Below are positions 1-64,000 of a stretch of 64,000 nt of DNA, piece by piece. Every line of letters starts with the position of its first letter. Positions within the stretch are counted from its first letter, which is position 1. The notes beneath the pieces are model-generated. The model worked only from the letters and a program-made list of their open reading frames with translations. It ran no database searches and was not told the DNA's origin. The stretch spans positions 17,345 through 81,344 of the forward strand of contig CALXUQ010000001.1 in NCBI GenBank assembly GCA_944391725.1, given 5' to 3'. Position numbers and translations under genes: made by a program. This stretch comes from an uncultured Alphaproteobacteria bacterium. GTDB lineage: Bacteria; Pseudomonadota; Alphaproteobacteria; RF32; CAG-239.

Positions 1-1264
1 GATACTTGCCCCCGGATTCGCCGATGACCCCGGCAAATTAGAGCTCACCACCACTTTGTCGCGCATTACTTTTCCGTTTTTGCTGTTTATCTCCATTGTA
101 TCATTTCAATCGGGCATCTTAAATTCGCTGGGCAAGTTTGCCGCTCCGGCCGCCGCCCCCGTAATTTTGAATTTGATGATGATTTTGTCGGTATTTATCT
201 TTGTGCCCTTAAGTTTTAGTCCGGCCGAAGGAATTTCTTGGAGTGTTACTTTTGCCGGTTTTGTAGAAATTTTGGTTTTACGCTGGTTTTTACACCGCCA
301 AGATGTGCGCATCAGTCCCTTTTATAACATCAGAAAATTGCTCAAGGATTCGGAAATCATCACCTTGTTCAAGCGCATTGCCCCAGGAGTTTTGGGCGCC
401 GGCATCTACCAGATTAATATGGCCGTAGATTTGGTTTTGGTTTCCTTGGTCGGTAACGGAGCCATATCTTGGTTATATTATGCCAATCGCCTGCAACAAT
501 TGCCCTTAGGGGTAGTCGGAGCCGCTATTAGTGTTGCCCTGCTGCCGATTCTATCCGCAGCATTAAAATCCGAAAAAATCGCCGAAGCCCGCGCCACTCA
601 AGATAAAGCCATTGAGTATGGTGCATTGCTGTCTTTTCCGGCCGCGATTGCTCTGATTGTTTTGGCCGAACCGATTGTTAACATCTTATTCCAACATGGC
701 AAATTCACCGCCACCGACACTTTGCAAACCGCCTCTGCCGTCATTGCCTATTCGGTTGGTTTACCGGTATATGTATTGGTCAAAGCCCTATCGCCCAACT
801 TTTTTGCCCGCGGTGATACTAAAACTCCGGTCAAATACAGCATTGTGGTCTTTACCTGTAATATTATATTTATTCTGATTTTGATGCAATTTTTCGGACA
901 TTTGGGTGTCGCCTATGCCACCACCCTAGCCGCCTTTGTATCTTTCTGGCAATATAAGCGCGGCCTCCAAAAACGCGGCTATTGGGAATTTTCCGGCGCG
1001 CTCATTCGCAAACTCCTCAAAATCGGATTAGCCTCGATTCTCATGGGAGCCACACTCATACTGGCACAATACTTGCTCGATTTATATTTTGAAACTTGGC
1101 TCACACTCAGTTTTGGCATAAAAATCCCCATTTTGGGTGTACTGTGCGGATTCGGTGTTGCAAGTTTCTGCATATTGGCTAAAATAACCGGAGCAATGGA
1201 TATTTCTGAATTAATTCGGCTATTGCTCAACAAAGGAAAGAAAGATGTCCCCACAAAAGCTTAA
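1..1264 (+). CDS. murJ: Lipid II flippase MurJ/MviN, 5' end cut by window edge
   Basis: Frame is open from nt 2 (ILAPGFADDPGKLELTTTLSRITFPFLLF...), so listed ORF 56..1264 is only the part after an internal TTG. Polytopic membrane protein resembling the MurJ C-terminal half. Confidence 0.85.
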   Translation, partial: ILAPGFADDPGKLELTTTLSRITFPFLLFISIVSFQSGILNSLGKFAAPAAAPVILNLMMILSVFIFVPLSFSPAEGISWSVTFAGFVEILVLRWFLHRQDVRISPFYNIRKLLKDSEIITLFKRIAPGVLGAGIYQINMAVDLVLVSLVGNGAISWLYYANRLQQLPLGVVGAAISVALLPILSAALKSEKIAEARATQDKAIEYGALLSFPAAIALIVLAEPIVNILFQHGKFTATDTLQTASAVIAYSVGLPVYVLVKALSPNFFARGDTKTPVKYSIVVFTCNIIFILILMQFFGHLGVAYATTLAAFVSFWQYKRGLQKRGYWEFSGALIRKLLKIGLASILMGATLILAQYLLDLYFETWLTLSFGIKIPILGVLCGFGVASFCILAKITGAMDISELIRLLLNKGKKDVPTKA

Positions 1265-2282
1265 ACAAGCCCTGATTAAGATTAAAGACACTCTGCACGG
1301 CTGGTCGCAAAAGTTATCCTGGCGTCCGCTGAGAGTAGTTTTGGAGTTGTTTGGCTCTTGGTGGCAAATGATAGCTATCGCCTTGGCAGCGCTTATCTTT
1401 TTATATTATCCCTTAGGCGGCTGGCTGGTTGAAGACATTGATACCGACACCGGAGTAGAGATTTCTCCTGCCAACGAGAGCCAATCTGCCACTGCTGAGA
1501 TGATGTCATATCTGATTCGCCGTGAAGTTAATGACAAGATTTGGACACCTAATTTGCCGTTTTTCTTTCCCTCCTATTTCTTAGATAATATGCCCAACTT
1601 CCAACTAGGCTTGATGTCAGGTGTTTCATCTTTGTCCGGCTCAATGGCAAAAAAATTAGAAAAAAACATCTCATCTCCGGAAGATAATTACCTTCACCAA
1701 GCTGCCGAATTTTTAGAATATCCGGGCACCATCTGGATGTTTTCTCCGCAAAGCAAACTCGTTCCGGTACCATCCGCTCATAGCCAATACCGCAAAGCCC
1801 GCAAACAGCTCATCAAATACAATCAAACACTCAATGACGGAAGTTCGGTTTTCTACCGCAATCCTAAAGATTTAGCTTACTTCCTGCACCGCATGAAAAT
1901 TCAGCTTGGCAAGACTACACGCCAATTAGAAGCTCAGATTCGCGAAGAAAGTTCTTCCTGGTTTGACAACCAAGCCGACAACCTCTTTTACCAAGCACGC
2001 GGTTTGGCTTATGCCGACTATATGTTGCTCAAAGCACTAGGCTTTGACTATAAGCAAATTTTGGTAGACACCAACACCTATTCAGACTGGACCATATTGC
2101 TCAAAACCCTTGAGAGTGCCGCTCAGCTTGCCCCCACAATCGTCCGCAACGGCGAAGCTGACAGTCTGACTGCGCCCAATCATTTAACCAACATTGGTTT
2201 TTATCTTTACAAAGCGCAAATTATATTGCAAAAAATTTCTCAACAATTAGAAAAACATTCTCCGCTTAAGGATTCGCAATGA
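1245..2282 (+). CDS. Hypothetical membrane-anchored protein, possibly DUF2333 family
   Basis: 345-aa ORF. ATG is preceded by AAAGGAAAGAAAG. One N-terminal TM segment (WWQMIAIALAALIFLYYPLGGWLV). Overlaps murJ end by 20 nt and the next gene by ATGA. Family name recalled from memory only. Confidence 0.6.
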   Translation: MSPQKLKQALIKIKDTLHGWSQKLSWRPLRVVLELFGSWWQMIAIALAALIFLYYPLGGWLVEDIDTDTGVEISPANESQSATAEMMSYLIRREVNDKIWTPNLPFFFPSYFLDNMPNFQLGLMSGVSSLSGSMAKKLEKNISSPEDNYLHQAAEFLEYPGTIWMFSPQSKLVPVPSAHSQYRKARKQLIKYNQTLNDGSSVFYRNPKDLAYFLHRMKIQLGKTTRQLEAQIREESSSWFDNQADNLFYQARGLAYADYMLLKALGFDYKQILVDTNTYSDWTILLKTLESAAQLAPTIVRNGEADSLTAPNHLTNIGFYLYKAQIILQKISQQLEKHSPLKDSQ

Positions 2283-2836
2283 TAATAGAAACTCAAGATA
2301 CTCCCGATACCAATGTTGTAAATTTTTTCCCTTCCGAAAAGATGATGAAATCCGGCAGTGCCGAATTTGCCGATGCCAAATCTCTGCGCAAATCGCCCTT
2401 AGCTGAAAAAATTTTTGATATTGGGGGCATTGTTTCGGTTTTTATCACTCCGGATATGGTCTCGGTGACCAAAGAAGATTCGGCTGACTGGTCCGAACTC
2501 AAGCCGCAAATTTTAGCCGAGATTATGGATTATCTAAGCTTAGGTGACACTGCGGTAATACCAGATAACATTTCCCCCGATGAAGAAGATGTCATAAAAC
2601 AAATTTTAGGGCTGATAAACGCCCGCATCCGTCCGGCCTTAAAACAAGACGGGGGCGACATTCGCTTTGTGAAATTTGACAACGGAATTGTTTATGTTGA
2701 ACTCCAAGGCAACTGTTCGGGCTGTCCATACGCTACCGTAACCCTCAAAGAAGGGGTTGAAAAAATCTTGACCACCTACATTCCCGAGGTCAAAGGAGTA
2801 AAAAACTGTAAACCAGGTGAGGCTCCGCAAGCATGA
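2279..2836 (+). CDS. NifU/Nfu-type Fe-S cluster scaffold protein (Nfu_N plus NifU C-terminal domain)
   Basis: 185 aa with the CSGCPYATVTLKEGVEKIL motif (CxxC of the NifU C-terminal domain) and an Nfu N-terminal-like half. ATGA overlaps on both sides. Confidence 0.85.
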   Translation: MIIETQDTPDTNVVNFFPSEKMMKSGSAEFADAKSLRKSPLAEKIFDIGGIVSVFITPDMVSVTKEDSADWSELKPQILAEIMDYLSLGDTAVIPDNISPDEEDVIKQILGLINARIRPALKQDGGDIRFVKFDNGIVYVELQGNCSGCPYATVTLKEGVEKILTTYIPEVKGVKNCKPGEAPQA

Positions 2837-3792
2837 GAAAAATTTGCCTTTCAGCGTTAGGAATCCTCATTGGCAGCTTGATGTCATTTTCCGCCTCAAG
2901 CCAACCGCTCACCTTCCTCACGCTCAAAGACACCACCGTAAAAGAGCTGCAAGCAATATACAATAAATATGGCTATTCTCATTATCTAATTGTTAAAGAT
3001 GCAAAGGTTCCCCCGATTTTTTTGGAGCATTTCCCTCAAGATTTCGATAAACTACCCGCCTCAGATGAGCGCAACGAACTATTTATAAGGATTGTCACTC
3101 CGCTGGCCTTAAAATTAAACCAAGAAATTATGTCCGAACGGGGACAAATGCTTGAGCTCGAAAAAAAATATCAGGCTCAAAAATCCTTGAGCCCAGAAGA
3201 AGAACAAGCTCTTGAAGCTTTAGCCAATAAATATGATGTTTTCACTCGTCTAAAAGGAGAAGAGCGGATTAAGCTGTATTTCAATCAGCTCAAAATCAAA
3301 ATCAATCAGGTATATCCATCCTTTTTAATTTCGATTGCCGCAGTTGAAACTGACTGGGGTTCATCGCGCATTGTTAAAGAAGCCAATTCATTGTATAAGG
3401 AGCTGGTCTGGCACACCCCCGAAGGCCTAACTCCTCAGGGAGAAGACGAGGATCACACTTACAAGATTCGCATTTTTCCCAATTTGTATGAATCCATGAA
3501 ATCCTATGCTTTGAAATTCAACTCCGACATCTCATACGAACACGCACGTTTTTTGCGTGATTTACGCTACCGTAGCCAGATGGTTCCCTCCGGCAAAGGC
3601 GTAGTTCATGCCATGTTATTTCAAACCCCCTTAAAAAACTATATCGGGCTCTTAGATTATACCATAACCTTTTACCAACTAATGTTGCTTGACCAAGCCA
3701 CATTAGCCACTCGATTAGAACCAAATTCGGAAATTTTAGCTCACTCCCAAGAAAATATCGCTAAAATTACACCCAAACCACCCAAACGGTAA
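2833..3792 (+). CDS. Secreted Bax-like protein with glucosaminidase (FlgJ-type) domain
   Basis: Signal peptide MRKICLSALGILIGSLMSFSASS. Motif ISIAAVETDWGSSRIVKEANSLYKE resembles the N-acetylglucosaminidase domain of Bax/FlgJ proteins. Confidence 0.65.
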   Translation: MRKICLSALGILIGSLMSFSASSQPLTFLTLKDTTVKELQAIYNKYGYSHYLIVKDAKVPPIFLEHFPQDFDKLPASDERNELFIRIVTPLALKLNQEIMSERGQMLELEKKYQAQKSLSPEEEQALEALANKYDVFTRLKGEERIKLYFNQLKIKINQVYPSFLISIAAVETDWGSSRIVKEANSLYKELVWHTPEGLTPQGEDEDHTYKIRIFPNLYESMKSYALKFNSDISYEHARFLRDLRYRSQMVPSGKGVVHAMLFQTPLKNYIGLLDYTITFYQLMLLDQATLATRLEPNSEILAHSQENIAKITPKPPKR

Positions 3793-3863
3793 CAAAAATT
3801 TAATTAGTTTTTTGTACCAATAATAGGATATAATAATAATTGACACCGTTAACGGAAGAAAGC

Positions 3864-4967
3864 ATGAATACGACCTTAAACACTGAAGACATCAAAGCAC
3901 TATCTGAAAATCTGTGCGCCGAAACCAAAAGTGACACGGTTCAAAAAATCAGTGCTTATTATAACGGCAACGGCCTTACCCCCAAAGGGATTAAGTTAGC
4001 CGAAGATATTTTTCGCATTTTAGCACACGACGTTGAAGTTCAAGTTCGTGAAATTTTATCTGAGAGCTTAAAAAACGCTCACAACATTCCAAAAGACATT
4101 GTCGAAAGTCTGATTAATGACCAAGATAGTGTTGCCGTACCTTTCATCAAATGCTATGAAAGTTTCAGCAAAGAAGATTTATTACGGATTTTAGAGCTCC
4201 CCAACATCAACAAACAAAAAGCAGTTGCCCAACGTCAAAACCTGTCTGAAGACATCTCGCAATACATTGTGGAGCGCTGCCCTGAAGAAGTTGTCGGCGC
4301 TTTAATTTTAAATGATAGTGCCAACATAGTTGACAAGACTTATGATGAAATTGTCACCAAATATGGCAATAGCGATAACATCCAAACCTGCTTGGTTTAC
4401 CGTCAAGAATTGCCCATTGCCGTAATTGAAAAGATTGTCAATTCTCTGTCTGAAGAACTCAAGAAACGCCTAATAATCAACCACAATCTACCCAACGACT
4501 TAGCCAGTGACATTGTCGAACAGGTAAAGGAGAAAGCCACCTTGAAAATTTCTGCCGAATATAGCTCCGACCAACAAATCGAACAATTAGTACATCAATT
4601 ATATTCTGCAAACCGACTCACTCCCACTTTGGTTGTGCGCGCCATTTGTTTAGGCGATTTAAAGTTTTTTGAATATGCCTTGGTATATTTATCCAACACG
4701 CCGATAACAGAAGTTCGCAAAATTTTGTTCAGCAACTCGATGGACTTCATGGTTAGGAACCTGTTACGCAAAGCTTATATTCCCAAATCAATGTTTCCGG
4801 CCGTTTTCAGCGCCTTGAAAGTGTTGCAGGAAATTCGCTTTGATGTTCAGCAAAAAGACCGCGAAAGTTTTTCACATCGCGTTATTGAACGGATTTTGTC
4901 TTTTGGCAGTGCCGGCGATGAGTTCAAAGATGAAGATGTCAAATATCTTGTCTCCAAAATAAGCTAG
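3864..4967 (+). CDS. DUF2336-like helical repeat protein
   Basis: ORF 3840..4967 starts at TTG. The in-frame ATG at 3864 follows GGAAGAAAG. HEAT-like helical repeats (VQVREILSESLKNAHNIPKDIVESLINDQDSVAVPFI), typical of alphaproteobacterial DUF2336. Confidence 0.6.
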   Translation: MNTTLNTEDIKALSENLCAETKSDTVQKISAYYNGNGLTPKGIKLAEDIFRILAHDVEVQVREILSESLKNAHNIPKDIVESLINDQDSVAVPFIKCYESFSKEDLLRILELPNINKQKAVAQRQNLSEDISQYIVERCPEEVVGALILNDSANIVDKTYDEIVTKYGNSDNIQTCLVYRQELPIAVIEKIVNSLSEELKKRLIINHNLPNDLASDIVEQVKEKATLKISAEYSSDQQIEQLVHQLYSANRLTPTLVVRAICLGDLKFFEYALVYLSNTPITEVRKILFSNSMDFMVRNLLRKAYIPKSMFPAVFSALKVLQEIRFDVQQKDRESFSHRVIERILSFGSAGDEFKDEDVKYLVSKIS

Positions 4968-4975
4968 GACAAATA

Positions 4976-6655
4976 ATGAATTACGAAAACGACATAACCG
5001 CTGAGGAGCTTTTTCAACTAACCGATGCCCTTTCCCAAGAAAGCGACACCCTCCAAATCATTGACAAGACCATGCAATTAGCGCAACTTGCCTGCAATGC
5101 CGACGGTGTCAGCTATTACACCATTAGCGATGACAATTTCTTGCGTTTGGTATATTCGCACAGCCGCAGTTTAAAGATACACAAACTAGGCTCCGACAAC
5201 AAATATTACACCATTCCGACCTATTTGCCCGACCAAAAAAAAGTTAATCCCAAAACCATTATTGTCACCAGCGCCTTAAACCAAGAGGTAATCAATACCC
5301 CCAATATTTATGCCACTGAGTATGACAATGATGTCTATCTCAAATGGGACGAAGACTTACGTTACAAGACCGTCTCCATGTTAGTCATTCCGATTTTCAA
5401 CTACAAACATCGGATTATCGGCATTGCTCAGTTTATTAATGCCTTAGACATTAACGGCCGCACCATCAGTTTCACCACCAAAGCCCAGGAAAAAGCTCAG
5501 TCAGTTTGTTCTCTGATGGTTCCCTATTTAGAAAATCACAAATTAAGCGAGGACTATGACCAGCTTTTAGAATCCTTCATTGAGGTTTTAGCCCGTGCCA
5601 TTGACGCCAAATCACCTTATACCGGCTCGCATTGTCAAAGAGTTCCGGTCATTGCGCGCATGCTGGCAACTGCTGCCGTTCAGCAAGACCATGGCCCGCT
5701 CAAAAATTTTGAAATGAGCGAAGACGATTGGTACGCACTTAACATTGCCTCTTGGTTACATGACTGTGGTAAAGTCACCACACCGGAATATATTGTTGAT
5801 AAGGCAACCAAGCTGGAAACCATCAACAACCGCATACACGAAATTCGCAATCGTTTTGAAATTTTGCGTCGCGAAGCTCATATTGATTACCTCAAAAAGC
5901 GGCTTAAAAATACTGATACGCAAGAAAAATTGCAAACCGAATTTATCAATAAAGTGCATCAGCTGGAAGATGACTTTGACTTTGTGGCCAATTGCAACAT
6001 CGGCGACACTCCGCTCACCGACAAAGACGTTGCCCGCCTTCAACAAATTGCCCAAATCAAATTCATACGTTATTTCAACCGGATGAAAGGGCTTTCGTGG
6101 GCCGAAAGAGATGCCATTAAAGATGTAGAACTTTTCTCACATCCCAGCTATGAAAATCTGATTCAAAACCGCGATGACCAGGTCAACGCACCTTTCAATC
6201 GGGGCGAACTCTACAATCTGACCATCCGCAGCGGCACTATTAATAAGAAAGAGCGTGAAAAAATTAATGAGCATATCGTAGTAACGATTGATATGTTAAA
6301 GGCACTGCCTTTCCCCAAAGAGCTTTCCAATGTGGTCGAATATGCCGGAGCCCACCACGAGCGGATTGACGGACACGGCTATCCTAACGGTCTGACCGGA
6401 GAGCAGATGTCAATCCCGGCCAAGATAATGGCCATTGCTGATATTTTCGAGGCCCTAACCGCCAACGACCGGCCATATAAAGAGCCCAAAAAACTCTCGA
6501 CCGTCTTGTCGATTATGCAACATATGAAAAACTCCGGCCACATTGATCCGGACTTATATGAAGTGTTCATCAAAAACAAAGTATATGAAGAATATGCTTC
6601 ACAGTACATTTCACCCGAGCAAATCGACGAGATTAAACCGGAGGATTATTTATAA
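4976..6655 (+). CDS. GAF-like sensor plus HD-GYP domain phosphodiesterase (cyclic di-GMP type)
   Basis: HD motif WLHDCGKVTTPEYIVDK and HHERIDGHGYPNGL (the GYP signature). N-terminal ~190 aa look GAF-like. Confidence 0.85.
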   Translation: MNYENDITAEELFQLTDALSQESDTLQIIDKTMQLAQLACNADGVSYYTISDDNFLRLVYSHSRSLKIHKLGSDNKYYTIPTYLPDQKKVNPKTIIVTSALNQEVINTPNIYATEYDNDVYLKWDEDLRYKTVSMLVIPIFNYKHRIIGIAQFINALDINGRTISFTTKAQEKAQSVCSLMVPYLENHKLSEDYDQLLESFIEVLARAIDAKSPYTGSHCQRVPVIARMLATAAVQQDHGPLKNFEMSEDDWYALNIASWLHDCGKVTTPEYIVDKATKLETINNRIHEIRNRFEILRREAHIDYLKKRLKNTDTQEKLQTEFINKVHQLEDDFDFVANCNIGDTPLTDKDVARLQQIAQIKFIRYFNRMKGLSWAERDAIKDVELFSHPSYENLIQNRDDQVNAPFNRGELYNLTIRSGTINKKEREKINEHIVVTIDMLKALPFPKELSNVVEYAGAHHERIDGHGYPNGLTGEQMSIPAKIMAIADIFEALTANDRPYKEPKKLSTVLSIMQHMKNSGHIDPDLYEVFIKNKVYEEYASQYISPEQIDEIKPEDYL

Positions 6656-7368
6656 TGCTAAAGATATATCCGGTCTTGTGCCGCGCCGGCAATATGGATA
6701 ACTATGCTTATATTTTGCAAGATGAAAAAAGCGGAATTTCTGCGGTTATTGACCCCTCGGAACCCGAACCGATAATCCAAAAATTGCAAGAGTTAAAGCT
6801 AGAGCCGAGTTACATTCTCAATACCCACCACCATTTTGACCATACAGACGGCAATTTAGCCCTTAAGCAAAGATATGGAGCCAAAGTTGTCGCCAATATT
6901 AACGATTCGTCACGGATACCCGGTTTTGATATCGGGGTCACCCCGGGAGAAGATTTTAGCTTAGGAGAGAGCCGGGCCGAAATTATTGATGTATCGGCAC
7001 ACACACAAGGGCATATCTTATGGTATTTTCCCAAAGATAAAGCTGTTTTCACCGGCGACACATTGTTTAATTTATGTGTAGGCGGTTTGTTTGAGGGGAC
7101 TGCTGAGGAAATGTATGCAGCCCTAAGCAAGATAAAATCCCTGCCAGATGATGTGGAGTTTTACCCCGGACACGAATATACCTTAGGCGGCGCCGATTTT
7201 GCCAATTATGTCAATAACGACAATGAAGATATTCAAAAATACCTGCACCGAGCCGTGGAACGGCTCAATGCCGGACAGCCGGTATGCCCCGTAACACTTG
7301 GGGTTGAGAAGAAATGCAACCCCTACCTTAAGGCCAATTCATTGAGCGAATTAAAAAGACTATTTTAA
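6655..7368 (+). CDS. gloB: Hydroxyacylglutathione hydrolase (glyoxalase II)
   Basis: Metallo-beta-lactamase motif THHHFDHTDGN. The C-terminal NPYL motif is typical of GloB. TAATG overlap with the upstream gene. Confidence 0.9.
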   Translation: MLKIYPVLCRAGNMDNYAYILQDEKSGISAVIDPSEPEPIIQKLQELKLEPSYILNTHHHFDHTDGNLALKQRYGAKVVANINDSSRIPGFDIGVTPGEDFSLGESRAEIIDVSAHTQGHILWYFPKDKAVFTGDTLFNLCVGGLFEGTAEEMYAALSKIKSLPDDVEFYPGHEYTLGGADFANYVNNDNEDIQKYLHRAVERLNAGQPVCPVTLGVEKKCNPYLKANSLSELKRLF

Positions 7369-7466
7369 TGACAAAAAATATAGACAAAACTATTTTTTTG
7401 TGTTATATTAACTTTAATATTTAACTAAAACGGATTTTGGTTATGACGGATAAAGGAGAGTTCACT

Positions 7467-8774
7467 ATGGACACCGAGACCACCCAACAACTTACCAAAG
7501 AAGAAGAATTCTATAAAAACAACGCTGAAAAGCTTGGCGGTTTAAATGAGGCACAAAAAAAGCTTGCGTATGAAACATCCCTATTATTCCCAGATTGGGA
7601 AGAAAAATTCGCAGAGAAACTTAAACAACAAGAAGAAACTTCTACTCCAGAGCAAGAAGGAGAGAACGCCAACGGTTCCACCTCAATAGATGAGGGTCAA
7701 GGCAACGCTCCGGAACCATCTTCTAACGCAGTCGAAGAAGAATGGATGACCGACTTGCTCACCAAATATAAAACCGAATACAATATAGACCCCGAAGACG
7801 AGAGTAAGAATAAATACACCATCAACGGCGAACCCAATGATGAAGGATTATTGATTACCATTGAACCCAAAGAAGGACAAGAAGGCCTAACCGGTTCGGC
7901 AGTTCAGTATTATGGTGGAACAGACCATTTTGCCATTCGTACCAGCAAAGACAATGTTGAACCTAAAGACCAGTCTTTTGAACATTTCAAACACCACATT
8001 GCCGTTGCCAAAGAAAACGGTTCCAGCGAAATCACCATGGGCAACACCTCCTCGGCCAAATTCCGCAGCAAATTAGCTGCTGCCGTGTTAGAGACCGAAG
8101 GCATGAGTTTAAGCACGCCGCTCAAAGACAGTGACAGTTTTGACTTTTCTAAAGAAAGCTTGGAAGGCATCAGCCCCGAAACCCAAGGCAAACTCTTAAA
8201 ATTTGCCTTAGAAAATGGTGCCGCCATTGAGAACCCGATTTTAGACTTCAACAACGAAGCAGTCAAAAACCTGCCCGAAGAATTGAAGTATAAATATTTG
8301 GCCAAGTTGTTGCAAAACCCTGAGACCAAAGCCCAGTTACAAAATATACCTACAGTTGAATTTTATGCTAAAGATGAAAATGGCAACAAAATTGAACAAT
8401 CTCGCGAAAACATAACAGTAATTGGCAGCGATGGACAGCCCATAAAAAACGCAGATGGAACTGACCGTACTATTGAAAGCATCACCTATGAACCCAATTC
8501 GGCATTAGAACATTTAAGTAAAGAAGAATTAGCAGTATTACGCACCTCAAATCGTGAACAACAATTAGCTCAACTTAAAGAGCAAACCAACGATGATGGT
8601 AGCAAAAAATACGATTTTCATGACAAAGTTGCTGCTTTGCGCAACCAAATCAAGGGCAAAACCGGAGATGAACGAAAAGACATTATCAATAATGCCAATG
8701 TCAGCGAGCAAACTCATGGTAAAAACTTTGCCGCTTACGCTGACAAGTATCGCAACCCGCAAGGTAGAAGTTAA
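7467..8774 (+). CDS. Acidic hypothetical protein with no recognisable domain
   Basis: ORF 7437..8774. The ATG at 7467 has the best RBS (AAAGGAGAG 8 nt upstream). Glu/Asp/Lys/Asn-rich, with no signal peptide and no TM segment. Followed by its own terminator. Confidence 0.6.
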   Translation: MDTETTQQLTKEEEFYKNNAEKLGGLNEAQKKLAYETSLLFPDWEEKFAEKLKQQEETSTPEQEGENANGSTSIDEGQGNAPEPSSNAVEEEWMTDLLTKYKTEYNIDPEDESKNKYTINGEPNDEGLLITIEPKEGQEGLTGSAVQYYGGTDHFAIRTSKDNVEPKDQSFEHFKHHIAVAKENGSSEITMGNTSSAKFRSKLAAAVLETEGMSLSTPLKDSDSFDFSKESLEGISPETQGKLLKFALENGAAIENPILDFNNEAVKNLPEELKYKYLAKLLQNPETKAQLQNIPTVEFYAKDENGNKIEQSRENITVIGSDGQPIKNADGTDRTIESITYEPNSALEHLSKEELAVLRTSNREQQLAQLKEQTNDDGSKKYDFHDKVAALRNQIKGKTGDERKDIINNANVSEQTHGKNFAAYADKYRNPQGRS

Positions 8775-8782
8775 ATCTAAAA

Positions 8783-8810
8783 ATACCGGCCGCCCAGCCG
8801 GTATTTTTTT
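8783..8810 (+). terminator. Rho-independent terminator
   Basis: ATACCGGC-cgccca-GCCGGTAT followed by TTTTTT. Confidence 0.8.
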
Positions 8811-8888
8811 GCAAACTTCCTGGCAAAAAGCAAAAAAAACTTGCAATTTATAAAAAATATGTTATTAGTAGGGCATAATATTATTGAA

Positions 8889-8914
8889 AGTGGGGTCAAA
8901 AACCCCGCTTTTTT
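8889..8914 (+). terminator. Leader terminator/attenuator upstream of rimP-nusA-infB
   Basis: AGTGGGGT-caaaa-ACCCCGCT (8 bp including one G-T) followed by TTTTTT. It ends 17 nt before the rimP ATG, and the upstream gene already has its own terminator. Confidence 0.6.
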
Positions 8915-8931
8915 GTTAGAAGGAACAAAAT

Positions 8932-9432
8932 ATGCCCCAGATTCACCCTTTGCAAACCTTGCTTGAACCGATAGTTAGTCAACTCGGCTATGAGCTGGTT
9001 CGGGTTATGACCATCGGTCAAAAAAAACCCACTCTGCAAATCATGATAGATAGGTTAGACGGCTCCAACATAACCGTTAATGACTGCGCCACCGTTAGCC
9101 GCGCCGTTTCTGATATCTTAGATGAAAAAGACCCCATTGAAGGGCAATATTCGCTGGAGGTTAGCGCCCCCGGATTAGATCGCCCGCTGACCAAACTGGA
9201 GCACTTCCAGAGATATAACGGCTACGAGGCCAAAATTGAAACCTCCTGCGAGGTTGAGGGCCGCAAACGTTTCAAAGGCAAGCTCTCAGGAGTTGAGAGC
9301 AACGACTTGGTTCATATCAATATGAACGACCAAGACTACGCCATTCCCTTTGCCGATATCAACAAGGCAAAACTGGTCATTACCGATGAGCTCTTAGCCG
9401 CTGCGGCTGAAGCTCAAGAAATTGAACTTTAA
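8932..9432 (+). CDS. rimP: Ribosome maturation factor RimP
   Basis: 166 aa in the conserved position upstream of nusA, with a RimP-like sequence (LEVSAPGLDRPL). Confidence 0.9.
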   Translation: MPQIHPLQTLLEPIVSQLGYELVRVMTIGQKKPTLQIMIDRLDGSNITVNDCATVSRAVSDILDEKDPIEGQYSLEVSAPGLDRPLTKLEHFQRYNGYEAKIETSCEVEGRKRFKGKLSGVESNDLVHINMNDQDYAIPFADINKAKLVITDELLAAAAEAQEIEL

Positions 9433-9453
9433 AAACACATTTGAGAGGAAAAA

Positions 9454-10992
9454 ATGGAAAATACAGAAAATATGCCCCGCCCGGAAATCATTTTGGTTGC
9501 CGACACTGTCGCCCGGGAAAAGAACATCGACCGCGAAGATATTTTCAACGCCATGGAAGTAGCCATTCAAAAAGCCGGCCGCTCCAAATATGGCTTTGAG
9601 CATGATATCCGCGCCAAAATCGACCGCAAAACCGGAGCTATTTCTCTCTCCCGCTATCGCGAAGTTGTTGCCGATGACGCCGTTGAAAACGAAGTCACCC
9701 AAATGACGGTTGACCAAGCTCGCGAATATGACCCCAAAGCCAAAGTTGGCGATTTCATTATCGATTCTCTACCGCCGATTGACTTTGGACGTATTGCCGC
9801 CCAAACCGCCAAACAGGTTATCACTCAAAAAGTTCGCGAAGCCGAGCGCAATCGCCAATATGAAGAATACAAAGAAAAAGTCGGCACCATTGTTAACGGT
9901 ACCGTCAAGCGTATTGAGTTTGGCAATGTTATCTTAGATATCGGCAAAACCGAAGCCATTCTTCGCCGCGACGAGATTATTCCGCGGGAAAAATTCAAAA
10001 ACGGTGACCGCGTTCGTGCTTATGTTTTAGATGTTCGCCGCGAGAACAAAGGTCCGCAAATTTTCTTGTCCCGTACTTGTCCGGAATTCATGGCCAAATT
10101 GTTTGCCTCCGAAGTTCCCGAGATTTATGACGGCATTGTCCAAATTGTTGCCGTTGCCCGCGACCCCGGTTCCAAAGCCAAAATTGCCGTTAAGACCGAT
10201 GATATGACTGTCGATGCCGTCGGCGCTTGCGTTGGTCTGCGCGGTATTCGTGTTCAGGCTGTAGTGACCGAACTCCAAGGCGAGAAAATTGATATCGTTC
10301 CCTGGAGCGAAGACAAGGCTCAATACATCGTTAGTGCCCTTGCTCCGGCTGAAGTAACCAAAGTGGTGTTAGATGAAGAAAACAACCGTATTGAAGTTGT
10401 TGTTCCGCAAGAGCAATTTTCTGCCGCCATCGGCCGCCGCGGTCAAAATGTCAAATTGGCTTCCCAACTTTTGGGTTGCGATATTGATGTCCTGACCGAA
10501 GAGCAAGAACAAGAACGCCGCTCTAACGAAAACAAAGTTCGTTCTCAACGCTTTATGGAAGCCTTGGATGTTGATGAGATGATTGCTCACCTTCTGATTG
10601 CCGAAGGTTTCTCAACCGTTGACGAAGTTGCTTTAGTACCCTTAAACGAACTTTCCGAAATTGAAGGTTTTGATGAAGACGTAGCTACCGAGCTGCAAAA
10701 ACGCGCCCAAGCTTTCATTGCCAAACGCAATGCCGAGTTTGAAGAAAAGAGCAAATCTTTGGGTATTGATGAAAAATTGCAGCAAATTGAAGGCTTGGAT
10801 CAAGATATGCTCCTGACCTTAGCTAACAAAGGCATCAAGACCATTGATGATTTGGCCGATTTGGCTGCCGATGAGCTAATTGAGCTTTTAGGTGAGAATA
10901 CCTTGTCCGAAACCGAGGCCAACAAAGTGATTATGGCCGCTCGTGCTCATTGGTTTGAAAACGACAACACCAATCAGGAAGCCAATAACTAA
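9454..10992 (+). CDS. nusA: Transcription termination/antitermination factor NusA
   Basis: 512 aa with S1 and KH domains (GACVGLRGIRVQAVVTELQGEKIDIV) and C-terminal acidic repeats. Confidence 0.95.
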   Translation: MENTENMPRPEIILVADTVAREKNIDREDIFNAMEVAIQKAGRSKYGFEHDIRAKIDRKTGAISLSRYREVVADDAVENEVTQMTVDQAREYDPKAKVGDFIIDSLPPIDFGRIAAQTAKQVITQKVREAERNRQYEEYKEKVGTIVNGTVKRIEFGNVILDIGKTEAILRRDEIIPREKFKNGDRVRAYVLDVRRENKGPQIFLSRTCPEFMAKLFASEVPEIYDGIVQIVAVARDPGSKAKIAVKTDDMTVDAVGACVGLRGIRVQAVVTELQGEKIDIVPWSEDKAQYIVSALAPAEVTKVVLDEENNRIEVVVPQEQFSAAIGRRGQNVKLASQLLGCDIDVLTEEQEQERRSNENKVRSQRFMEALDVDEMIAHLLIAEGFSTVDEVALVPLNELSEIEGFDEDVATELQKRAQAFIAKRNAEFEEKSKSLGIDEKLQQIEGLDQDMLLTLANKGIKTIDDLADLAADELIELLGENTLSETEANKVIMAARAHWFENDNTNQEANN

Positions 10993-11597
10993 TGACTAAA
11001 GACAGCGAAAATCGGAAATGTATTGTCAGCGGCCAAGTGCTGGATAAAGAGCATCTTTTGCGCTTTACCGTGCTTGATGACGGCCAACTCATTCCCGACT
11101 TCAAGAAAAAACTTCCCGGGGTCGGAGTATATGTCAGCGCCAGCCGCGACATACTTTCCACCGCTGTCAACAAAAATCTTTTTTCCAAAAGCCTAAAGCG
11201 CACAGTCAGGATTTCTCCTGACTTTGTTGCAATGGTAGAGCAGTTGCTCAAAAAACACGGCTTAGAGCAAATATCTCTGGCTCGCAAAGCCGGCATTTTG
11301 CGAACCGGATACGAAAAAGTATCCGAGCTCATCAAAAAGGGGCAAGCTGCTTTTATTTTAGAAGCATCTGACGCCGGCAAAGACGGCCGCGAACGGATTG
11401 CATCTTTAGCTCATAACTTAGAAATTTTTAATATATATACAGTTGAGGAGTTAGATCAGGCATTAGATAAAACCAACACCGTGCATTTAGCATTTGCCAA
11501 CAGCGAAATGTCGCGCAATCTTAAATCCGAGTTTCGCAAAATCAACAATTTTCTAACCTCAACCACCCCCAACTCAGAGACGGAGAACAATAGATAA
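10992..11597 (+). CDS. YlxR (DUF448)-like RNA-binding protein fused to an L7Ae-like domain
   Basis: [20 protein letters not shown] motif of DUF448. Sits between nusA and infB. TAATG overlaps on both sides. Confidence 0.8.
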
Positions 11598-14092
11598 TGA
11601 CAGAAGATAATTCCGGTTCCAAATTAACACTATCGGGAAAATCCACTTTAACCCTCAAAAACCTCGGCAACAAAAAGCCGGAAGGTTCCAAAGTTGTGCA
11701 GGTTGAAGTCCGCAAAAAACGGATTATCACTCCGGCCGCACACAATCCCAGCTCCAACACCGGCAAAGTTGAGATTGATGAAGCCACTGCCGCCAAGCTC
11801 AAACTGATTGCCGATGCCAAGGAACACGAGGCCAAACGCCGTCAGGAAGAAGAGGCCAAAGCCGCCCTGCGCCAACAACAAAAAGAGCAAGAACAAGCCG
11901 AGAAAGCCGAAAAAGCCAAACAAGAGCAAGAGGCTCAAGCCAAAGCCGCCGCTGAGGCCGCCGCCAAGGCCAAATCCGACAAACCGGCAAGTTCCAACCC
12001 CGCAGTTGCCGCCCCCATCGTCAACGAAGAGAAAAATCCTCGTTTCAAAGATAAAAAATCCAAAGACTATGATGACGATGATGAAGACGATGATGACGAT
12101 TTTCACAATCGCAAAAAGAAAAACGAAAAATCAATCGACCGCGATGATGTCTTTGAACAAGAACGCAAAAAAGTCATGAAACGCAGTTTTGAGCCCCAGC
12201 GTCGCAGTAGCGGCAAACTCAACATCAACACCATCGGCAATGATGATGACGATGATTATGGCTATGGTGCGCCTCGCCGTCGGTTTAAGAAGAAACAACC
12301 CAAACCGGTTGCTCCGGTTCAACCTCAAGAAAAAATCGTTAAAGAGGTCATCATTCCGGAAATCATCACCGTTCAGGAGTTGGCTAACCGCATGGCCGAA
12401 AAGAGCGCTGAAGTTATTAAGAAATTAATGTCTTTAGGAGTCATGGCCACCATCAACCAACCCATAGACGCCGACACCGCCCAAATCATTGTTGAAGAGT
12501 TTGGTCACAAGTTTAAGCGCGTGGCCGAAAGCGATGTTGAAATCGGCCTTGGCGGTCCCAAAGACAAACCCGAGGACCTTCAGCCGCGTCCACCGGTCGT
12601 AACCGTAATGGGACACGTTGACCACGGTAAAACCTCTTTGCTTGATGCTCTGCGCGAAACCAATGTTGCCGCCAAAGAAGCCGGCGGTATTACTCAGCAT
12701 ATTGGTGCTTACCAAATTCAAGTCAAAACCGGCGACAAAATCACTTTCATTGACACCCCCGGCCACGAGGCATTTTCCGAAATGCGCGCTCGCGGAGCCA
12801 AGGTCACCGACATTGTGGTTTTGGTAGTTGCCGCCAACGATGGCATTATGCCCCAGACCATTGAGGCGATTCGCCACGCTCAGGCAGCCGAAGTACCGAT
12901 TGTAGTCGCCATCAATAAGATTGACCTCCCCGGTGCCGACCCCATGAAAGTCAAGACCGCCTTGCTCCAACACGGCATTGCGGTTGAGGAAATGGGCGGT
13001 GAGTGCCTTTGCGCCGAAGTTTCTGCCAAAAAGCGGATTAATATTGATAAACTGGTTGAGGCCATTTTGCTGCAAGCCGAAATTCTTGACCTCAAAGCCA
13101 ACCCCAACCGCACGGCCGAAGGCGCAGTGATTGAGGCCAAAATGGAAAAAGGCCGCGGCAGTGTTGCCACCGTCTTGGTACAAAACGGTACCTTGCATAT
13201 TGGCGATGTTATCATTGCCGGCAAAGAATGGGGTCACGTTCGCGCCATGTTCAACGAAAACGGCCACAAAATTTTTGAGGCAGGTCCGGCCACTCCGGTT
13301 GAAGTTTTGGGTCTGCAAGGCACACCTTCCGCCGGTGATGATTTCATTGTCGTCAAAGATGAAACTCAGGCCAAAGAAGTCACCAGTTATCGTATCCGCA
13401 AGGAACGCGATGCCAAATTGGTCAAGAGTGCCAAATCGGCCATGGAACAAATGCTCGATAAAATTAAATCCGGCGAATCCAAACACCTGCCGATTATCAT
13501 TAAAGCCGACGTTCAAGGCTCTATCGAAGCCATTGAAGGCACACTTAAAAAACTTTCCAACGACGAAGTCAGCGTCCAAATTCTGCACTCTGCCGTTGGC
13601 CCGATTTCAGAATCTGACATTTCCTTAGCCAAAGCCTCTCACGCTTTAGTTATCGGTTTTAACGTCCGTGCCATTCCGCAAGCTCGCGATGCCGCTCGCC
13701 GCGACGGTATTGACATTCGCTACTATTCAATCATCTATGATGTTGCCGATGACGTTAAGAAAGGTCTGGAAGGGCTGCTCTCTCCTGAGCTCAAAGAAAA
13801 GATTTTGGGCTATGCCGAGATTAGAGAAGTTTACAACATCACCGGTGTGGGCAAAGTTGCCGGCTGTATGGTGACCGAAGGACTGGTCAAACGCGGCGCC
13901 AAGATTCGTCTCTTGCGCGACAACGTGGTTATCCACGATGGCAACTTAGGCCAACTCAAACGCTTCAAAGATGACGTTAAAGAAGTCAAAGAAGGCTATG
14001 AGTGCGGTATGAGTTTTGAAAATTATAATGACATTCAAAAAGGCGACTTTATTGAATGTTATGAAATTGAAGAAATCGCCGCCAAACTATAG
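11597..14092 (+). CDS. infB: Translation initiation factor IF-2
   Basis: 831 aa. G domain [14 protein letters not shown] / DTPGHEAF / NKID. Low-complexity Lys/Glu/Ala and poly-Asp N-terminal linker. Confidence 0.97.
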
Positions 14093-14097
14093 ATACA

Positions 14098-14125
14098 ACC
14101 CCCGACTAAATCGGGGGTTTATTTT
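14098..14125 (+). terminator. Rho-independent terminator of infB
   Basis: ACCCCCGA-ctaaa-TCGGGGGT followed by TTATTTT. Confidence 0.8.
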
Positions 14126-14131
14126 GCCACC

Positions 14132-14170
14132 AAAAAAAACGGAAAATGCCGATAGCACTTTCCGTTTTTT
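14132..14170. terminator. Bidirectional terminator hairpin
   Basis: A-run, ACGGAAA, 13-nt loop, TTTCCGT, T-run. Lies between convergent infB and the 14181..14792 gene. Confidence 0.6.
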
Positions 14171-14180
14171 CATTAAGTTG

Positions 14181-14792
14181 TTATTGCAATTCGCCGATAG
14201 CCATCAAACTTGAACGCTGAGCGCTAAAAATTTTTTTCAACTCCGCTATTGACTTATCGCTGAATTCCTCAAGACACAAAGCCGATACACAGCATACAAC
14301 GTATTTTTCATCCAAAGGCAAAAACTCCACATTTTTCATAAAAGATATTTCCGCCTGTTGGAATTGGTTTTTAGCTCGTTGGATTTCCCCCAAAGCACAA
14401 TTTGAAACTTTGTTTGAAAGGTTCATTTGATAACATTTAGCCGTAGTTTTTAGATAATACAACACCACCGCTAAAAAGTCACGCAGTTCGACCGACCACC
14501 GATTCTCTACATAATTTTCGATTCGAGCAATTCGCAAACTGTTCACCACGACCATAAACTGAGGATTTTCAAACAAGGCCCGATATTTTGGTTCCATATC
14601 ATCCGGCAAATTAGGAGCAATCACAAACGGCAAAAAAGCAAATTTACGATTTTTAAGCAACTCAAACAGCACACGTGTCTGTTCTTCCCCAATCAAATTG
14701 AGCACATTTCGAAATGCAATTCTCGGAAAAACAATATTCAAATCTTTCCACATTTGAACGCGAAATTTTTCGCGCGATACAAAATTGTTCAT
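14181..14792 (-). CDS. Hypothetical protein (orphan)
   Basis: ORF 14181..14837 begins at TTG. The first ATG is at 14792 (MNNFVSREKF...). No motif recognised and no obvious RBS. Confidence 0.5.
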   Translation of the reverse strand: MNNFVSREKFRVQMWKDLNIVFPRIAFRNVLNLIGEEQTRVLFELLKNRKFAFLPFVIAPNLPDDMEPKYRALFENPQFMVVVNSLRIARIENYVENRWSVELRDFLAVVLYYLKTTAKCYQMNLSNKVSNCALGEIQRAKNQFQQAEISFMKNVEFLPLDEKYVVCCVSALCLEEFSDKSIAELKKIFSAQRSSLMAIGELQ

Positions 14793-14884
14793 AGCAAAAA
14801 AATTTATATTAGCATAATTATTAAAAATCAACTGCAACCAACTTAGCGCCGCATTAACAAATTGTCAAATACAAATTGGCGCAC

Positions 14885-14920
14885 AAAAAAAGAGTTCCTG
14901 TTGCAGCAGGAACTCTTTTT
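14885..14920. terminator. Bidirectional terminator hairpin between the two orphan genes
   Basis: A-run, GAGTTCCTG-ttgcag-CAGGAACTC, TTTTT. Confidence 0.7.
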
Positions 14921-14937
14921 CAAAACATTTAAGGATT

Positions 14938-15930
14938 TTACTCAGCCTCTTTCACTACCGGAGCAAATTCAGCCTCCAACCACTGTTTAGCGTACATATC
15001 TTTGCCAAATACATTAAACAAGAACTTATCTTGTTTCATATCGGCAATAGATTTGAGAGCTTTGTAGGGCACCACTTTCACTTCCGAACCGTCAATCGGG
15101 CAAATCACAAAACTGTCTTTACCATTGACCTGAGTATAAACTGCCCAAACAGGCAGATTATCAACATAAGCCAACAACGGACGATTATTTACCTGAATAC
15201 CGTCTTTTTTAGCGAAAGACGCAATCTTAACTGCAGCCACCCGCTGTTGCAATACCCAAACTCTCGGATGCTCGGTAGTTATTGCGATATTACCATCCAT
15301 ATCACAAATAACATAGTACACACCCTCATTTTTTTCACATCTCAGCGACCAGCAAGTTTTGCCGTCCACATCCGCCAATTTAGCTCGACTAGCCAGTTTG
15401 TCACGACAATGGATATGATAACCCAACCCATTTTCATCGGCAAACTTACGGAGTTTTTCGGTCATGGCTCTTTGCTCGTAGAAATAATGTCCGTCAGACA
15501 AAATCTCCAACACAAACCATTGATCAAACACAAACCCCACTTGCACGGAGCCACCATAAGATGGCATTTCTTCTGAGATCGCCATACTCACCAGAGGTGT
15601 CAATCCTCTTGACATCAAGTCCAAAGGAGAAAAACCCGACAGTACAATTGAACCATCATTAGTCAAAATCCGTTCTTGACCAGAAATCATATTAAAGGTC
15701 AAAAGTTTTGACTTGTCAGCAGATACAATAACATATTCATAAAAACCTTTTCTGGTGTGAGCATCTTCATCAAACACCACCCGATAGGGTTTAGCTATTG
15801 CATCTGTCTCCAACTGAATACCCTTAGCCCGAGCCAACTTATGTAATGTTTCTGTTGCGGCTCTCTGACGCTTAAAGCGAATTGCTAACTCTCTCTCAGT
15901 TCTTTCCTTGATTTTAAAATTCGTTTGCAT
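14938..15930 (-). CDS. Hypothetical protein with an apparent internal threefold repeat
   Basis: 330-aa ORF with an ATG start. Three segments share the pattern xxFAxxxGI(Q) ... hydrophobic-Y-V-I-x-D-x-D-G (see findings). No family recognised. Confidence 0.6.
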   Translation of the reverse strand: MQTNFKIKERTERELAIRFKRQRAATETLHKLARAKGIQLETDAIAKPYRVVFDEDAHTRKGFYEYVIVSADKSKLLTFNMISGQERILTNDGSIVLSGFSPLDLMSRGLTPLVSMAISEEMPSYGGSVQVGFVFDQWFVLEILSDGHYFYEQRAMTEKLRKFADENGLGYHIHCRDKLASRAKLADVDGKTCWSLRCEKNEGVYYVICDMDGNIAITTEHPRVWVLQQRVAAVKIASFAKKDGIQVNNRPLLAYVDNLPVWAVYTQVNGKDSFVICPIDGSEVKVVPYKALKSIADMKQDKFLFNVFGKDMYAKQWLEAEFAPVVKEAE

Positions 15931-16014
15931 AGTAATAAAAATTTAAAAATTAGACTAGAATTGTATTTATATATGGCGACATTGATACTCTCATTCTCCC
16001 CCAATGTCAAGCCT

Positions 16015-16058
16015 AAAAAAAACGGGAAAGAAAAACTACATCTCTTTCCCGTTTTTTT
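16015..16058. terminator. Bidirectional terminator downstream of hppA
   Basis: A-run, ACGGGAAAGA, 11-nt loop, TCTTTCCCGT, TTTTTTT. Confidence 0.7.
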
Positions 16059-16077
16059 ATTTATAAAATATCAAGAT

Positions 16078-18501
16078 TTATTTTTTATCTTCGATTCTCA
16101 TTTTATAGAAAGAACGATAAACAAAAATAAGTCCGATAATCATGAATACGATTCCCAAGCCTAAAGATACTTCTCTTGGCGCAGCAACCGCCATCTCCAC
16201 GGCTAGCAAACCGAATAAAGTCGTAAACTTAATAATCGGGTTAAGAGCCACAGAAGATGTATCTTTATAGGGGTCACCGACAGTGTCGCCCACCACAGTT
16301 GCATCGTGCAAAGGTGTACCTTTTTCTTGCAAATCCACCTCAACCACTTTCTTGGCATTATCCCAAGCCCCGCCGGCATTAGCCATATAGAGCGCCTGGA
16401 ACAAACCAAATACCGCAATTGAGATTAGATAGCTGGCAAAGAGGTTCGCATCAAAACAAGCAAACGCAATAGTGAAAGAGAAAATCACAATAAAGATATT
16501 GAGCATACCTTTTTGAGCATAGATGGTGCAGATTTTGACCACCTTTTGTGAATCTTCCACCGAGGCAGCTTTTTTGACATTGAGCTTAATGTGCTGTTTG
16601 ATGAAATCCACCGCCCGATAAGCACCGGTCGAAACTGCCTGCATTGAAGCTCCCGAGAACCAGTAAATCACTGCACCGCCCAAGATAAGGCCGAACAACA
16701 CATACGGGTCAAGCAGGTTGAGCTTGAGGTTCAAGAGCAAGATGATTGAGAAAATCATTGTTGTTGCCCCGATAACAGCGGTACCAATCAAGACCGGTTT
16801 AGCGGTTGCCTTGAAAGTATTACCGGCACTATCGTTGGCTTCAAGTAGATATTTACCGCGTTCAAAATCAGGCTCAAAACCATAATCTTTTTTGATTTCG
16901 GCTTTAATACCTTTGCTTTGCTCAATTTGCGAAAGCTCAAATACGGATTGCGCATTATCGGTAACCGGACCATAGCTGTCCACAGCAATAGTAACCGGCC
17001 CCATACCAAGCATACCAAAGGCCACCAAACCAAAAGCAAACACGGTCGGATAGACCATATATCCGTCCAAACCTTCCGAAGCGGTAAAGAAAGCAATGAC
17101 CATCAAAGCGACCATCACCAAACCTTGCCAGAAGGCTGAGAAGTTACCCGAAACAATACCGGAAATGATATTGAGCGAAGCTCCTGCCTCACGGCTGGAG
17201 TTAACAATCTCTTGCACGTGTTGTGATTTGGAAGAAGTAAAGATTTTGGTAAATTCCGGAATTATCGCTGCCGCCAAAGTACCGCAACTGATAATGATAG
17301 AAAGTTTCCACCACAAATCCTCACCCATAGTACCAATCATCACATAAGAAACGCCGAAAGTAACCGCGATTGAAATGACCGAAGTCAACCAAATCAAACT
17401 GGTCAGCGGAGTTTCAAAATCAAAGATTTTCTTATTTCCGAAAATCATTTTTGAAGCCTTAAGGTTGAGCCAATAAGCCACCATTGAGGTCACAATCATC
17501 AGCAAGCGCATGGTGAAAATCCAGACAATCAAACGAGCCTGAATATCAATACCATTGCTCATCAGTACCAAGCTGCCGTCCTGAGTATACATCATACCGG
17601 CACCAAGCACGATAAAGCTGATGAGAGCCACACCGGTCACACCATAAGTTTCAAAACCATCGGCGGTAGGCCCGACCGAGTCACCGGCATTATCACCGGT
17701 ACAGTCGGCAATCACTCCGGGGTTACGCGCATCATCTTCATCAATTTTGAAAATAATTTTCATCAAATCGGCCCCGATATCGGCAATTTTGGTAAAGATA
17801 CCGCCGCAAATACGCAAAGCCGAAGCGCCAAGAGACTCACCGATAGCAAAACCAATAAAGCAAGCTCCGGCATTTTCTCTTGGAATAAACAAGAGGATGA
17901 TAATCATCATAATCAGCTCTACGCAGATAAGGAGCACGCCGATAGACATACCCGAACGCAGAGGCAAACTCATCACCGGAAAAGCTTTTCCTTCCAAGGA
18001 GGCAAAAGCGGTGCGCGAGTTGGCATAAGTATTGATACGCATACCAAACCAAGCCACCGTATACGACCCCAAAATACCCAAGATTGACCACAACAAAATG
18101 TTCAATACCATCGGCAGGGAAGTCGCATTAAGATAGTAGAAATAGTAGAAAATGCAGGCTGCAATAAACACTTCCAACAGCACCAAAAGCTTAGCCTGTT
18201 GTTTCATATAAGTTTTACAAGTAGCATAAATCAATGACGAAATATTGAGCATTAATTTATGAGCCGGCATATTTTTGATTTTAACAAATTCATACAATCC
18301 AAACAACATACCCAAAACACAAATGCTCAAACCATAGAGCAAGATTTGGGAACCAAGGATTGAATAACCGAAAATATTATATTCCACATCCAAAGACGGG
18401 ATTTTGAGGTCAATTTCCGAGGCTAACGCACCTTGGGTCATTGCGACCACCAAGAGCGCAACCGCCCCGAGCAAACGACCAATTTTTTTCAAACCAAACA
18501 T
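16078..18501 (-). CDS. hppA: Membrane-bound proton-translocating pyrophosphatase (M-PPase), divergent
   Basis: 807 aa, polytopic. Motifs GDTVGDPYKDTSSVALNPIIKF, GGAWDNAKK, GDNAGDSVGP and GNTFKATAKP. AAGGAA RBS. Confidence 0.85.
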   Translation of the reverse strand: MFGLKKIGRLLGAVALLVVAMTQGALASEIDLKIPSLDVEYNIFGYSILGSQILLYGLSICVLGMLFGLYEFVKIKNMPAHKLMLNISSLIYATCKTYMKQQAKLLVLLEVFIAACIFYYFYYLNATSLPMVLNILLWSILGILGSYTVAWFGMRINTYANSRTAFASLEGKAFPVMSLPLRSGMSIGVLLICVELIMMIIILLFIPRENAGACFIGFAIGESLGASALRICGGIFTKIADIGADLMKIIFKIDEDDARNPGVIADCTGDNAGDSVGPTADGFETYGVTGVALISFIVLGAGMMYTQDGSLVLMSNGIDIQARLIVWIFTMRLLMIVTSMVAYWLNLKASKMIFGNKKIFDFETPLTSLIWLTSVISIAVTFGVSYVMIGTMGEDLWWKLSIIISCGTLAAAIIPEFTKIFTSSKSQHVQEIVNSSREAGASLNIISGIVSGNFSAFWQGLVMVALMVIAFFTASEGLDGYMVYPTVFAFGLVAFGMLGMGPVTIAVDSYGPVTDNAQSVFELSQIEQSKGIKAEIKKDYGFEPDFERGKYLLEANDSAGNTFKATAKPVLIGTAVIGATTMIFSIILLLNLKLNLLDPYVLFGLILGGAVIYWFSGASMQAVSTGAYRAVDFIKQHIKLNVKKAASVEDSQKVVKICTIYAQKGMLNIFIVIFSFTIAFACFDANLFASYLISIAVFGLFQALYMANAGGAWDNAKKVVEVDLQEKGTPLHDATVVGDTVGDPYKDTSSVALNPIIKFTTLFGLLAVEMAVAAPREVSLGLGIVFMIIGLIFVYRSFYKMRIEDKK

Positions 18502-18794
18502 ATAAAAATTCCTTATAAGTTGATGTCAGATATAAAACAACAGACTGGTTTCGATTCCTTTGAGCTATTCTGAGCCAGACCAGATTTTTCAAGTCATAAC
18601 CGAGCTTTAGATTCGCTCCAGATTCCATTGAAATTATGCCCTGCATCATATTCCTTCTTTCTAAACAATAAGTTAACTAACCTCACTCCCCACTGGGCGC
18701 ATCTTCTCTAAAATATTGTTATAAATTCCGATAAATCCATTTACCTCACCGGCAAAATATGGTATATTTATTTCAAATAAAAAGGAGAACTGAG

Positions 18795-19031
18795 ATGAAA
18801 AAAATGATGATTTTGAGCTTAGCCGCTCTGGTTTCGGCTTGTGCTGCCGCCCCGCAAAAAACTTATCCCTATGGCATGACGGAATCTGAATGGAATGAAC
18901 TTTCCATCCAAGATAAGGCCGCAATCAGACGTGACTTTTACTTTGTCGAAAAAGGCAATATGAATTTTGTTAACCCCGATCTTAAAGTCGAGGGCAAAAA
19001 AGAAGCGGTTCCTAACTTCCGCAAAAATTAA
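18795..19031 (+). CDS. Small lipoprotein, hypothetical
   Basis: ATG at 18795 after AAAGGAG. MKKMMILSLAALVSAC lipobox. The listed ORF 18759..19031 starts upstream at a non-ATG codon. Confidence 0.6.
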   Translation: MKKMMILSLAALVSACAAAPQKTYPYGMTESEWNELSIQDKAAIRRDFYFVEKGNMNFVNPDLKVEGKKEAVPNFRKN

Positions 19032-19046
19032 ACCCATTACAATTAC

Positions 19047-19073
19047 AAAAATTCCCTTCGGGGAATTTTTTTT
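19047..19073 (+). terminator. Rho-independent terminator
   Basis: AATTCCC-ttcg-GGGAATT followed by TTTTTT. Confidence 0.8.
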
Positions 19074-19168
19074 GCTTTTAAGATAGCTTTACCTAAGCTG
19101 TTCCTTGACTCTCAGAGATAATAGTGCTAAATAATCTTTTGGTTTTTATACAGTTAAGGAATACAACA

Positions 19169-20590
19169 ATGACACTCAAATTATACAATACACTTACCCG
19201 CTCGGTTGAAGAGCTCAAACCGTCTAACCCTGATCATGTGGTAAGAATGTACTGTTGTGGCCCGACTGTATATAACTATGCGCACATTGGCAACCTCCGC
19301 ACTTACGTATTTGAGGATATTCTACGCAAAACCATCAAACGTGCCGGTTTTGCCCTCAAACACGCCATGAACATTACCGATGTCGGACACTTAACCAGCG
19401 ACGCCGATGAAGGTGACGACAAAATGCTCCTGGCCGCTGAAAAAGAAAAGCTAAGTGTTTTAGAGATTGCTCGCAAATATGAAGATACCTTTTTCAAACA
19501 TACCGCTGCCTTAAACATTGAGCGCCCCGATATTGTCTGCCGTGCCACCGAGCATGTGGAAGATATGATTAAGTTTATCAAAAAACTTGAAGACAACGGC
19601 TATGCTTATGTTTCTAATGGCAACGTGTATTATGACACTGCCAAGTTTCCACGTTACGGCTGCCTATCTGGCCAAAACCGTGAAGATTTGAAACATGGCT
19701 CACGTGTTGAGCAAGACACCAACAAACGCAACCCGTCAGATTTTGTCCTCTGGTTTACCATCTCCAAGTTCAAAGATCAAATTTTGCAGTGGGATTCGCC
19801 TTGGGGTCGCGGCTATCCCGGCTGGCATATTGAGTGCTCCACCATGGCCATGAAATATTTAGGCGAACATTTGGACATTCACTGCGGCGGCGTAGACCAT
19901 ATTGCCGTCCACCACGAAAACGAGATTGCCCAAAGCGAAGGCTACCTCGGACACAAATGGTGCAATTGCTGGATGCATGGTGAATTTTTGCAAATGAAAG
20001 ACCAAAAGATGTCCAAATCCAAAGGTAATTTTATTACCCTTGATACTTTGGTCGAGAAAGGCTACTTGCCGGAGCACTATCGTTATTTGTGCTTGACCTC
20101 GCATTACCGTTCATCTTTGGTTTTCTCTTACGACAACCTCGATGCCGCGGCCAATACTTATCGCAATCTGCTCAACAAATACAAAGAGTTCGGCCAGGCA
20201 AATGATGGTAGTTCTGAGCGCTCGGAAGAACTTTATACCAAATATCTCGAGGAATTTGATAGCTATATGTTTGATGACCTCAAAACCCCGCAGGCTTTAG
20301 CTGTGATGTGGGCTGTCATCAAAGATAAAGAAATGAGCGCTCAAGACAAGTTCAAGTTTTTAAACAACATTGATGTCTTACTAGGTTTAGGCTTGGCTAA
20401 AAACTTGGCTCTTGAAAATGCGCAAAACACCGAAATTCCGGCCGAGATTATGGCTTTGGTTGAGGAGCGCAAGCAAGCCCGCCTCAACAAAGATTGGGCC
20501 AAATCTGATGAAATACGTGATTTGTTAGCTTCCAAAGGGTTCATTGTTAAAGACCTGCCCAAAAACGAAGTCGAAATTTCGATTGCTTAA
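19169..20590 (+). CDS. cysS: Cysteine--tRNA ligase
   Basis: MTLKLYNTLTR start at the 19169 ATG. HIGN (AHIGNLRTY) and KMSKS motifs. Confidence 0.95.
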   Translation: MTLKLYNTLTRSVEELKPSNPDHVVRMYCCGPTVYNYAHIGNLRTYVFEDILRKTIKRAGFALKHAMNITDVGHLTSDADEGDDKMLLAAEKEKLSVLEIARKYEDTFFKHTAALNIERPDIVCRATEHVEDMIKFIKKLEDNGYAYVSNGNVYYDTAKFPRYGCLSGQNREDLKHGSRVEQDTNKRNPSDFVLWFTISKFKDQILQWDSPWGRGYPGWHIECSTMAMKYLGEHLDIHCGGVDHIAVHHENEIAQSEGYLGHKWCNCWMHGEFLQMKDQKMSKSKGNFITLDTLVEKGYLPEHYRYLCLTSHYRSSLVFSYDNLDAAANTYRNLLNKYKEFGQANDGSSERSEELYTKYLEEFDSYMFDDLKTPQALAVMWAVIKDKEMSAQDKFKFLNNIDVLLGLGLAKNLALENAQNTEIPAEIMALVEERKQARLNKDWAKSDEIRDLLASKGFIVKDLPKNEVEISIA

Positions 20591-20610
20591 AGATAAAACA
20601 AGCAAAGACA

Positions 20611-20642
20611 AAAAAGAACCCGCTCATGGGTTCTTTTTTTTT
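20611..20642 (+). terminator. Rho-independent terminator of cysS
   Basis: AGAACCC-gctcat-GGGTTCT followed by a T-run. Confidence 0.8.
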
Positions 20643-20665
20643 ACACCTGCCAAGATTTGAAACTA

Positions 20666-20694
20666 TTGACAGGTTTTGTCCGATAAAGTATTTA
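20666..20694 (+). promoter_or_regulatory. Predicted sigma70-type promoter
   Basis: TTGACA, 17-nt spacer, TATTTA. About 45 nt upstream of the 20740 ATG. Confidence 0.4.
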
Positions 20695-20739
20695 TAAATA
20701 CAAATACTTAATTATTAACTTTTTAAATTTATCACAATT

Positions 20740-21120
20740 ATGAAACTAACATCAGAGGAAGTTACCCGCGTTTTCAAAGAATGCCTTTTAGATTCTTCCG
20801 ACAAAAAAACATCCGAAATTATCGTTGCCCATGGAATTATTCACCGTGCATATTTTTCACAATGCGCCATTGAAAAGAATAAAACCGCAATCCGCGAACT
20901 GCTTGATGAATTACCTGATAGCTTCAAAAAAGACGGTGGCGGCGGAATGTCCTTTTTGAATATGTGCGTTGACCGTCATGGCAACTACTGGACCAGCCTC
21001 CATGCAACTATGGAAAAATTGGTCATGCTGGGTCAGGCCATCGGAGCGATTGAATATAATTTACCGGCTCAATTTTGGCCTTTACTCCCCGGCGGAGTAC
21101 CGTACATATTAGTCAAATAA
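20740..21120 (+). CDS. Hypothetical protein (126 aa)
   Basis: ATG start with its own promoter-like and terminator signals. Gly-rich centre KKDGGGGMSFLNMCVDRHGNYW. Family not recognised. Confidence 0.55.
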   Translation: MKLTSEEVTRVFKECLLDSSDKKTSEIIVAHGIIHRAYFSQCAIEKNKTAIRELLDELPDSFKKDGGGGMSFLNMCVDRHGNYWTSLHATMEKLVMLGQAIGAIEYNLPAQFWPLLPGGVPYILVK

Positions 21121-21131
21121 GCTCTTTCATC

Positions 21132-21172
21132 AATCCCTGTAAGCAATTTGCTTACAGGGATTATGTTTATTT
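21132..21172 (+). terminator. Long hairpin, probable terminator
   Basis: AATCCCTGTAAGCA / TGCTTACAGGGATT near-perfect palindrome followed by a T-rich tail. Confidence 0.55.
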
Positions 21173-21332
21173 ATATTAACCATTTTTTTACCATCTACAT
21201 CTAAATTGGCATCTAGAAACCTTTGTTCAGGATTGTTTTTCCATAAGAACTATAGAAAGCGGACTTTCACCAGTATAATTTACAATTTCACGTGGTTTAT
21301 ATTCATAAGCCACTTTGACAAAGGAAAAAAAC

Positions 21333-22208
21333 ATGACCAGTAGCATTTCAAGCACCACCAATGTAGATGAAAACGGTGTCGCCGGATGGGAAAAAAACGT
21401 AACCGATGTTAACAATATTGATGAAAGTTTCGCCAATGCCCGTGACCTTGGCTATACCCGTCTTAATTATTCCCGCATCACCACCATCGCCCAGCTTGGC
21501 GAATATAACGAACGAGACATTTACAAAGTTCAGGTTCAATCTAACGGTAAATTAAGTATCAGCTTAAGAAACGAAGGCATTGAAGAAAACGTTTTAGACT
21601 TATCTAAATATGAGCAATACTTAGACGAACTCAAGCAACAACTTGACCCCGAGGGCTATACCGAAGAAGAAGCCGCCCAAAAAGCCGAACAAGAAGATAA
21701 GGCCTTACTAGAAGAAACCGCCCCCGGTATGACCTTAAAAGTATATATGGTCAAAAACGGCAAAGAAGTCTTAATTGCCGACAGCACCGCCGAAAAAGAT
21801 TCGGAAGAATATCAAAATATGACTGCCATTTTGAGTGGAGACTACCGCGCCACCAAAGGCAACTACTATATTGAAGTCGGCAAAACTGAAGACGCCGATC
21901 CTAAGGCCGACCACCCCTATGCGATGCAAATTTTACAAGGCACCACCTACAAGCACGATTACGTCATGACTCAAAGTGATTCCGCCGATACCACCAATAA
22001 AGAAATCTCGACCACTCAGGACACCTCGCTTAGTTCCACTACCGGCACCTCGGCCATATCGGCGGCCTATGCTGCTCAAATTCAGGCTGTCCGCGATGAA
22101 GGAGCCGCCAATTTACTCGCCGCCGGAGCCAGCAACTTGTCCTCACTTACCGCCGATGATAGCAGTAGCAACGCCTCCGCATTATTTTCGGCTTTGTTGT
22201 CAAACTAA
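21333..22208 (+). CDS. Hypothetical protein with Ser/Thr/Ala-rich C-terminus
   Basis: ATG at 21333 after AAAGGAAAAAAAC. N-terminal part (ANARDLGYTRL...RDIYKVQVQSNGKLSISL) weakly resembles a pre-peptidase C-terminal-type beta domain. No signal peptide seen. Confidence 0.55.
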   Translation: MTSSISSTTNVDENGVAGWEKNVTDVNNIDESFANARDLGYTRLNYSRITTIAQLGEYNERDIYKVQVQSNGKLSISLRNEGIEENVLDLSKYEQYLDELKQQLDPEGYTEEEAAQKAEQEDKALLEETAPGMTLKVYMVKNGKEVLIADSTAEKDSEEYQNMTAILSGDYRATKGNYYIEVGKTEDADPKADHPYAMQILQGTTYKHDYVMTQSDSADTTNKEISTTQDTSLSSTTGTSAISAAYAAQIQAVRDEGAANLLAAGASNLSSLTADDSSSNASALFSALLSN

Positions 22209-22252
22209 TAGCTTATAAACACTCTCTCCATCAGTTTGAGCATAAATTCCGA

Positions 22253-22308
22253 ACTCAACATAAAAAAGAGGCCGACAAGCGACCTCATTTTATGGCGTAC
22301 CCGGAGGG
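22253..22308. repeat. Direct repeat copy 1 (56 nt): last 16 nt of tRNA-Arg plus 40 nt of its downstream flank
   Basis: ACTCAACATAAAAAAGAGGCCGACAAGCGACCTCATTTTATGGCGTACCCGGAGGG is identical to 22427-22482. Confidence 0.9.
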
Positions 22309-22426
22309 CGTACTCTGCGCTCCGCTTGAGTTGCACTGGCGCTCATGAGCTAAAGCTCACCGGCGTACTCCCGTCCGCCTTTCGCTGGTAGTCGACCCAC
22401 TTTCTCGTGGGTTCAAATCCGCCGGG
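22309..22426. other. 118-nt insert between the direct repeats; carries an inverted tRNA-3'-half-like fragment
   Basis: The + strand at 22405-22426, TCGTGGGTTCAAATCCGCCGGG, resembles the sense T-arm/acceptor of the neighbouring tRNA-Arg (TCGTGGGTTCGAATCCCTCCGGG) in opposite orientation. The T stem cannot pair, and GGCGTAC occurs three times nearby. Confidence 0.6.
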
Positions 22427-22482
22427 ACTCAACATAAAAAAGAGGCCGACAAGCGACCTCATTTTATGGCGTACCCGGAGGG
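22427..22482. repeat. Direct repeat copy 2 (56 nt), overlapping the 3' end of the intact tRNA-Arg
   Basis: Identical to 22253-22308, with a 174-nt offset. Confidence 0.9.
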
Positions 22483-22543
22483 ATTCGAACCCACGACCCT
22501 TGGCGTCGGAGGCCAATACTCTATCCAACTGAGCTACGGGTAC
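22467..22543 (-). tRNA. tRNA-Arg (anticodon CCG)
   Basis: Reverse complement GTACCCGTAGCTCAGTTGGATAGAGTATTGGCCTCCGACGCCAAGGGTCGTGGGTTCGAATCCCTCCGGGTACGCCA folds as a cloverleaf. 7-bp acceptor, D arm GCTC/GAGT, anticodon stem TTGGC/GCCAA with loop CTCCGAC, T loop TTCGAAT, encoded CCA. Confidence 0.9.
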
Positions 22544-22619
22544 ATTACTATGACGAACATCTTTTACATCACTTTTTTGCAAAATACCACAAAAATTTTC
22601 AATTTTAAGCAGATTTTTC

Positions 22620-22648
22620 TTGACTTCTCCGTCAAATATGACTATTAA
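22620..22648 (+). promoter_or_regulatory. Predicted sigma70-type promoter of rpmB
   Basis: TTGACT, 17-nt spacer, TATTAA. Confidence 0.45.
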
Positions 22649-22694
22649 CAAGCCAACAGGTTTATTTTATTGATTAATCATAAGGATAATAACA

Positions 22695-22988
22695 ATGTCT
22701 AAAAAATGTGATATCGCAGGCACCGGTGCACAGAGCGGAAACAACGTCAGCCACGCTAACAACCGCACTCGCCGTCGTTTTCTGCCCAACCTGCAAAGTG
22801 TTTCTCTCTTGAGCGAAACTCTGGGCAAAATTTTCAAATTAAAAGTTTGCTCCAAGACCCTGCGTTCCATTGAGCACAATGGCGGTTTGGATGCTTACTT
22901 GGAAAAAACATCTAACACTAAATTGACTGATGAAGCTAAAAAAATCAAAAAAACCATTGCTAAAAGCAAAGCTTCTGCTCAAAAATAA
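22695..22988 (+). CDS. rpmB: 50S ribosomal protein L28
   Basis: MSKKCDIAGTGAQSGNNVSHANNRTRRRFLPNLQ is a typical L28 N-terminus. Confidence 0.95.
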   Translation: MSKKCDIAGTGAQSGNNVSHANNRTRRRFLPNLQSVSLLSETLGKIFKLKVCSKTLRSIEHNGGLDAYLEKTSNTKLTDEAKKIKKTIAKSKASAQK

Positions 22989-23010
22989 TTAATAAAAATA
23001 GTCAGTTTTA

Positions 23011-23041
23011 AAGAGAACCTTTTTTAAGGTTCTCTTTTTTT
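23011..23041 (+). terminator. Rho-independent terminator of rpmB
   Basis: AAGAGAACCTT-tttt-AAGGTTCTCTT followed by TTTTT. Confidence 0.85.
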
Positions 23042-23057
23042 ATCCCCATTATCCCCA
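23040..23057 (+). promoter_or_regulatory. Two tandem DnaA-box-like 9-mers upstream of dnaB
   Basis: TTATCCCCA TTATCCCCA, each 8/9 to TTATCCACA. TATAAA lies at 23070-23075, so the boxes fall over the expected -35 region. Confidence 0.3.
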
Positions 23058-23139
23058 CAATTCACAGGGTATAAAAAATTTCTACCTAGGCTTTTTCCAA
23101 AAACTTGTTTATAAGAAGGTCAACAGAAAGGATAGAACT

Positions 23140-24615
23140 ATGGAAAATCTCGAGATCACCCAACTCCCCCAAAACATTGAAGCCGAACAAGCCCTGCTCG
23201 GCGCCTTGCTGGCCAATAATAAAGCTTTTGAGAAAGTTTCCGAGTTTCTAAAACCTCAACACTTTGCCGACCCCATTCATGGCAAAATCTATGAGATTAT
23301 CTCCAAGCTCATCACTCGCGGCCACGTTGCCGATGTCATCACCTTAAAAAACTACTTTGAACAAGAAGGTATATTAGAAGAACTCGGTGGTTATAAATAC
23401 TTAATTAAACTTGCCGATAGTTCTTCTCCGCTCACCAATGCCGAGTACTATGCTCAGTTTATTTATGATAAATACTTGCGCCGCCAACTGATTGCCACCG
23501 GCTTTGAAATTGTTAATGATGCCGCCAAAGAAGATATCGATTCGGACGCCATGTCTCAAATTGAGACCGCCGAAAAGAAACTTTTTGACTTAGCCAACAT
23601 TGGCGAAACTCAAGGCGGATTCCAAGACTTTGCCACTGCGCTGAACACCTCTTTGACCAACATTGAAGCCGCTTACCAAAGTGATGGTAAATTATCCGGA
23701 CTGCCCACCGCCTTAGATGCCTTAGATAACAAAACCGGCGGCTTGAACAATTCCGACCTCATCATCATTGCCGGACGTCCGGCCATGGGTAAAACCGCTT
23801 TGGCCACTAATATTGCTTATAATGTGGCTGATTATATGTATCATGCCAAAGACATCGACCCCAAAAACAAAGGGGTTGCCTTTTTCTCCCTCGAAATGTC
23901 GGCAGACCAGCTGGCCAGCCGTGTGTTAGCGACCGTCACCCAAACCAATGCGCACAAGATGCGCACCGGAGAACTGGAAAAAGCCGAATTTATGCGCATT
24001 GCCGCCGCCGTTCAGGAGTTAGAGAATATCCCGCTATATATTGATGATACTCCTGGTTTGAGCATTAACTCGATTCGCACTCGCGCCCGCCGCCTCAAAC
24101 GCAACAAAGGTTTAGGCGCCATTGTAATTGACTATATCCAGCTGATTGTAGGCTCCGGCAGCAAAAAAACCGAAGGCAACCGCGTTCAAGAATTGTCTGA
24201 AATCTCGCGCGGATTAAAGATTTTAGCTAAAGAATTAAACCTTCCGGTCATTGCTTTGTCACAGCTCAACCGTGGTGTAGAACAGCGCGATGACAAACGT
24301 CCGGTCATGTCTGACTTGCGTGAATCCGGCTCCATCGAGCAAGACGCCGATAGCGTAATGTTTGTGTACCGTGAAAATTACTACATTCAGAACGAAGAAC
24401 CCCAACCCAAAGCCAGTGAGACCCCTGAACACTTTGCCAAACGCCATGAAGAATGGGAAGCCCGCGTCCGTGCCACTACCAATCTTGCCGAGGTCATCAT
24501 CGGCAAAAACCGCCATGGCTCTACCGGAACCGTTCAACTGTTTTGGAATGGCGAATACACTCAGTTTGGCAACCTCGCCAAAGAAGAATACCTGCCCGAG
24601 AGAATTGGCGACTAG
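23140..24615 (+). CDS. dnaB: Replicative DNA helicase DnaB
   Basis: 491 aa. N-terminal PQNIEAEQALLGALL. Walker A GRPAMGKT. C-terminal RecA-like domain. Confidence 0.95.
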   Translation: MENLEITQLPQNIEAEQALLGALLANNKAFEKVSEFLKPQHFADPIHGKIYEIISKLITRGHVADVITLKNYFEQEGILEELGGYKYLIKLADSSSPLTNAEYYAQFIYDKYLRRQLIATGFEIVNDAAKEDIDSDAMSQIETAEKKLFDLANIGETQGGFQDFATALNTSLTNIEAAYQSDGKLSGLPTALDALDNKTGGLNNSDLIIIAGRPAMGKTALATNIAYNVADYMYHAKDIDPKNKGVAFFSLEMSADQLASRVLATVTQTNAHKMRTGELEKAEFMRIAAAVQELENIPLYIDDTPGLSINSIRTRARRLKRNKGLGAIVIDYIQLIVGSGSKKTEGNRVQELSEISRGLKILAKELNLPVIALSQLNRGVEQRDDKRPVMSDLRESGSIEQDADSVMFVYRENYYIQNEEPQPKASETPEHFAKRHEEWEARVRATTNLAEVIIGKNRHGSTGTVQLFWNGEYTQFGNLAKEEYLPERIGD

Positions 24616-24863
24616 TCTTTCGTTTCCTTAAGCTCCGTTTCAGCCCGATATTCCTGAGAGCAGCAGCCGTTAGTAGAACACTGAGCCGAATATGTTCCTG
24701 AGCTAAAACTCTGCCCCGGAGCAATTTGCGGAGCATCAAGCTCGCCTCGTTCAATTTCTTGGCGCATTTTTTCGAGCTTCTGGCGCTTACCCTCACAACA
24801 AGCACAACCTGAACTTTGCACCGGAGTCTGCAATAGCATTTTAGCCAACCATCCAAACATCAT
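24612..24863 (-). CDS. Small Cys-rich hypothetical protein (83 aa)
   Basis: ATGATG start at 24863/24860 with AAGGAAAT RBS. MMFGWLAKMLLQ...SSGCACCEGK...AQCSTNGCCSQE. The listed ORF 24612..25040 extends upstream over the ycgN-like start and is unlikely to be used. Confidence 0.45.
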   Translation of the reverse strand: MMFGWLAKMLLQTPVQSSGCACCEGKRQKLEKMRQEIERGELDAPQIAPGQSFSSGTYSAQCSTNGCCSQEYRAETELKETKD

Positions 24864-24924
24864 ATTTCCTTTCCATTTTAAATTTATTATAATATAATCA
24901 CCAAAAATTAAAAAAGGGAAAACA

Positions 24925-25356
24925 ATGTCAAACCGTTTTTGGGAAGAAAAAGATTTAGCCGACTTCACCGAGGAAGAATGGGAAGCAATCTGCATGAACT
25001 GCGGCAAATGCTGCCTCATCAAACTCCAAGATGAAGACACTGAAGATATTTACTATACCAAAGTCACCTGCCGCTATTTTGATAAAGAGCACTGCAAATG
25101 CAGCGAATATCAAAACCGCTGTACTTTAGTACCGGCTTGCCTAAAGCTCACCAAAGACAACTTGGGAAATATCCCTTGGATGCCCAAGACTTGCGCTTAT
25201 CGCACTTTGTATGAAAGCAAAACCCTTCCGGCCTGGCATCCCTTGCTCACCGGCAAAAAAGATGATAATCACAGCATTAAAAATTTTTGTGTTAACGAAA
25301 AAGAAATCAATCCGGACGATATTGAAGATTATATCATTGATTGGGACGAACTATGA
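24925..25356 (+). CDS. UPF0260/YcgN-like cysteine-cluster protein, paralog 1
   Basis: CMNCGKCCLIKL...CRYFD...CKCSEYQNR...WMPKTCAYR...LPAWHPLLTG is typical of the YcgN (YkgJ-type CxxCxxCC) family. Confidence 0.8.
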   Translation: MSNRFWEEKDLADFTEEEWEAICMNCGKCCLIKLQDEDTEDIYYTKVTCRYFDKEHCKCSEYQNRCTLVPACLKLTKDNLGNIPWMPKTCAYRTLYESKTLPAWHPLLTGKKDDNHSIKNFCVNEKEINPDDIEDYIIDWDEL

Positions 25357-25859
25357 ACCAAAAATCGCCTTCTTTTGCCACCGAATACGACCCGCAAAGC
25401 CGCTACGATGATTTAGCACGCTTTGAGCCCGAATTTTGGAAAAAAAAGAAACTTGAACAAATGAGCAAAGCAGAATGGGAGCTGTTGTGTGACGGTTGTG
25501 GTAAATGCTGCCTTAATAAAATTGAGATTAAAGGCAAAATCAAATTTACCAATACCCGCTGTCGCTTTCTGAACTGCGATAACTGCCTTTGCCGCATTTA
25601 CGACCACCGCTTTGAGGTTGTTCCCGATTGCCGCAACATTACCTTAGAGGCCGTCCGCGAAAAACCGCGCTGGTTGCCCAAAACCTGTGCTTATTGGCTG
25701 TTAGACAATGGCTACGATTTGCCCGCTTGGCACCCCTTAATTACCAAACGAGCCGATTCCGTCCACCAAGCCCATATGTCACTTCAAGGCCGCGATGTTA
25801 TATCCGAAACCGAGGTAAAAAATTATGAAGATCACCTTATTGACTGGCCGGACCTTTGA
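25353..25859 (+). CDS. UPF0260/YcgN-like cysteine-cluster protein, paralog 2
   Basis: The ATG at 25353 overlaps the paralog 1 stop (ATGA). CDGCGKCCLNKI...CRFLN...CLCRIYDHR...WLPKTCAYW...LPAWHPLIT. Confidence 0.8.
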   Translation: MNQKSPSFATEYDPQSRYDDLARFEPEFWKKKKLEQMSKAEWELLCDGCGKCCLNKIEIKGKIKFTNTRCRFLNCDNCLCRIYDHRFEVVPDCRNITLEAVREKPRWLPKTCAYWLLDNGYDLPAWHPLITKRADSVHQAHMSLQGRDVISETEVKNYEDHLIDWPDL

Positions 25860-26535
25860 CTTTGAGGCCGCATTAGGGTTTGAGATAAAAGTTACCCGTT
25901 CACCCTTGGCCCGCAAGCTCACCCTCCGTATTGATACCAAAGACCGACTGCCCGCACTGACGATTCCCAAATATTGCAGCAACAAAAAAGCAGTTGAATT
26001 TGTGCGCGCACATCAAAGTTGGATTGCCGAAACTCTGGAAAAATTGCCGCCTTCTCGCAGTTTTGAAGATGGCGAACATATCACCTTGTTTGGCAAAGAA
26101 TATCAAATTTGCCACCAACCGGAGGCCCGCAGTGGTGAATATACCCGCTCTGGTATATTGTATGTATCCGGAGAGGCTGATTTTCTACACCGTCGGGTTA
26201 AAGATTTCATCAAGAAAAAAGCTGCCGACGAGTTTTACAAACGCTCCTGCCGCATGGCCGAAAAGCTCGGTTGTGAGGTGCATGATATCTGCATTAAAGA
26301 TACCAAATCGCGCTGGGGCAGCTGTTCCAGCCGCAATAATATAAATTACAACTGGCGCATTTCCTTAGCGCCCAACTTTGTAATTAACTACCTCATTGCT
26401 CATGAGGTTGCGCATTTACTGCATCAGGATCATTCACCGGAATTTTGGGACACGGTCAAACAACTTTACCCCCGTTATAAACAAGGCCGCGACTGGCTCA
26501 AAGAAAATGGCCGCCTCTTATATTCTTATCGATAA
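25825..26535 (+). CDS. YgjP-like (DUF45) zinc metallohydrolase
   Basis: WGSCSSRNNINYNWRISLAP...IAHEVAHLLHQDHSPEFW (HExxH). Overlaps the upstream gene by 35 nt. Confidence 0.8.
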   Translation: MKITLLTGRTFDFEAALGFEIKVTRSPLARKLTLRIDTKDRLPALTIPKYCSNKKAVEFVRAHQSWIAETLEKLPPSRSFEDGEHITLFGKEYQICHQPEARSGEYTRSGILYVSGEADFLHRRVKDFIKKKAADEFYKRSCRMAEKLGCEVHDICIKDTKSRWGSCSSRNNINYNWRISLAPNFVINYLIAHEVAHLLHQDHSPEFWDTVKQLYPRYKQGRDWLKENGRLLYSYR

Positions 26536-26621
26536 TCCCAAGTCTGCTATAAGCCCTATTGATTTTGAGCTCAAAAATTTCTATATTAAATAGCAGTAGA
26601 AATCAGAGGAGAAAATACACA

Positions 26622-27332
26622 ATGGAAAATAAAAGTTTTGCTCGTCCGACCGCCTCGGCGATTGTTGATGAGGGCTTACGTCAATATATGATGAAAGTAT
26701 ACAACTTCATGGCCGGTGGCTTGTGCATCACCGCCCTGGTTGCATATCTAATTGCCAATACTTCACTGCAAGGCCTGTTTTTTGGTCCCAAAGGTATGAC
26801 CGGACTCGGCTGGTTGGCATTTCTTTCTCCCTTCATTATGGTCTTTGCCTTTGGTTGGGTTGTTTCGCGGGGCACTGCCGCCCAAACCCGACTGGCATTC
26901 TGGGTCTTTTCCGGATTAATGGGTGCATCGCTTTCCCCGATTTTGATGGTCTATACCGGAGAAAGTGTCACTAAGATTTTCCTAATCAGCGCAGCTATGT
27001 TTGGCGCCATGAGCCTCTATGGTTACACCACCAAAAAAGACCTCACCGCCATTGGCTCGTTTATGATTATGGGTGTCTGGGGGATTGTGATTGCCTCTTT
27101 GGTAAATATGTTTTTGCAAAGCAGTGGTTTGTCATATGCCATTTCCTTCATTGCGGTTATCGCTTTCACCGCTTTGACCGCCTATGACACTCAAAACATC
27201 CGCCAAATGTATTATGCCGAAGACATTGACGAAATTGCTTCCAAGAAGGCTGTTGCCGGAGCATTGAGTTTGTATATGGATTTCATTAACATTTTTATAG
27301 CCTTGCTCAACTTGTTTGGCGACCGTCGTTAA
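26622..27332 (+). CDS. Bax inhibitor-1/YccA family membrane protein
   Basis: ATG at 26622 after AGAGGAG. MENKSFARP...LRQYMMKVYNFMAGGL, with about 7 TM segments. Confidence 0.85.
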   Translation: MENKSFARPTASAIVDEGLRQYMMKVYNFMAGGLCITALVAYLIANTSLQGLFFGPKGMTGLGWLAFLSPFIMVFAFGWVVSRGTAAQTRLAFWVFSGLMGASLSPILMVYTGESVTKIFLISAAMFGAMSLYGYTTKKDLTAIGSFMIMGVWGIVIASLVNMFLQSSGLSYAISFIAVIAFTALTAYDTQNIRQMYYAEDIDEIASKKAVAGALSLYMDFINIFIALLNLFGDRR

Positions 27333-27349
27333 AGCTAAAAGTCTTGTTT

Positions 27350-27374
27350 AAGCCTCCTTCGGGAGGCTTTTTTA
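27350..27374 (+). terminator. Rho-independent terminator
   Basis: AGCCTCC-ttcg-GGAGGCT followed by TTTTT. Confidence 0.85.
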
Positions 27375-27385
27375 ATAAAAAAATA

Positions 27386-27414
27386 TTGACTCCACAAGAT
27401 TTTACGATTATAAA
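27386..27414 (+). promoter_or_regulatory. Predicted sigma70-type promoter of the rpmH operon
   Basis: TTGACT, 17-nt spacer, TATAAA. Confidence 0.5.
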
Positions 27415-27506
27415 AACTCTCGTCCGAGGCTTTGTAAAAACACAAAGCTTAAATAATTAATAAAAACAACAGTCCGGGAACAGTCCCGGCCAACCGGAGA
27501 AAACAA

Positions 27507-27641
27507 ATGAAACGTACATATCAGCCTTCCAAATTGGTAAGAGCCCGCCGTCATGGCTTCCGTACCCGCATGGCAACTGCCGGCGGTCGCAAAGTTTTGG
27601 CAGCACGCCGTTTAAGAGGACGCAAAAAACTTTCAGCCTAG
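27507..27641 (+). CDS. rpmH: 50S ribosomal protein L34
   Basis: Not in the ORF track (44 aa). Translates to [51 protein letters not shown]. Confidence 0.95.
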
Positions 27642-27655
27642 TGCAGGTTTTTGCC

Positions 27656-28060
27656 ATGACTGAAATCCGCATCATCAAGAAACGGAAAGATTTTTTAAAA
27701 GTCGCCAAGCAGGGTGAAAAGGTGGTTCAATCCACCCTGATTCTGCAGGCGACTTTTAATTTGTCAGTAGAGCCAGGATGTTGCCACTTGGGTTATACTG
27801 CCACCAAAAAATTGGGAAAAGCTCATATCCGCAACCGCACCAAAAGAAGATTGCGCGCTGCCGCCCGTGTTGTTTTTGGGGCGAACGGACTTGAAGGTGT
27901 GCAGTACGTGCTCATTGGCCGCTATCGCACTGCCGACTGTCCTTTTGAACAACTGCTAAAAGAAATGCAGCATGCCCTCAAAAAAGTCAACAAACTACTG
28001 CAAAACGGAGGCGATTCGCATGAGCAAACTGCTGAACCGATTGCTGATTCTGCCAATTAG
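27656..28060 (+). CDS. rnpA: Ribonuclease P protein component
   Basis: ATG at 27656 ([16 protein letters not shown]...). Basic motif [17 protein letters not shown]. Directly follows rpmH. The 3' end overlaps yidD by 41 nt. Confidence 0.85.
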
Positions 28061-28268
28061 AGTTTATCAAAAACTCATCTCCCCGCTTTTCCCCGGAGTT
28101 TGCCGCTATCGTCCCACTTGTTCGGAATATATGATTGAAGCCATCCAAATTCACGGTGCCTGCAAAGGTATCTGGCTGGGAATAAAAAGATTATTGCGCT
28201 GCCACCCTTGGGGCGGCTCCGGCTATGATCCGGTTCCCCCTAAAGAAAACACGGATAAAAAGGCATAA
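28020..28268 (+). CDS. yidD: Membrane protein insertion efficiency factor YidD
   Basis: ATG at 28020 ([22 protein letters not shown]...[10 protein letters not shown]...[14 protein letters not shown]). Confidence 0.9.
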
Positions 28269-28360
28269 ACACTTGCTCAGAGCTTGAAATTAGGGTACAA
28301 AAGCATTAAAAAGTTTGTCAGCAGTTTAGTACTGCAAATGATTAAGGAGTAAAATTCATA

Positions 28361-30049
28361 ATGAAAGACGAAACCCGCGGCCTGTATCTGGCCATCATTC
28401 TTTCCATGGTAGTCATCTTCATCACCAACTGGATGTTTCCGGCCGCAGAACCTCAAGTTCAAGCAGATGTTGACATTCCGCAGACCGCATTGAATATGCC
28501 AGAAAATGAAACAACAAAATCCGAAAATGAGGTTAAAGAAGAAAAAACTTTATTAAGCACGGCACAGGCTGTGGCCCAAGACCGCCGCATTAATATTGTC
28601 AATCAGGACATCCGCGGTTCTCTTCGTTTGAAAGGTGCTCGTTTTGATGAATTGTATCTCCGCAAATATCGCACCGAGATTGACCCGCAAAGCCCGGCGG
28701 TTGAGTTGTTATCTCCTTCCCAAACCGCTAACCCCTACTATGCTGAGTTTGGCTGGTTGTCCTCAGATAAAAGCATCAAGTTGCCGGACAACAACACCGT
28801 CTGGACTGCCAAAAGCCGCGAACTAACTCCGCAAACCCCCTTGGTATTGGAATGGAACAATGGTCAGGGCCTGCGTTTTATCCGCAAGATTTCGGTTGAT
28901 GAAAACTATATGTTCACCATCGACCAAAATGTCGAGAACAACAGCGGCAAAACTGTTGCTCTTTTCCCATATGGCTTAATCAACCGCCACTATGAAAAAT
29001 CTGCCGAGAACAGCAGTGTTGTTCATGAAGGTATGATTGGTGTTCTCGATTCGTCCTTAGAAGAAATTAAATATACCAAATTAAAAAAGGTCGGCGAAAA
29101 AGAAAGTTTTGAAACCAACGGCGGCTGGGCCGGTTTTGGTGACCGCTATTGGTTCACTTCTTTTATTCTTAACAATACCGATAACGGCAAGGTTAAATTC
29201 AGCCACACCGGAGAAAATACCTATCAGGTTGACTACGTCGGCCAAGCTGTTGAAATCGTTCCCGGTTCAGTTGGTAGCAACAGCATCAAATTTTACGCCG
29301 GGGCTAAAGAAATCAAACTTTTGGATTACTACACCGACAAACTCAACATTCAAAAATTTGATTTGGCTGTTGACTTTGGCTGGTACTATTTCTTGACTAA
29401 ACCGTTCTTCTACATTTTAGACTTTTTGTATCACTTCATCGGCAACATGGGTTGGGCCATTTTGTTGTTTGCCGCCTTGTTGCGCTTGGTCATGTTCCCG
29501 ATTGCCAACAAGTCTTATGAGAGCATGTCCAAGATGAAAAAAGTTCAGCCCAAATTAAAAGAGCTGCAAGAAAAATACAAAGACGACAAAGTTAAATTAC
29601 AACAAGAGATTATGGAAACCTACCGCAAAGAAAAAATTAATCCGGCTGCCGGTTGCCTTCCGGTTTTAATCCAGATTCCGATTTTCTTCTCTTTGTATAA
29701 GGTATTAAACATCGCCATTGAAATTCGTCATGCTCCCTTTGTGGGCTGGATTCAAGACCTTTCCGCCCCTGATCCTTTGACCATATCGGTTTTAACCAGC
29801 TTACCGATTCCCGGCTTATTAGACATTGGGGTTTGGCCGATTTTGATGGGTATCAGTATGTACATTCAGCAAAAACTCAATCCGGCTCCGGCCAACAAAG
29901 ACCAAGCTCGCATTTTTGCCCTAATGCCGCTGATTTTCACCTTCATGCTCGGACATTTCGCATCTGGCTTGGTCATTTACTGGACCTTGAGCAACCTCTT
30001 GTCCATTATCCAGCAAAAAGCCATCATGCATAAATTAGGAGTCAAATAA
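28361..30049 (+). CDS. yidC: Membrane protein insertase YidC
   Basis: 562 aa with a periplasmic domain plus a conserved C-terminal 60-kDa insertase core (MFPIANKSYESMSKMKKVQPKLKELQEKY). Confidence 0.95.
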   Translation: MKDETRGLYLAIILSMVVIFITNWMFPAAEPQVQADVDIPQTALNMPENETTKSENEVKEEKTLLSTAQAVAQDRRINIVNQDIRGSLRLKGARFDELYLRKYRTEIDPQSPAVELLSPSQTANPYYAEFGWLSSDKSIKLPDNNTVWTAKSRELTPQTPLVLEWNNGQGLRFIRKISVDENYMFTIDQNVENNSGKTVALFPYGLINRHYEKSAENSSVVHEGMIGVLDSSLEEIKYTKLKKVGEKESFETNGGWAGFGDRYWFTSFILNNTDNGKVKFSHTGENTYQVDYVGQAVEIVPGSVGSNSIKFYAGAKEIKLLDYYTDKLNIQKFDLAVDFGWYYFLTKPFFYILDFLYHFIGNMGWAILLFAALLRLVMFPIANKSYESMSKMKKVQPKLKELQEKYKDDKVKLQQEIMETYRKEKINPAAGCLPVLIQIPIFFSLYKVLNIAIEIRHAPFVGWIQDLSAPDPLTISVLTSLPIPGLLDIGVWPILMGISMYIQQKLNPAPANKDQARIFALMPLIFTFMLGHFASGLVIYWTLSNLLSIIQQKAIMHKLGVK

Positions 30050-30693
30050 TGGGTTTTGAGCCGGCCACCTTCACTCCGGAACAAATCGACACTGCCAACA
30101 AATTGTTTAAGCAGCCCTGTCGGTTTGTCTTAGGAGTGGCCGATTTATCCCAGCTGCCCATAACCGGATTACCCGAAGTTGCCTTCATCGGGCGCTCTAA
30201 TGTTGGCAAATCAAGCCTGATAAATGCTTTGACCGAACAAAAAGGTTTGGCCAAAACCTCTAATACTCCCGGACGCACTCAACAGCTCAACTACTTTGAG
30301 TTTGATGAGCAAATTTATTTGGTCGACCTCCCCGGCTATGGCTTCGCCCAAGCTCCCGAGAACTTGGTTAAACAATGGCAAAAACTCATTTTTGCCTACC
30401 TTCAGGGACGAGTTGAGCTCAAACGTGTCTTTATGCTGATTGATGCACGTCACGGTGTCAAAAAAGTTGATGAAGACATTATGAAAATGTTGGATACCGC
30501 TGCCGTCACCTATCAAATCGTTTTAACCAAAACCGATAAAATTTCTGCTCCCGCCTTAAATAAGGTTGTTAAGGCCACGGAAGAGATTGTCAAAAAGCAT
30601 GGCGCCGCCTATACCCGTGTACTCGCCACCAGCTCCGAAAAAGGAATTAGCTTAGAGCAAGTTCGAGCCGAGATTGCCTCGCTGATTTATTAG
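30049..30693 (+). CDS. engB: Ribosome biogenesis GTP-binding protein YihA/EngB
   Basis: GRSNVGKSSLINAL, DLPGYG and TKTDK motifs. TAATG overlap with yidC. Confidence 0.9.
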   Translation: MGFEPATFTPEQIDTANKLFKQPCRFVLGVADLSQLPITGLPEVAFIGRSNVGKSSLINALTEQKGLAKTSNTPGRTQQLNYFEFDEQIYLVDLPGYGFAQAPENLVKQWQKLIFAYLQGRVELKRVFMLIDARHGVKKVDEDIMKMLDTAAVTYQIVLTKTDKISAPALNKVVKATEEIVKKHGAAYTRVLATSSEKGISLEQVRAEIASLIY

Positions 30694-30761
30694 ATTGACA
30701 AAAACCGACAAATCTGCTATGTTAAGGTTTCAAATCGAATAATTATAAAATCAATATACAT

Positions 30762-30986
30762 ATGAAAAAGAAAAAAAACTATTATTGGCGATTTTTGTTA
30801 GTAGCCATTGCGCTCATTATCGCCACGGTGGTAATTTTTTGTAACACCGATGGATATGCCAAATTGTGGGCATTCTGCCCTTTTCTTGGTATTATTGCCC
30901 TCGGTGTTTGGCGATTAAAGCTGGAGGAAAAGCAAGATAGCACCCCTCCATCTTATAATTATCGCTACAGGTATCCAAGAAAGTAA
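30762..30986 (+). CDS. Small hypothetical membrane protein (74 aa)
   Basis: Two predicted TM helices, ATG start, terminator downstream. Confidence 0.4.
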   Translation: MKKKKNYYWRFLLVAIALIIATVVIFCNTDGYAKLWAFCPFLGIIALGVWRLKLEEKQDSTPPSYNYRYRYPRK

Positions 30987-30991
30987 GATTT

Positions 30992-31037
30992 AAGACCGCA
31001 ATATTTGCCTTAGAGCAATATTTCGGTCTTTTTTTTT
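30992..31037. terminator. Bidirectional terminator hairpin
   Basis: AAGACCGCAATATT ... AATATTTCGGTCTT followed by a T-run. Lies between convergent genes. Confidence 0.7.
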
Positions 31038-31779
31038 ATTTTACAAATTTTTTATAAGCTTGTTTTCGTTCCGAGCGGTTCATTGACCAAAGATTGCCCC
31101 AACCATTAATCGGCTGAACCTCAAATTTGGATTGCAAATTAAAATCTCGCCGCAAAAACAAACTCGTACATTTGGTATAAGCATTCATCGGGCAAAATCC
31201 ATAAAAATCCACCTGAATCAAATCGGCATTTTTGAGGACTTTCACAGCCTCCCGATATTCCTGACTGGTATTAATACGGTCGCTGTCATCAAGAATAATC
31301 ATTCCCCCGGGAGCTAGCTTGAGCACCGCCGTCCGTGCACATTCGGCACGACGTTTACCGTCCACCACAATCACATCATAAAGCGTGTCATCTTCAAGAA
31401 TGGCATCTTCATAAATTTCGCCTTCTTCTCTCCAGCGAATATCAAGATTCGGCTGATTAAATTCTTGTTTCCAGCGGTTAAACCATATCGGATTATCCTC
31501 CACACTCACCACCTTTTGAGCTCGCTCCGCCCAAAACGGCGAAGAATATCCGCACCCAAATTCAAAAACTTTTTTGTTAGCATAATCAAACTGCGAAATA
31601 TATTCAATCGCCGGATAAGTGTACCAAGGAATTGGGTTACCATCTTTATCCTGACAAAGTTTTTCATCAATTGAGCGCTCCAAACCAAAATCTTTTTGGA
31701 GCATTTCGACTGCTTTCAAAAATTTTTCGCTAAACAAAAATTCCTCCTCTTGAAAAGCCTTTACTGAGCTATATATCAT
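31036..31779 (-). CDS. Class I SAM-dependent methyltransferase-like protein
   Basis: VFEFGCGYSSPFWAERAQKVVSVEDN (motif I) and LKLAPGGMIILDD. The ORF extends to a TTG at 31797, and the first ATG is at 31779. Confidence 0.6.
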   Translation of the reverse strand: MIYSSVKAFQEEEFLFSEKFLKAVEMLQKDFGLERSIDEKLCQDKDGNPIPWYTYPAIEYISQFDYANKKVFEFGCGYSSPFWAERAQKVVSVEDNPIWFNRWKQEFNQPNLDIRWREEGEIYEDAILEDDTLYDVIVVDGKRRAECARTAVLKLAPGGMIILDDSDRINTSQEYREAVKVLKNADLIQVDFYGFCPMNAYTKCTSLFLRRDFNLQSKFEVQPINGWGNLWSMNRSERKQAYKKFVK

Positions 31780-31818
31780 AAACGAAAAAAATACCAACCT
31801 TTTTTATGGAGATAATTC

Positions 31819-32025
31819 ATGATTTATCTGCAACGTATTGCTCTGATTTTGGTCATCATCGGTGGCTTAAATTGGGGCTTAATCGGCCTTACTGACATTG
31901 ACTTGGTTGCTTTGTTGTTCGGCCCGATGAGCATATTGAGCCGCATTGTATACATTTTGGTCGGACTCTCAGCCATCTTGATGTGCTGGGGTGTGCCTTG
32001 CAGCTTCCGCAATCAAAAGGACTAA
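31819..32025 (+). CDS. DUF378 family small membrane protein
   Basis: IIGGLNWGLIGL motif typical of DUF378. Two TM segments. Confidence 0.7.
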   Translation: MIYLQRIALILVIIGGLNWGLIGLTDIDLVALLFGPMSILSRIVYILVGLSAILMCWGVPCSFRNQKD

Positions 32026-32052
32026 CCAACACCAAATTTCTTTCTCCGAACT

Positions 32053-32087
32053 AAAACGACCTATTTAGAATAAATAGGTCGTTTTTT
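32053..32087. terminator. Bidirectional terminator hairpin
   Basis: AAAACGACCTATTTA-gaa-TAAATAGGTCGTTTTTT. Confidence 0.8.
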
Positions 32088-32088
32088 A

Positions 32089-33129
32089 TCAGTAAGCTCG
32101 CCGTTGCAGTTTTGCCGCCGCCGAAGAAATCTGCATAATTGTATAACTCACGATTTCTTCCACCGGCATATTGGTAGTTTTGCAATCGCGCTCACATTTG
32201 TAGAGCAAATCCATCACCCCGAGCAGTTTATCCTTGCGCCAAAATGACAGCTGACGTTTAAATGCCGGCTCCCGAAAAAATATGATTCTCGGTACTAATT
32301 TATAGATTGCCTTGTCAGGAGTTTCACCATTTTCCATATAGCCCAACACCGTCAACAATTTGCTGAAATGATAAGTCAAATTACGAACAATTGAGATAGG
32401 CTCATTTCCCTCATTAATCATCTTATAAAAAGCTTTTTGCGCTTTTTCGCTATCCCCGCCGGCGGCATAATAGCAAACATCATCAGCGGTAGAAGACGCA
32501 GCATCAGATACAATATTTTCCACATCAACTACGGCAATATCCTTTTTGCCGCCCATATAAGTAATCAGCTTTTCAATTTCGCCCAGATTCGTTTTGCGGT
32601 CATTTGATAAGCGCGCACATAAAACTTTGAGCGCCTCACTTCCAATGGTATAACCATTCTCAACCAACTTATTGCGAACCGTTGTATATACATCTTCATC
32701 GCGATCCTCATAGCAGGCAATCGCAGCCATATCCTCACGGCTTTCCGCTAAGGTTACTAAGGAAGATTTTTTATTAAAACCGGCACCGGAGATAATCACC
32801 AACGTATCCGAATTAATGGTTTCAAGCATCGTTTTGATATGCTTGGTCAGATTGTTATCAGCATCTTTAATAACAATCACCCTGCGTCCACCCAAAAGCG
32901 ACTGACTGGCATATTCTGCCATCAAAGTCGAACTGTCCGCATTGACATCGGCCCCGTTGAGATACACCACTTGGAAAGGATCATAAATATTCGGACAAAC
33001 CGCCGCAGTCAGATTTTTCACATATTCGGCTTGCAAACCTTCATTGCTCCCATAAACCAGAAAGACCTTGACCGCCATATCCGGCTTTTTGAGATATTTA
33101 TCAATCTGAGCTTGCTTATAAATCGCCAT
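32089..33129 (-). CDS. holA: DNA polymerase III delta subunit
   Basis: 346 aa in the conserved leuS-lptE-holA arrangement, with a delta-subunit-like N-terminus (FLVYGSNEGL). Confidence 0.75.
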   Translation of the reverse strand: MAIYKQAQIDKYLKKPDMAVKVFLVYGSNEGLQAEYVKNLTAAVCPNIYDPFQVVYLNGADVNADSSTLMAEYASQSLLGGRRVIVIKDADNNLTKHIKTMLETINSDTLVIISGAGFNKKSSLVTLAESREDMAAIACYEDRDEDVYTTVRNKLVENGYTIGSEALKVLCARLSNDRKTNLGEIEKLITYMGGKKDIAVVDVENIVSDAASSTADDVCYYAAGGDSEKAQKAFYKMINEGNEPISIVRNLTYHFSKLLTVLGYMENGETPDKAIYKLVPRIIFFREPAFKRQLSFWRKDKLLGVMDLLYKCERDCKTTNMPVEEIVSYTIMQISSAAAKLQRRAY

Positions 33130-33667
33130 AGGAGTCCTTATTATACATTTCTTTATGGAAATATGCCCCCAAACGCAAAGCTATGTCATTAGCAATAATT
33201 TTTGCGGCATCTTCCTCAGTTTTTTTCTGTGCCATCGTGGTCGAATAAGGATTCGAAAGAATATCATAACTCACAAAAGAAATACTGTTCCCGCTCAGCA
33301 AAGTCTTGCCATTTGCCACCAACTTATAACGAACCGAATAGCGAACTCTTTCGCGCGTTGCCGTAATATCCTTACGCAAAGCCTGCTGCGTAACTTGCTT
33401 GTTTGCCGGTGTCACATAGAGGCGATATTTAGGCTTTTTAGGAGAGCCCAACGGTGTAATTAGGTCCAACAACTGGTTTCTGATTTGCTGTCCAAAACGC
33501 TCGGCAATCGGCTCAACCGAAATCTGTTCCATTTCGTTTGTAATCGAGGTATCAAATTTGCCGCCAAAATACCATCCGGTATTATTTTGCTTTTTGGCAT
33601 AGAGAGGTTCAAAACCACACGCGGCCAGCAATGACAACACCAAACCAAGAGCTAATATTTTTTTCAT
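33116..33667 (-). CDS. lptE: LPS-assembly lipoprotein LptE
   Basis: ATG at 33667 (MKKILALGLVLSLLAACGF lipobox). Sits between leuS and holA. Confidence 0.8.
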   Translation of the reverse strand: MKKILALGLVLSLLAACGFEPLYAKKQNNTGWYFGGKFDTSITNEMEQISVEPIAERFGQQIRNQLLDLITPLGSPKKPKYRLYVTPANKQVTQQALRKDITATRERVRYSVRYKLVANGKTLLSGNSISFVSYDILSNPYSTTMAQKKTEEDAAKIIANDIALRLGAYFHKEMYNKDSYGDL

Positions 33668-33737
33668 TCGTAACCTTTGCAAAATTAACTAACTTAAATT
33701 TAACCGCAAATACCTGCCAAGTCCACCATTTTTTATC

Positions 33738-33766
33738 AAAAGACCCCGTGAAATTTCACGGGGTCT
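33738..33766 (-). terminator. Perfect palindrome downstream of leuS (possible attenuating hairpin)
   Basis: AGACCCCGTGAAA/TTTCACGGGGTCT. Only a weak T tract follows on the minus strand. Confidence 0.45.
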
Positions 33767-33788
33767 GAAAAGCTGATTAGTAGCAACC

Positions 33789-36278
33789 TTAAGCCGCCAC
33801 AATATTGACGATTTTGTTTGGTACCACAATCACTTTCTTAATACTTTTGTCGGCCACTTGACGTTTAACATTTTCAAGCGCCAAAGCCGCAGCTTCCACA
33901 TCAGCATTAGGAGCATCTTTGGGCATTTCGATGGTGCCACGCATCTTACCGCAAATCTGCACTGCAATAGTCACCACATCATCTTGTGCCAAAGCGGCAT
34001 TTCCTTTCGGCCAAGTTTCAGCCACAATCAAGGTATCATGCCCTAACCTTGCCCACATTTCCTCAGCCAAATGCGGAGTAAACGGACACATCAGCTTGAG
34101 CAAAGTTTCATAGAGTTCCGGAGCAATTTTCTCTAAGCTTGCCAAATGGTTGACATAAACCATCAACGAAGAAACTGCCGTATTAAACTTCATCTGGTCA
34201 ATACGCTCCGTCACTTCCAAAATGCATTTGTGCATAGCGCGCAAATCTTTGTCGCTTGGTTTAACATCTTTGTAGACTTTCTTAAACAGATTAAAGACCT
34301 TACCCACAAAGCGATAAACTCCGTTTAAGCTTTCTTCCGACCACATTGCCACTTGATCAAACGGCCCGATAAACATCTCATAAAGACGGAAGGTATCTGC
34401 CCCATAGTTTTCAACAATATCATCGGGGTTAATTACATTTCCGCGCGATTTTGACATTTTCTCACCGTTCTCGGCCAAAATCATACCATGAGAAGTCCGT
34501 TTTTGATAAGGCTCTTTAGTCGGAACATAGCCAAGATCATATAAGAACTTGTGCCAGAAACGCGAGTAGAGCAAGTGCAGAGTTACATGCTCCATACCAC
34601 CGTTGTACCAATCAACCGGCATCCAATATTCCAGCGCTTCTTTGGAGGCAAATTCTTTGTCATTGTGCGGATCACAATAGCGCAAGAAATACCACGAAGA
34701 ACCGGCCCAGTTCGGCATCACATCGGTTTCACGACGGGCATGACCACCGCATTTCGGGCAAGTAGTATTGACCCAATCGGTCGCTTTGGCCAAAGGAGAG
34801 TCGCCGTTGTCATTAGGCATAAAATCGGAAACTTCCGGCAGAGTTAAAGGCAAATCTTCTTCTTTGAGCGGAACCCAACCGCATTTTTCACAATATACCA
34901 TCGGAATTGGTTCACCCCAATAACGCTGACGAGAGAAGACCCAATCGCGCAGTTTGAAATTGACTTTTGCTCGTCCGAAACCTTTGCTTTGAGCATAATC
35001 AATCGCCGCTTTCATCGATTCTTCTTTGTTCATACCATCAAGGAAAGAAGAATTGATATGCGGGCCGTCTTCTTCAAAAGCTTTTTCGCTGATATCACCA
35101 CCAGCCAACACTTGGATAATCGGCAGATTAAAAGCTTTAGCAAAATCATAGTCGCGCTGATCATGTGCCGGCACGGCCATAATTGCACCGGTTCCGTATC
35201 CGGTTAAGACATAATCGGAAATAAATACCGGTATCAGCTCGCCGTTAAACGGATTTTTCGCTTTAATACCTTTGAGTTCCACTCCGGTTTTACTATCATT
35301 CATTGTCCGTTGCAAATCCGACTTTTTAGCAGTTTCGGCCACATAAGCCTGCACTTCGGAAGCATTAGAAAATTCACTCATCAGCTCGCTGACATAGCGG
35401 TGCTCTGGCGCCAACACCATATATGTCACCCCAAAAGCCGTATCCGGACGAGTAGTAAACACGGTCAATTTTTTATCTGCAAAGGGGGTACCGTCAGCTT
35501 TTACCAAACCAAAATCAAGCTCAGCCCCTTCCGAACGCCCAATCCAGTTGATTTGTTGCGCTTTTACTCTATCCAAGAAATCCAAATCTTTTAAATCATC
35601 AATCAAGCGGTCGGCATATTTGGTAATTGCCACCATCCATTGCTCTTTATTTTTGCGCACCACCTGTGCACCGCAGCGTTCGCAGCAACCATTAACCACT
35701 TCTTCGTTAGCCAAACCGACTTTGCAGCTCGGGCACCAGTTAATAGCAATTTTATCTTTATAAGCCAAACCGTTTTCATAAAGCTTGAGGAACATCCACT
35801 GTGTCCACTTATAATATTTAGGATCACAAGTAGAAATACATCTGTCCCAATCGAAGCTAAACCCGATAGATTTCATCTGACGAGTAAAGTTTTTGATATT
35901 TTCGGCAGTTGAGATTGCCGGATGGATTCCGGTCTTGACCGCATAGTTTTCGGCCGGCAAACCAAAAGCATCAAAACCCATGGGGTACAAAACATTAAAA
36001 CCCTGCATCCGCTTTTTGCGAGAGATAACATCCAAAGCGGTATAAGAACGCGGGTGCCCCACATGCAAACCGGCTCCCGACGGATAAGGGAACTCAACCA
36101 AGGCATAAAACTTTTGTTTGTTTTTATCTATCTCTACCTTATAGGCTTTTTCTTCATCCCAAATATTTTGCCATTTTTTCTCAATTGCATGAAAATTGTA
36201 ACGGTCTTCCTCCCGCCATTCTTTAGCCCAATCTTCATAGTTGTCTTTGCCGTTATAACGGTCTTTATTTTTTATCAT
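33789..36278 (-). CDS. leuS: Leucine--tRNA ligase
   Basis: 829 aa. HVGHPRSY (HIGH) and KMSKSRGN motifs. Confidence 0.97.
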   Translation of the reverse strand: MIKNKDRYNGKDNYEDWAKEWREEDRYNFHAIEKKWQNIWDEEKAYKVEIDKNKQKFYALVEFPYPSGAGLHVGHPRSYTALDVISRKKRMQGFNVLYPMGFDAFGLPAENYAVKTGIHPAISTAENIKNFTRQMKSIGFSFDWDRCISTCDPKYYKWTQWMFLKLYENGLAYKDKIAINWCPSCKVGLANEEVVNGCCERCGAQVVRKNKEQWMVAITKYADRLIDDLKDLDFLDRVKAQQINWIGRSEGAELDFGLVKADGTPFADKKLTVFTTRPDTAFGVTYMVLAPEHRYVSELMSEFSNASEVQAYVAETAKKSDLQRTMNDSKTGVELKGIKAKNPFNGELIPVFISDYVLTGYGTGAIMAVPAHDQRDYDFAKAFNLPIIQVLAGGDISEKAFEEDGPHINSSFLDGMNKEESMKAAIDYAQSKGFGRAKVNFKLRDWVFSRQRYWGEPIPMVYCEKCGWVPLKEEDLPLTLPEVSDFMPNDNGDSPLAKATDWVNTTCPKCGGHARRETDVMPNWAGSSWYFLRYCDPHNDKEFASKEALEYWMPVDWYNGGMEHVTLHLLYSRFWHKFLYDLGYVPTKEPYQKRTSHGMILAENGEKMSKSRGNVINPDDIVENYGADTFRLYEMFIGPFDQVAMWSEESLNGVYRFVGKVFNLFKKVYKDVKPSDKDLRAMHKCILEVTERIDQMKFNTAVSSLMVYVNHLASLEKIAPELYETLLKLMCPFTPHLAEEMWARLGHDTLIVAETWPKGNAALAQDDVVTIAVQICGKMRGTIEMPKDAPNADVEAAALALENVKRQVADKSIKKVIVVPNKIVNIVAA

Positions 36279-36282
36279 TTAT

Positions 36283-36726
36283 CTATCCTTTATTTGATAA
36301 CAAATCTTTTCTATACAAATCTCTGGCCTGAAGCAAAATCTGATGTTTAATTTCGGCGGCGAGAGTCTTATCCGCCTTCACATCAACCCACTGCCCATCT
36401 TCCATCTGGCGTTTATACACTTTCACATTCAAACCGTCACTGCGCAGTTCCCGAGTATAGACTTTGGCTTCGACCTTAAACAAATCGTTGGGGCTGCCCT
36501 CCATTCTTATCCACTTGGTAACAATGATACCCCCGTTTTTATCTTCAATCTCTATGGGCAAGCTGCCCAATTTGTCCAGTGCGCCCTGCCACAAATAGTG
36601 ATTAACACCGGCTTGCTCTGCCGGAATTTGTTTTTCTTCACTTGCAAACGGGTTAAGCGATGACCAAGAGCAACCACCGGCCAAGAGCAAGAGCCCGAGC
36701 ATCATAGCAAAATATTTTTTCATCAT
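36283..36726 (-). CDS. DUF3576-like lipoprotein
   Basis: ATGATG at 36726 (MMKKYFAMMLGLLLLAGGCSW). LWQGALDKLGSLPIEIEDKNGGIIVTKW motif. Position upstream of leuS is typical for alphaproteobacteria. Confidence 0.7.
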   Translation of the reverse strand: MMKKYFAMMLGLLLLAGGCSWSSLNPFASEEKQIPAEQAGVNHYLWQGALDKLGSLPIEIEDKNGGIIVTKWIRMEGSPNDLFKVEAKVYTRELRSDGLNVKVYKRQMEDGQWVDVKADKTLAAEIKHQILLQARDLYRKDLLSNKG

Positions 36727-36891
36727 TACCCCTATTATTAAAAAAAGCTTAACTTTTGAGTAAGTTATCCCAATTTGAAACAAAACACAAGCCGCATCAA
36801 AGATTTTAACAGCCGATTTCATCAAAAAATTCGGACTTGTATTTAACACAAAATATCTCTAGAATGCAAGAAAATTAAGGAAGAAAATTTC

Positions 36892-38196
36892 ATGAGCAAC
36901 GCCCGACAAATTTGTGTAGAAATCATCCAGCAGATCCTAAACGACAAAGTTTTTTTCAGTGAGGCCAAATCTGAGCTCAAAGCTGAAGAAAATGCCGACA
37001 TCTCTTTTATTAACATGCTGGTTTTGACCACATTGCGTCGCCTAATCTTCATCAAGAAAGCTCTGCGCCAATTCGTAAAAAAAAGCCCCCCAAAAAATTT
37101 GCGTTTTGTAGATTGCGCCTTATATGTTGCCGCCGCCGAACTGCTGTTTTTGGAAACCCCTGATTATGCCGTAATCAATAGCTACGTTGAGCTCATCAAA
37201 AAGCAACAAGATAAATATGCCGCCAATTTTGCCAACGGTGTGTTAAGAAATCTGGCTCGCGAAAAAGACCAAATAATGAGCCGCGATACCAGCACATTTT
37301 TTTCCACTGAGTTCACCAAAATCCTCACCGGCTATACGCGCGAACAGATTCGCCAAATTGAGGAATATTCAGCTCAAGAAGCTCCGCTCGACTTAAGTTT
37401 CAAAAGTTTGGCACAAGCCGAGCACTGGGCTCCCAAACTTGACGGCACTTTGTTGCCCAATGGTTCGATTCGCTTGGAAAACAACGGCAAAATTTCCGCC
37501 CTACCCGGCTACAAAGAAGGAGCTTGGTGGATCCAAGACTTTGCCGCCTCACTACCGGTTTTAGCTTTAGGAAAAGTTGAGGGACTGCGCGTACTTGACC
37601 TCTGTGCGGCTCCCGGTGGCAAAACCGCCCAGCTCATCAGCCGCGGCGCCCTTACGACTGCTTTGGATATTTCCAAGAGTAGGCTCCAAATTTTAAGCGA
37701 AAATCTGCAACGGCTCAATTTGAACGCACAAGAGATTATCTGCGCCAATGCTTTAGAATATCTAAAAGACTATAAAGAACCTCTGTTTGATATCATCTTG
37801 CTTGATGCCCCCTGCTCGGCTTCCGGCACACTGCGCCGCCACCCCGAACTTGTCCATATTAAAAATACTAAGGATATTAAACAAGCCGCCAAACTACAGC
37901 GACAATTACTTGATATGGCAGGCAAAGCCTTGAAAGAAGGCGGCATATTGTTATATACAGTTTGCTCAATCGCCAAGGCTGAAGGCGAAGAACAAATTGA
38001 AACTTTTCTTGAGCAAAATGCTGACTACCGCCTACTCCCAATCAAGATTAATGACATTGATTTCAGCGGCACCAAAAGTCTTTCCGTACTCCTTAACCCT
38101 CAAGGATGTATTCGTACCTTACCTTACTACTCGGGTCCCCAAGGCGGCATGGACTCATTTTTTGTTGCCAAACTGCAAAAGGTAAAAAACTCATGA
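36892..38196 (+). CDS. rsmB: 16S rRNA (cytosine967-C5)-methyltransferase RsmB-like
   Basis: NusB-like N-terminus. DLCAAPGGKT SAM motif. DAPCSASGTLRRHPE and TCS catalytic cysteines. Confidence 0.85.
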   Translation: MSNARQICVEIIQQILNDKVFFSEAKSELKAEENADISFINMLVLTTLRRLIFIKKALRQFVKKSPPKNLRFVDCALYVAAAELLFLETPDYAVINSYVELIKKQQDKYAANFANGVLRNLAREKDQIMSRDTSTFFSTEFTKILTGYTREQIRQIEEYSAQEAPLDLSFKSLAQAEHWAPKLDGTLLPNGSIRLENNGKISALPGYKEGAWWIQDFAASLPVLALGKVEGLRVLDLCAAPGGKTAQLISRGALTTALDISKSRLQILSENLQRLNLNAQEIICANALEYLKDYKEPLFDIILLDAPCSASGTLRRHPELVHIKNTKDIKQAAKLQRQLLDMAGKALKEGGILLYTVCSIAKAEGEEQIETFLEQNADYRLLPIKINDIDFSGTKSLSVLLNPQGCIRTLPYYSGPQGGMDSFFVAKLQKVKNS

Positions 38197-39110
38197 GCGA
38201 AGAAACTTCCAACAACAACCAATCCCCCATTTATTTATTAGGCGAAACTCCGCTCAGTATCTATTTAGCATTTCGCCTTGATACAGCCGGAGAAAAACCC
38301 CTAATCATCACCGCACCGCAACCTGACAAACCTGAAGTAGTTGACATTACTATCAAAGAAGCTCAAAGCTTAAAAAAGCACAAATTTAGCTACACTTGCC
38401 AAAGTTACACTTTCACACCGGGAAAATTGTTGTTGATTACCTCCTCAATTTCCAAGCTCAAATCAGAGCTGATGTTACTTTCCCCCAAAAATTTGAGTGC
38501 TACCCCCGGTGTAATTTTTTCATCTCTGGAAGATGTTTCGATTGCCGAAACTCTGCTTGGCAAAACTCTAATTCGCGGCTATTTTGACGGCTGGTTGCAA
38601 AATAGCAATCAAACCATCACTCTTCTCGGCAATACCCCTAAAATCAGTTTAGTTAAAAATTACACCGTTTTAGAAGACTGTTTATCTGTCTTATCCACAT
38701 TGCAGCGCATTGGTTTGGAAAGTCAGACCGCAGAAAACGACAGTCAAATTTTTTGGGAGCATTTTGCGGTTCAGTTTTTAGGCTCTGTTCTTTCTGCCTC
38801 GGCTCAACAAAACATCTATAGCATCGTCAAAAGCAAAGACCGCCAACGCGGAATAGAAGGTTTAGCTACTGAGTTGGCTCAGTTGGCTCAAAACCAAAGG
38901 GCTGCCCTAAACCCGGAACAAATCAGCCAACAATTACAAAACATACCAATGCAATATACCTTTCCGGCCCAAAAACTCGATTCGGAGGCTATTAGTGAAC
39001 TTAACCACTATTACCGTTTTCTAATCAACCAAAGCTCAGCCGCCAAACTTCGCCTACCCAAACTTAACGCCCTCATGAAAGAAATATATTTTCGAATCAA
39101 TTCTTTTTAG
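38193..39110 (+). CDS. Hypothetical protein, weakly ketopantoate-reductase (ApbA/PanE)-like with a degenerate dinucleotide-binding motif
   Basis: The ATG at 38193 overlaps the rsmB stop (ATGA). IYLLGETPLSIYLAFRL replaces GxGxxG. C-terminal FWEHFAVQFLGSVLSAS resembles the ApbA_C pattern. Confidence 0.4.
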   Translation: MSEETSNNNQSPIYLLGETPLSIYLAFRLDTAGEKPLIITAPQPDKPEVVDITIKEAQSLKKHKFSYTCQSYTFTPGKLLLITSSISKLKSELMLLSPKNLSATPGVIFSSLEDVSIAETLLGKTLIRGYFDGWLQNSNQTITLLGNTPKISLVKNYTVLEDCLSVLSTLQRIGLESQTAENDSQIFWEHFAVQFLGSVLSASAQQNIYSIVKSKDRQRGIEGLATELAQLAQNQRAALNPEQISQQLQNIPMQYTFPAQKLDSEAISELNHYYRFLINQSSAAKLRLPKLNALMKEIYFRINSF

Positions 39111-39170
39111 CTTGAAGAAAAAAATAAAACGGCTAAACTACTTAATAAGGCAATCAGTAGGGGAAACAGA

Positions 39171-40238
39171 ATGTATTCGGAAAATCTTACCATTTATGCC
39201 GTTGCGGCCCTATCTTTCTTTTTGAGTTTCGGCGGTTTTTATTATTTAATCCTCCGCAATGAAGAACTTGACCCGCAAAAAAACGCTCCCTTTTTAGTTA
39301 TTTTTCCAATTTTTGCCCTTGCCTTAGTTTCACTATTTTATTTCATTCCCAACCAACAAGATTTCATTTATGGCCTATCTTGGTACAATCTGTCCTTACC
39401 TCTGCTTGGTAGTATTATCATTTATGGCAGCTGGCGTTTTACTAACTCTGCACACATTTCCACTCTTGCCATATTGTTGTGCTCTTGTGCCGCATATTTC
39501 ATACAACCTTCAGATTTTTCACTTAGCTCCGAACTTGCTCCCTGGCTGAGCGGCATAATTTTGTGCCTGATTTTGTTCTTTTTCAGCTTATGTTACCCAG
39601 TCATTAACGGCATTGATGGTATTTTAGGCCTTCAAACCACCGCTATTGGATTAGGAATTTTTATTCTTTCGCTAATTAGCGGAACCCCTAATCTCCTCGG
39701 CGGAATGGGGTTAAGCCTAGCGGCAATTATCTGTGCCTTTCTGATTTTCAATTGGTATCCGGCCAAATTGAGCTTAACCAAAGGCGGAGCCCATGCGCTT
39801 GGTTTTATTGTGGGCTGGCTGATGCTAAACACAACCTATGAGGGGAGTGGACCGGCGGTCATTACTTTTGCCTTATTTTTTATTGTTGAAACTTTTACCG
39901 CCTTGCTCAAAAAGATGACGCTTCGCCCCGAATATGCCAATTTATCCGCCAACACCAATTGCTACGAGGCCAACTTATCTGGTTTTCCGCCCTACTCAAT
40001 TGCCGCCAACATTTTCCGCTTACAAATAATTTTGCTGATGATGGGCTGTTTTGAACTTTATGCACCCAATGTTTATACCATTCCGCTGTTTACTCTGGTA
40101 GTTACCATCTGGTATCTTTCCAAACTCAAAAATTGGCAAAACTCCAACAAAACCATTCGCGAACTCAATCAAGATTTAATGGCCGAGATTAAAACCAATC
40201 TCAACAATGTCAAAAACCAAATCAACAAGGATAAATAA
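39171..40238 (+). CDS. MraY/WecA-family (glycosyltransferase family 4)-like polytopic membrane protein, divergent
   Basis: VINGIDGILGL (NxxDGxDGL-like) and IFNWYPAKLSLTKGGAHALGF in place of the usual ...PAK.FMGDxGS motif. Confidence 0.55.
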   Translation: MYSENLTIYAVAALSFFLSFGGFYYLILRNEELDPQKNAPFLVIFPIFALALVSLFYFIPNQQDFIYGLSWYNLSLPLLGSIIIYGSWRFTNSAHISTLAILLCSCAAYFIQPSDFSLSSELAPWLSGIILCLILFFFSLCYPVINGIDGILGLQTTAIGLGIFILSLISGTPNLLGGMGLSLAAIICAFLIFNWYPAKLSLTKGGAHALGFIVGWLMLNTTYEGSGPAVITFALFFIVETFTALLKKMTLRPEYANLSANTNCYEANLSGFPPYSIAANIFRLQIILLMMGCFELYAPNVYTIPLFTLVVTIWYLSKLKNWQNSNKTIRELNQDLMAEIKTNLNNVKNQINKDK

Positions 40239-40246
40239 CTCACCCC

Positions 40247-41611
40247 ATGACCGTCATCAGCTGGCTGCAACAAAAAATCTCCAATTTGCATCCCCGTACA
40301 GAAACACAAACTCTTACGGCTGCTGATCTTATAGACTTCAAAATTGTGGTTGTAGAGTTTTTAGACAATGTCGAAAGCAACTGCGGAGAAATTGTAACCC
40401 GCTTATTAGACAGTAAAGAAGGTTTATCGGCCACCTATTATGACGACCCCTTCCCCAAAACTTTTCTCAATTTGGAGAGCCGCACTCTTTTTGATTTAAT
40501 TGATCGCGGCCAATCGATAATTGAGCGCAGCCGTGCAGATGTTTTGGTCTGGGGCTGCCGCGAAGGAGATAAGATTAGGCTCAATTTTCAAACCGAACAA
40601 CAGTATGAAAATGAAGATTGCGCCTTTGTATCTTTGCTTGATAGTCTGTATCTTCCAGCCGCAATTTTTAGCTCTGACCAACCCTTACCGCACGCTATCG
40701 GCAATTTGATTTATGGTGCGGTGATTAGTTCGATTAATACTTTTTCCAAAGAAAAACAAATTCAAAAACGTTATTTGCTCAAAAAGATAATCAACTTACT
40801 GTCAAAAGACGATTCGGCCAAAAATTTATCCATTGATTATCTGCCCTATATTATGAATTTCTTAGGAATTATTTATTTGAGCTACAGTTACGACAATCAT
40901 CAGGAAAAAGACTTCAAGATTGTCCGCAATTTGTTTGATACTGCGCTTAAGCACCAAGATTTGATAAAAAATCCCATTCACCTTGGTTGTATATATTATC
41001 ACTTGGGGCAATTATACGATAGCGCCACCCAAAACATGGTGCACCGCCCTATGTCCTATTATCGCGATGCCATCATCTTTTATCGCCAAGCCCAAAAGCA
41101 TTTGAGCAAATATAATTATCCTTACGACTATGGGTATATTTCCTACAAACTTTCGGAATTATTTTTCAATTATTGGAAACAAAAGAACGACATTCAGGCT
41201 TTAAGAGACGCGGTATTTCAGTTACGCGAAAGCGAAAAAATATATACCTACGCTCAGTTTCCCGAATTTTGGTCAGAATTACAAGGAAGATTGGGCTATC
41301 TGCTGTCTTTGCTCGGCAGTTTCACCAATAGTGAAGAAATTTGCGAATTAGCCATTGCCAGTTACAAAAACCAGCAGAAAGTAATCACCGAAAGACGCGA
41401 CCCTCTGGCTTGGGCACGGATTCAAGAAGACATTGGCGAAATTTATTACCGCTTAGGTAAAGAATCCGCCGATAAAGATTTGTTAGAAGAAGCCTTAGAA
41501 TATTTTCACGATGCTTTGTACATATTTGAAAACGCCGAAGACGAAGACGAGATAAAGAAGCTTAACACCCATATTGCCAAAACCAGCCAAATTTTATCTC
41601 TCAGCCGATAA
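40247..41611 (+). CDS. Hypothetical protein with TPR-like C-terminal half
   Basis: 454 aa. Repeated helical Y/W/L-rich ~34-aa segments in the C-terminal 250 aa. Confidence 0.55.
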   Translation: MTVISWLQQKISNLHPRTETQTLTAADLIDFKIVVVEFLDNVESNCGEIVTRLLDSKEGLSATYYDDPFPKTFLNLESRTLFDLIDRGQSIIERSRADVLVWGCREGDKIRLNFQTEQQYENEDCAFVSLLDSLYLPAAIFSSDQPLPHAIGNLIYGAVISSINTFSKEKQIQKRYLLKKIINLLSKDDSAKNLSIDYLPYIMNFLGIIYLSYSYDNHQEKDFKIVRNLFDTALKHQDLIKNPIHLGCIYYHLGQLYDSATQNMVHRPMSYYRDAIIFYRQAQKHLSKYNYPYDYGYISYKLSELFFNYWKQKNDIQALRDAVFQLRESEKIYTYAQFPEFWSELQGRLGYLLSLLGSFTNSEEICELAIASYKNQQKVITERRDPLAWARIQEDIGEIYYRLGKESADKDLLEEALEYFHDALYIFENAEDEDEIKKLNTHIAKTSQILSLSR

Positions 41612-41631
41612 TTGGCAAGGCATAAATAAGA

Positions 41632-41902
41632 TATGTAGATTTTAAATCCTCCGTAAAATCGCTCCAATAAACCCTAGACGAGCACTAAACTCCGGCACTC
41701 CTTAAAGTTCGGATAGTGGAATTAGTAGAGTAGTTTTTAGGGCGAGAAAAGCTTGAGCGTATATAGAAATACGTGCAGTCGATAGTTGGCGATTGGCAAG
41801 CACCTCGTGCGCAGACAGAGCCTTACGTGACGAGCGAGCTTGCGAGATCAACTTTTCGAGACCCGCTAAAACTGCTCTAATAACCCAAAATACGAACTTT
41901 TA
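41632..41902 (+). repeat. Hairpin-unit array C: 5'-truncated type-2 unit (about 41632-41700) plus a complete type-3 unit (41701-41902)
   Basis: The unit starts CTTAAAGTTCGGAT and ends CTCTAATAACCCAAAATACGAACTTTTA. It closely matches 63227-63429, including an identical ~85-nt internal segment. Confidence 0.85.
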
Positions 41903-43006
41903 CCCGTCTTCCAAATGCAACAACACCGACACACTAATCATCGTAACAATCAAAGTCGGCGTCCACACCGCGAGCAAACCGGGGATATCCCCATTCACCC
42001 CAAAAGCATAAATCAGTTGAGAAAGAAAATAGACCAAGAAACCAGTCGAAATTCCGCCCACAATCAAATACATCACCCCGCCGCGCCGATTGTTAGGACG
42101 CAAAGCAAACACTGCTGCCACTAAAACCATCGCACACAACAAGAAAGGAGATGCCAACAAAGACCAGTAACGGAGCTGATGTTTTTGGGCCGAAAAGCCT
42201 GATTTTTCATAAAAGCTGATAGTACCAGGCAAATTCCAAAACGAGATAGCCTCCGGCGGCACAAAATTTTCTTTGATTCTATCAATGGTCAGCTCAGTTT
42301 TATATTTAACATTGTTTGCGGTTTTAACCGGCTTTCCGGCCTCATAAATTTTGACATCGGCCAGCTCAAACATATTATTTTTAAGTGTTGCGGCAAAAGC
42401 CTGAATATTTTTGATTAGTTCGGAGTTGCGCCCCAGCTCCAAAATACTAACCCCATGCATCAACAACACATTTTTCTCTTGGCGCACAGATTTTGCCTGC
42501 AACACCAAAAAACGATCCGCATCAATGGCCTCACGCAACCATAGTCCCTTTTCAGAAAAGAGTACGGCTTTGGGGTTACGGGTTTTGAAACGATAATCAA
42601 GTGTTTCGTAGAGTTCATTCATGCGCGCGGCAATCGGATTAATCACGGTGATATTGATTACCCCGATAATAAAGGTAGTCAAAAGCACCGGCGCCAAGAA
42701 GCCCCAAATAGAAACTCCGGCGGCCCGAATAATCACAAATTCATTACTTTTACTAACCCGCCAAAACGTAATCATGGCCGCAATCATCATCACGAACGGG
42801 AACACCAATTCGAGTGTTTTAGGCAGTTTGGTAATTGCCATTTCCATCACAAACCCAAAACCGACATCATCACGACCGGAAGTACGGCGCAACAGCTCCA
42901 CCACCTCAAACAATAAGACGATTCCCATCACCATCATGAGCACGCCAAAAAAGCTAAACAAGAGCTGCTTACTTAAATATTTTCCTAAAATTGATTTTGG
43001 GTTCAT
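41900..43006 (-). CDS. LptF/LptG family LPS export permease
   Basis: 368 aa, YjgP/YjgQ-type topology (3 TM, periplasmic domain, 3 TM). Confidence 0.8.
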   Translation of the reverse strand: MNPKSILGKYLSKQLLFSFFGVLMMVMGIVLLFEVVELLRRTSGRDDVGFGFVMEMAITKLPKTLELVFPFVMMIAAMITFWRVSKSNEFVIIRAAGVSIWGFLAPVLLTTFIIGVINITVINPIAARMNELYETLDYRFKTRNPKAVLFSEKGLWLREAIDADRFLVLQAKSVRQEKNVLLMHGVSILELGRNSELIKNIQAFAATLKNNMFELADVKIYEAGKPVKTANNVKYKTELTIDRIKENFVPPEAISFWNLPGTISFYEKSGFSAQKHQLRYWSLLASPFLLCAMVLVAAVFALRPNNRRGGVMYLIVGGISTGFLVYFLSQLIYAFGVNGDIPGLLAVWTPTLIVTMISVSVLLHLEDG

Positions 43007-43050
43007 GTTTTTAATCCGATAATACTGTCACTAAGATAATCAAAAAGCTC

Positions 43051-43992
43051 TCACTTGGCAAGCTTATTATCTTCTTTACGTCCGGGTTGGAACAATTTCA
43101 AAATTTCGGGATCATCCTGCTTGGCCTCAATCACCTCTTTGCGGATTTTGCGGTTGCGAGCAAACAGTTCAAACAGTTTGTCGCCTTCGTCCCAGCGAAT
43201 GTTGCGCTCCAAGGCAATTAGATCCTCAACAAAGCGTTGAATAAGTTCCAAAATTGTGGTTTTGTTATTGAGCAAAATATCGCGCCACATTGTCGGGTCA
43301 GAACCGGCAATACGCGTAAAATCACGAAAACCCGAGGCCGAATATTTAATGATTTCTTGTTGTTCATAACCCTCAAGATCCGCCACCGTTCCCACAATTG
43401 AAAAGGCTATCAGGTGGGGCAAATGCGAAACTGCGGCCATCACTTTGTCATGGTGCTCCGGCGACATGAAATCGATTCGCATTTTGGCCGACTTCCACAT
43501 TTCCGCCACCTTTTGCAGTGCATCCTGCGGAGTGTTTTCCACCGGAGTTAAGATACACCAACGTCCTTCAAAAAGTTCATAGAAACCAGCCTCCGGACCC
43601 GACTTTTCGGTACCGGCCACCGGATGACCGGGAATATAGATAACTCCGCTTTGCGGAGGAATATGCGGCAAAATTTGTTCAATAGCAAATTTTTTGATAG
43701 AACCGACATCCGTGATAATTGCCCCCGGTTTTAGCACCGGCATAATCTCTTCTGCCAGCTTACCATACACCCCGACCGGAGTAGATAACACCACCAAATC
43801 TGCCCCTTTGGAAGCTTCAGCGGCAGATGGAGCATAAGCATCGGCAATTTTGAGTTCCACCGCCTTACGCATATAATCGGGGTTAGTATCAAACACCACC
43901 ACTTCGCGGCACAGTTCATTGCGTTTGAGCACTCTGGCCAAAGATGAGCCGATAAGCCCAATACCGATAATTGCAACTTTATTAAATAGCAT
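43051..43992 (-). CDS. Prephenate/arogenate dehydrogenase family protein
   Basis: ATG at 43992 (MLFNKVAIIGIGLIGSSLARVL, GxGxxG). HPVAGTEKSGP motif. Confidence 0.8.
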   Translation of the reverse strand: MLFNKVAIIGIGLIGSSLARVLKRNELCREVVVFDTNPDYMRKAVELKIADAYAPSAAEASKGADLVVLSTPVGVYGKLAEEIMPVLKPGAIITDVGSIKKFAIEQILPHIPPQSGVIYIPGHPVAGTEKSGPEAGFYELFEGRWCILTPVENTPQDALQKVAEMWKSAKMRIDFMSPEHHDKVMAAVSHLPHLIAFSIVGTVADLEGYEQQEIIKYSASGFRDFTRIAGSDPTMWRDILLNNKTTILELIQRFVEDLIALERNIRWDEGDKLFELFARNRKIRKEVIEAKQDDPEILKLFQPGRKEDNKLAK

Positions 43993-44002
43993 CCAGATAC
44001 CC

Positions 44003-44932
44003 CTAGTCAAAATAACCCAAAGAGAGGTAACGCTCCACCGCATCGGGCAAAATTATGACAATATTTTTGCCCTTAAATTCTTCTCGCTTGGCAATTTCGA
44101 TTGCCGCACTCAAAGCCGCTCCGGCCGAGATTCCCACCGGCAAGCCCTCGATTTTGGCCACTTCTTTAGCAGCCGATAAAGCATCTTCATCGGTAACATC
44201 AATCACCTCATTGACCAATTTTTTATCATAGAACTTAGGCACAAAACCTGCCCCAATACCGGGGATTTTGTGAGGACCGGCCTCTCCGCCGTTTAAGACC
44301 GGGCTGGATTTTGGCTCCACTGCCACCACATACAAATCCGGATTATACGAGCGTAAAGTAGAGGCAATTCCGGTTAAGGTGCCCGAAGTCCCGACTGTTG
44401 CTACCAGCGCATCGACCGCCCCGCCGGTATCTTCAAAAATCTCAATACTGGTGCTAAGACGGTGCGCATCAGGATTAGCTTCGTTAGTAAACTGGCTCAG
44501 CAACAAAACACTGGGATTTTTCTCCGCCAGCATATCGGCTTTGGCAATTGCCCCGCTCATACCGTCTTCCGCCGGCGTCAAAATCACCTCGGCACCAAAA
44601 TGGCGCATCAAAAGAATGCGTTCTTTGCTCATATTTTCGGGCATGGTTATTACCAGTTTATAGCCCTTAGCCGCACAAATGGCTGCCAACCCAATACCCG
44701 TATTACCCGAAGTTGCCTCCACAAACACGGTTTCATCCGAGATTTTGCCGCTTTTTTCGGCATTTTCAATCATTTTGAGTGCGACCCGATCTTTAATTGA
44801 AAAAGCCGGATTGTAAAACTCGCATTTGGCCAGCAGATTAGCTTTAACTTTATGAGCTTTAGCCAGTTTAGATAGTTTGAGCATGGGTGTTTTGCCGACC
44901 AGTTCGACCACCGAATTATAAATTTTTGTCAT
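44003..44932 (-). CDS. cysK: Cysteine synthase A (O-acetylserine sulfhydrylase)
   Basis: NPAFSIKDR PLP-lysine motif, TSGNTGIGLA and GTSGTLTG. Confidence 0.9.
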   Translation of the reverse strand: MTKIYNSVVELVGKTPMLKLSKLAKAHKVKANLLAKCEFYNPAFSIKDRVALKMIENAEKSGKISDETVFVEATSGNTGIGLAAICAAKGYKLVITMPENMSKERILLMRHFGAEVILTPAEDGMSGAIAKADMLAEKNPSVLLLSQFTNEANPDAHRLSTSIEIFEDTGGAVDALVATVGTSGTLTGIASTLRSYNPDLYVVAVEPKSSPVLNGGEAGPHKIPGIGAGFVPKFYDKKLVNEVIDVTDEDALSAAKEVAKIEGLPVGISAGAALSAAIEIAKREEFKGKNIVIILPDAVERYLSLGYFD

Positions 44933-45032
44933 CTTTCAACCTTTTGCCTTGTTTATAATCCATAAAATATACTTTAATAAGTATCAAGACTTGAGTATTA
45001 TTACAATCAAATTAAGGAATAAAGCACAAAAA

Positions 45033-45596
45033 ATGAAACAGATTGTATTTATCATCCTCACTTTGATATTTGCCCAACCGGCATTTTCGGCCAATAGCCT
45101 TGATGAGCTTTATCGCGACTTAATCCGCGCCGATAATGAAGGCTATTTACCCTTGTTTGTCAAGAACCGTAAAGTGCCCGATATTTTGAGTGATGATAAA
45201 ATTCCCGCCGCCCCTCAACCTGTGGCATCTACTCCTACACCAAACGATGTTCCGCAAGAGGTCAGTTTTGTTGACCCCCGCCAAAAGGAAGTCGAAGCCG
45301 CCAAAGCCGAAGCCCAAGCCTGGGAAAATGCCATCAAAGCCATTCAGGAAAATCGGGTCACCCCAATTGAGCTGGAAGAAGTTCTCAAACGCGTAGAGCA
45401 AAACAACCCTCGTGCGATTGAGATATATGCCTGGATGTTGACCAAAGGCGTGGGCGTCAAACAAAATCTGATTAAAGCCTTCCAGCTTTATCAGCAAGCC
45501 GCCAAATTAGGCGTACTCAATGCCGAAAACAATGCCGCACAAATCTATCGAGTTTTATCTCCTGACGAGAGAGCCTATTTAGCTAAAAACTCTTAG
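45033..45596 (+). CDS. Secreted Sel1-repeat protein
   Basis: ATG at 45033. Signal peptide MKQIVFIILTLIFAQPAFSA. C-terminal AWMLTKGVGVKQNLIKAFQLYQQAAKLG Sel1 motif. Confidence 0.7.
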   Translation: MKQIVFIILTLIFAQPAFSANSLDELYRDLIRADNEGYLPLFVKNRKVPDILSDDKIPAAPQPVASTPTPNDVPQEVSFVDPRQKEVEAAKAEAQAWENAIKAIQENRVTPIELEEVLKRVEQNNPRAIEIYAWMLTKGVGVKQNLIKAFQLYQQAAKLGVLNAENNAAQIYRVLSPDERAYLAKNS

Positions 45597-46270
45597 TGAT
45601 GCAGAGCTTTGTCTTCTTCTGCCTCTTTCATCAGCTCTTTAACAAAGCGTTTGAGTCCGACCTGACGTACTCTCTTCATCCGTTCTCCGGAGATAATTTT
45701 TTGCACCTTTTTGATGGTTTCTTCCAAATCCACATTCACAATCACGTAGTCAAACTCATCCCAGTGCACAATTTTATCTAAGATGATACCCATTCTTTTT
45801 TCAATCACCTCTTGAGAGTCAGTTCCGCGGCTTTCCAAGCGGCGGCGCAGTTCCTTAATCGAGGGAGGCAAGAGATAGATTGTCACCACATCATCACCGG
45901 CTTTAGCTTTCATCTCCCGAGCACCGGCCCAGTCAATATCAAACAGCACGTCTTGCCCAATATTGATAAAACTATCGACCTCGGAGCGCAAAGTTCCGTA
46001 ACGAGCCGAATATTGCGATTCGACGTGTTCATAAAAAGCATCTTGCGCCAAATATTGGTCATATTGTTCATCGGTCACAAAGATATAATCCACGCCGTCA
46101 ACCTCACCCGGACGTTTAGGTCTGGTGGTTACCGAAACCGAGAATTTGATATTTTTATCACGAGCCAACAACTCTTTGACCACGGCACTTTTACCGGTTC
46201 CCGAAGGCGCCTCAATAATAAACATGGCACCTTTACGCACTTTTCTTAAATTATCAATAATTTCATCCAT
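45593..46270 (-). CDS. gmk: Guanylate kinase
   Basis: ATG at 46270. APSGTGKS P-loop. VTTRPKRPGEVDGVDYIF. Confidence 0.9.
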   Translation of the reverse strand: MDEIIDNLRKVRKGAMFIIEAPSGTGKSAVVKELLARDKNIKFSVSVTTRPKRPGEVDGVDYIFVTDEQYDQYLAQDAFYEHVESQYSARYGTLRSEVDSFINIGQDVLFDIDWAGAREMKAKAGDDVVTIYLLPPSIKELRRRLESRGTDSQEVIEKRMGIILDKIVHWDEFDYVIVNVDLEETIKKVQKIISGERMKRVRQVGLKRFVKELMKEAEEDKALHH

Positions 46271-46278
46271 CACACACC

Positions 46279-47169
46279 TCACTCAATATTTTGAACTTGT
46301 TCTCTAAATTGCTCAATCAGCGCCTTTAGCTCCATTCCACAGTTAGTCAGTTCGATTTCGGCAGACTTGGAGCAAATTGTGTTGCTTTCACGATTGAGTT
46401 CCTGACACAAAAAGTCGAGCCTCCGCCCGATATTTCCACCGTTATTAAGCAGTTCTCCGGCAGTTTTGATATGCGCTTTCAAACGGTCGATTTCTTCTTG
46501 AATGTCCGCTTTGGTAACATATAAAACCACTTCCTGCGCCAAACGCTCCTCGCTGATTTGGTTAGAAGGCTCAAGCCAAAGTGCAATTTGTTGTTGTAGT
46601 TTGTCTTTAAGCCGTGCCGGCAGATTTTGAGCAATCTCATCAACTTTGGAAACCACTTCGCTGATTTTATAAATGATATCGCGCAGAGCGGCGGCAATTT
46701 TTTCGCCTTCGGCCTGGCGGTCCTGTTGCAAAGCCTCACAAGCCTGCGCAAAACTATCTAAAATTTCCGATTGCAGTTCGGCGGTTTCTTGTTCATCAAG
46801 TTTGTGATCCTCAATCTCGACCACCCCGCGAATATTTAGGATTTCAGCCGGATTAGGTTTTTGCATCAAGTCCTGATTATCTTGGTAGAGCTGCAAAATT
46901 TGGCTAGTAATTTTAGCAAGCAACTGTTCATTAATTTTGAGCTCCGGTTCACTGTTTGAGGCCGATACATCTAAAACCGCATAGACATTGCCGCGGGTTA
47001 GATATTCGGCAGCCAAATTTTTTATAGACTGGCTCATCCAATCAAGCCACATCGGGAGTTTGGTTTTAAGCTCTAATGATTTGCCATTAACCGATTTCAG
47101 TTCCCAAAACCAAGTATAATCGGTTTCCTTCACCCGAAAAGCACCATTCACTCTTGCAAATCCGGTCAT
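46279..47169 (-). CDS. yicC: YicC/YloC family stress-induced protein
   Basis: MTGFARVNG start at 47169. C-terminal GRRLDFLCQELNRESNTICSKS motif. Confidence 0.85.
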   Translation of the reverse strand: MTGFARVNGAFRVKETDYTWFWELKSVNGKSLELKTKLPMWLDWMSQSIKNLAAEYLTRGNVYAVLDVSASNSEPELKINEQLLAKITSQILQLYQDNQDLMQKPNPAEILNIRGVVEIEDHKLDEQETAELQSEILDSFAQACEALQQDRQAEGEKIAAALRDIIYKISEVVSKVDEIAQNLPARLKDKLQQQIALWLEPSNQISEERLAQEVVLYVTKADIQEEIDRLKAHIKTAGELLNNGGNIGRRLDFLCQELNRESNTICSKSAEIELTNCGMELKALIEQFREQVQNIE

Positions 47170-47259
47170 ACTGGATATATACAAAATAACACTCCTCAAA
47201 TCAGATTTTTTATATTATAGTGGCGATTATAAAGACTAAACCTTAACTCAGGATTAAAA

Positions 47260-48030
47260 ATGCTAACAAATGCTGAAAATATCTTAATCACCGGAGCAAG
47301 CAGTGGAATTGGGCGAGCTCTGGCGATATATTATGCTCAAAACGGAGCAAAAAATTTGTTTATCTGTGGCCGCAATTTTGAACGCCTTTCTGCCGTTCAG
47401 AACGAATGTACCACATATGGCGCATCAGTTTATCCGTGCATTTTAGATGTTACCGATAGACAAGCCGTCAAAGAATGGATATTTAACTGTGAGCAGGTTG
47501 CACCACTAAACTTAGTCATTGCCAATGCCGGTGTAGCCACTCTGCAAGAAACCCCGGAGCACATCTACAACACTTTTGAGACCAACATTTTTGGGGTTGT
47601 CAATACGGTATTACCGAGCATTGAAGTATATCGGCAAAGAGATAATAAGGCAGATAAGCGCAAAGCCATTGCCATCATCAGTTCGATAGCGGGTTATCAT
47701 GGTATGCCGAGTTGTCCTTCTTATAGTGCCTCTAAAGCCTGCGTTAAAGCTTGGGGCGAAGGCTTAAGAGGAGATTTGAAAGGAGATAAAATCAAAGTTA
47801 GCGTAGTGTGCCCCGGCTTTGTCCGCTCCGGCATTACGGATAAAAATACTTGCCCCATGCCATTTTTCTTAGAAAGTGATAAGGCCGCCGCAATCATTGC
47901 TCAGCGCATAGATAAGAATGTCGGGTTGATAGCATTCCCCTGGCCTACCCGATTTTTTGCATGGTTTGGTTCCATTTTACCCAACCGAATTAGCCAGTTT
48001 GTATACGACCGCCTTCCACATAAAGTTTAG
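47260..48030 (+). CDS. Short-chain dehydrogenase/reductase (SDR)
   Basis: TGASSGIGRA cofactor motif and YSASK active site. Confidence 0.85.
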   Translation: MLTNAENILITGASSGIGRALAIYYAQNGAKNLFICGRNFERLSAVQNECTTYGASVYPCILDVTDRQAVKEWIFNCEQVAPLNLVIANAGVATLQETPEHIYNTFETNIFGVVNTVLPSIEVYRQRDNKADKRKAIAIISSIAGYHGMPSCPSYSASKACVKAWGEGLRGDLKGDKIKVSVVCPGFVRSGITDKNTCPMPFFLESDKAAAIIAQRIDKNVGLIAFPWPTRFFAWFGSILPNRISQFVYDRLPHKV

Positions 48031-48046
48031 ATAATAAGTCCTTAAT

Positions 48047-48076
48047 TAAAACTCCGCTTGGTGCGGAGTTTTTTTG
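48047..48076 (+). terminator. Rho-independent terminator of the SDR gene
   Basis: AACTCCGC-ttggt-GCGGAGTT followed by TTTTTT. Confidence 0.85.
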
Positions 48077-48092
48077 TACCTCAAAAATCCGC

Positions 48093-48120
48093 TTGCAAAT
48101 TTGATAAGATAGGATAAGCT
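48093..48120 (+). promoter_or_regulatory. Predicted promoter of composite module A
   Basis: TTGCAA, 16-nt spacer, TAAGCT, 6 nt before the start of inter-copy conservation (48127). The same hexamers and spacing occur at 62445-62472. Confidence 0.5.
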
Positions 48121-48126
48121 AAAACT

Positions 48127-48296
48127 GCACTCGGGTGAGCCGGGTGCGGAGTGTCGAAACTCCTTATACAGAAAGAAAGCTCCTTGAATGGGGAGCGACC
48201 GGTATAAGTATGTCTTGCGCATAACGAAGAAGGTCGACTGTTTCTGTATACAGTTTCGAACTCCCCGCCTTAGGAAAGCTAGGGCGGTTTCTTTTT
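48127..48296 (+). ncRNA. Conserved structured leader/ncRNA with intrinsic terminator, copy A (unclassified)
   Basis: About 95 percent identical to 62480-62646 outside one helix, which shows compensatory replacement. Ends in CCGCCTTAG-gaaag-CTAGGGCGG plus TTTCTTTTT. Lies 28 nt upstream of the HTH ORF. Confidence 0.65.
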
Positions 48297-48324
48297 AACT
48301 GGAAACCTAAAGGGAGTTTAGAAC

Positions 48325-48573
48325 ATGGGCCATCATCGCAACCGTATTAAAGCTTGGCAAGCCTGTCAAAAAGAGATTGGCGCACAAATCAAAAATATGC
48401 GCTTAGAGTTAGATTTACCTCCACAAATTGCCGCCGAACTTTTGCATATCGGACTAAACCAGCTTTTGTACCTTGAAAACGGCTATATTGGGAAAATGCA
48501 AATTACAGTTCTCCACGCCTTGGCTTATAAATATCACTATAAGTTAAAAATCAGTTTTGAGAAAAAAACATAA
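48325..48573 (+). CDS. XRE-family helix-turn-helix protein (82 aa), copy A
   Basis: AAGGGAG RBS. IGAQIKNMRLELDLPPQIAAELLHIGLNQLLYLENG fits the HTH_XRE pattern. Paralog at 62676..62924. Confidence 0.75.
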   Translation: MGHHRNRIKAWQACQKEIGAQIKNMRLELDLPPQIAAELLHIGLNQLLYLENGYIGKMQITVLHALAYKYHYKLKISFEKKT

Positions 48574-48724
48574 AGTCATCCCTCGTTTTTCAGAGAAAAA
48601 CGTCCAGGGATCTTCCGATTAAAGCGACTAACTCGAAGACCCCTTGACGACTACTAACGTAGTCGAGGGGTGACATTATTTATGTATTAGTCACCCGCTA
48701 GACGAGCTATAAACTCTGGCACTT
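48574..48724 (+). repeat. Conserved structured tail of module A
   Basis: Nearly identical to 62938-63088. Nested hairpins ATCCCT-CGTTTTTC-aga-GAAAAACG-tcc-AGGGAT, TCTTC/GAAGA, CCCCT..GACTAC-taac-GTAGTC..AGGGG and GGGTGAC/GTCACCC. Confidence 0.8.
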
Positions 48725-49066
48725 CTTAAAGGTCGGAGTTTGAGGTTATTAGAGTTCTTTTCAAGGCGAAGAAAATCCTAGCGTATATAGAAATACGTGG
48801 ATTTTCTGAGACCGCAGAAAAGAGCTCTAATAACCCAAAATACGGGCTTTAAAGTTCGGAGAATGAGTCGTATAGAGTAATTTCTAGGGGAGATGACAAT
48901 CCTAGCGTATAATAAGCTCAATCTTTGGCACAAAAAAGTTCGGAGTTTGAGGTTAGTAGAGTTCTTTTCAAGGCGAAGAAAATCCTAGCGTATATAGAAA
49001 TACGTGGATTTTCTGAGACCGCAGAAAAGAGCTCTAATAACCCAAAATACGGGCTTTAAAGTTCGG
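48725..49066 (+). repeat. Hairpin-unit array A: type-1 unit (48725-48853), truncated type-2 unit (48847-48935), type-1 unit (48935-49066)
   Basis: Units share the 5' end CTTAAAG(G/T)TCGGAG, the apex TAGCGTATATAGAAATACGTGG and the 3' end GCTCTAATAACCCAAAATACGGGCTTTAAAG. The two type-1 units are nearly identical. Confidence 0.85.
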
Positions 49067-50921
49067 GGACAGAAGAATGAGTCCTCCTCTCTTCCGCTAC
49101 CGGAGCATCGTCGTTGCGCTCTAACTTCTCGCCTTTGATAACTTGCTTGATTTCATCACCGGTCAAGGTTTCATATTCAATCAAGGCTTCGGCCAAAAGT
49201 TCCCATTCTTTGCGCTTGTCTTGCAAAATCTGCTTGGCTTCATTATAACCCGACATCACCAAAGACTTGATTTCGGCATCCACCAAACGGGCAGTATCTT
49301 CACTCATATTTTTGTTTTGGGTAACCGACTTGCCTAAAAATACTTCACCCGAATTTTCGGCATACAGCACCGGACCGAGCAAATCGCTCATGCCCCATTC
49401 GGTCACCATAGAGCGCGCCAAGTTGGTTGCCGCCGCAATATCCGAAGAAGCTCCGCTGGTCACATCATCTGCCCCAAACTTGATTTCTTCGGCCACACGT
49501 CCACCCATCATAATTGCCAAGCGCGATTTCATTTTCTGCTTCGAATAAGAATATTGGTCTTTTTCGGGCAGTTGTTGCACCATACCCAAAGCCCGTCCCC
49601 GCGGGATAATCGTTGCTTTGTGAATGGGGTCGGTTTCTTTAACATATAGCGAGCAAATCGCATGTCCGGCCTCATGATAAGCAGTGAGTTGTTTTTCTTT
49701 CTCGTCCATCGCCATTGACTTGCGCTCTGAACCCATCATCACCTTATCTTTGGCTTCATCAAAATCCTTAGAAGTAACTTTGTGCTTGTTTTTGCGCGCC
49801 GCTAATAAGGCGGCCTCGTTCACCAAGTTGGCCAAATCTGCCCCCGAAAACCCCGGAGTACCCCGAGCAATTACCGACAAATTAACATCTTTGGCTAAAG
49901 GAACTTTTTTGACATGAACTTTCAAGATTTCTTCCCGACCTTTTTTATCGGGGTTAGAAACCACCACCTGACGGTCAAAACGCCCCGGACGCAGCAAAGC
50001 CGGATCCAAAACATCGGGACGGTTGGTTGCCGCAATCAAAATCACATTTTCATTGTCTTCAAAACCATCCATCTCCACCAACAATTGGTTTAAGGTCTGT
50101 TCGCGTTCATCATTACCGCCGCCGAGTCCGGCTCCACGGTGACGTCCCACCGCATCAATTTCATCAATAAACAACAGGCAAGGAGCATTTTTTTTGGCTT
50201 GAGCAAACATATCCCGCACTCGCGAGGCACCCACACCCACAAACATCTCCACAAAATCTGAACCCGAAATTGAAAAGAACGGCACATTTGCCTCACCGGC
50301 CACGGCTTTAGCAATTAGGGTTTTACCGGTTCCCGGAGGTCCAACCAGCAACACGCCTTTGGGGATTTTGCCGCCCAAACGCTGGAATTTTGCCGGTTCT
50401 TTCAAAAAGTCGATTACCTCTTCGAGTTCTTGTTTGGCCTCATCGGCACCGGCCACATCGTCAAACGTAACTTTTTTGGTATTTTCAATCAACCGCGCAC
50501 GTGATTTTCCAAAACTCATGGCTTTGTTGTTGCCCGAACTGGCCTGACGCATAAAGAAAATCCACACGCCGATTAGCAAAATCATCGGGAACCAAGAAAT
50601 CAGCACTCCCCAAAACGTATTAGCCGAAGTATCTTCCGGACGCGCCTCCACTTTGGCACCGCTATTTCGCAAGGTTTCAATCATGGTCGGGTCATATGGG
50701 GCATAAGTACTAAACTTGGTACCATCGGTTGCCGTACCCATAATATTTGCCCCCTCAATCATCACCTCGCTGATTTGCTTGTTTTCGGCTTTGGTCATAA
50801 AGTCCGAAAAAGCCATTGTCTGATAACCACGACTTTGCGGATTATTGCTAAACATATTCATAATTGCGGAGAGCAGCACAATTGCCACCAGCCAAATAAT
50901 GATACTTTTTCCTGATTTCAT
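49056..50921 (-). CDS. ftsH: ATP-dependent zinc metalloprotease FtsH
   Basis: 621 aa. GPPGTGKT Walker A. HEAGHA zinc motif. Two N-terminal TM segments. Confidence 0.97.
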
Positions 50922-51007
50922 TACATTTCCTCTAAAGATTTTATTCTTTATATAGATATAAAGTCAAATCCCCCAAAACACAATAGCGATTTTCAACTTA
51001 GGCCACC

Positions 51008-51042
51008 AAAAAACTGCCGTTGATATAAGCGGCAGTTTTTTT
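51008..51042. terminator. Bidirectional terminator between trxA and ftsH
   Basis: AAAAAACTGCCG-ttgatataag-CGGCAGTTTTTTT. Confidence 0.8.
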
Positions 51043-51066
51043 GAGTTAAGTAATTGAGGTTAAAAC

Positions 51067-51381
51067 TTAGCAGTATTGATTAATCCAAGCTTCCAAAGTG
51101 GCCTTAGAGTTCAGACCTACTTTCGTATCCACCTGTTTACCGTCTTTAAATAAGAACATGGTCGGAATACTGCGGATTCCATAACCATTAGCAGTATTTG
51201 GAGCTTCATCGACATTCATTTTGCAGATTTTGACTTTGTCACCCATCGACTTGGAAACTTCTTCCAAAATGGGACCCAACTGGCGGCAAGGTCCGCACCA
51301 TTCTGCCCAAAAGTCGACCAACACCAAACCTTTAGACTTCAAAACCTCGGATTCGAACTGGCTGTCATTGATAGATTGCAT
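51067..51381 (-). CDS. trxA: Thioredoxin
   Basis: 104 aa with the WAEWCGPC active site. Confidence 0.95.
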   Translation of the reverse strand: MQSINDSQFESEVLKSKGLVLVDFWAEWCGPCRQLGPILEEVSKSMGDKVKICKMNVDEAPNTANGYGIRSIPTMFLFKDGKQVDTKVGLNSKATLEAWINQYC

Positions 51382-51473
51382 GATATATTCCTTTCTTGTC
51401 TGAGTAATCGCGTTTCTTCTAATATAGTGTATAATTTTGTGAGATTAAAGAGGAATTGTTATAAAAATGCATT

Positions 51474-54400
51474 TTATTTCACCCGCATCAAATTTGCCGT
51501 ATCGGTCCACAAAATAAAAGTCGAAATTTTCTTGCCCGGATATACCGCCGATAACAAAGATTTATAAGCCTTGAGCTGGCTGATATAAGCTTTTGGCACT
51601 TCGCTAAGCGAGTTTGCGGCCGGACGATTGGTTTTATAATCCACCACCATCACCTCACTTGGCATCACCACCAAACGGTCCACCTGACCGGAAATAATTT
51701 TGCCCTCGGCTAATCCCATAATCGGCACTTCAGCCTGAGATTGCGGTGAAAACAGTGGAGCAAATTCCGGATTTTCAATTAGCTCTGCCACTTCCTCGCA
51801 GATTCGTTCTTGTTCAGACTGAGGCAGCTCTGCCGCATTTTTCTTCACAAACTCACGCATCAGTTCTCGCTTGTTCTCATCTCCGGCCAGTGGCACAAAT
51901 TGCAACAATTTATGGATAATCAAACCGCGCCGATATCGATTCGCTCCTTTTTTGCCGAGTGGCGAAAACAGAGCCGGTTCATCTTCTTCCATTTTGGAAG
52001 GCGCCAACGGCCGCGCTAGAGCCCCTTCTTCGGGCGCCGGCCGGTAAATCCAGTCAAATTCGGGACGGGTTAATTCTTGGACTATCGGAGCTTTTTTACT
52101 TTCGGGTTCAATTTGTTGCTCGGAGCAATAAGTAATTGCACCGCTATCATCACTTTGCCCAATGCTGCTAAGAGATTCTTTACAAATCTCATACCAAGAT
52201 TCCGCACTGGGTTTACTTTTTTGGCTCTTATAATAACCGCAAATACATAACCTATCCTCGGCACGGGTCAAAGCCACATATAACAAGCGCCGATATTCTT
52301 CCAAAGTGGCAACTTTTTCAGCTTGTTTAATTTTCTTGCAGTTGCTTTCATAATCTTTGGAAGATAACGGGTAATAAAATACCTCATCCCACAACATATC
52401 AGATTCGTTTTTAACTTGAGGCACTCTGACCGTATCTGGCAAAATCACCACCGGCGCCTGCAAACCTTTGGAACCATGCACCGTCATTACCCGAACTGCA
52501 TCAGCATCGCTTTGCTCCAGCTCCCGTTTGATTTCCACTTCATCTTTGGACATCCAATCCACAAATCCTTGCAAATCGGGAATATGCTCTTGCTCAAAAT
52601 TAAGTGTAAGGTTCACAAACTCATCCAAACCATCTTCGGCCTCGGGTCCCAAACGCGAGACAAATTTTTTCCGCCCCTCAAGCTTACTCAACACATGGGC
52701 ATATAGCTCAAACGGACGCACTTTTTCAGCTAAAGAACATAAATCTGCCAAACAGCTATATTCTTGAGCGTATTTGAGATTGGAACCCAAACTGCTCCAG
52801 AGCGAAACCACGTTTTCCCGCGGATAGCACAAATCAAACAAATCATCATCATCAAGCCCGAACAATGGCGATTTCAGCACTTCGGCCAAAGAAAGGTCAT
52901 CACTTGGCAGCAACAAAAATTTTCCGAGCGAAACCAAATCTTGCACCGCAATTTGTTCCGAGAGTTTAATTTTATCCACGCCGGCAATCGCCACTCCGGC
53001 ATTTTTACAAGCCCGCACCAGCTCTTCCACAAAACTGTTGCGCCGCTGTACCAAAATCATAAAATCGCGATACCGCAACGGACGATTTTGCGACAGTAAA
53101 ATTTCACCGCCCTCCACCAAATTACGAATTTTTAGTGCAATTTCTTTGGCCAAGCGCGAACTGGTAGATTCGGTCACCACTCTTTCAACCGGAGGCTGCC
53201 ACACATCGGGGTTTTCGCCTTCTTGCGGCTCGGTTAGAGGCCAAAATTCAATTTTTCCGGCATCACCGATTCGAAACGGGATATGCGTAATATCTTCACT
53301 TTCTTCCGCCACTCCGGGCTTATATTGCGGATTCGAAAACACCACATTAACTGCATCTAAGACCGCCGAGGTGGAGCGGAAAGAAACTTCCAAATTCACC
53401 TCATCAAAAGTATCGCTTTCCGCTAAGATTTCGGCAAAATACTTTCGCATCCGCTCAAATTCTTTGGGCTCTGCACCTTGGAAACTATAGATAGATTGCT
53501 TTTTATCACCCACCGCAAAAACCGTGCGTCGTTTTTCTCCGGCTCCGATATCATCAAAGAACCCCGCACTCAAAGCCTTGACAATTGCCCACTGATCCGG
53601 AGAGGTATCCTGTGCCTCATCAATTAAGATATTATCAATACCGCCATCAAGCTTAAACATCACCCACTGCGGCACTTGCGGACTATCCAAAAGTTTGCGG
53701 GTCAGCACAATCAAATCCTCATAATCGAGCTTTGAATGCTGGGCCTTAAATTGGTTATAGCCGCCAATTAAATCTTCTGCCAAATACAACACTGCTTTGG
53801 TCGATTCGAGCAAATGAACCGCGGTGAGTTTATCATAAAGCTGTTGCAAACGAACTGCCTCCGCTAGCGCCACCACAGGCAATTCGGGATAAAAAGCCAC
53901 CGCATCTTTAGTTCCGAAGCGTGCCGGAAGTTCGTTTCCTTTGTTCAAAAAACACTGCCGATATGCCTCCAAATTATCCGCCACATCTCTGTTTTCAAGC
54001 AACTTAAATATGGTTTCGGCTTTCGCATTATCGGTCTTTGCCCCATGTTGCCAAGCTTCCGCCAAATTGCGCAAAATGTTCCAATCAATATGGTCGGCAA
54101 ATTCACCAATCAACGCTTCTTCCGTGCTGGTTGGTGAGATTCCCATACGGCGGGCCAACTCATTTATGACGGCATCAGGAGTTTTATATTTAGCAAACAT
54201 CCGCGAAATTTTGTTACGCGAGTTAGCAATCGCACTCATAATTTTCGGAAAAGAAAATTCACTCACCTTTCCGGTTAAAAACGACATTGCCTGCGCCGCC
54301 CGACTTTGCGGATTGTTCTCAATTTCAGCCAGCAACTTGCGGCGCACCTCATCTAATGCCTCTGCGGCCAAACGATCATCCATCACCTCAAAATAAGGCG

Positions 54401-54866
54401 AGATATGAGCTTCAATCGGAAATCGTTTCAAAATTTCCTGGCAAAAACTATGAATGGTCTGAATTTTCATTCCGCCCGGAGTGTCTAACAAAACTGCAAA
54501 CAAACGTCTGGCCTTGTCTTCCAACTGGGCTAAATCTTGCGGATTGTCGGGTAAATCCCCCAGCAGCTTTTTCAGTTCCTTATCAAGCTTTTCGGTTGGC
54601 ATCACCGCCCAAGCGCTTAAACGAGCCGAAATACGTTGACTCATTTCCACCGCCGCCGCTTTCGTATAAGTCAAACACAAAATCCGCCCCGGCAAACAAC
54701 CACTAAGCAAAATCCGCAAAACCCTATCAGAAAGCACTTTGGTTTTTCCGGTTCCGGCCGATGCCTGCACCCATACCGATTTTTGCGGATTTGAGGCTTT
54801 GCGCTGTTGTGCGGTCGCCAGTTCTCCACGTTTTTCTCGGCTTTGTTTAATTGTTGCTTGCTCCAT
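51474..54866 (-). CDS. addA: Double-strand break repair helicase AddA (UvrD-type helicase plus C-terminal nuclease)
   Basis: 1130 aa. ASAGTGKT Walker A. C-terminal GQVDRLVV...VVDYKTNR PD-(D/E)XK motif. Confidence 0.9.
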   Translation of the reverse strand: MEQATIKQSREKRGELATAQQRKASNPQKSVWVQASAGTGKTKVLSDRVLRILLSGCLPGRILCLTYTKAAAVEMSQRISARLSAWAVMPTEKLDKELKKLLGDLPDNPQDLAQLEDKARRLFAVLLDTPGGMKIQTIHSFCQEILKRFPIEAHISPYFEVMDDRLAAEALDEVRRKLLAEIENNPQSRAAQAMSFLTGKVSEFSFPKIMSAIANSRNKISRMFAKYKTPDAVINELARRMGISPTSTEEALIGEFADHIDWNILRNLAEAWQHGAKTDNAKAETIFKLLENRDVADNLEAYRQCFLNKGNELPARFGTKDAVAFYPELPVVALAEAVRLQQLYDKLTAVHLLESTKAVLYLAEDLIGGYNQFKAQHSKLDYEDLIVLTRKLLDSPQVPQWVMFKLDGGIDNILIDEAQDTSPDQWAIVKALSAGFFDDIGAGEKRRTVFAVGDKKQSIYSFQGAEPKEFERMRKYFAEILAESDTFDEVNLEVSFRSTSAVLDAVNVVFSNPQYKPGVAEESEDITHIPFRIGDAGKIEFWPLTEPQEGENPDVWQPPVERVVTESTSSRLAKEIALKIRNLVEGGEILLSQNRPLRYRDFMILVQRRNSFVEELVRACKNAGVAIAGVDKIKLSEQIAVQDLVSLGKFLLLPSDDLSLAEVLKSPLFGLDDDDLFDLCYPRENVVSLWSSLGSNLKYAQEYSCLADLCSLAEKVRPFELYAHVLSKLEGRKKFVSRLGPEAEDGLDEFVNLTLNFEQEHIPDLQGFVDWMSKDEVEIKRELEQSDADAVRVMTVHGSKGLQAPVVILPDTVRVPQVKNESDMLWDEVFYYPLSSKDYESNCKKIKQAEKVATLEEYRRLLYVALTRAEDRLCICGYYKSQKSKPSAESWYEICKESLSSIGQSDDSGAITYCSEQQIEPESKKAPIVQELTRPEFDWIYRPAPEEGALARPLAPSKMEEDEPALFSPLGKKGANRYRRGLIIHKLLQFVPLAGDENKRELMREFVKKNAAELPQSEQERICEEVAELIENPEFAPLFSPQSQAEVPIMGLAEGKIISGQVDRLVVMPSEVMVVDYKTNRPAANSLSEVPKAYISQLKAYKSLLSAVYPGKKISTFILWTDTANLMRVK

Positions 54867-54871
54867 TAGTA

Positions 54872-57754
54872 CTAACTCTCACTCTCATCAGCCACAACCG
54901 ACCATTCTCTCACCCGCGCCAAATGCTCATAATCCGAATATTCCGGCAACCGCTTTGGATTCGGCTGACAAACATAAGGCGTAGTTTCAAATTCAAATAA
55001 ATTAACCAGCTTTTGCAACCGCTCATAGGTGTTATCAAGTAGTTGGTTCATGTCTTTATCAATAATGGTTTCTTGCTTGGCTAACTGCCAGTAAATCAGT
55101 TTATCCACTTCTCGGGCATTAAGCTTGCCAAATCCACCGCTCCGCGCAATCAAGCCCTCAATCGGCAATTGGGGCGCATATCCGGCTCTAACCTCGGTTT
55201 CTTTGCGGGCTTTTCCGGTTTTATAATCAATAATGTTATATTTTCCATCTATGGTTTCATCAACCCGATCGGCAATTGCCGTAACCTTAAAACCGCGCGG
55301 CGTCACGATTTCTACTTCCCCGCGCACTTCATTATGCACTTGTGCCACATTCGGACGATAAGTTTTTTCTTGTTCCAAAATCCAGTCAATGCTTTTTATA
55401 AAATTCGGCCACCAAAAAGCTTTGGTTTCTGAGGCAATCTGATTTTGTTTGAAATAAACCTCACCAAGTTTAATCAGCTCCTCGCGAGCATTATCCGGCA
55501 GTTGTTTTGGATATTTGTTGTTAAACTGCTGTAAAATAGCATGAATGATTGTTCCGTAATCAGCCGGTGTCAATTCACGGTCCAGCTCATCTAGAGGTTT
55601 GAGTTTGAGGATATATTTTGCAAAAATCGCATAAGGATCACGCATCCACATCTCAATTGCACTGGCCGAAAGTTCTCGCGGACGAGCTTCAAGCGGCGGC
55701 ATCGGCTGAGGCGGATTAATCGGCACAACCCTTTGCGGCCGATCCAAATGCTTGGCCCACAAACGATACACCGCATTTTCCAAACTTTGCGGCTCAATGT
55801 TAAGTGCTTTTAAGACTGTTTCCAAACGCAACCACCAGCGCGATTTTACCATCGGCGTCCCTTGCACTCTCTCGGCTCTGGTCAAATAGACTTCCTCTCC
55901 GGCCAAGAGCTGACTAAAATCAAAAGCATTAACCCCAATCTCTCGCTCCGGTAACGGAAAGCCGAAATCTTTCTTCATCGGGCGCGACATCCACGGGTCA
56001 GAACCGGCCGCTTTCGGCCAAATTCCTTCATTGACTTCGCCAATAATCGTCACATCAAAATGGTTTAAGCGCGCCTCAATCGGCCCCAAAATTTTTAACC
56101 GCGGATGCATACCGAATTTCGGCCGCACATTTATCGAAATCATCAAAGTTTCGAGCAAACCGGCATATTCTTGCGGGTTAATCTCGCCCAAGACCTCCGC
56201 TTGCTCGTCTAAATCTGCCACCAAACGGGCTGCTGCTTCTCCGTCATCTCCGCCCCACAAAATTTGCGCTCCGTCTTTTCCCGGACGCGAGGCCAGTTTT
56301 TCAGCTGTTTTAATATGGCAGGTCAGTAGTTCCTTGAAATCCACTTTGCTTTGCGATAACAACAAAGCCAAATCGGCCAAAATAGCTTGTGCAGATACTT
56401 CAAATTGGGATAACTGCTCATCTTCTTGCCCTCGCCGCCACACTTTTTTCTCCAAACGGCGGATAAGCTGACGCAATTCGCCATATTCTTGCCCCATACA
56501 ACAAAGCGGATTTTTCCAAAGCTCGGCTAAATATAATTTTTTATCTGCTGTCGCCGCTTGCACAATCTGCCGCAAAAAGATACCCACTTCCGAAAGCGCC
56601 AAAGGCTTTCCGGCCGAATCATCAACTTGGACATTCCAGCGCTCCAGCTCATTTGCCACCCGTCGGGCCAAATTTCTGTCTTGGGTCACCAAAGCCGCCG
56701 TCTTGCCTTCTTCTTCCAAAGTTTCGCGCATAATGAGGGCAATTGCCAAAGCTTCTTCTCTAATGTCGGCACAGTTAATCAGATTGATTCCGCCCCAAGC
56801 CTGCGGCGAAAAACTCTGGCTTGGAAGTTCGCGCCATTTTTCGCTTGAGAGAGCCGGACGCATCACCTCGGCAATAAACCTTTCCGCTTCCAGATTCGCC
56901 GCCGGACGTAAATCTTGAACTTCATGGCGATTAACCTCAAGATAATCCAACAGTTCTTTAAGCTCAAATTGAGGATGAGTTTCATCAACCATCTGCCAAT
57001 CCTCATCACTCAAAAACTTGTCTAAGCCTGCCAAATAAAGTTCGCCGTTTTCAAGACCCAACACGGTCGCCACCAATTTTTTCATCGCCGGAAAGGCGGC
57101 CGTTGTTCCCGCAATCACGATCCGCCCTTGGGGTCGGTTTTGTTGCCAAATCTCGCTTTGTGCCTCAAGTAGACGGTTGCGGCGCAAACTGGCATCAATC
57201 AGTTGGCGCTCTTCTAAAATCTGCGGCCAAAAGTGAGTAATGATTTTGAGAAATTTCAGAGTATCTTGCCAGTGAGCGGCATAATCTTCAGGTACCAAAT
57301 TTTCTAAGTTATCAAAACTGAGCTGTTTGTTATTGACCATATCAATCAAACCGCCCAGCTCTTGAGCCAAAGCGCAAGCCTGCGCCAAAGACATTTTCTC
57401 CACCCCAAACTCTGCGGGCTTAGCCATAATAATCCGCACAAACAACAACAAGCGCTCGGTTGTCCCGATAGCCGGACACATACCGCTCAGCAATTCGCGT
57501 GCATTTCCGCCGGTTAGGAATAGTTCTTCGTCTTCCACCTCGCCGATTGGCATCATCTTAGGCAAGAGCATTGGGGTCAAACCCCGCAAACGCACAAAAG
57601 CTTCTTTCATGCTTCGCACCGCCCGACGATTCGGCAGCAGCAACAATACCTTAGAAAGCTCCGGCAAATCGGACTGATATTCTTCCAACAAATGCTCGGC
57701 TAAAGTTTCGGAAAACCCCAAAGAAGAAGGTATATTATAAATTTTTTTGTTCAT
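54872..57754 (-). CDS. addB: Double-strand break repair protein AddB (alphaproteobacterial type)
   Basis: ATG at 57754 (MNKKIYNIPSS). C-terminal ADRVDE...IIDYKTGK nuclease motif. Directly upstream of addA. Confidence 0.85.
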   Translation of the reverse strand: MNKKIYNIPSSLGFSETLAEHLLEEYQSDLPELSKVLLLLPNRRAVRSMKEAFVRLRGLTPMLLPKMMPIGEVEDEELFLTGGNARELLSGMCPAIGTTERLLLFVRIIMAKPAEFGVEKMSLAQACALAQELGGLIDMVNNKQLSFDNLENLVPEDYAAHWQDTLKFLKIITHFWPQILEERQLIDASLRRNRLLEAQSEIWQQNRPQGRIVIAGTTAAFPAMKKLVATVLGLENGELYLAGLDKFLSDEDWQMVDETHPQFELKELLDYLEVNRHEVQDLRPAANLEAERFIAEVMRPALSSEKWRELPSQSFSPQAWGGINLINCADIREEALAIALIMRETLEEEGKTAALVTQDRNLARRVANELERWNVQVDDSAGKPLALSEVGIFLRQIVQAATADKKLYLAELWKNPLCCMGQEYGELRQLIRRLEKKVWRRGQEDEQLSQFEVSAQAILADLALLLSQSKVDFKELLTCHIKTAEKLASRPGKDGAQILWGGDDGEAAARLVADLDEQAEVLGEINPQEYAGLLETLMISINVRPKFGMHPRLKILGPIEARLNHFDVTIIGEVNEGIWPKAAGSDPWMSRPMKKDFGFPLPEREIGVNAFDFSQLLAGEEVYLTRAERVQGTPMVKSRWWLRLETVLKALNIEPQSLENAVYRLWAKHLDRPQRVVPINPPQPMPPLEARPRELSASAIEMWMRDPYAIFAKYILKLKPLDELDRELTPADYGTIIHAILQQFNNKYPKQLPDNAREELIKLGEVYFKQNQIASETKAFWWPNFIKSIDWILEQEKTYRPNVAQVHNEVRGEVEIVTPRGFKVTAIADRVDETIDGKYNIIDYKTGKARKETEVRAGYAPQLPIEGLIARSGGFGKLNAREVDKLIYWQLAKQETIIDKDMNQLLDNTYERLQKLVNLFEFETTPYVCQPNPKRLPEYSDYEHLARVREWSVVADESES

Positions 57755-57827
57755 AACGCGAGTGTAAAACAATCTGATGATTAGTCAACAAAAAAGGTCT
57801 TCCGCACTAGCGGAAAACCTTATTTTA

Positions 57828-58172
57828 CTACAAAGGCAAAATTGCCCAAATGAACTTAAACGGCAAGACCATAAATTTCTTACCATGAATCGTTTCAACA
57901 ACCACATATTCGGTCAAACCCAAATTGCAGTTAGCCACCACAATTTCTTTTTTGCGCACCGACCTTGATGCCACCCGACAACCATAACGTAATTTTTTAG
58001 CCACATTTTCGACTGAAAAATTTTCATCTTCACCATTATCTGTTTGTGGTTTTAAACAGCCCCATAATCGTACGCTTATATGATTAGACCAAGGATAACT
58101 ACACAAAGAGACATTATCCATCAAATCATTTGGGTGTGGCGGACGAAATCCATCTAAACATTTCTGCTCCAT
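57828..58172 (-). CDS. Hypothetical protein (114 aa), weakly supported
   Basis: The only sizeable ORF in the 466-nt addB-rdgB spacer. ATG start but poor RBS. No motif recognised. Confidence 0.3.
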   Translation of the reverse strand: MEQKCLDGFRPPHPNDLMDNVSLCSYPWSNHISVRLWGCLKPQTDNGEDENFSVENVAKKLRYGCRVASRSVRKKEIVVANCNLGLTEYVVVETIHGKKFMVLPFKFIWAILPL

Positions 58173-58219
58173 ACCTAATAATTTTAAAATAGTTACTATA
58201 ATCAGTTATAAAAAAACTC

Positions 58220-58813
58220 TTACTTCTGACGCAAATAAGCTACAAATTTTTCCAGAGCTCGACCCCGATGCGAGATACTCGCTTTTTCGTCAGCTTCAAA
58301 ATGTCCAAATGTCTTGTTAAAACCTTCCGGAATAAAAATCGGATCATAACCAAAACCTTTGTTACCGCTTTTTTCTAAAGCAATTTTCCCATCAACCCGA
58401 CCTTCAAAAACTTTAGTTTCCTCACCGGGAATGGCTAAAGCTAAGACACAAGAAAAGTGAGCACTTCGGTCATTCGAGCCGCTTTGCTTCAGCTCAGCTA
58501 ATAACATATCCATACCTTTGTCAAAATCGCGGTTTGGTGCATAGCGAGCCGAATATACCCCCGGTCGTCCCTCAAGCGCATCCACACACAAGCCGGAATC
58601 ATCGGCCAGACAAGGCAAACCCGAAACTTTGGCCAAAGTTTCAGCCTTAAGGCGCGAATTTTCCTCAAAAGTTGTTCCGGTTTCTTCCACATCGGGAAGA
58701 CTTAAATCTTGAGCCGAACAGACTTCAATCTCAAGCGGCGCCAACATTTTTCTAAATTCGGCAATCTTGCCTTGGTTGTGCGAGGCAATCACGATTTTTT
58801 TGATAGTTTGCAT
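58220..58813 (-). CDS. rdgB: dITP/XTP pyrophosphatase RdgB (Ham1 family)
   Basis: ATG at 58813 (MQTIKKIVIASHNQGKIAEF). GFGYDPIF motif. Confidence 0.9.
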   Translation of the reverse strand: MQTIKKIVIASHNQGKIAEFRKMLAPLEIEVCSAQDLSLPDVEETGTTFEENSRLKAETLAKVSGLPCLADDSGLCVDALEGRPGVYSARYAPNRDFDKGMDMLLAELKQSGSNDRSAHFSCVLALAIPGEETKVFEGRVDGKIALEKSGNKGFGYDPIFIPEGFNKTFGHFEADEKASISHRGRALEKFVAYLRQK

Positions 58814-58814
58814 T

Positions 58815-59528
58815 TTAGTTTTTCCCCAAAGCTTGTTTTTGCGCTTCAATCAGTTCGGCAATACCTTTTTTAGCCAACGCATATAGCGCCTTAAATTGAT
58901 CATCGTCAAAAGGCATACCTTCGGCTGTTCCTTGAATTTCTACAATCTTACCACTTTCTGTCAGCACAAAATTCATATCTGCCTGCGCGTTAGAATCTTC
59001 CACATAGTCGACATCTAAAATCGGCTCTCCGTGATAGAGCGCACAAGAAACCGCGGCCACAGCTTCTTTGAGTGGATTAACCAAAAGCTTGCCTTCCTTA
59101 TGGAGTTTGGCTAAAGCCATTGCTAAGGCCACATAACCACCAGTAATTGAGGCAGTACGAGTTCCGCCGTCAGCCTGAATAACATCGCAATCAATACAAA
59201 TTGAAATATCTTTCATGGCATTAAGATCGACCACAGCCCGCAAAGCCCGTCCGACCAAACGCTGAATCTCCTGAGTACGCCCCGAAGGTTTGGTAGTTTC
59301 GCGCGGAACTCTGACCTGAGTTGAACGCGGCAGCATACCATATTCGGCCGTAATCCAACCTTTGTTTTGACCTTTGAGCCAAGCCGGCACCTTGTCTTGC
59401 ACACTTGCCGTACAAACCACATGCGTATTGCCGCATTTAATTAAGCACGAACCTTCGGCATAAGGATTATAATTGGGTATAATTTCAACTTTGCGGAGTT
59501 CATCTGCTTTTCGATTAGAATTTCTCAT
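58815..59528 (-). CDS. rph: Ribonuclease PH
   Basis: 237 aa. GSCLIKCGNTHVVCTAS and DCDVIQADGGTRTASITG motifs. Confidence 0.95.
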   Translation of the reverse strand: MRNSNRKADELRKVEIIPNYNPYAEGSCLIKCGNTHVVCTASVQDKVPAWLKGQNKGWITAEYGMLPRSTQVRVPRETTKPSGRTQEIQRLVGRALRAVVDLNAMKDISICIDCDVIQADGGTRTASITGGYVALAMALAKLHKEGKLLVNPLKEAVAAVSCALYHGEPILDVDYVEDSNAQADMNFVLTESGKIVEIQGTAEGMPFDDDQFKALYALAKKGIAELIEAQKQALGKN

Positions 59529-59575
59529 GATATGTCTTCTATAAAATTAAGTTAGTCACTTAAGAGATATAATGC

Positions 59576-61699
59576 TCATAAATGACCGCTTGTCAACAGC
59601 TTATAATACTGATAGACGCTACCGTCTTTCACATCCCAGCTAAAATCTTTGCGCATGGCCGCCACTTCCATTTCGGTCAGTTTTTGGGGATGATTGGCAA
59701 ACACGTCTAAAGCCTTGAGCAAAACATCGGCATAAGCATTAACATTATTTTTGAAACGCTTGCCGTCTTTTTCACTGCCATACACCTGACGAGTATTACC
59801 AAAAAAGACCAAAGTCCGAAAACCGTCCGTTCCGTCTTCAATCGTATCCACCAACCCTCCGGTTGACATTGCCACCGGCAGACTTCCTTTGGCCATGGCC
59901 TCCATCTGGGTCAGTCCGCAGGGCTCAAAGCGACACGGCATCATATAAAAATCACTCGCCAGCTGAATAGCATAAGCAAACTCATCTTTATAGCCGCGGA
60001 AGACAAAGATTCGTTTTGCCGCTTCCGGGTTTAGGTCTGCCACGGTATCTTTGAGTTTCATCAAATGCTCGAAACATTTCATATCTCCGGCACCACCCAA
60101 AATAAATATCGGCGCGACCTTAATTTTTTTGGCCTTATACAGCTCAATAATGGCACTGGCCGCAATGTCATAACCTTTTTGTTCCACCAAACGACTGGTC
60201 GCACAAAACATCGGAATTTCATCACTGATATTTTCCAAATCCGAAATATCTTCAAACTTATAGAAATTAATCAGCGGCAAAGTCTTGCGTCGATAATCGG
60301 CATCAACCGCCAATTTTGAGATAAGGCGAATAAATTCGCGTTTGTTTTGCTTTTTGATTTCTAAAGAATTTTCTTCATAACAACCAAAATTAAAGCCGAC
60401 AAAATGGTTATTTATACAATTGATTTTTTTAGGATTAGGGGTAATCAGTTTCTTGTCATAACCATTAACAATCCCGACAAAAGTACCGTTTTCTTTGCGC
60501 AGATTTAAGAGTTTGCAAAAATCATAACCAAAATCGGGCTCTTTGGAAACTTCCTCACAATAGTTGCGCGACACCGTCACCACCCGATCGGCCAAATGGA
60601 AATTGCAACAAGCCTGATTATAAACCCCGTCCACCACTAATGAGTTGTGAATACGGGGATTATCTTTACGACAAGCCTTAGCATTTTTGAGCACCGGCTT
60701 AATAGAATTTTCATACAAAGAATTAAGAATGCGCACGGTGTTTTGATTATCCCAGCCCTGATAACCCAAATGGTGAGCCAAATGGATAACCGGAATATTA
60801 CGGATTCTTTCTGCGGTTTCAGCATCCAAACGACCTTGTTTTTGGAGCATCACGGTCAGATACTTGGTCAAACCGGCAATTGCACCGCTGTGCCAGTCAT
60901 TGGCAATCAAAACATTCGGACAAGAAATTTCGGCCAAATCGGCATTGCCTGCGCACAAACTTTTTAGCAATACAAAAACTGCCTTGGAGAAAAATGCAAA
61001 CCGCTCCACCTCGTTGATACCAAGCTTGTTAAGAACATAGCAGCCATCTTGGCAATCCGGATTGCGATAATCGGTCGTAATGGTAAAGAAGCGATGATTT
61101 TTCAAGAAAATATAATTGACCATTCCTTTTTTAGCGGTATAAACACCCACTTCAAAGGACTGCAAAACATTATTTTTTCCGACAAATGGAACATAGATAT
61201 TAGTGATTTTTTTGATTTCGATAGAACGGTTTTCGGCACCGGTATAGATATTTTTTCGAAGGAAAGCTTTTTTGTGTTTGGTATCACCGAGATAAAGCGG
61301 AGTAACGACCGTGATTTTATCACCTTGGTTTTGGAAAGTAGTGTTAAATGCCTCAGGCAATTCGGTTGCCACCACTCCCAGTCCGCCAACTTTCATAAAA
61401 GTTGCTGTTTCCGAAGAAATCATCCAAGCATTAATTTTGTGGATATCGGGCCATTTTCCGGCTGCGGCACACTGTTGCTTTGCCACTTCATAAATTTCGG
61501 AAACCTGCTCGCCCGGCTCTGCCTCCCCATGCATTGCAGAAAATTTCCCAAATTCGCTTTTTGATAACAACCCCCGTTGATTAACTGTACTTGACGTAGG
61601 TTTATTAGCCCTCATTTTTACTCTCTCGCAACCACAAAACACACCCCTCATCATCGCACAACTTCCTTTTTTTTCACAAAAGGGAGTATGCACCAACAT
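59576..61699 (-). CDS. Glycogen/starch synthase-like GT5 glycosyltransferase, unusually long; start codon uncertain
   Basis: KVGGLGVVATELPEAF (KxGGL motif) and STGGLVDTIEDGTDGF. About 90-aa N-terminal extension and internal insertions. Alternative ATG starts downstream of 61699. Confidence 0.7.
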   Translation of the reverse strand: MLVHTPFCEKKGSCAMMRGVFCGCERVKMRANKPTSSTVNQRGLLSKSEFGKFSAMHGEAEPGEQVSEIYEVAKQQCAAAGKWPDIHKINAWMISSETATFMKVGGLGVVATELPEAFNTTFQNQGDKITVVTPLYLGDTKHKKAFLRKNIYTGAENRSIEIKKITNIYVPFVGKNNVLQSFEVGVYTAKKGMVNYIFLKNHRFFTITTDYRNPDCQDGCYVLNKLGINEVERFAFFSKAVFVLLKSLCAGNADLAEISCPNVLIANDWHSGAIAGLTKYLTVMLQKQGRLDAETAERIRNIPVIHLAHHLGYQGWDNQNTVRILNSLYENSIKPVLKNAKACRKDNPRIHNSLVVDGVYNQACCNFHLADRVVTVSRNYCEEVSKEPDFGYDFCKLLNLRKENGTFVGIVNGYDKKLITPNPKKINCINNHFVGFNFGCYEENSLEIKKQNKREFIRLISKLAVDADYRRKTLPLINFYKFEDISDLENISDEIPMFCATSRLVEQKGYDIAASAIIELYKAKKIKVAPIFILGGAGDMKCFEHLMKLKDTVADLNPEAAKRIFVFRGYKDEFAYAIQLASDFYMMPCRFEPCGLTQMEAMAKGSLPVAMSTGGLVDTIEDGTDGFRTLVFFGNTRQVYGSEKDGKRFKNNVNAYADVLLKALDVFANHPQKLTEMEVAAMRKDFSWDVKDGSVYQYYKLLTSGHL

Positions 61700-61783
61700 A
61701 ACTTCCGCTATTGACTTGTTGTGTAATAATCACTAAATATCATAATATATACAGGCATAATCCAAAAGTTTAAAGAGGAAAAA

Positions 61784-62386
61784 ATGAAAAAAGAAAAAAT
61801 AGTTGATAAACCCGAATGTGAAGAAGACGAAGCCGCGGAAACTGAGCTTGAGCAAGAGCTTGCGGCCGAGGACGCCGCTGAGGGCGAAGCCGAAAACGAT
61901 GCGGAAGATTTAGAGTTTTTGAAAGCGGAAAATCAACGCCTAAAAGAAGACTTTTTAAGAGCTTATGCTGATGCCGAAAACATCAAAAAACGTTGTGCTC
62001 AAGAAATTGAGAAAAACAACAAATATGCCATTTCCTCTTTTGCCAAAAGTCTGTTAAGCGTTGCCGATAATCTGCACCGTGCGATTGATGCCCTCCCCGA
62101 GGACAAGAAACAAAACTGCCCCGAGGCCATGAGCTTGCTTAAAGGAGTTGAGCTCACCGAAGCAGAGTTGATGAAAGTGTTTGATAAATTCGGCATCAAA
62201 AAAATGGAAAGCCTCGGCACGGTTTTCAACCCCAACTACCATCAGGTCATTCAAGAGGTTGAGGACAAAGAAAAGCCGAACGGTACCATTATTTCTGAGC
62301 TCCAAACCGGTTATATGCTCAACGACCGCATTTTGCGTGAGGCCATGGTTGTGGTCACCAAAGGCGGACCGAGCGAACAGCATTAA
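61784..62386 (+). CDS. grpE: Nucleotide exchange factor GrpE
   Basis: Acidic N-terminus, coiled coil, and FNPNYHQVI / ELQTGYMLNDRILREAMV motifs. Confidence 0.95.
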   Translation: MKKEKIVDKPECEEDEAAETELEQELAAEDAAEGEAENDAEDLEFLKAENQRLKEDFLRAYADAENIKKRCAQEIEKNNKYAISSFAKSLLSVADNLHRAIDALPEDKKQNCPEAMSLLKGVELTEAELMKVFDKFGIKKMESLGTVFNPNYHQVIQEVEDKEKPNGTIISELQTGYMLNDRILREAMVVVTKGGPSEQH

Positions 62387-62409
62387 GCAATAAAAAGAAT
62401 TAATTTTTG

Positions 62410-62443
62410 CACTACTTACCGGAAAGGGTAAGTAGTGTTTTTT
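62410..62443 (+). terminator. Rho-independent terminator of grpE
   Basis: CACTACTTACC-ggaaag-GGTAAGTAGTG followed by TTTTTT. Confidence 0.85.
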
Positions 62444-62444
62444 G

Positions 62445-62472
62445 TTGCAATTTTTCAAAAATACTTTAAGTT
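62445..62472 (+). promoter_or_regulatory. Predicted promoter of composite module B
   Basis: TTGCAA, 16-nt spacer, TAAGTT, 7 nt before the conserved RNA start (62480). Positionally equivalent to 48093-48120. Confidence 0.5.
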
Positions 62473-62479
62473 AGGAGAT

Positions 62480-62646
62480 GCACTCGGGAGAGCCTGGTGC
62501 GGAGTATCGAAACTCCTCGTATGAAAGAATAGCTCCTTGAATGGGGAGCGACCGGAATAAGTGTGCCTTGCGCATAACGAAGAAGGTCGACTGACATACG
62601 CAGTTTCGAACTCCCCGCCTTAGGAAAGCTAGGGCGGTTTCTTTTT
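62480..62646 (+). ncRNA. Conserved structured leader/ncRNA with intrinsic terminator, copy B (unclassified)
   Basis: Same architecture as 48127-48296. The helix CGTATG (62518-62523) / CATACG (62595-62600) replaces TATACAGAAA/TTTCTGTATA of copy A. Identical terminator at 62615-62646. Confidence 0.65.
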
Positions 62647-62675
62647 AACTAGAAACCTAAAGGGAGTTTAGAGCT

Positions 62676-62924
62676 ATGGGACGTTATAGTAAACGAATTA
62701 AATCTTGGCAGGAATGCCGCAAAGAAATTGGCGAAAAGATTAAGGACATGCGATTAGAGTTGGATTTATCGCCCGAAACCGCCGCCGAAATTTTGCATAT
62801 TGGCACCAAACATTTATGTTGCTTAGAAAATGGCGACATCCGTAAAATGGAAATCTCTTATCTCCATTCTATAGCTTATAAATATAGCTATAAGTTAAAG
62901 ATAAGCTTTGAGAAAAAGAATTAG
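62676..62924 (+). CDS. XRE-family helix-turn-helix protein (82 aa), copy B
   Basis: AAGGGAG RBS. IGEKIKDMRLELDLSPETAAEILHIGTKHLCCLENG. 54 of 82 residues identical to copy A by hand count. Confidence 0.75.
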   Translation: MGRYSKRIKSWQECRKEIGEKIKDMRLELDLSPETAAEILHIGTKHLCCLENGDIRKMEISYLHSIAYKYSYKLKISFEKKN

Positions 62925-62937
62925 AAAAAACAAAAAA

Positions 62938-63088
62938 AGTCATCCCTCGTTTTTCAGAGAAAAACGTCCAGGGATCTTCCGATTAAAGCGACTAACTCGA
63001 AGACCCCTTGACGACTACTAATGTAGTCGAGGGGTGACATTATTTATATATTAGTCACCCGCTAGACGAGTTTTAAACTCTGGCACGG
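62938..63088 (+). repeat. Conserved structured tail of module B
   Basis: Differs from 48574-48724 at only a handful of positions. Confidence 0.8.
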
Positions 63089-63543
63089 CTTAAAGTTCGG
63101 AGAATGAGTCGTATAGAGTGATTTCTTTGGCGATGACAATCCTAGCGTATAAAGAAATACGTGGATTGGCATCTACCCCGTAAAATTGCTCTAATAAACC
63201 AAAATAAACTTTAACCTCAGGCACAGCTTAAAGTTCGGATAGTGGATTTAGTAGAGTAGTTTTTAGGGCGAGAAAAATTTTAGTGTAGATAAACCTACAT
63301 GCAGTCGATAGTTGGCGATTGGCAAGCACCTCGTGCGCAGACAGAGCCTTACGTGACGAGCGAGCTTGCGAGATCAACTTTTCGAGACCCGCTAAAACTG
63401 CTCTAATAAACCGCTAGACGAACTTTAAGGTAAATTGTGATATGTGAGTCGAATAGTAAGAAATTAGGAATTTTGCGACTGAGTGTATAAAGAAATACAC
63501 GATTGGAGCAAAATATCCGACATTTCTGTACTAGTCGACCACA
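63089..63543 (+). repeat. Hairpin-unit array B: type-2 unit (63089-63213), type-3 unit (63227-63429), degenerate type-2-like unit (about 63424-63543)
   Basis: Same conserved termini and apex as arrays A and C. The type-3 unit has 11-nt terminal inverted repeats, CTTAAAGTTCG ... CGAACTTTAAG. Confidence 0.85.
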
Positions 63544-63553
63544 GAGCACAATT

Positions 63554-64000
63554 TTATATCATGGCCATACCACCATTAATATTAATAGTCTGTCCGGTGA
63601 TATATTGAGCTTCATCAGATGCTAAGAAAGCAACCACATTGGCAATGTCTTGAGCTTCACCAAGTTTGCCTTCCGGAATTTTAGCCAACAAAGCAGCTTT
63701 CACATCTTCTGGCAAAACATCGGTCATCGGAGTACGAATGAAACCCGGAGCAATCGAGTTAACCGTAATTCCGCGAGAACCAACTTCTTGAGCCAAACAT
63801 TTGTTCATGGCAATCATACCGGCTTTTGAAGCAGAATAGTTAGCTTGTCCGGCATTTCCGGTAACACCAACCACCGAAGCAATACCGATAATACGACCAT
63901 AGCGGCGTTTCATCATACCGCGAACGGCAGCTTTAGCCAATTTGAAACCAGCCGAAAGGTTAACATCGAGCACCAACTGCCAGTCTTCATCACTCATCCG
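63554..64000 (-). CDS. fabG: 3-oxoacyl-[acyl-carrier-protein] reductase FabG, N-terminal part beyond window edge
   Basis: YSASKAG active site. C-terminal TGQTININGGMAMI. The ORF stays open to the window end. Confidence 0.85.
   Translation of the reverse strand, partial: RMSDEDWQLVLDVNLSAGFKLAKAAVRGMMKRRYGRIIGIASVVGVTGNAGQANYSASKAGMIAMNKCLAQEVGSRGITVNSIAPGFIRTPMTDVLPEDVKAALLAKIPEGKLGEAQDIANVVAFLASDEAQYITGQTININGGMAMI

Follow-up and report, generated by a model that had tools for sequence, protein, structure and literature searches.

The hairpin repeats described here are closest in kind to REP sequences and REPINs, to bacterial MITEs and to attC sites. In a REPIN, two REPs of 20-40 bp are conserved around a variable spacer; the repeats of a BIME alternate in orientation, and a GTAG/CGTC tag marks the foot of the REP hairpin. 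Elements of this group are non-coding, multi-copy and placed between genes, mostly at gene 3' ends, and they form hairpins of ~100 nt with compensatory change that occur as near-identical populations and mosaic clusters and persist vertically over long times. MITEs and related palindromic repeats (Correia/NEMIS, ERIC/IRU, RUP, BOX, Rickettsia RPE and Rhizobium RIME) measure 100-200 bp, carry terminal inverted repeats, have predicted hairpin transcripts, exist in modular or chimeric forms and insert beside or into gene ends; ORFs read into RPE and into enterobacterial repeat units. attC sites are recognised in folded single-stranded form, through the strand antisense to the ORF just upstream of the site. 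Repeat-derived terminators (TRIT of Mycobacterium, inverted uptake pairs of Neisseria and Haemophilus) likewise place a repeated hairpin just past stop codons.

We describe a family of hairpin units from a 64-kb stretch of DNA, here called the window, and from related contigs. Judged by the genes that it carries, the window appears to come from an uncultured Gram-negative bacterium resembling alphaproteobacteria. The family resembles the REP group and the MITEs in their general traits as just listed, down to ORFs that read into some units, yet it lacks at least one tested defining feature of REP/BIME, of REPIN and of attC, while having the inverted repeats of a MITE. Where a REPIN joins two REPs, each unit is one continuous rod of ~50 bp with fixed internal loops, and its apex is conserved while its arms vary. 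Units within an array all point the same way, in contrast to BIMEs; no GTAG/CGTC tag stands at the hairpin foot, GTAG occurring only inside some apical stems; and no RAYT was found among the scanned ORFs of the window. Unlike MITEs, the units are conserved at the apex and not in the terminal repeats, show no clear target duplication, keep a strict orientation towards the neighbouring gene and abut its stop codon; a nucleotide-level search of the window and of ~490 kb of related loci found no parent insertion sequence with the same ends, and the units had no sequence match in the collections searched. The conserved apex with covarying arms, the one-strand signatures and the strict position at the stop codon of an opposite-strand gene thus distinguish this family from REP, REPIN and MITE elements, and it would add a well-defined hairpin repeat family, from uncultured gut and rumen-like lineages, to the few known in bacteria.

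Hairpin units in the window

The window contains six full units, one truncated unit and remnants, distributed over three loci (A, B and C) and lying on the + strand throughout; the units are 118-204 nt long, each forming one long rod. Their 5' motif, CTTAAAGTTCGGA, occurs exactly at 63089, 63227 and 41701 and as near-matches at 48725, 48848 and 49055, on the + strand only (12 matches at two or fewer mismatches, against 2.1 expected), and their 3' motif, GCTCTAATAAMCC, occurs at 41874, 48824, 49031, 63188 and 63400, again on the + strand only. The terminal inverted repeats of the window units are CTTAAAGTTCG / CGAACTTTAAG; those of relatives are A-run...CNCG / CGNG...T-run. Positions given below as R1 matches refer to a covariance model, R1, built from an alignment of 32 units.

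Locus C (63089-63543) consists of three units, C1, C2 and C3, arranged head-to-tail. C1 (63089-63226; R1 match 63085-63217, 86.5 bits) is a chimera, with a type-1 5' arm and apex (CGTAT-AAAGAA-ATACG) joined to a type-2/3 3' arm. Because of this junction its fold is weak (-32.7 kcal/mol, z = -2.7 against shuffles): the outer arms are unmatched and the CGAACTTTAAG end is missing, and a 12-nt linker (..CCTCAGGCACAG) follows on the 3' side. The non-chimeric counterpart at the orthologous locus L055 folds at -63.9 kcal/mol. C2 (63227-63430; R1 match 63223-63431) is a long type-3 unit, in effect an ordinary type-3 hairpin with apex TGTAG-ATAAAC-CTACA at 63284-63299 into which a GC-rich insert of 77 nt (63302-63378) has been placed immediately 3' of the apical stem; its terminal inverted repeat pairs 63227-63248 with 63408-63429 at 82% complementarity, and it folds at -81.6 kcal/mol on the + strand and -66.6 on the - strand. 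The insert is common to C2 and to the unit at locus A, A1 (C2 is 91% identical to 41686-41900), and a short type-3 form without it occurs at L045 and L007. C3 (63431-63553; unfiltered R1 match 63425-63559, 65 bits, E = 7e-13) belongs to a second subfamily, with apex GTGTAT-AAAGAA-ATACAC at 63483-63500 and a fold of -41.0 kcal/mol (z = -7.7). Its 3' end reaches into the FabG stop codon (63554-63556, - strand), and the orthologous site in both L055 and L045 is without it.

Locus B opens with B1 (48725-48854, type 2; R1 123.5 bits), which has apex CGTAT-ATAGAA-ATACG and folds at -61.4 kcal/mol (z = -10.3), as against -49.4 on the - strand. It is followed by B2 (48848-48932), a truncated type-1 unit that breaks off once the 5' half of its apex is complete (matched by nhmmer from a C1 query at 48849-48915, E = 5e-10), and by a second type-2 unit, B3 (48933-49062), which is 98% identical to B1, has the same ATAGAA loop and ends in a TTTAA that contains the FtsH stop codon (49056-49058, - strand). 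The sequence-only reading of this DNA had given the apices of C2 and C3 as they stand here, but had assigned the ATAGAA loop of B1 and B3 to C1, whose loop is AAAGAA. Locus A (41630-41902) is without an HTH gene and comprises a remnant 3' arm with linker (41630-41700) and the long type-3 unit A1 (41701-41902), whose end contains the LptF/G stop codon (41900-41902, - strand).

Run unfiltered over the window, R1 recovers full units at 48721-48855, 48928-49062, 63085-63217 and 63425-63559, all on the + strand, and matches the long units A1 and C2 in part (41723-41882 and 63249-63408); with default filters A1 and C2 are scored at full length (41697-41905 and 63223-63431), both again on the + strand. 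Matches on the - strand are weak palindrome echoes only.

A covarying rod with a one-strand signature

Scanning metagenome contigs with a degenerate apex pattern yielded 47 loci with ~43 full-length hairpins, alike in their layout of stems, loops and bulges and very different in arm sequence. These loci come from human-gut and other metagenome assemblies, and by our reading some contig names suggest a rumen-type source. The 32-unit alignment underlying R1 has 43 consensus pairs, 35 of them changed on both sides, and R1 searched over 490 kb found ~55 units, including tandem neighbours and copies without the search pattern (true matches 60-136 bits, opposite-strand echoes 28-59 bits). Across 50 distinct members, 93.5% of cells are paired, against 69.8% after shuffling; 38 of the 43 pairs show changes on both sides; and covariation scores 0.627, compared with 0.209 for shuffled and 0.10-0.20 for slid controls. 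The same holds on the local scale, where nine distinct units share a common structure of 47 pairs in which 95.7% of cells are paired (84.7% shuffled, with 0 of 500 shuffles reaching the observed value) and 16 pairs have changed on both sides, compared with 1-4 in slid controls. The modular, compensating hairpin repeat family that had been proposed from the letters of this locus is therefore borne out both in the window and beyond it.

These controls bear on the simplest alternative, that the units are neutral DNA palindromes or an assembly artefact whose structure is unselected. A palindrome folds on both strands by construction, and the - strand, too, folds far better than shuffled sequence; but covariation far above both shuffled and slid controls, the conserved wobbles described below, and the recurrence of the same units in many independent assemblies from different studies make this account extremely improbable.

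A typical member is a rod-like hairpin of about 130-135 nt with ~50 bp of rod. At the base, an outer stem is formed by the element ends (TTAAAGTTCG/CGAACTTTAA in the window, A-run/T-run in relatives), above which lie a 3x3 loop (GAG/AUA) and then a purine-purine mismatch or tandem G.A. The middle is taken up by a conserved UAGAGU/GCUCUA box, which a U.G pair closes and which leads into an AU-rich stem; the upper part carries a UA bulge between two conserved wobbles, and the tip is an apical stem of 5-6 bp with an AWRRAM hexaloop. The apex is the most conserved part of the rod and the arms covary freely; this conservation is in part by construction, because the search pattern fixed the apex, yet R1 matches found without the pattern carry similar apices. 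A small ORF starting from the conserved RTG of the apex was considered and rejected, as judged by eye, since stops fall differently from unit to unit (at L061, after 3 codons).

Several features distinguish the two strands of the rod. Of 49 copies, 47 retain the wobble G67.U181; its counterpart on the other flank of the UA bulge, U63.G185, is U.G in 32 copies and C-G in 13. In the alignment of the nine local units, G.T is found in 10 pair columns (31 cells) and A.C in only 2 (3 cells), in keeping with the wobble asymmetry that the sequence-only reading had claimed for the + strand. Two of these wobbles are invariant, the U.G that completes the TAGAGT/GCTCTA box and the G.U at the foot of the apical stem. 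Internal loops are purine-rich on the unit strand (GAG/AUA, tandem G.A or A.G) and present pyrimidine or C.T mismatches on the other. RNAfold finds the unit strand more stable in ~41 of 44 non-redundant units (39 of 44 as listed, corrected because two rows are reverse-strand echoes), with a mean difference of -8.8 kcal/mol (Wilcoxon p = 1.4e-7), and DNA energy parameters give an asymmetry in the same direction. Outside the two conserved wobbles, G.U counts are near equal on the two strands (roughly 100 versus 91, by our estimate), so the asymmetry rests mainly on a small conserved motif together with the purine-rich loops: it is a property of a conserved local motif and not a general wobble excess. 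Mutation bias we judged an unlikely source of the G.T excess, as deamination acting on the sense or leading strand would be expected to raise G.T on its partner.

Taken with the pairing, this asymmetry supports selection on one strand folded as a single strand, and that strand may be RNA or single-stranded DNA. The earlier proposal of selection on a + strand RNA hairpin thus stands as regards the + strand and its single-stranded fold, and does not stand as regards RNA specifically, because the asymmetry is the same under DNA parameters and sites recognised as folded single-stranded DNA share the same logic. As to orientation, the claim that all units at the three loci point the same way agrees with R1, whose full units are all on the + strand, and while three loci in one window are weak evidence, strong evidence comes from 267 kb of related contigs, in which all units lie on the strand of the HTH gene described below.

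Searches of Rfam 15, of plasmids and phages (by BLAST) and of viral contigs (by apex scan) returned nothing at the units; in Rfam 15 only tRNA passes the gathering threshold, and a permissive search at the units gave chance-level matches. A pattern for the 5' arm, run against a collection of representative genomes from which this species is absent, gave six single matches in unrelated taxa, approximately the number that we would expect by chance. We found no description in the literature of a family with these properties. The family is previously uncatalogued, and it is widespread in uncultured gut and rumen-like bacteria.

Stop codons of opposite-strand genes and the leader-HTH module

Past the 3' end of an array, the next gene runs on the opposite strand for 48 of 51 unit instances and at 38 of 41 de-duplicated loci; at 33 of these 38, its stop codon is touched or overlapped by the last unit. 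The abutted stop codon is TAA in 32 of 34 cases, with the outer stem directly after it, so that the junction reads ...NNN-TAA-AAA-stem... on the gene strand; a few ORFs extend into the unit and end at its TATAA loop. All three window loci obey this rule, with ftsH (49056-49058), lptF/G (41900-41902) and fabG (63554-63556) as the abutted genes. Since the adjacent 3' gene is on the opposite strand, the better-folding strand of the unit is antisense to it. The gene upstream of the array is co-oriented in 22 cases and opposite in 19. Neither the position rule nor the antisense relation was part of the sequence-only reading. TTAA or T[A-run]...[T-run]A recurs at the junctions, a pattern compatible with a TA/TTAA target but inseparable from an extended palindrome, and the compared loci yielded neither a clean target-site duplication nor an empty site; the difference between the window, where C3 is present, and L055, where it is absent, is not a clean insertion.

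A hairpin that sits just after a stop codon, with its functional strand antisense to the gene, recalls attC, and the units could in principle be attC-like recombination sites that fold as single-stranded DNA and are read, by structure and not by sequence, by a tyrosine recombinase encoded elsewhere. At ~130 nt they are imperfect palindromes of similar size whose structure is kept while their sequence varies, they show the same strand asymmetry under DNA parameters, and their apex, with 5-bp inverted repeats around a 6-bp spacer, resembles a recombinase core site. The attC boxes R'' (RYYYAAC) and R' (GTTRRRY), however, are absent: where attC has RYYYAAC...GTTRRRY, the units end in GTTCG...CGAAC (...AAAGTTCGG / CCGAACTTT...) or in A-run/T-run. 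Conservation is also reversed, with a conserved tip and variable base here and a conserved base in attC; the units are dispersed beside housekeeping genes (ftsH, fabG, lptF/G, gyrB, proS, pheT, accD and others) and do not form one cassette array; and neither an integrase nor attI was seen in the window. We therefore read the likeness as a resemblance in layout only, and consider this explanation quite unlikely.

Loci B and C are parts of two copies of a larger module (48126-49062 and 62479-63553), in which a promoter-like region is followed by a structured leader of ~155 nt with an intrinsic terminator, an HTH gene of 82 aa, ~150 nt with two small hairpins and finally the long-hairpin array. 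Flanks of the two copies are ~99% identical, whereas the HTH ORFs are 72% identical at the nucleotide level. In copy C the leader spans 62479-62675 on the + strand, with an intrinsic terminator at 62615-62637 plus T-run, located by a terminator scan, and then a ribosome-binding site. Leaders of this kind gave 54 nhmmer matches, on the HTH strand every time; covariation is seen across 16 distinct copies, there is no Rfam match, and the leader, riboswitch-like in character, holds both the terminator and an anti-SD sequence. The HTH gene follows at 62676-62924 (+ strand; Pfam HTH_25 and HTH_37 matches, under the curated cutoffs), and then a conserved non-coding stretch at 62925-63088 (+ strand), ~99% identical to 48574-48724. 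This stretch contains the two small hairpins, GTCATCCCTCG..CGTCCAGGGAT and GACCCCTTGACGACTAC-TAAT-GTAGTCGAGGGGTGAC, each of which shows compensatory changes (L007, L008, L028 and L045); 3' of both lie a unit-like 3' arm (TTAGTCACCCGCTAGACGAG) and then a linker. Copy B (48126-48724, + strand) repeats this order, with its leader at 48126-48322, its HTH gene at 48325-48573 and then hairpins and linker.

A profile search against the PDB matched the HTH protein to 434 repressor, SinR, HigA2 and C.BclI, and its AlphaFold model has four helices (pLDDT 77.6); it is an ordinary XRE/434-type protein. The family is tiny, with 18 matches among 1.84 billion representative proteins, and its alleles differ mostly within the recognition helix. 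We asked, as the sequence-only reading had suggested, whether the apices might be double-stranded operators or decoys for this adjacent protein, in which case covariation at the apex would reflect the half-site symmetry of a dimer. The geometry of the apex (5 bp - N6 - 5 bp), inverted repeats around a 6-bp spacer, comes near that of the 434 operator, and both the classical XRE/434-type fold and the variation concentrated in the recognition helix are in line with the idea. It leaves unexplained, however, the ~45 further covarying pairs in the arms as well as the one-strand wobbles and purine loops. One HTH allele adjoins different apex types, with no one-to-one link; units are missing beside some HTH modules (L017, L035); and in other lineages most units lack a neighbouring HTH gene, tblastn and nhmmer placing the gene or its leader beside units in one other lineage only (L059/L069). 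The sites also follow the gene where an operator would be expected at its promoter, and the protein family has very few members. An operator role for the apices is accordingly very unlikely.

The related contigs, dozens drawn from gut metagenome samples by exact-protein look-ups, place the HTH module in at least seven chromosomal contexts, and the next gene is convergent in each (ftsH, fabG, proS, accD, gyrB, pheT and one gene of unknown function). No convincing promoter match was found directly 5' of the units. Because the arrays lie downstream of the leader and HTH gene, they are probably transcribed as the 3' UTR of the HTH gene, in the well-folding orientation.

Replicating element or host RNA?

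Unit number and type vary between strains at orthologous loci; some strains carry chimeric units (for example, L007_u1), and some have short and long type-3 forms. Within a single metagenome assembly, ERZ1034878, several subfamilies coexist, with near-identical copies within each. Together with nested inserts and ORFs ending inside units, such near-identical dispersed copies, chimeras and strain-variable arrays fit a replicating and recombining repeat, while the strict pairing, fixed loop geometry and one-strand wobbles fit selection on a folded single strand that is recognised as such. We therefore favour, at a probability of roughly 45%, a REPIN/MITE-like replicating, recombining hairpin element whose active form is one folded single strand and which would need that fold to propagate. 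What we observe directly is the fold and how it covaries, the asymmetry between strands, the position at stop codons, the division into subfamilies and the strain differences; from these we infer mobility and a trans-acting factor. Such a factor would recognise the conserved apex and loops on the folded strand; a DNA strand would call for a transposase or recombinase, an RNA strand for a nuclease or an RNA-binding protein. New copies would insert at TAA/TTAA or next to it, always in the same orientation and directly on a stop codon belonging to a gene of the other strand, and recombination inside the conserved centre would produce chimeras and let arrays grow and shrink.

Several observations speak against this REPIN/MITE-like reading. 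Most ORFs of 150 aa or longer in the 64-kb window were scanned; those giving a match are all housekeeping genes, with neither a transposase nor a RAYT or integrase among them, and a clean target duplication could not be made out. A conserved apex with covarying arms is the reverse of the usual REPIN or MITE, and the asymmetry rests mainly on a small motif and loops. The order GrpE-HTH-array-FabG is moreover kept in a lineage whose HTH protein is only 33% identical, and because the arrangement persists despite that divergence it points to long residence at the FabG site rather than recent insertion. That pairing and loop geometry are kept although the arms have diverged would be explained about as well by a site-specific host function as by a selfish element.

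Such a host function could take several forms. Maintained by the host at gene boundaries, the units could terminate transcription in both directions, insulate the genes on either side, or yield a structured antisense RNA that ends at the neighbour's stop codon; the apex would then be a binding site for a host protein or form a loop-to-loop contact with a complementary hairpin in the neighbour's 3' UTR. Fixed position and orientation at stop codons agree with this proposal, as do the pairing, loop geometry and wobbles kept in every copy despite very different arms. In most relatives an A-run on the 5' side and a T-run on the 3' side flank the hairpin, as in a bidirectional intrinsic terminator, and at L074 one unit occupies nearly the whole gap between convergent genes; in the present lineage, the leader (with its terminator and anti-SD) and the HTH gene upstream would supply a regulated source of unit-strand transcripts. 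The window units, however, end in TTTAAAG without a U-run, and the organism uses ordinary terminators elsewhere: for GrpE (62409-62438), in the leader, and for ProRS in L017. Compared with the repeat-derived terminators, the stem is far longer, with conserved loops and wobbles and tandem arrays, and it is the strand antisense to the adjacent gene that folds better. Approximately half of the loci have no co-oriented upstream gene that could provide unit-strand transcripts, and tandem arrays, chimeras, nested inserts and strain differences would not be expected of a simple terminator. A host-maintained RNA element explains the data nearly as well as a REPIN/MITE-like one, and we consider it a possible, if on balance doubtful, account of the family.

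A more speculative extension of the host-RNA idea, which we think unlikely, is that the family constitutes a new class of structured RNAs of ~135 nt, antisense to many gene 3' ends and forming a leader-switched, genome-wide layer of post-transcriptional control. The apical loop and the wobble-flanked bulge would serve as its recognition motif; unit-strand transcripts would pair loop-to-loop with complementary hairpins in the 3' UTRs of adjacent mRNAs or recruit a common protein; and in this lineage they would arise as arrays from the riboswitch-like leader and XRE-type HTH module.

The properties that set the family apart make testable a long-standing question, whether such repeats persist as selfish single-strand replicators or as RNA elements of the host. 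The R1 covariance model can also annotate the arrays, which break metagenome assemblies: array interiors are the point at which many of the metagenome contigs end.

The leader and the order of the HTH module

Each window copy of the gene for the 82-aa XRE-type HTH protein (48325-48573 and 62676-62924) is preceded by a structured leader of ~155 nt (48126-48322 and 62479-62675), further copies of which lie in the related metagenome loci L017, L028, L033, L045, L059 and L087. Several helices covary across these copies, one of them changing from GUCGAAAC/GUUUCGA to GUAGUAAC/GUUACUA and GUCACAAC/GUUGUGA. The leader contains an intrinsic terminator, with which a GGGGAG/CUCCCC pairing could compete, as well as a AGCUCCUU stretch able to base-pair with the ribosome-binding site. 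Nothing in Rfam matches the leader, which looks like a candidate riboswitch or attenuator.

In a distant lineage, represented by L059 (1193-2090) and L069, where the HTH protein is only 33% identical, the gene order is that of the window: leader, HTH gene, two hairpin units and a convergent gene, which here ends MAMI*, like the window's fabG. The retention of this order over such a distance indicates that the arrangement is old.

The HTH gene and the small hairpins that follow it

The two window HTH genes share 72% nucleotide identity, with non-coding flanks at ~99%. Compared between strains, the protein forms a mosaic built from a few allelic blocks, its variation falling mostly within the predicted recognition helix, and one identical protein (P0056) is found at two different chromosomal sites. 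Five longer proteins (P0085, P0088, P0089, P0093 and P0097; 440-517 aa) carry 3-5 tandem stretches resembling the 82-aa protein.

After the HTH stop codon come two small hairpins (48574-48690 and 62938-63050 in the window; also in L007 and L027-L030), both with compensatory changes between strains; the first is duplicated in L007 and L027, one copy nested within another.

Inserts, overlaps and other repeats

The two long type-3 units of the long-hairpin repeat family carry an identical 77-nt GC-rich insert (41776-41852 and 63302-63378), placed directly 3' of the apical stem and including small hairpins of its own; a shorter form occurs in L005. At 49055-49090 the final ~10 codons of ftsH, on the minus strand, overlap a match to the type-1 unit 5' arm (TTTAAAGTTCGG, a 7-nt insertion, then AGAATGAGTC). 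A unit may be the source of the C-terminal end of ftsH, an essential gene.

At the accD and gyrB loci the long hairpin units 3' of the HTH module are replaced by a different GC-rich repeat (…CGCTCTACTGGTAGCATCGCGGATACAGGGCACATACGC…CCGCCGCGC…), found in L027 (3500-3760), L028 (3440-3560), L029 and L030. Elsewhere in the window lies a perfect 56-nt direct repeat (22253-22308 and 22427-22482), its copies 174 nt apart, the second taking in the tRNA-Arg(CCG) 3' end together with the hairpin downstream of it. This repeat could be the remnant of a tRNA-integrated element or a partial tRNA duplication; between its copies lies a T-arm-like GGTTCAAATCC.
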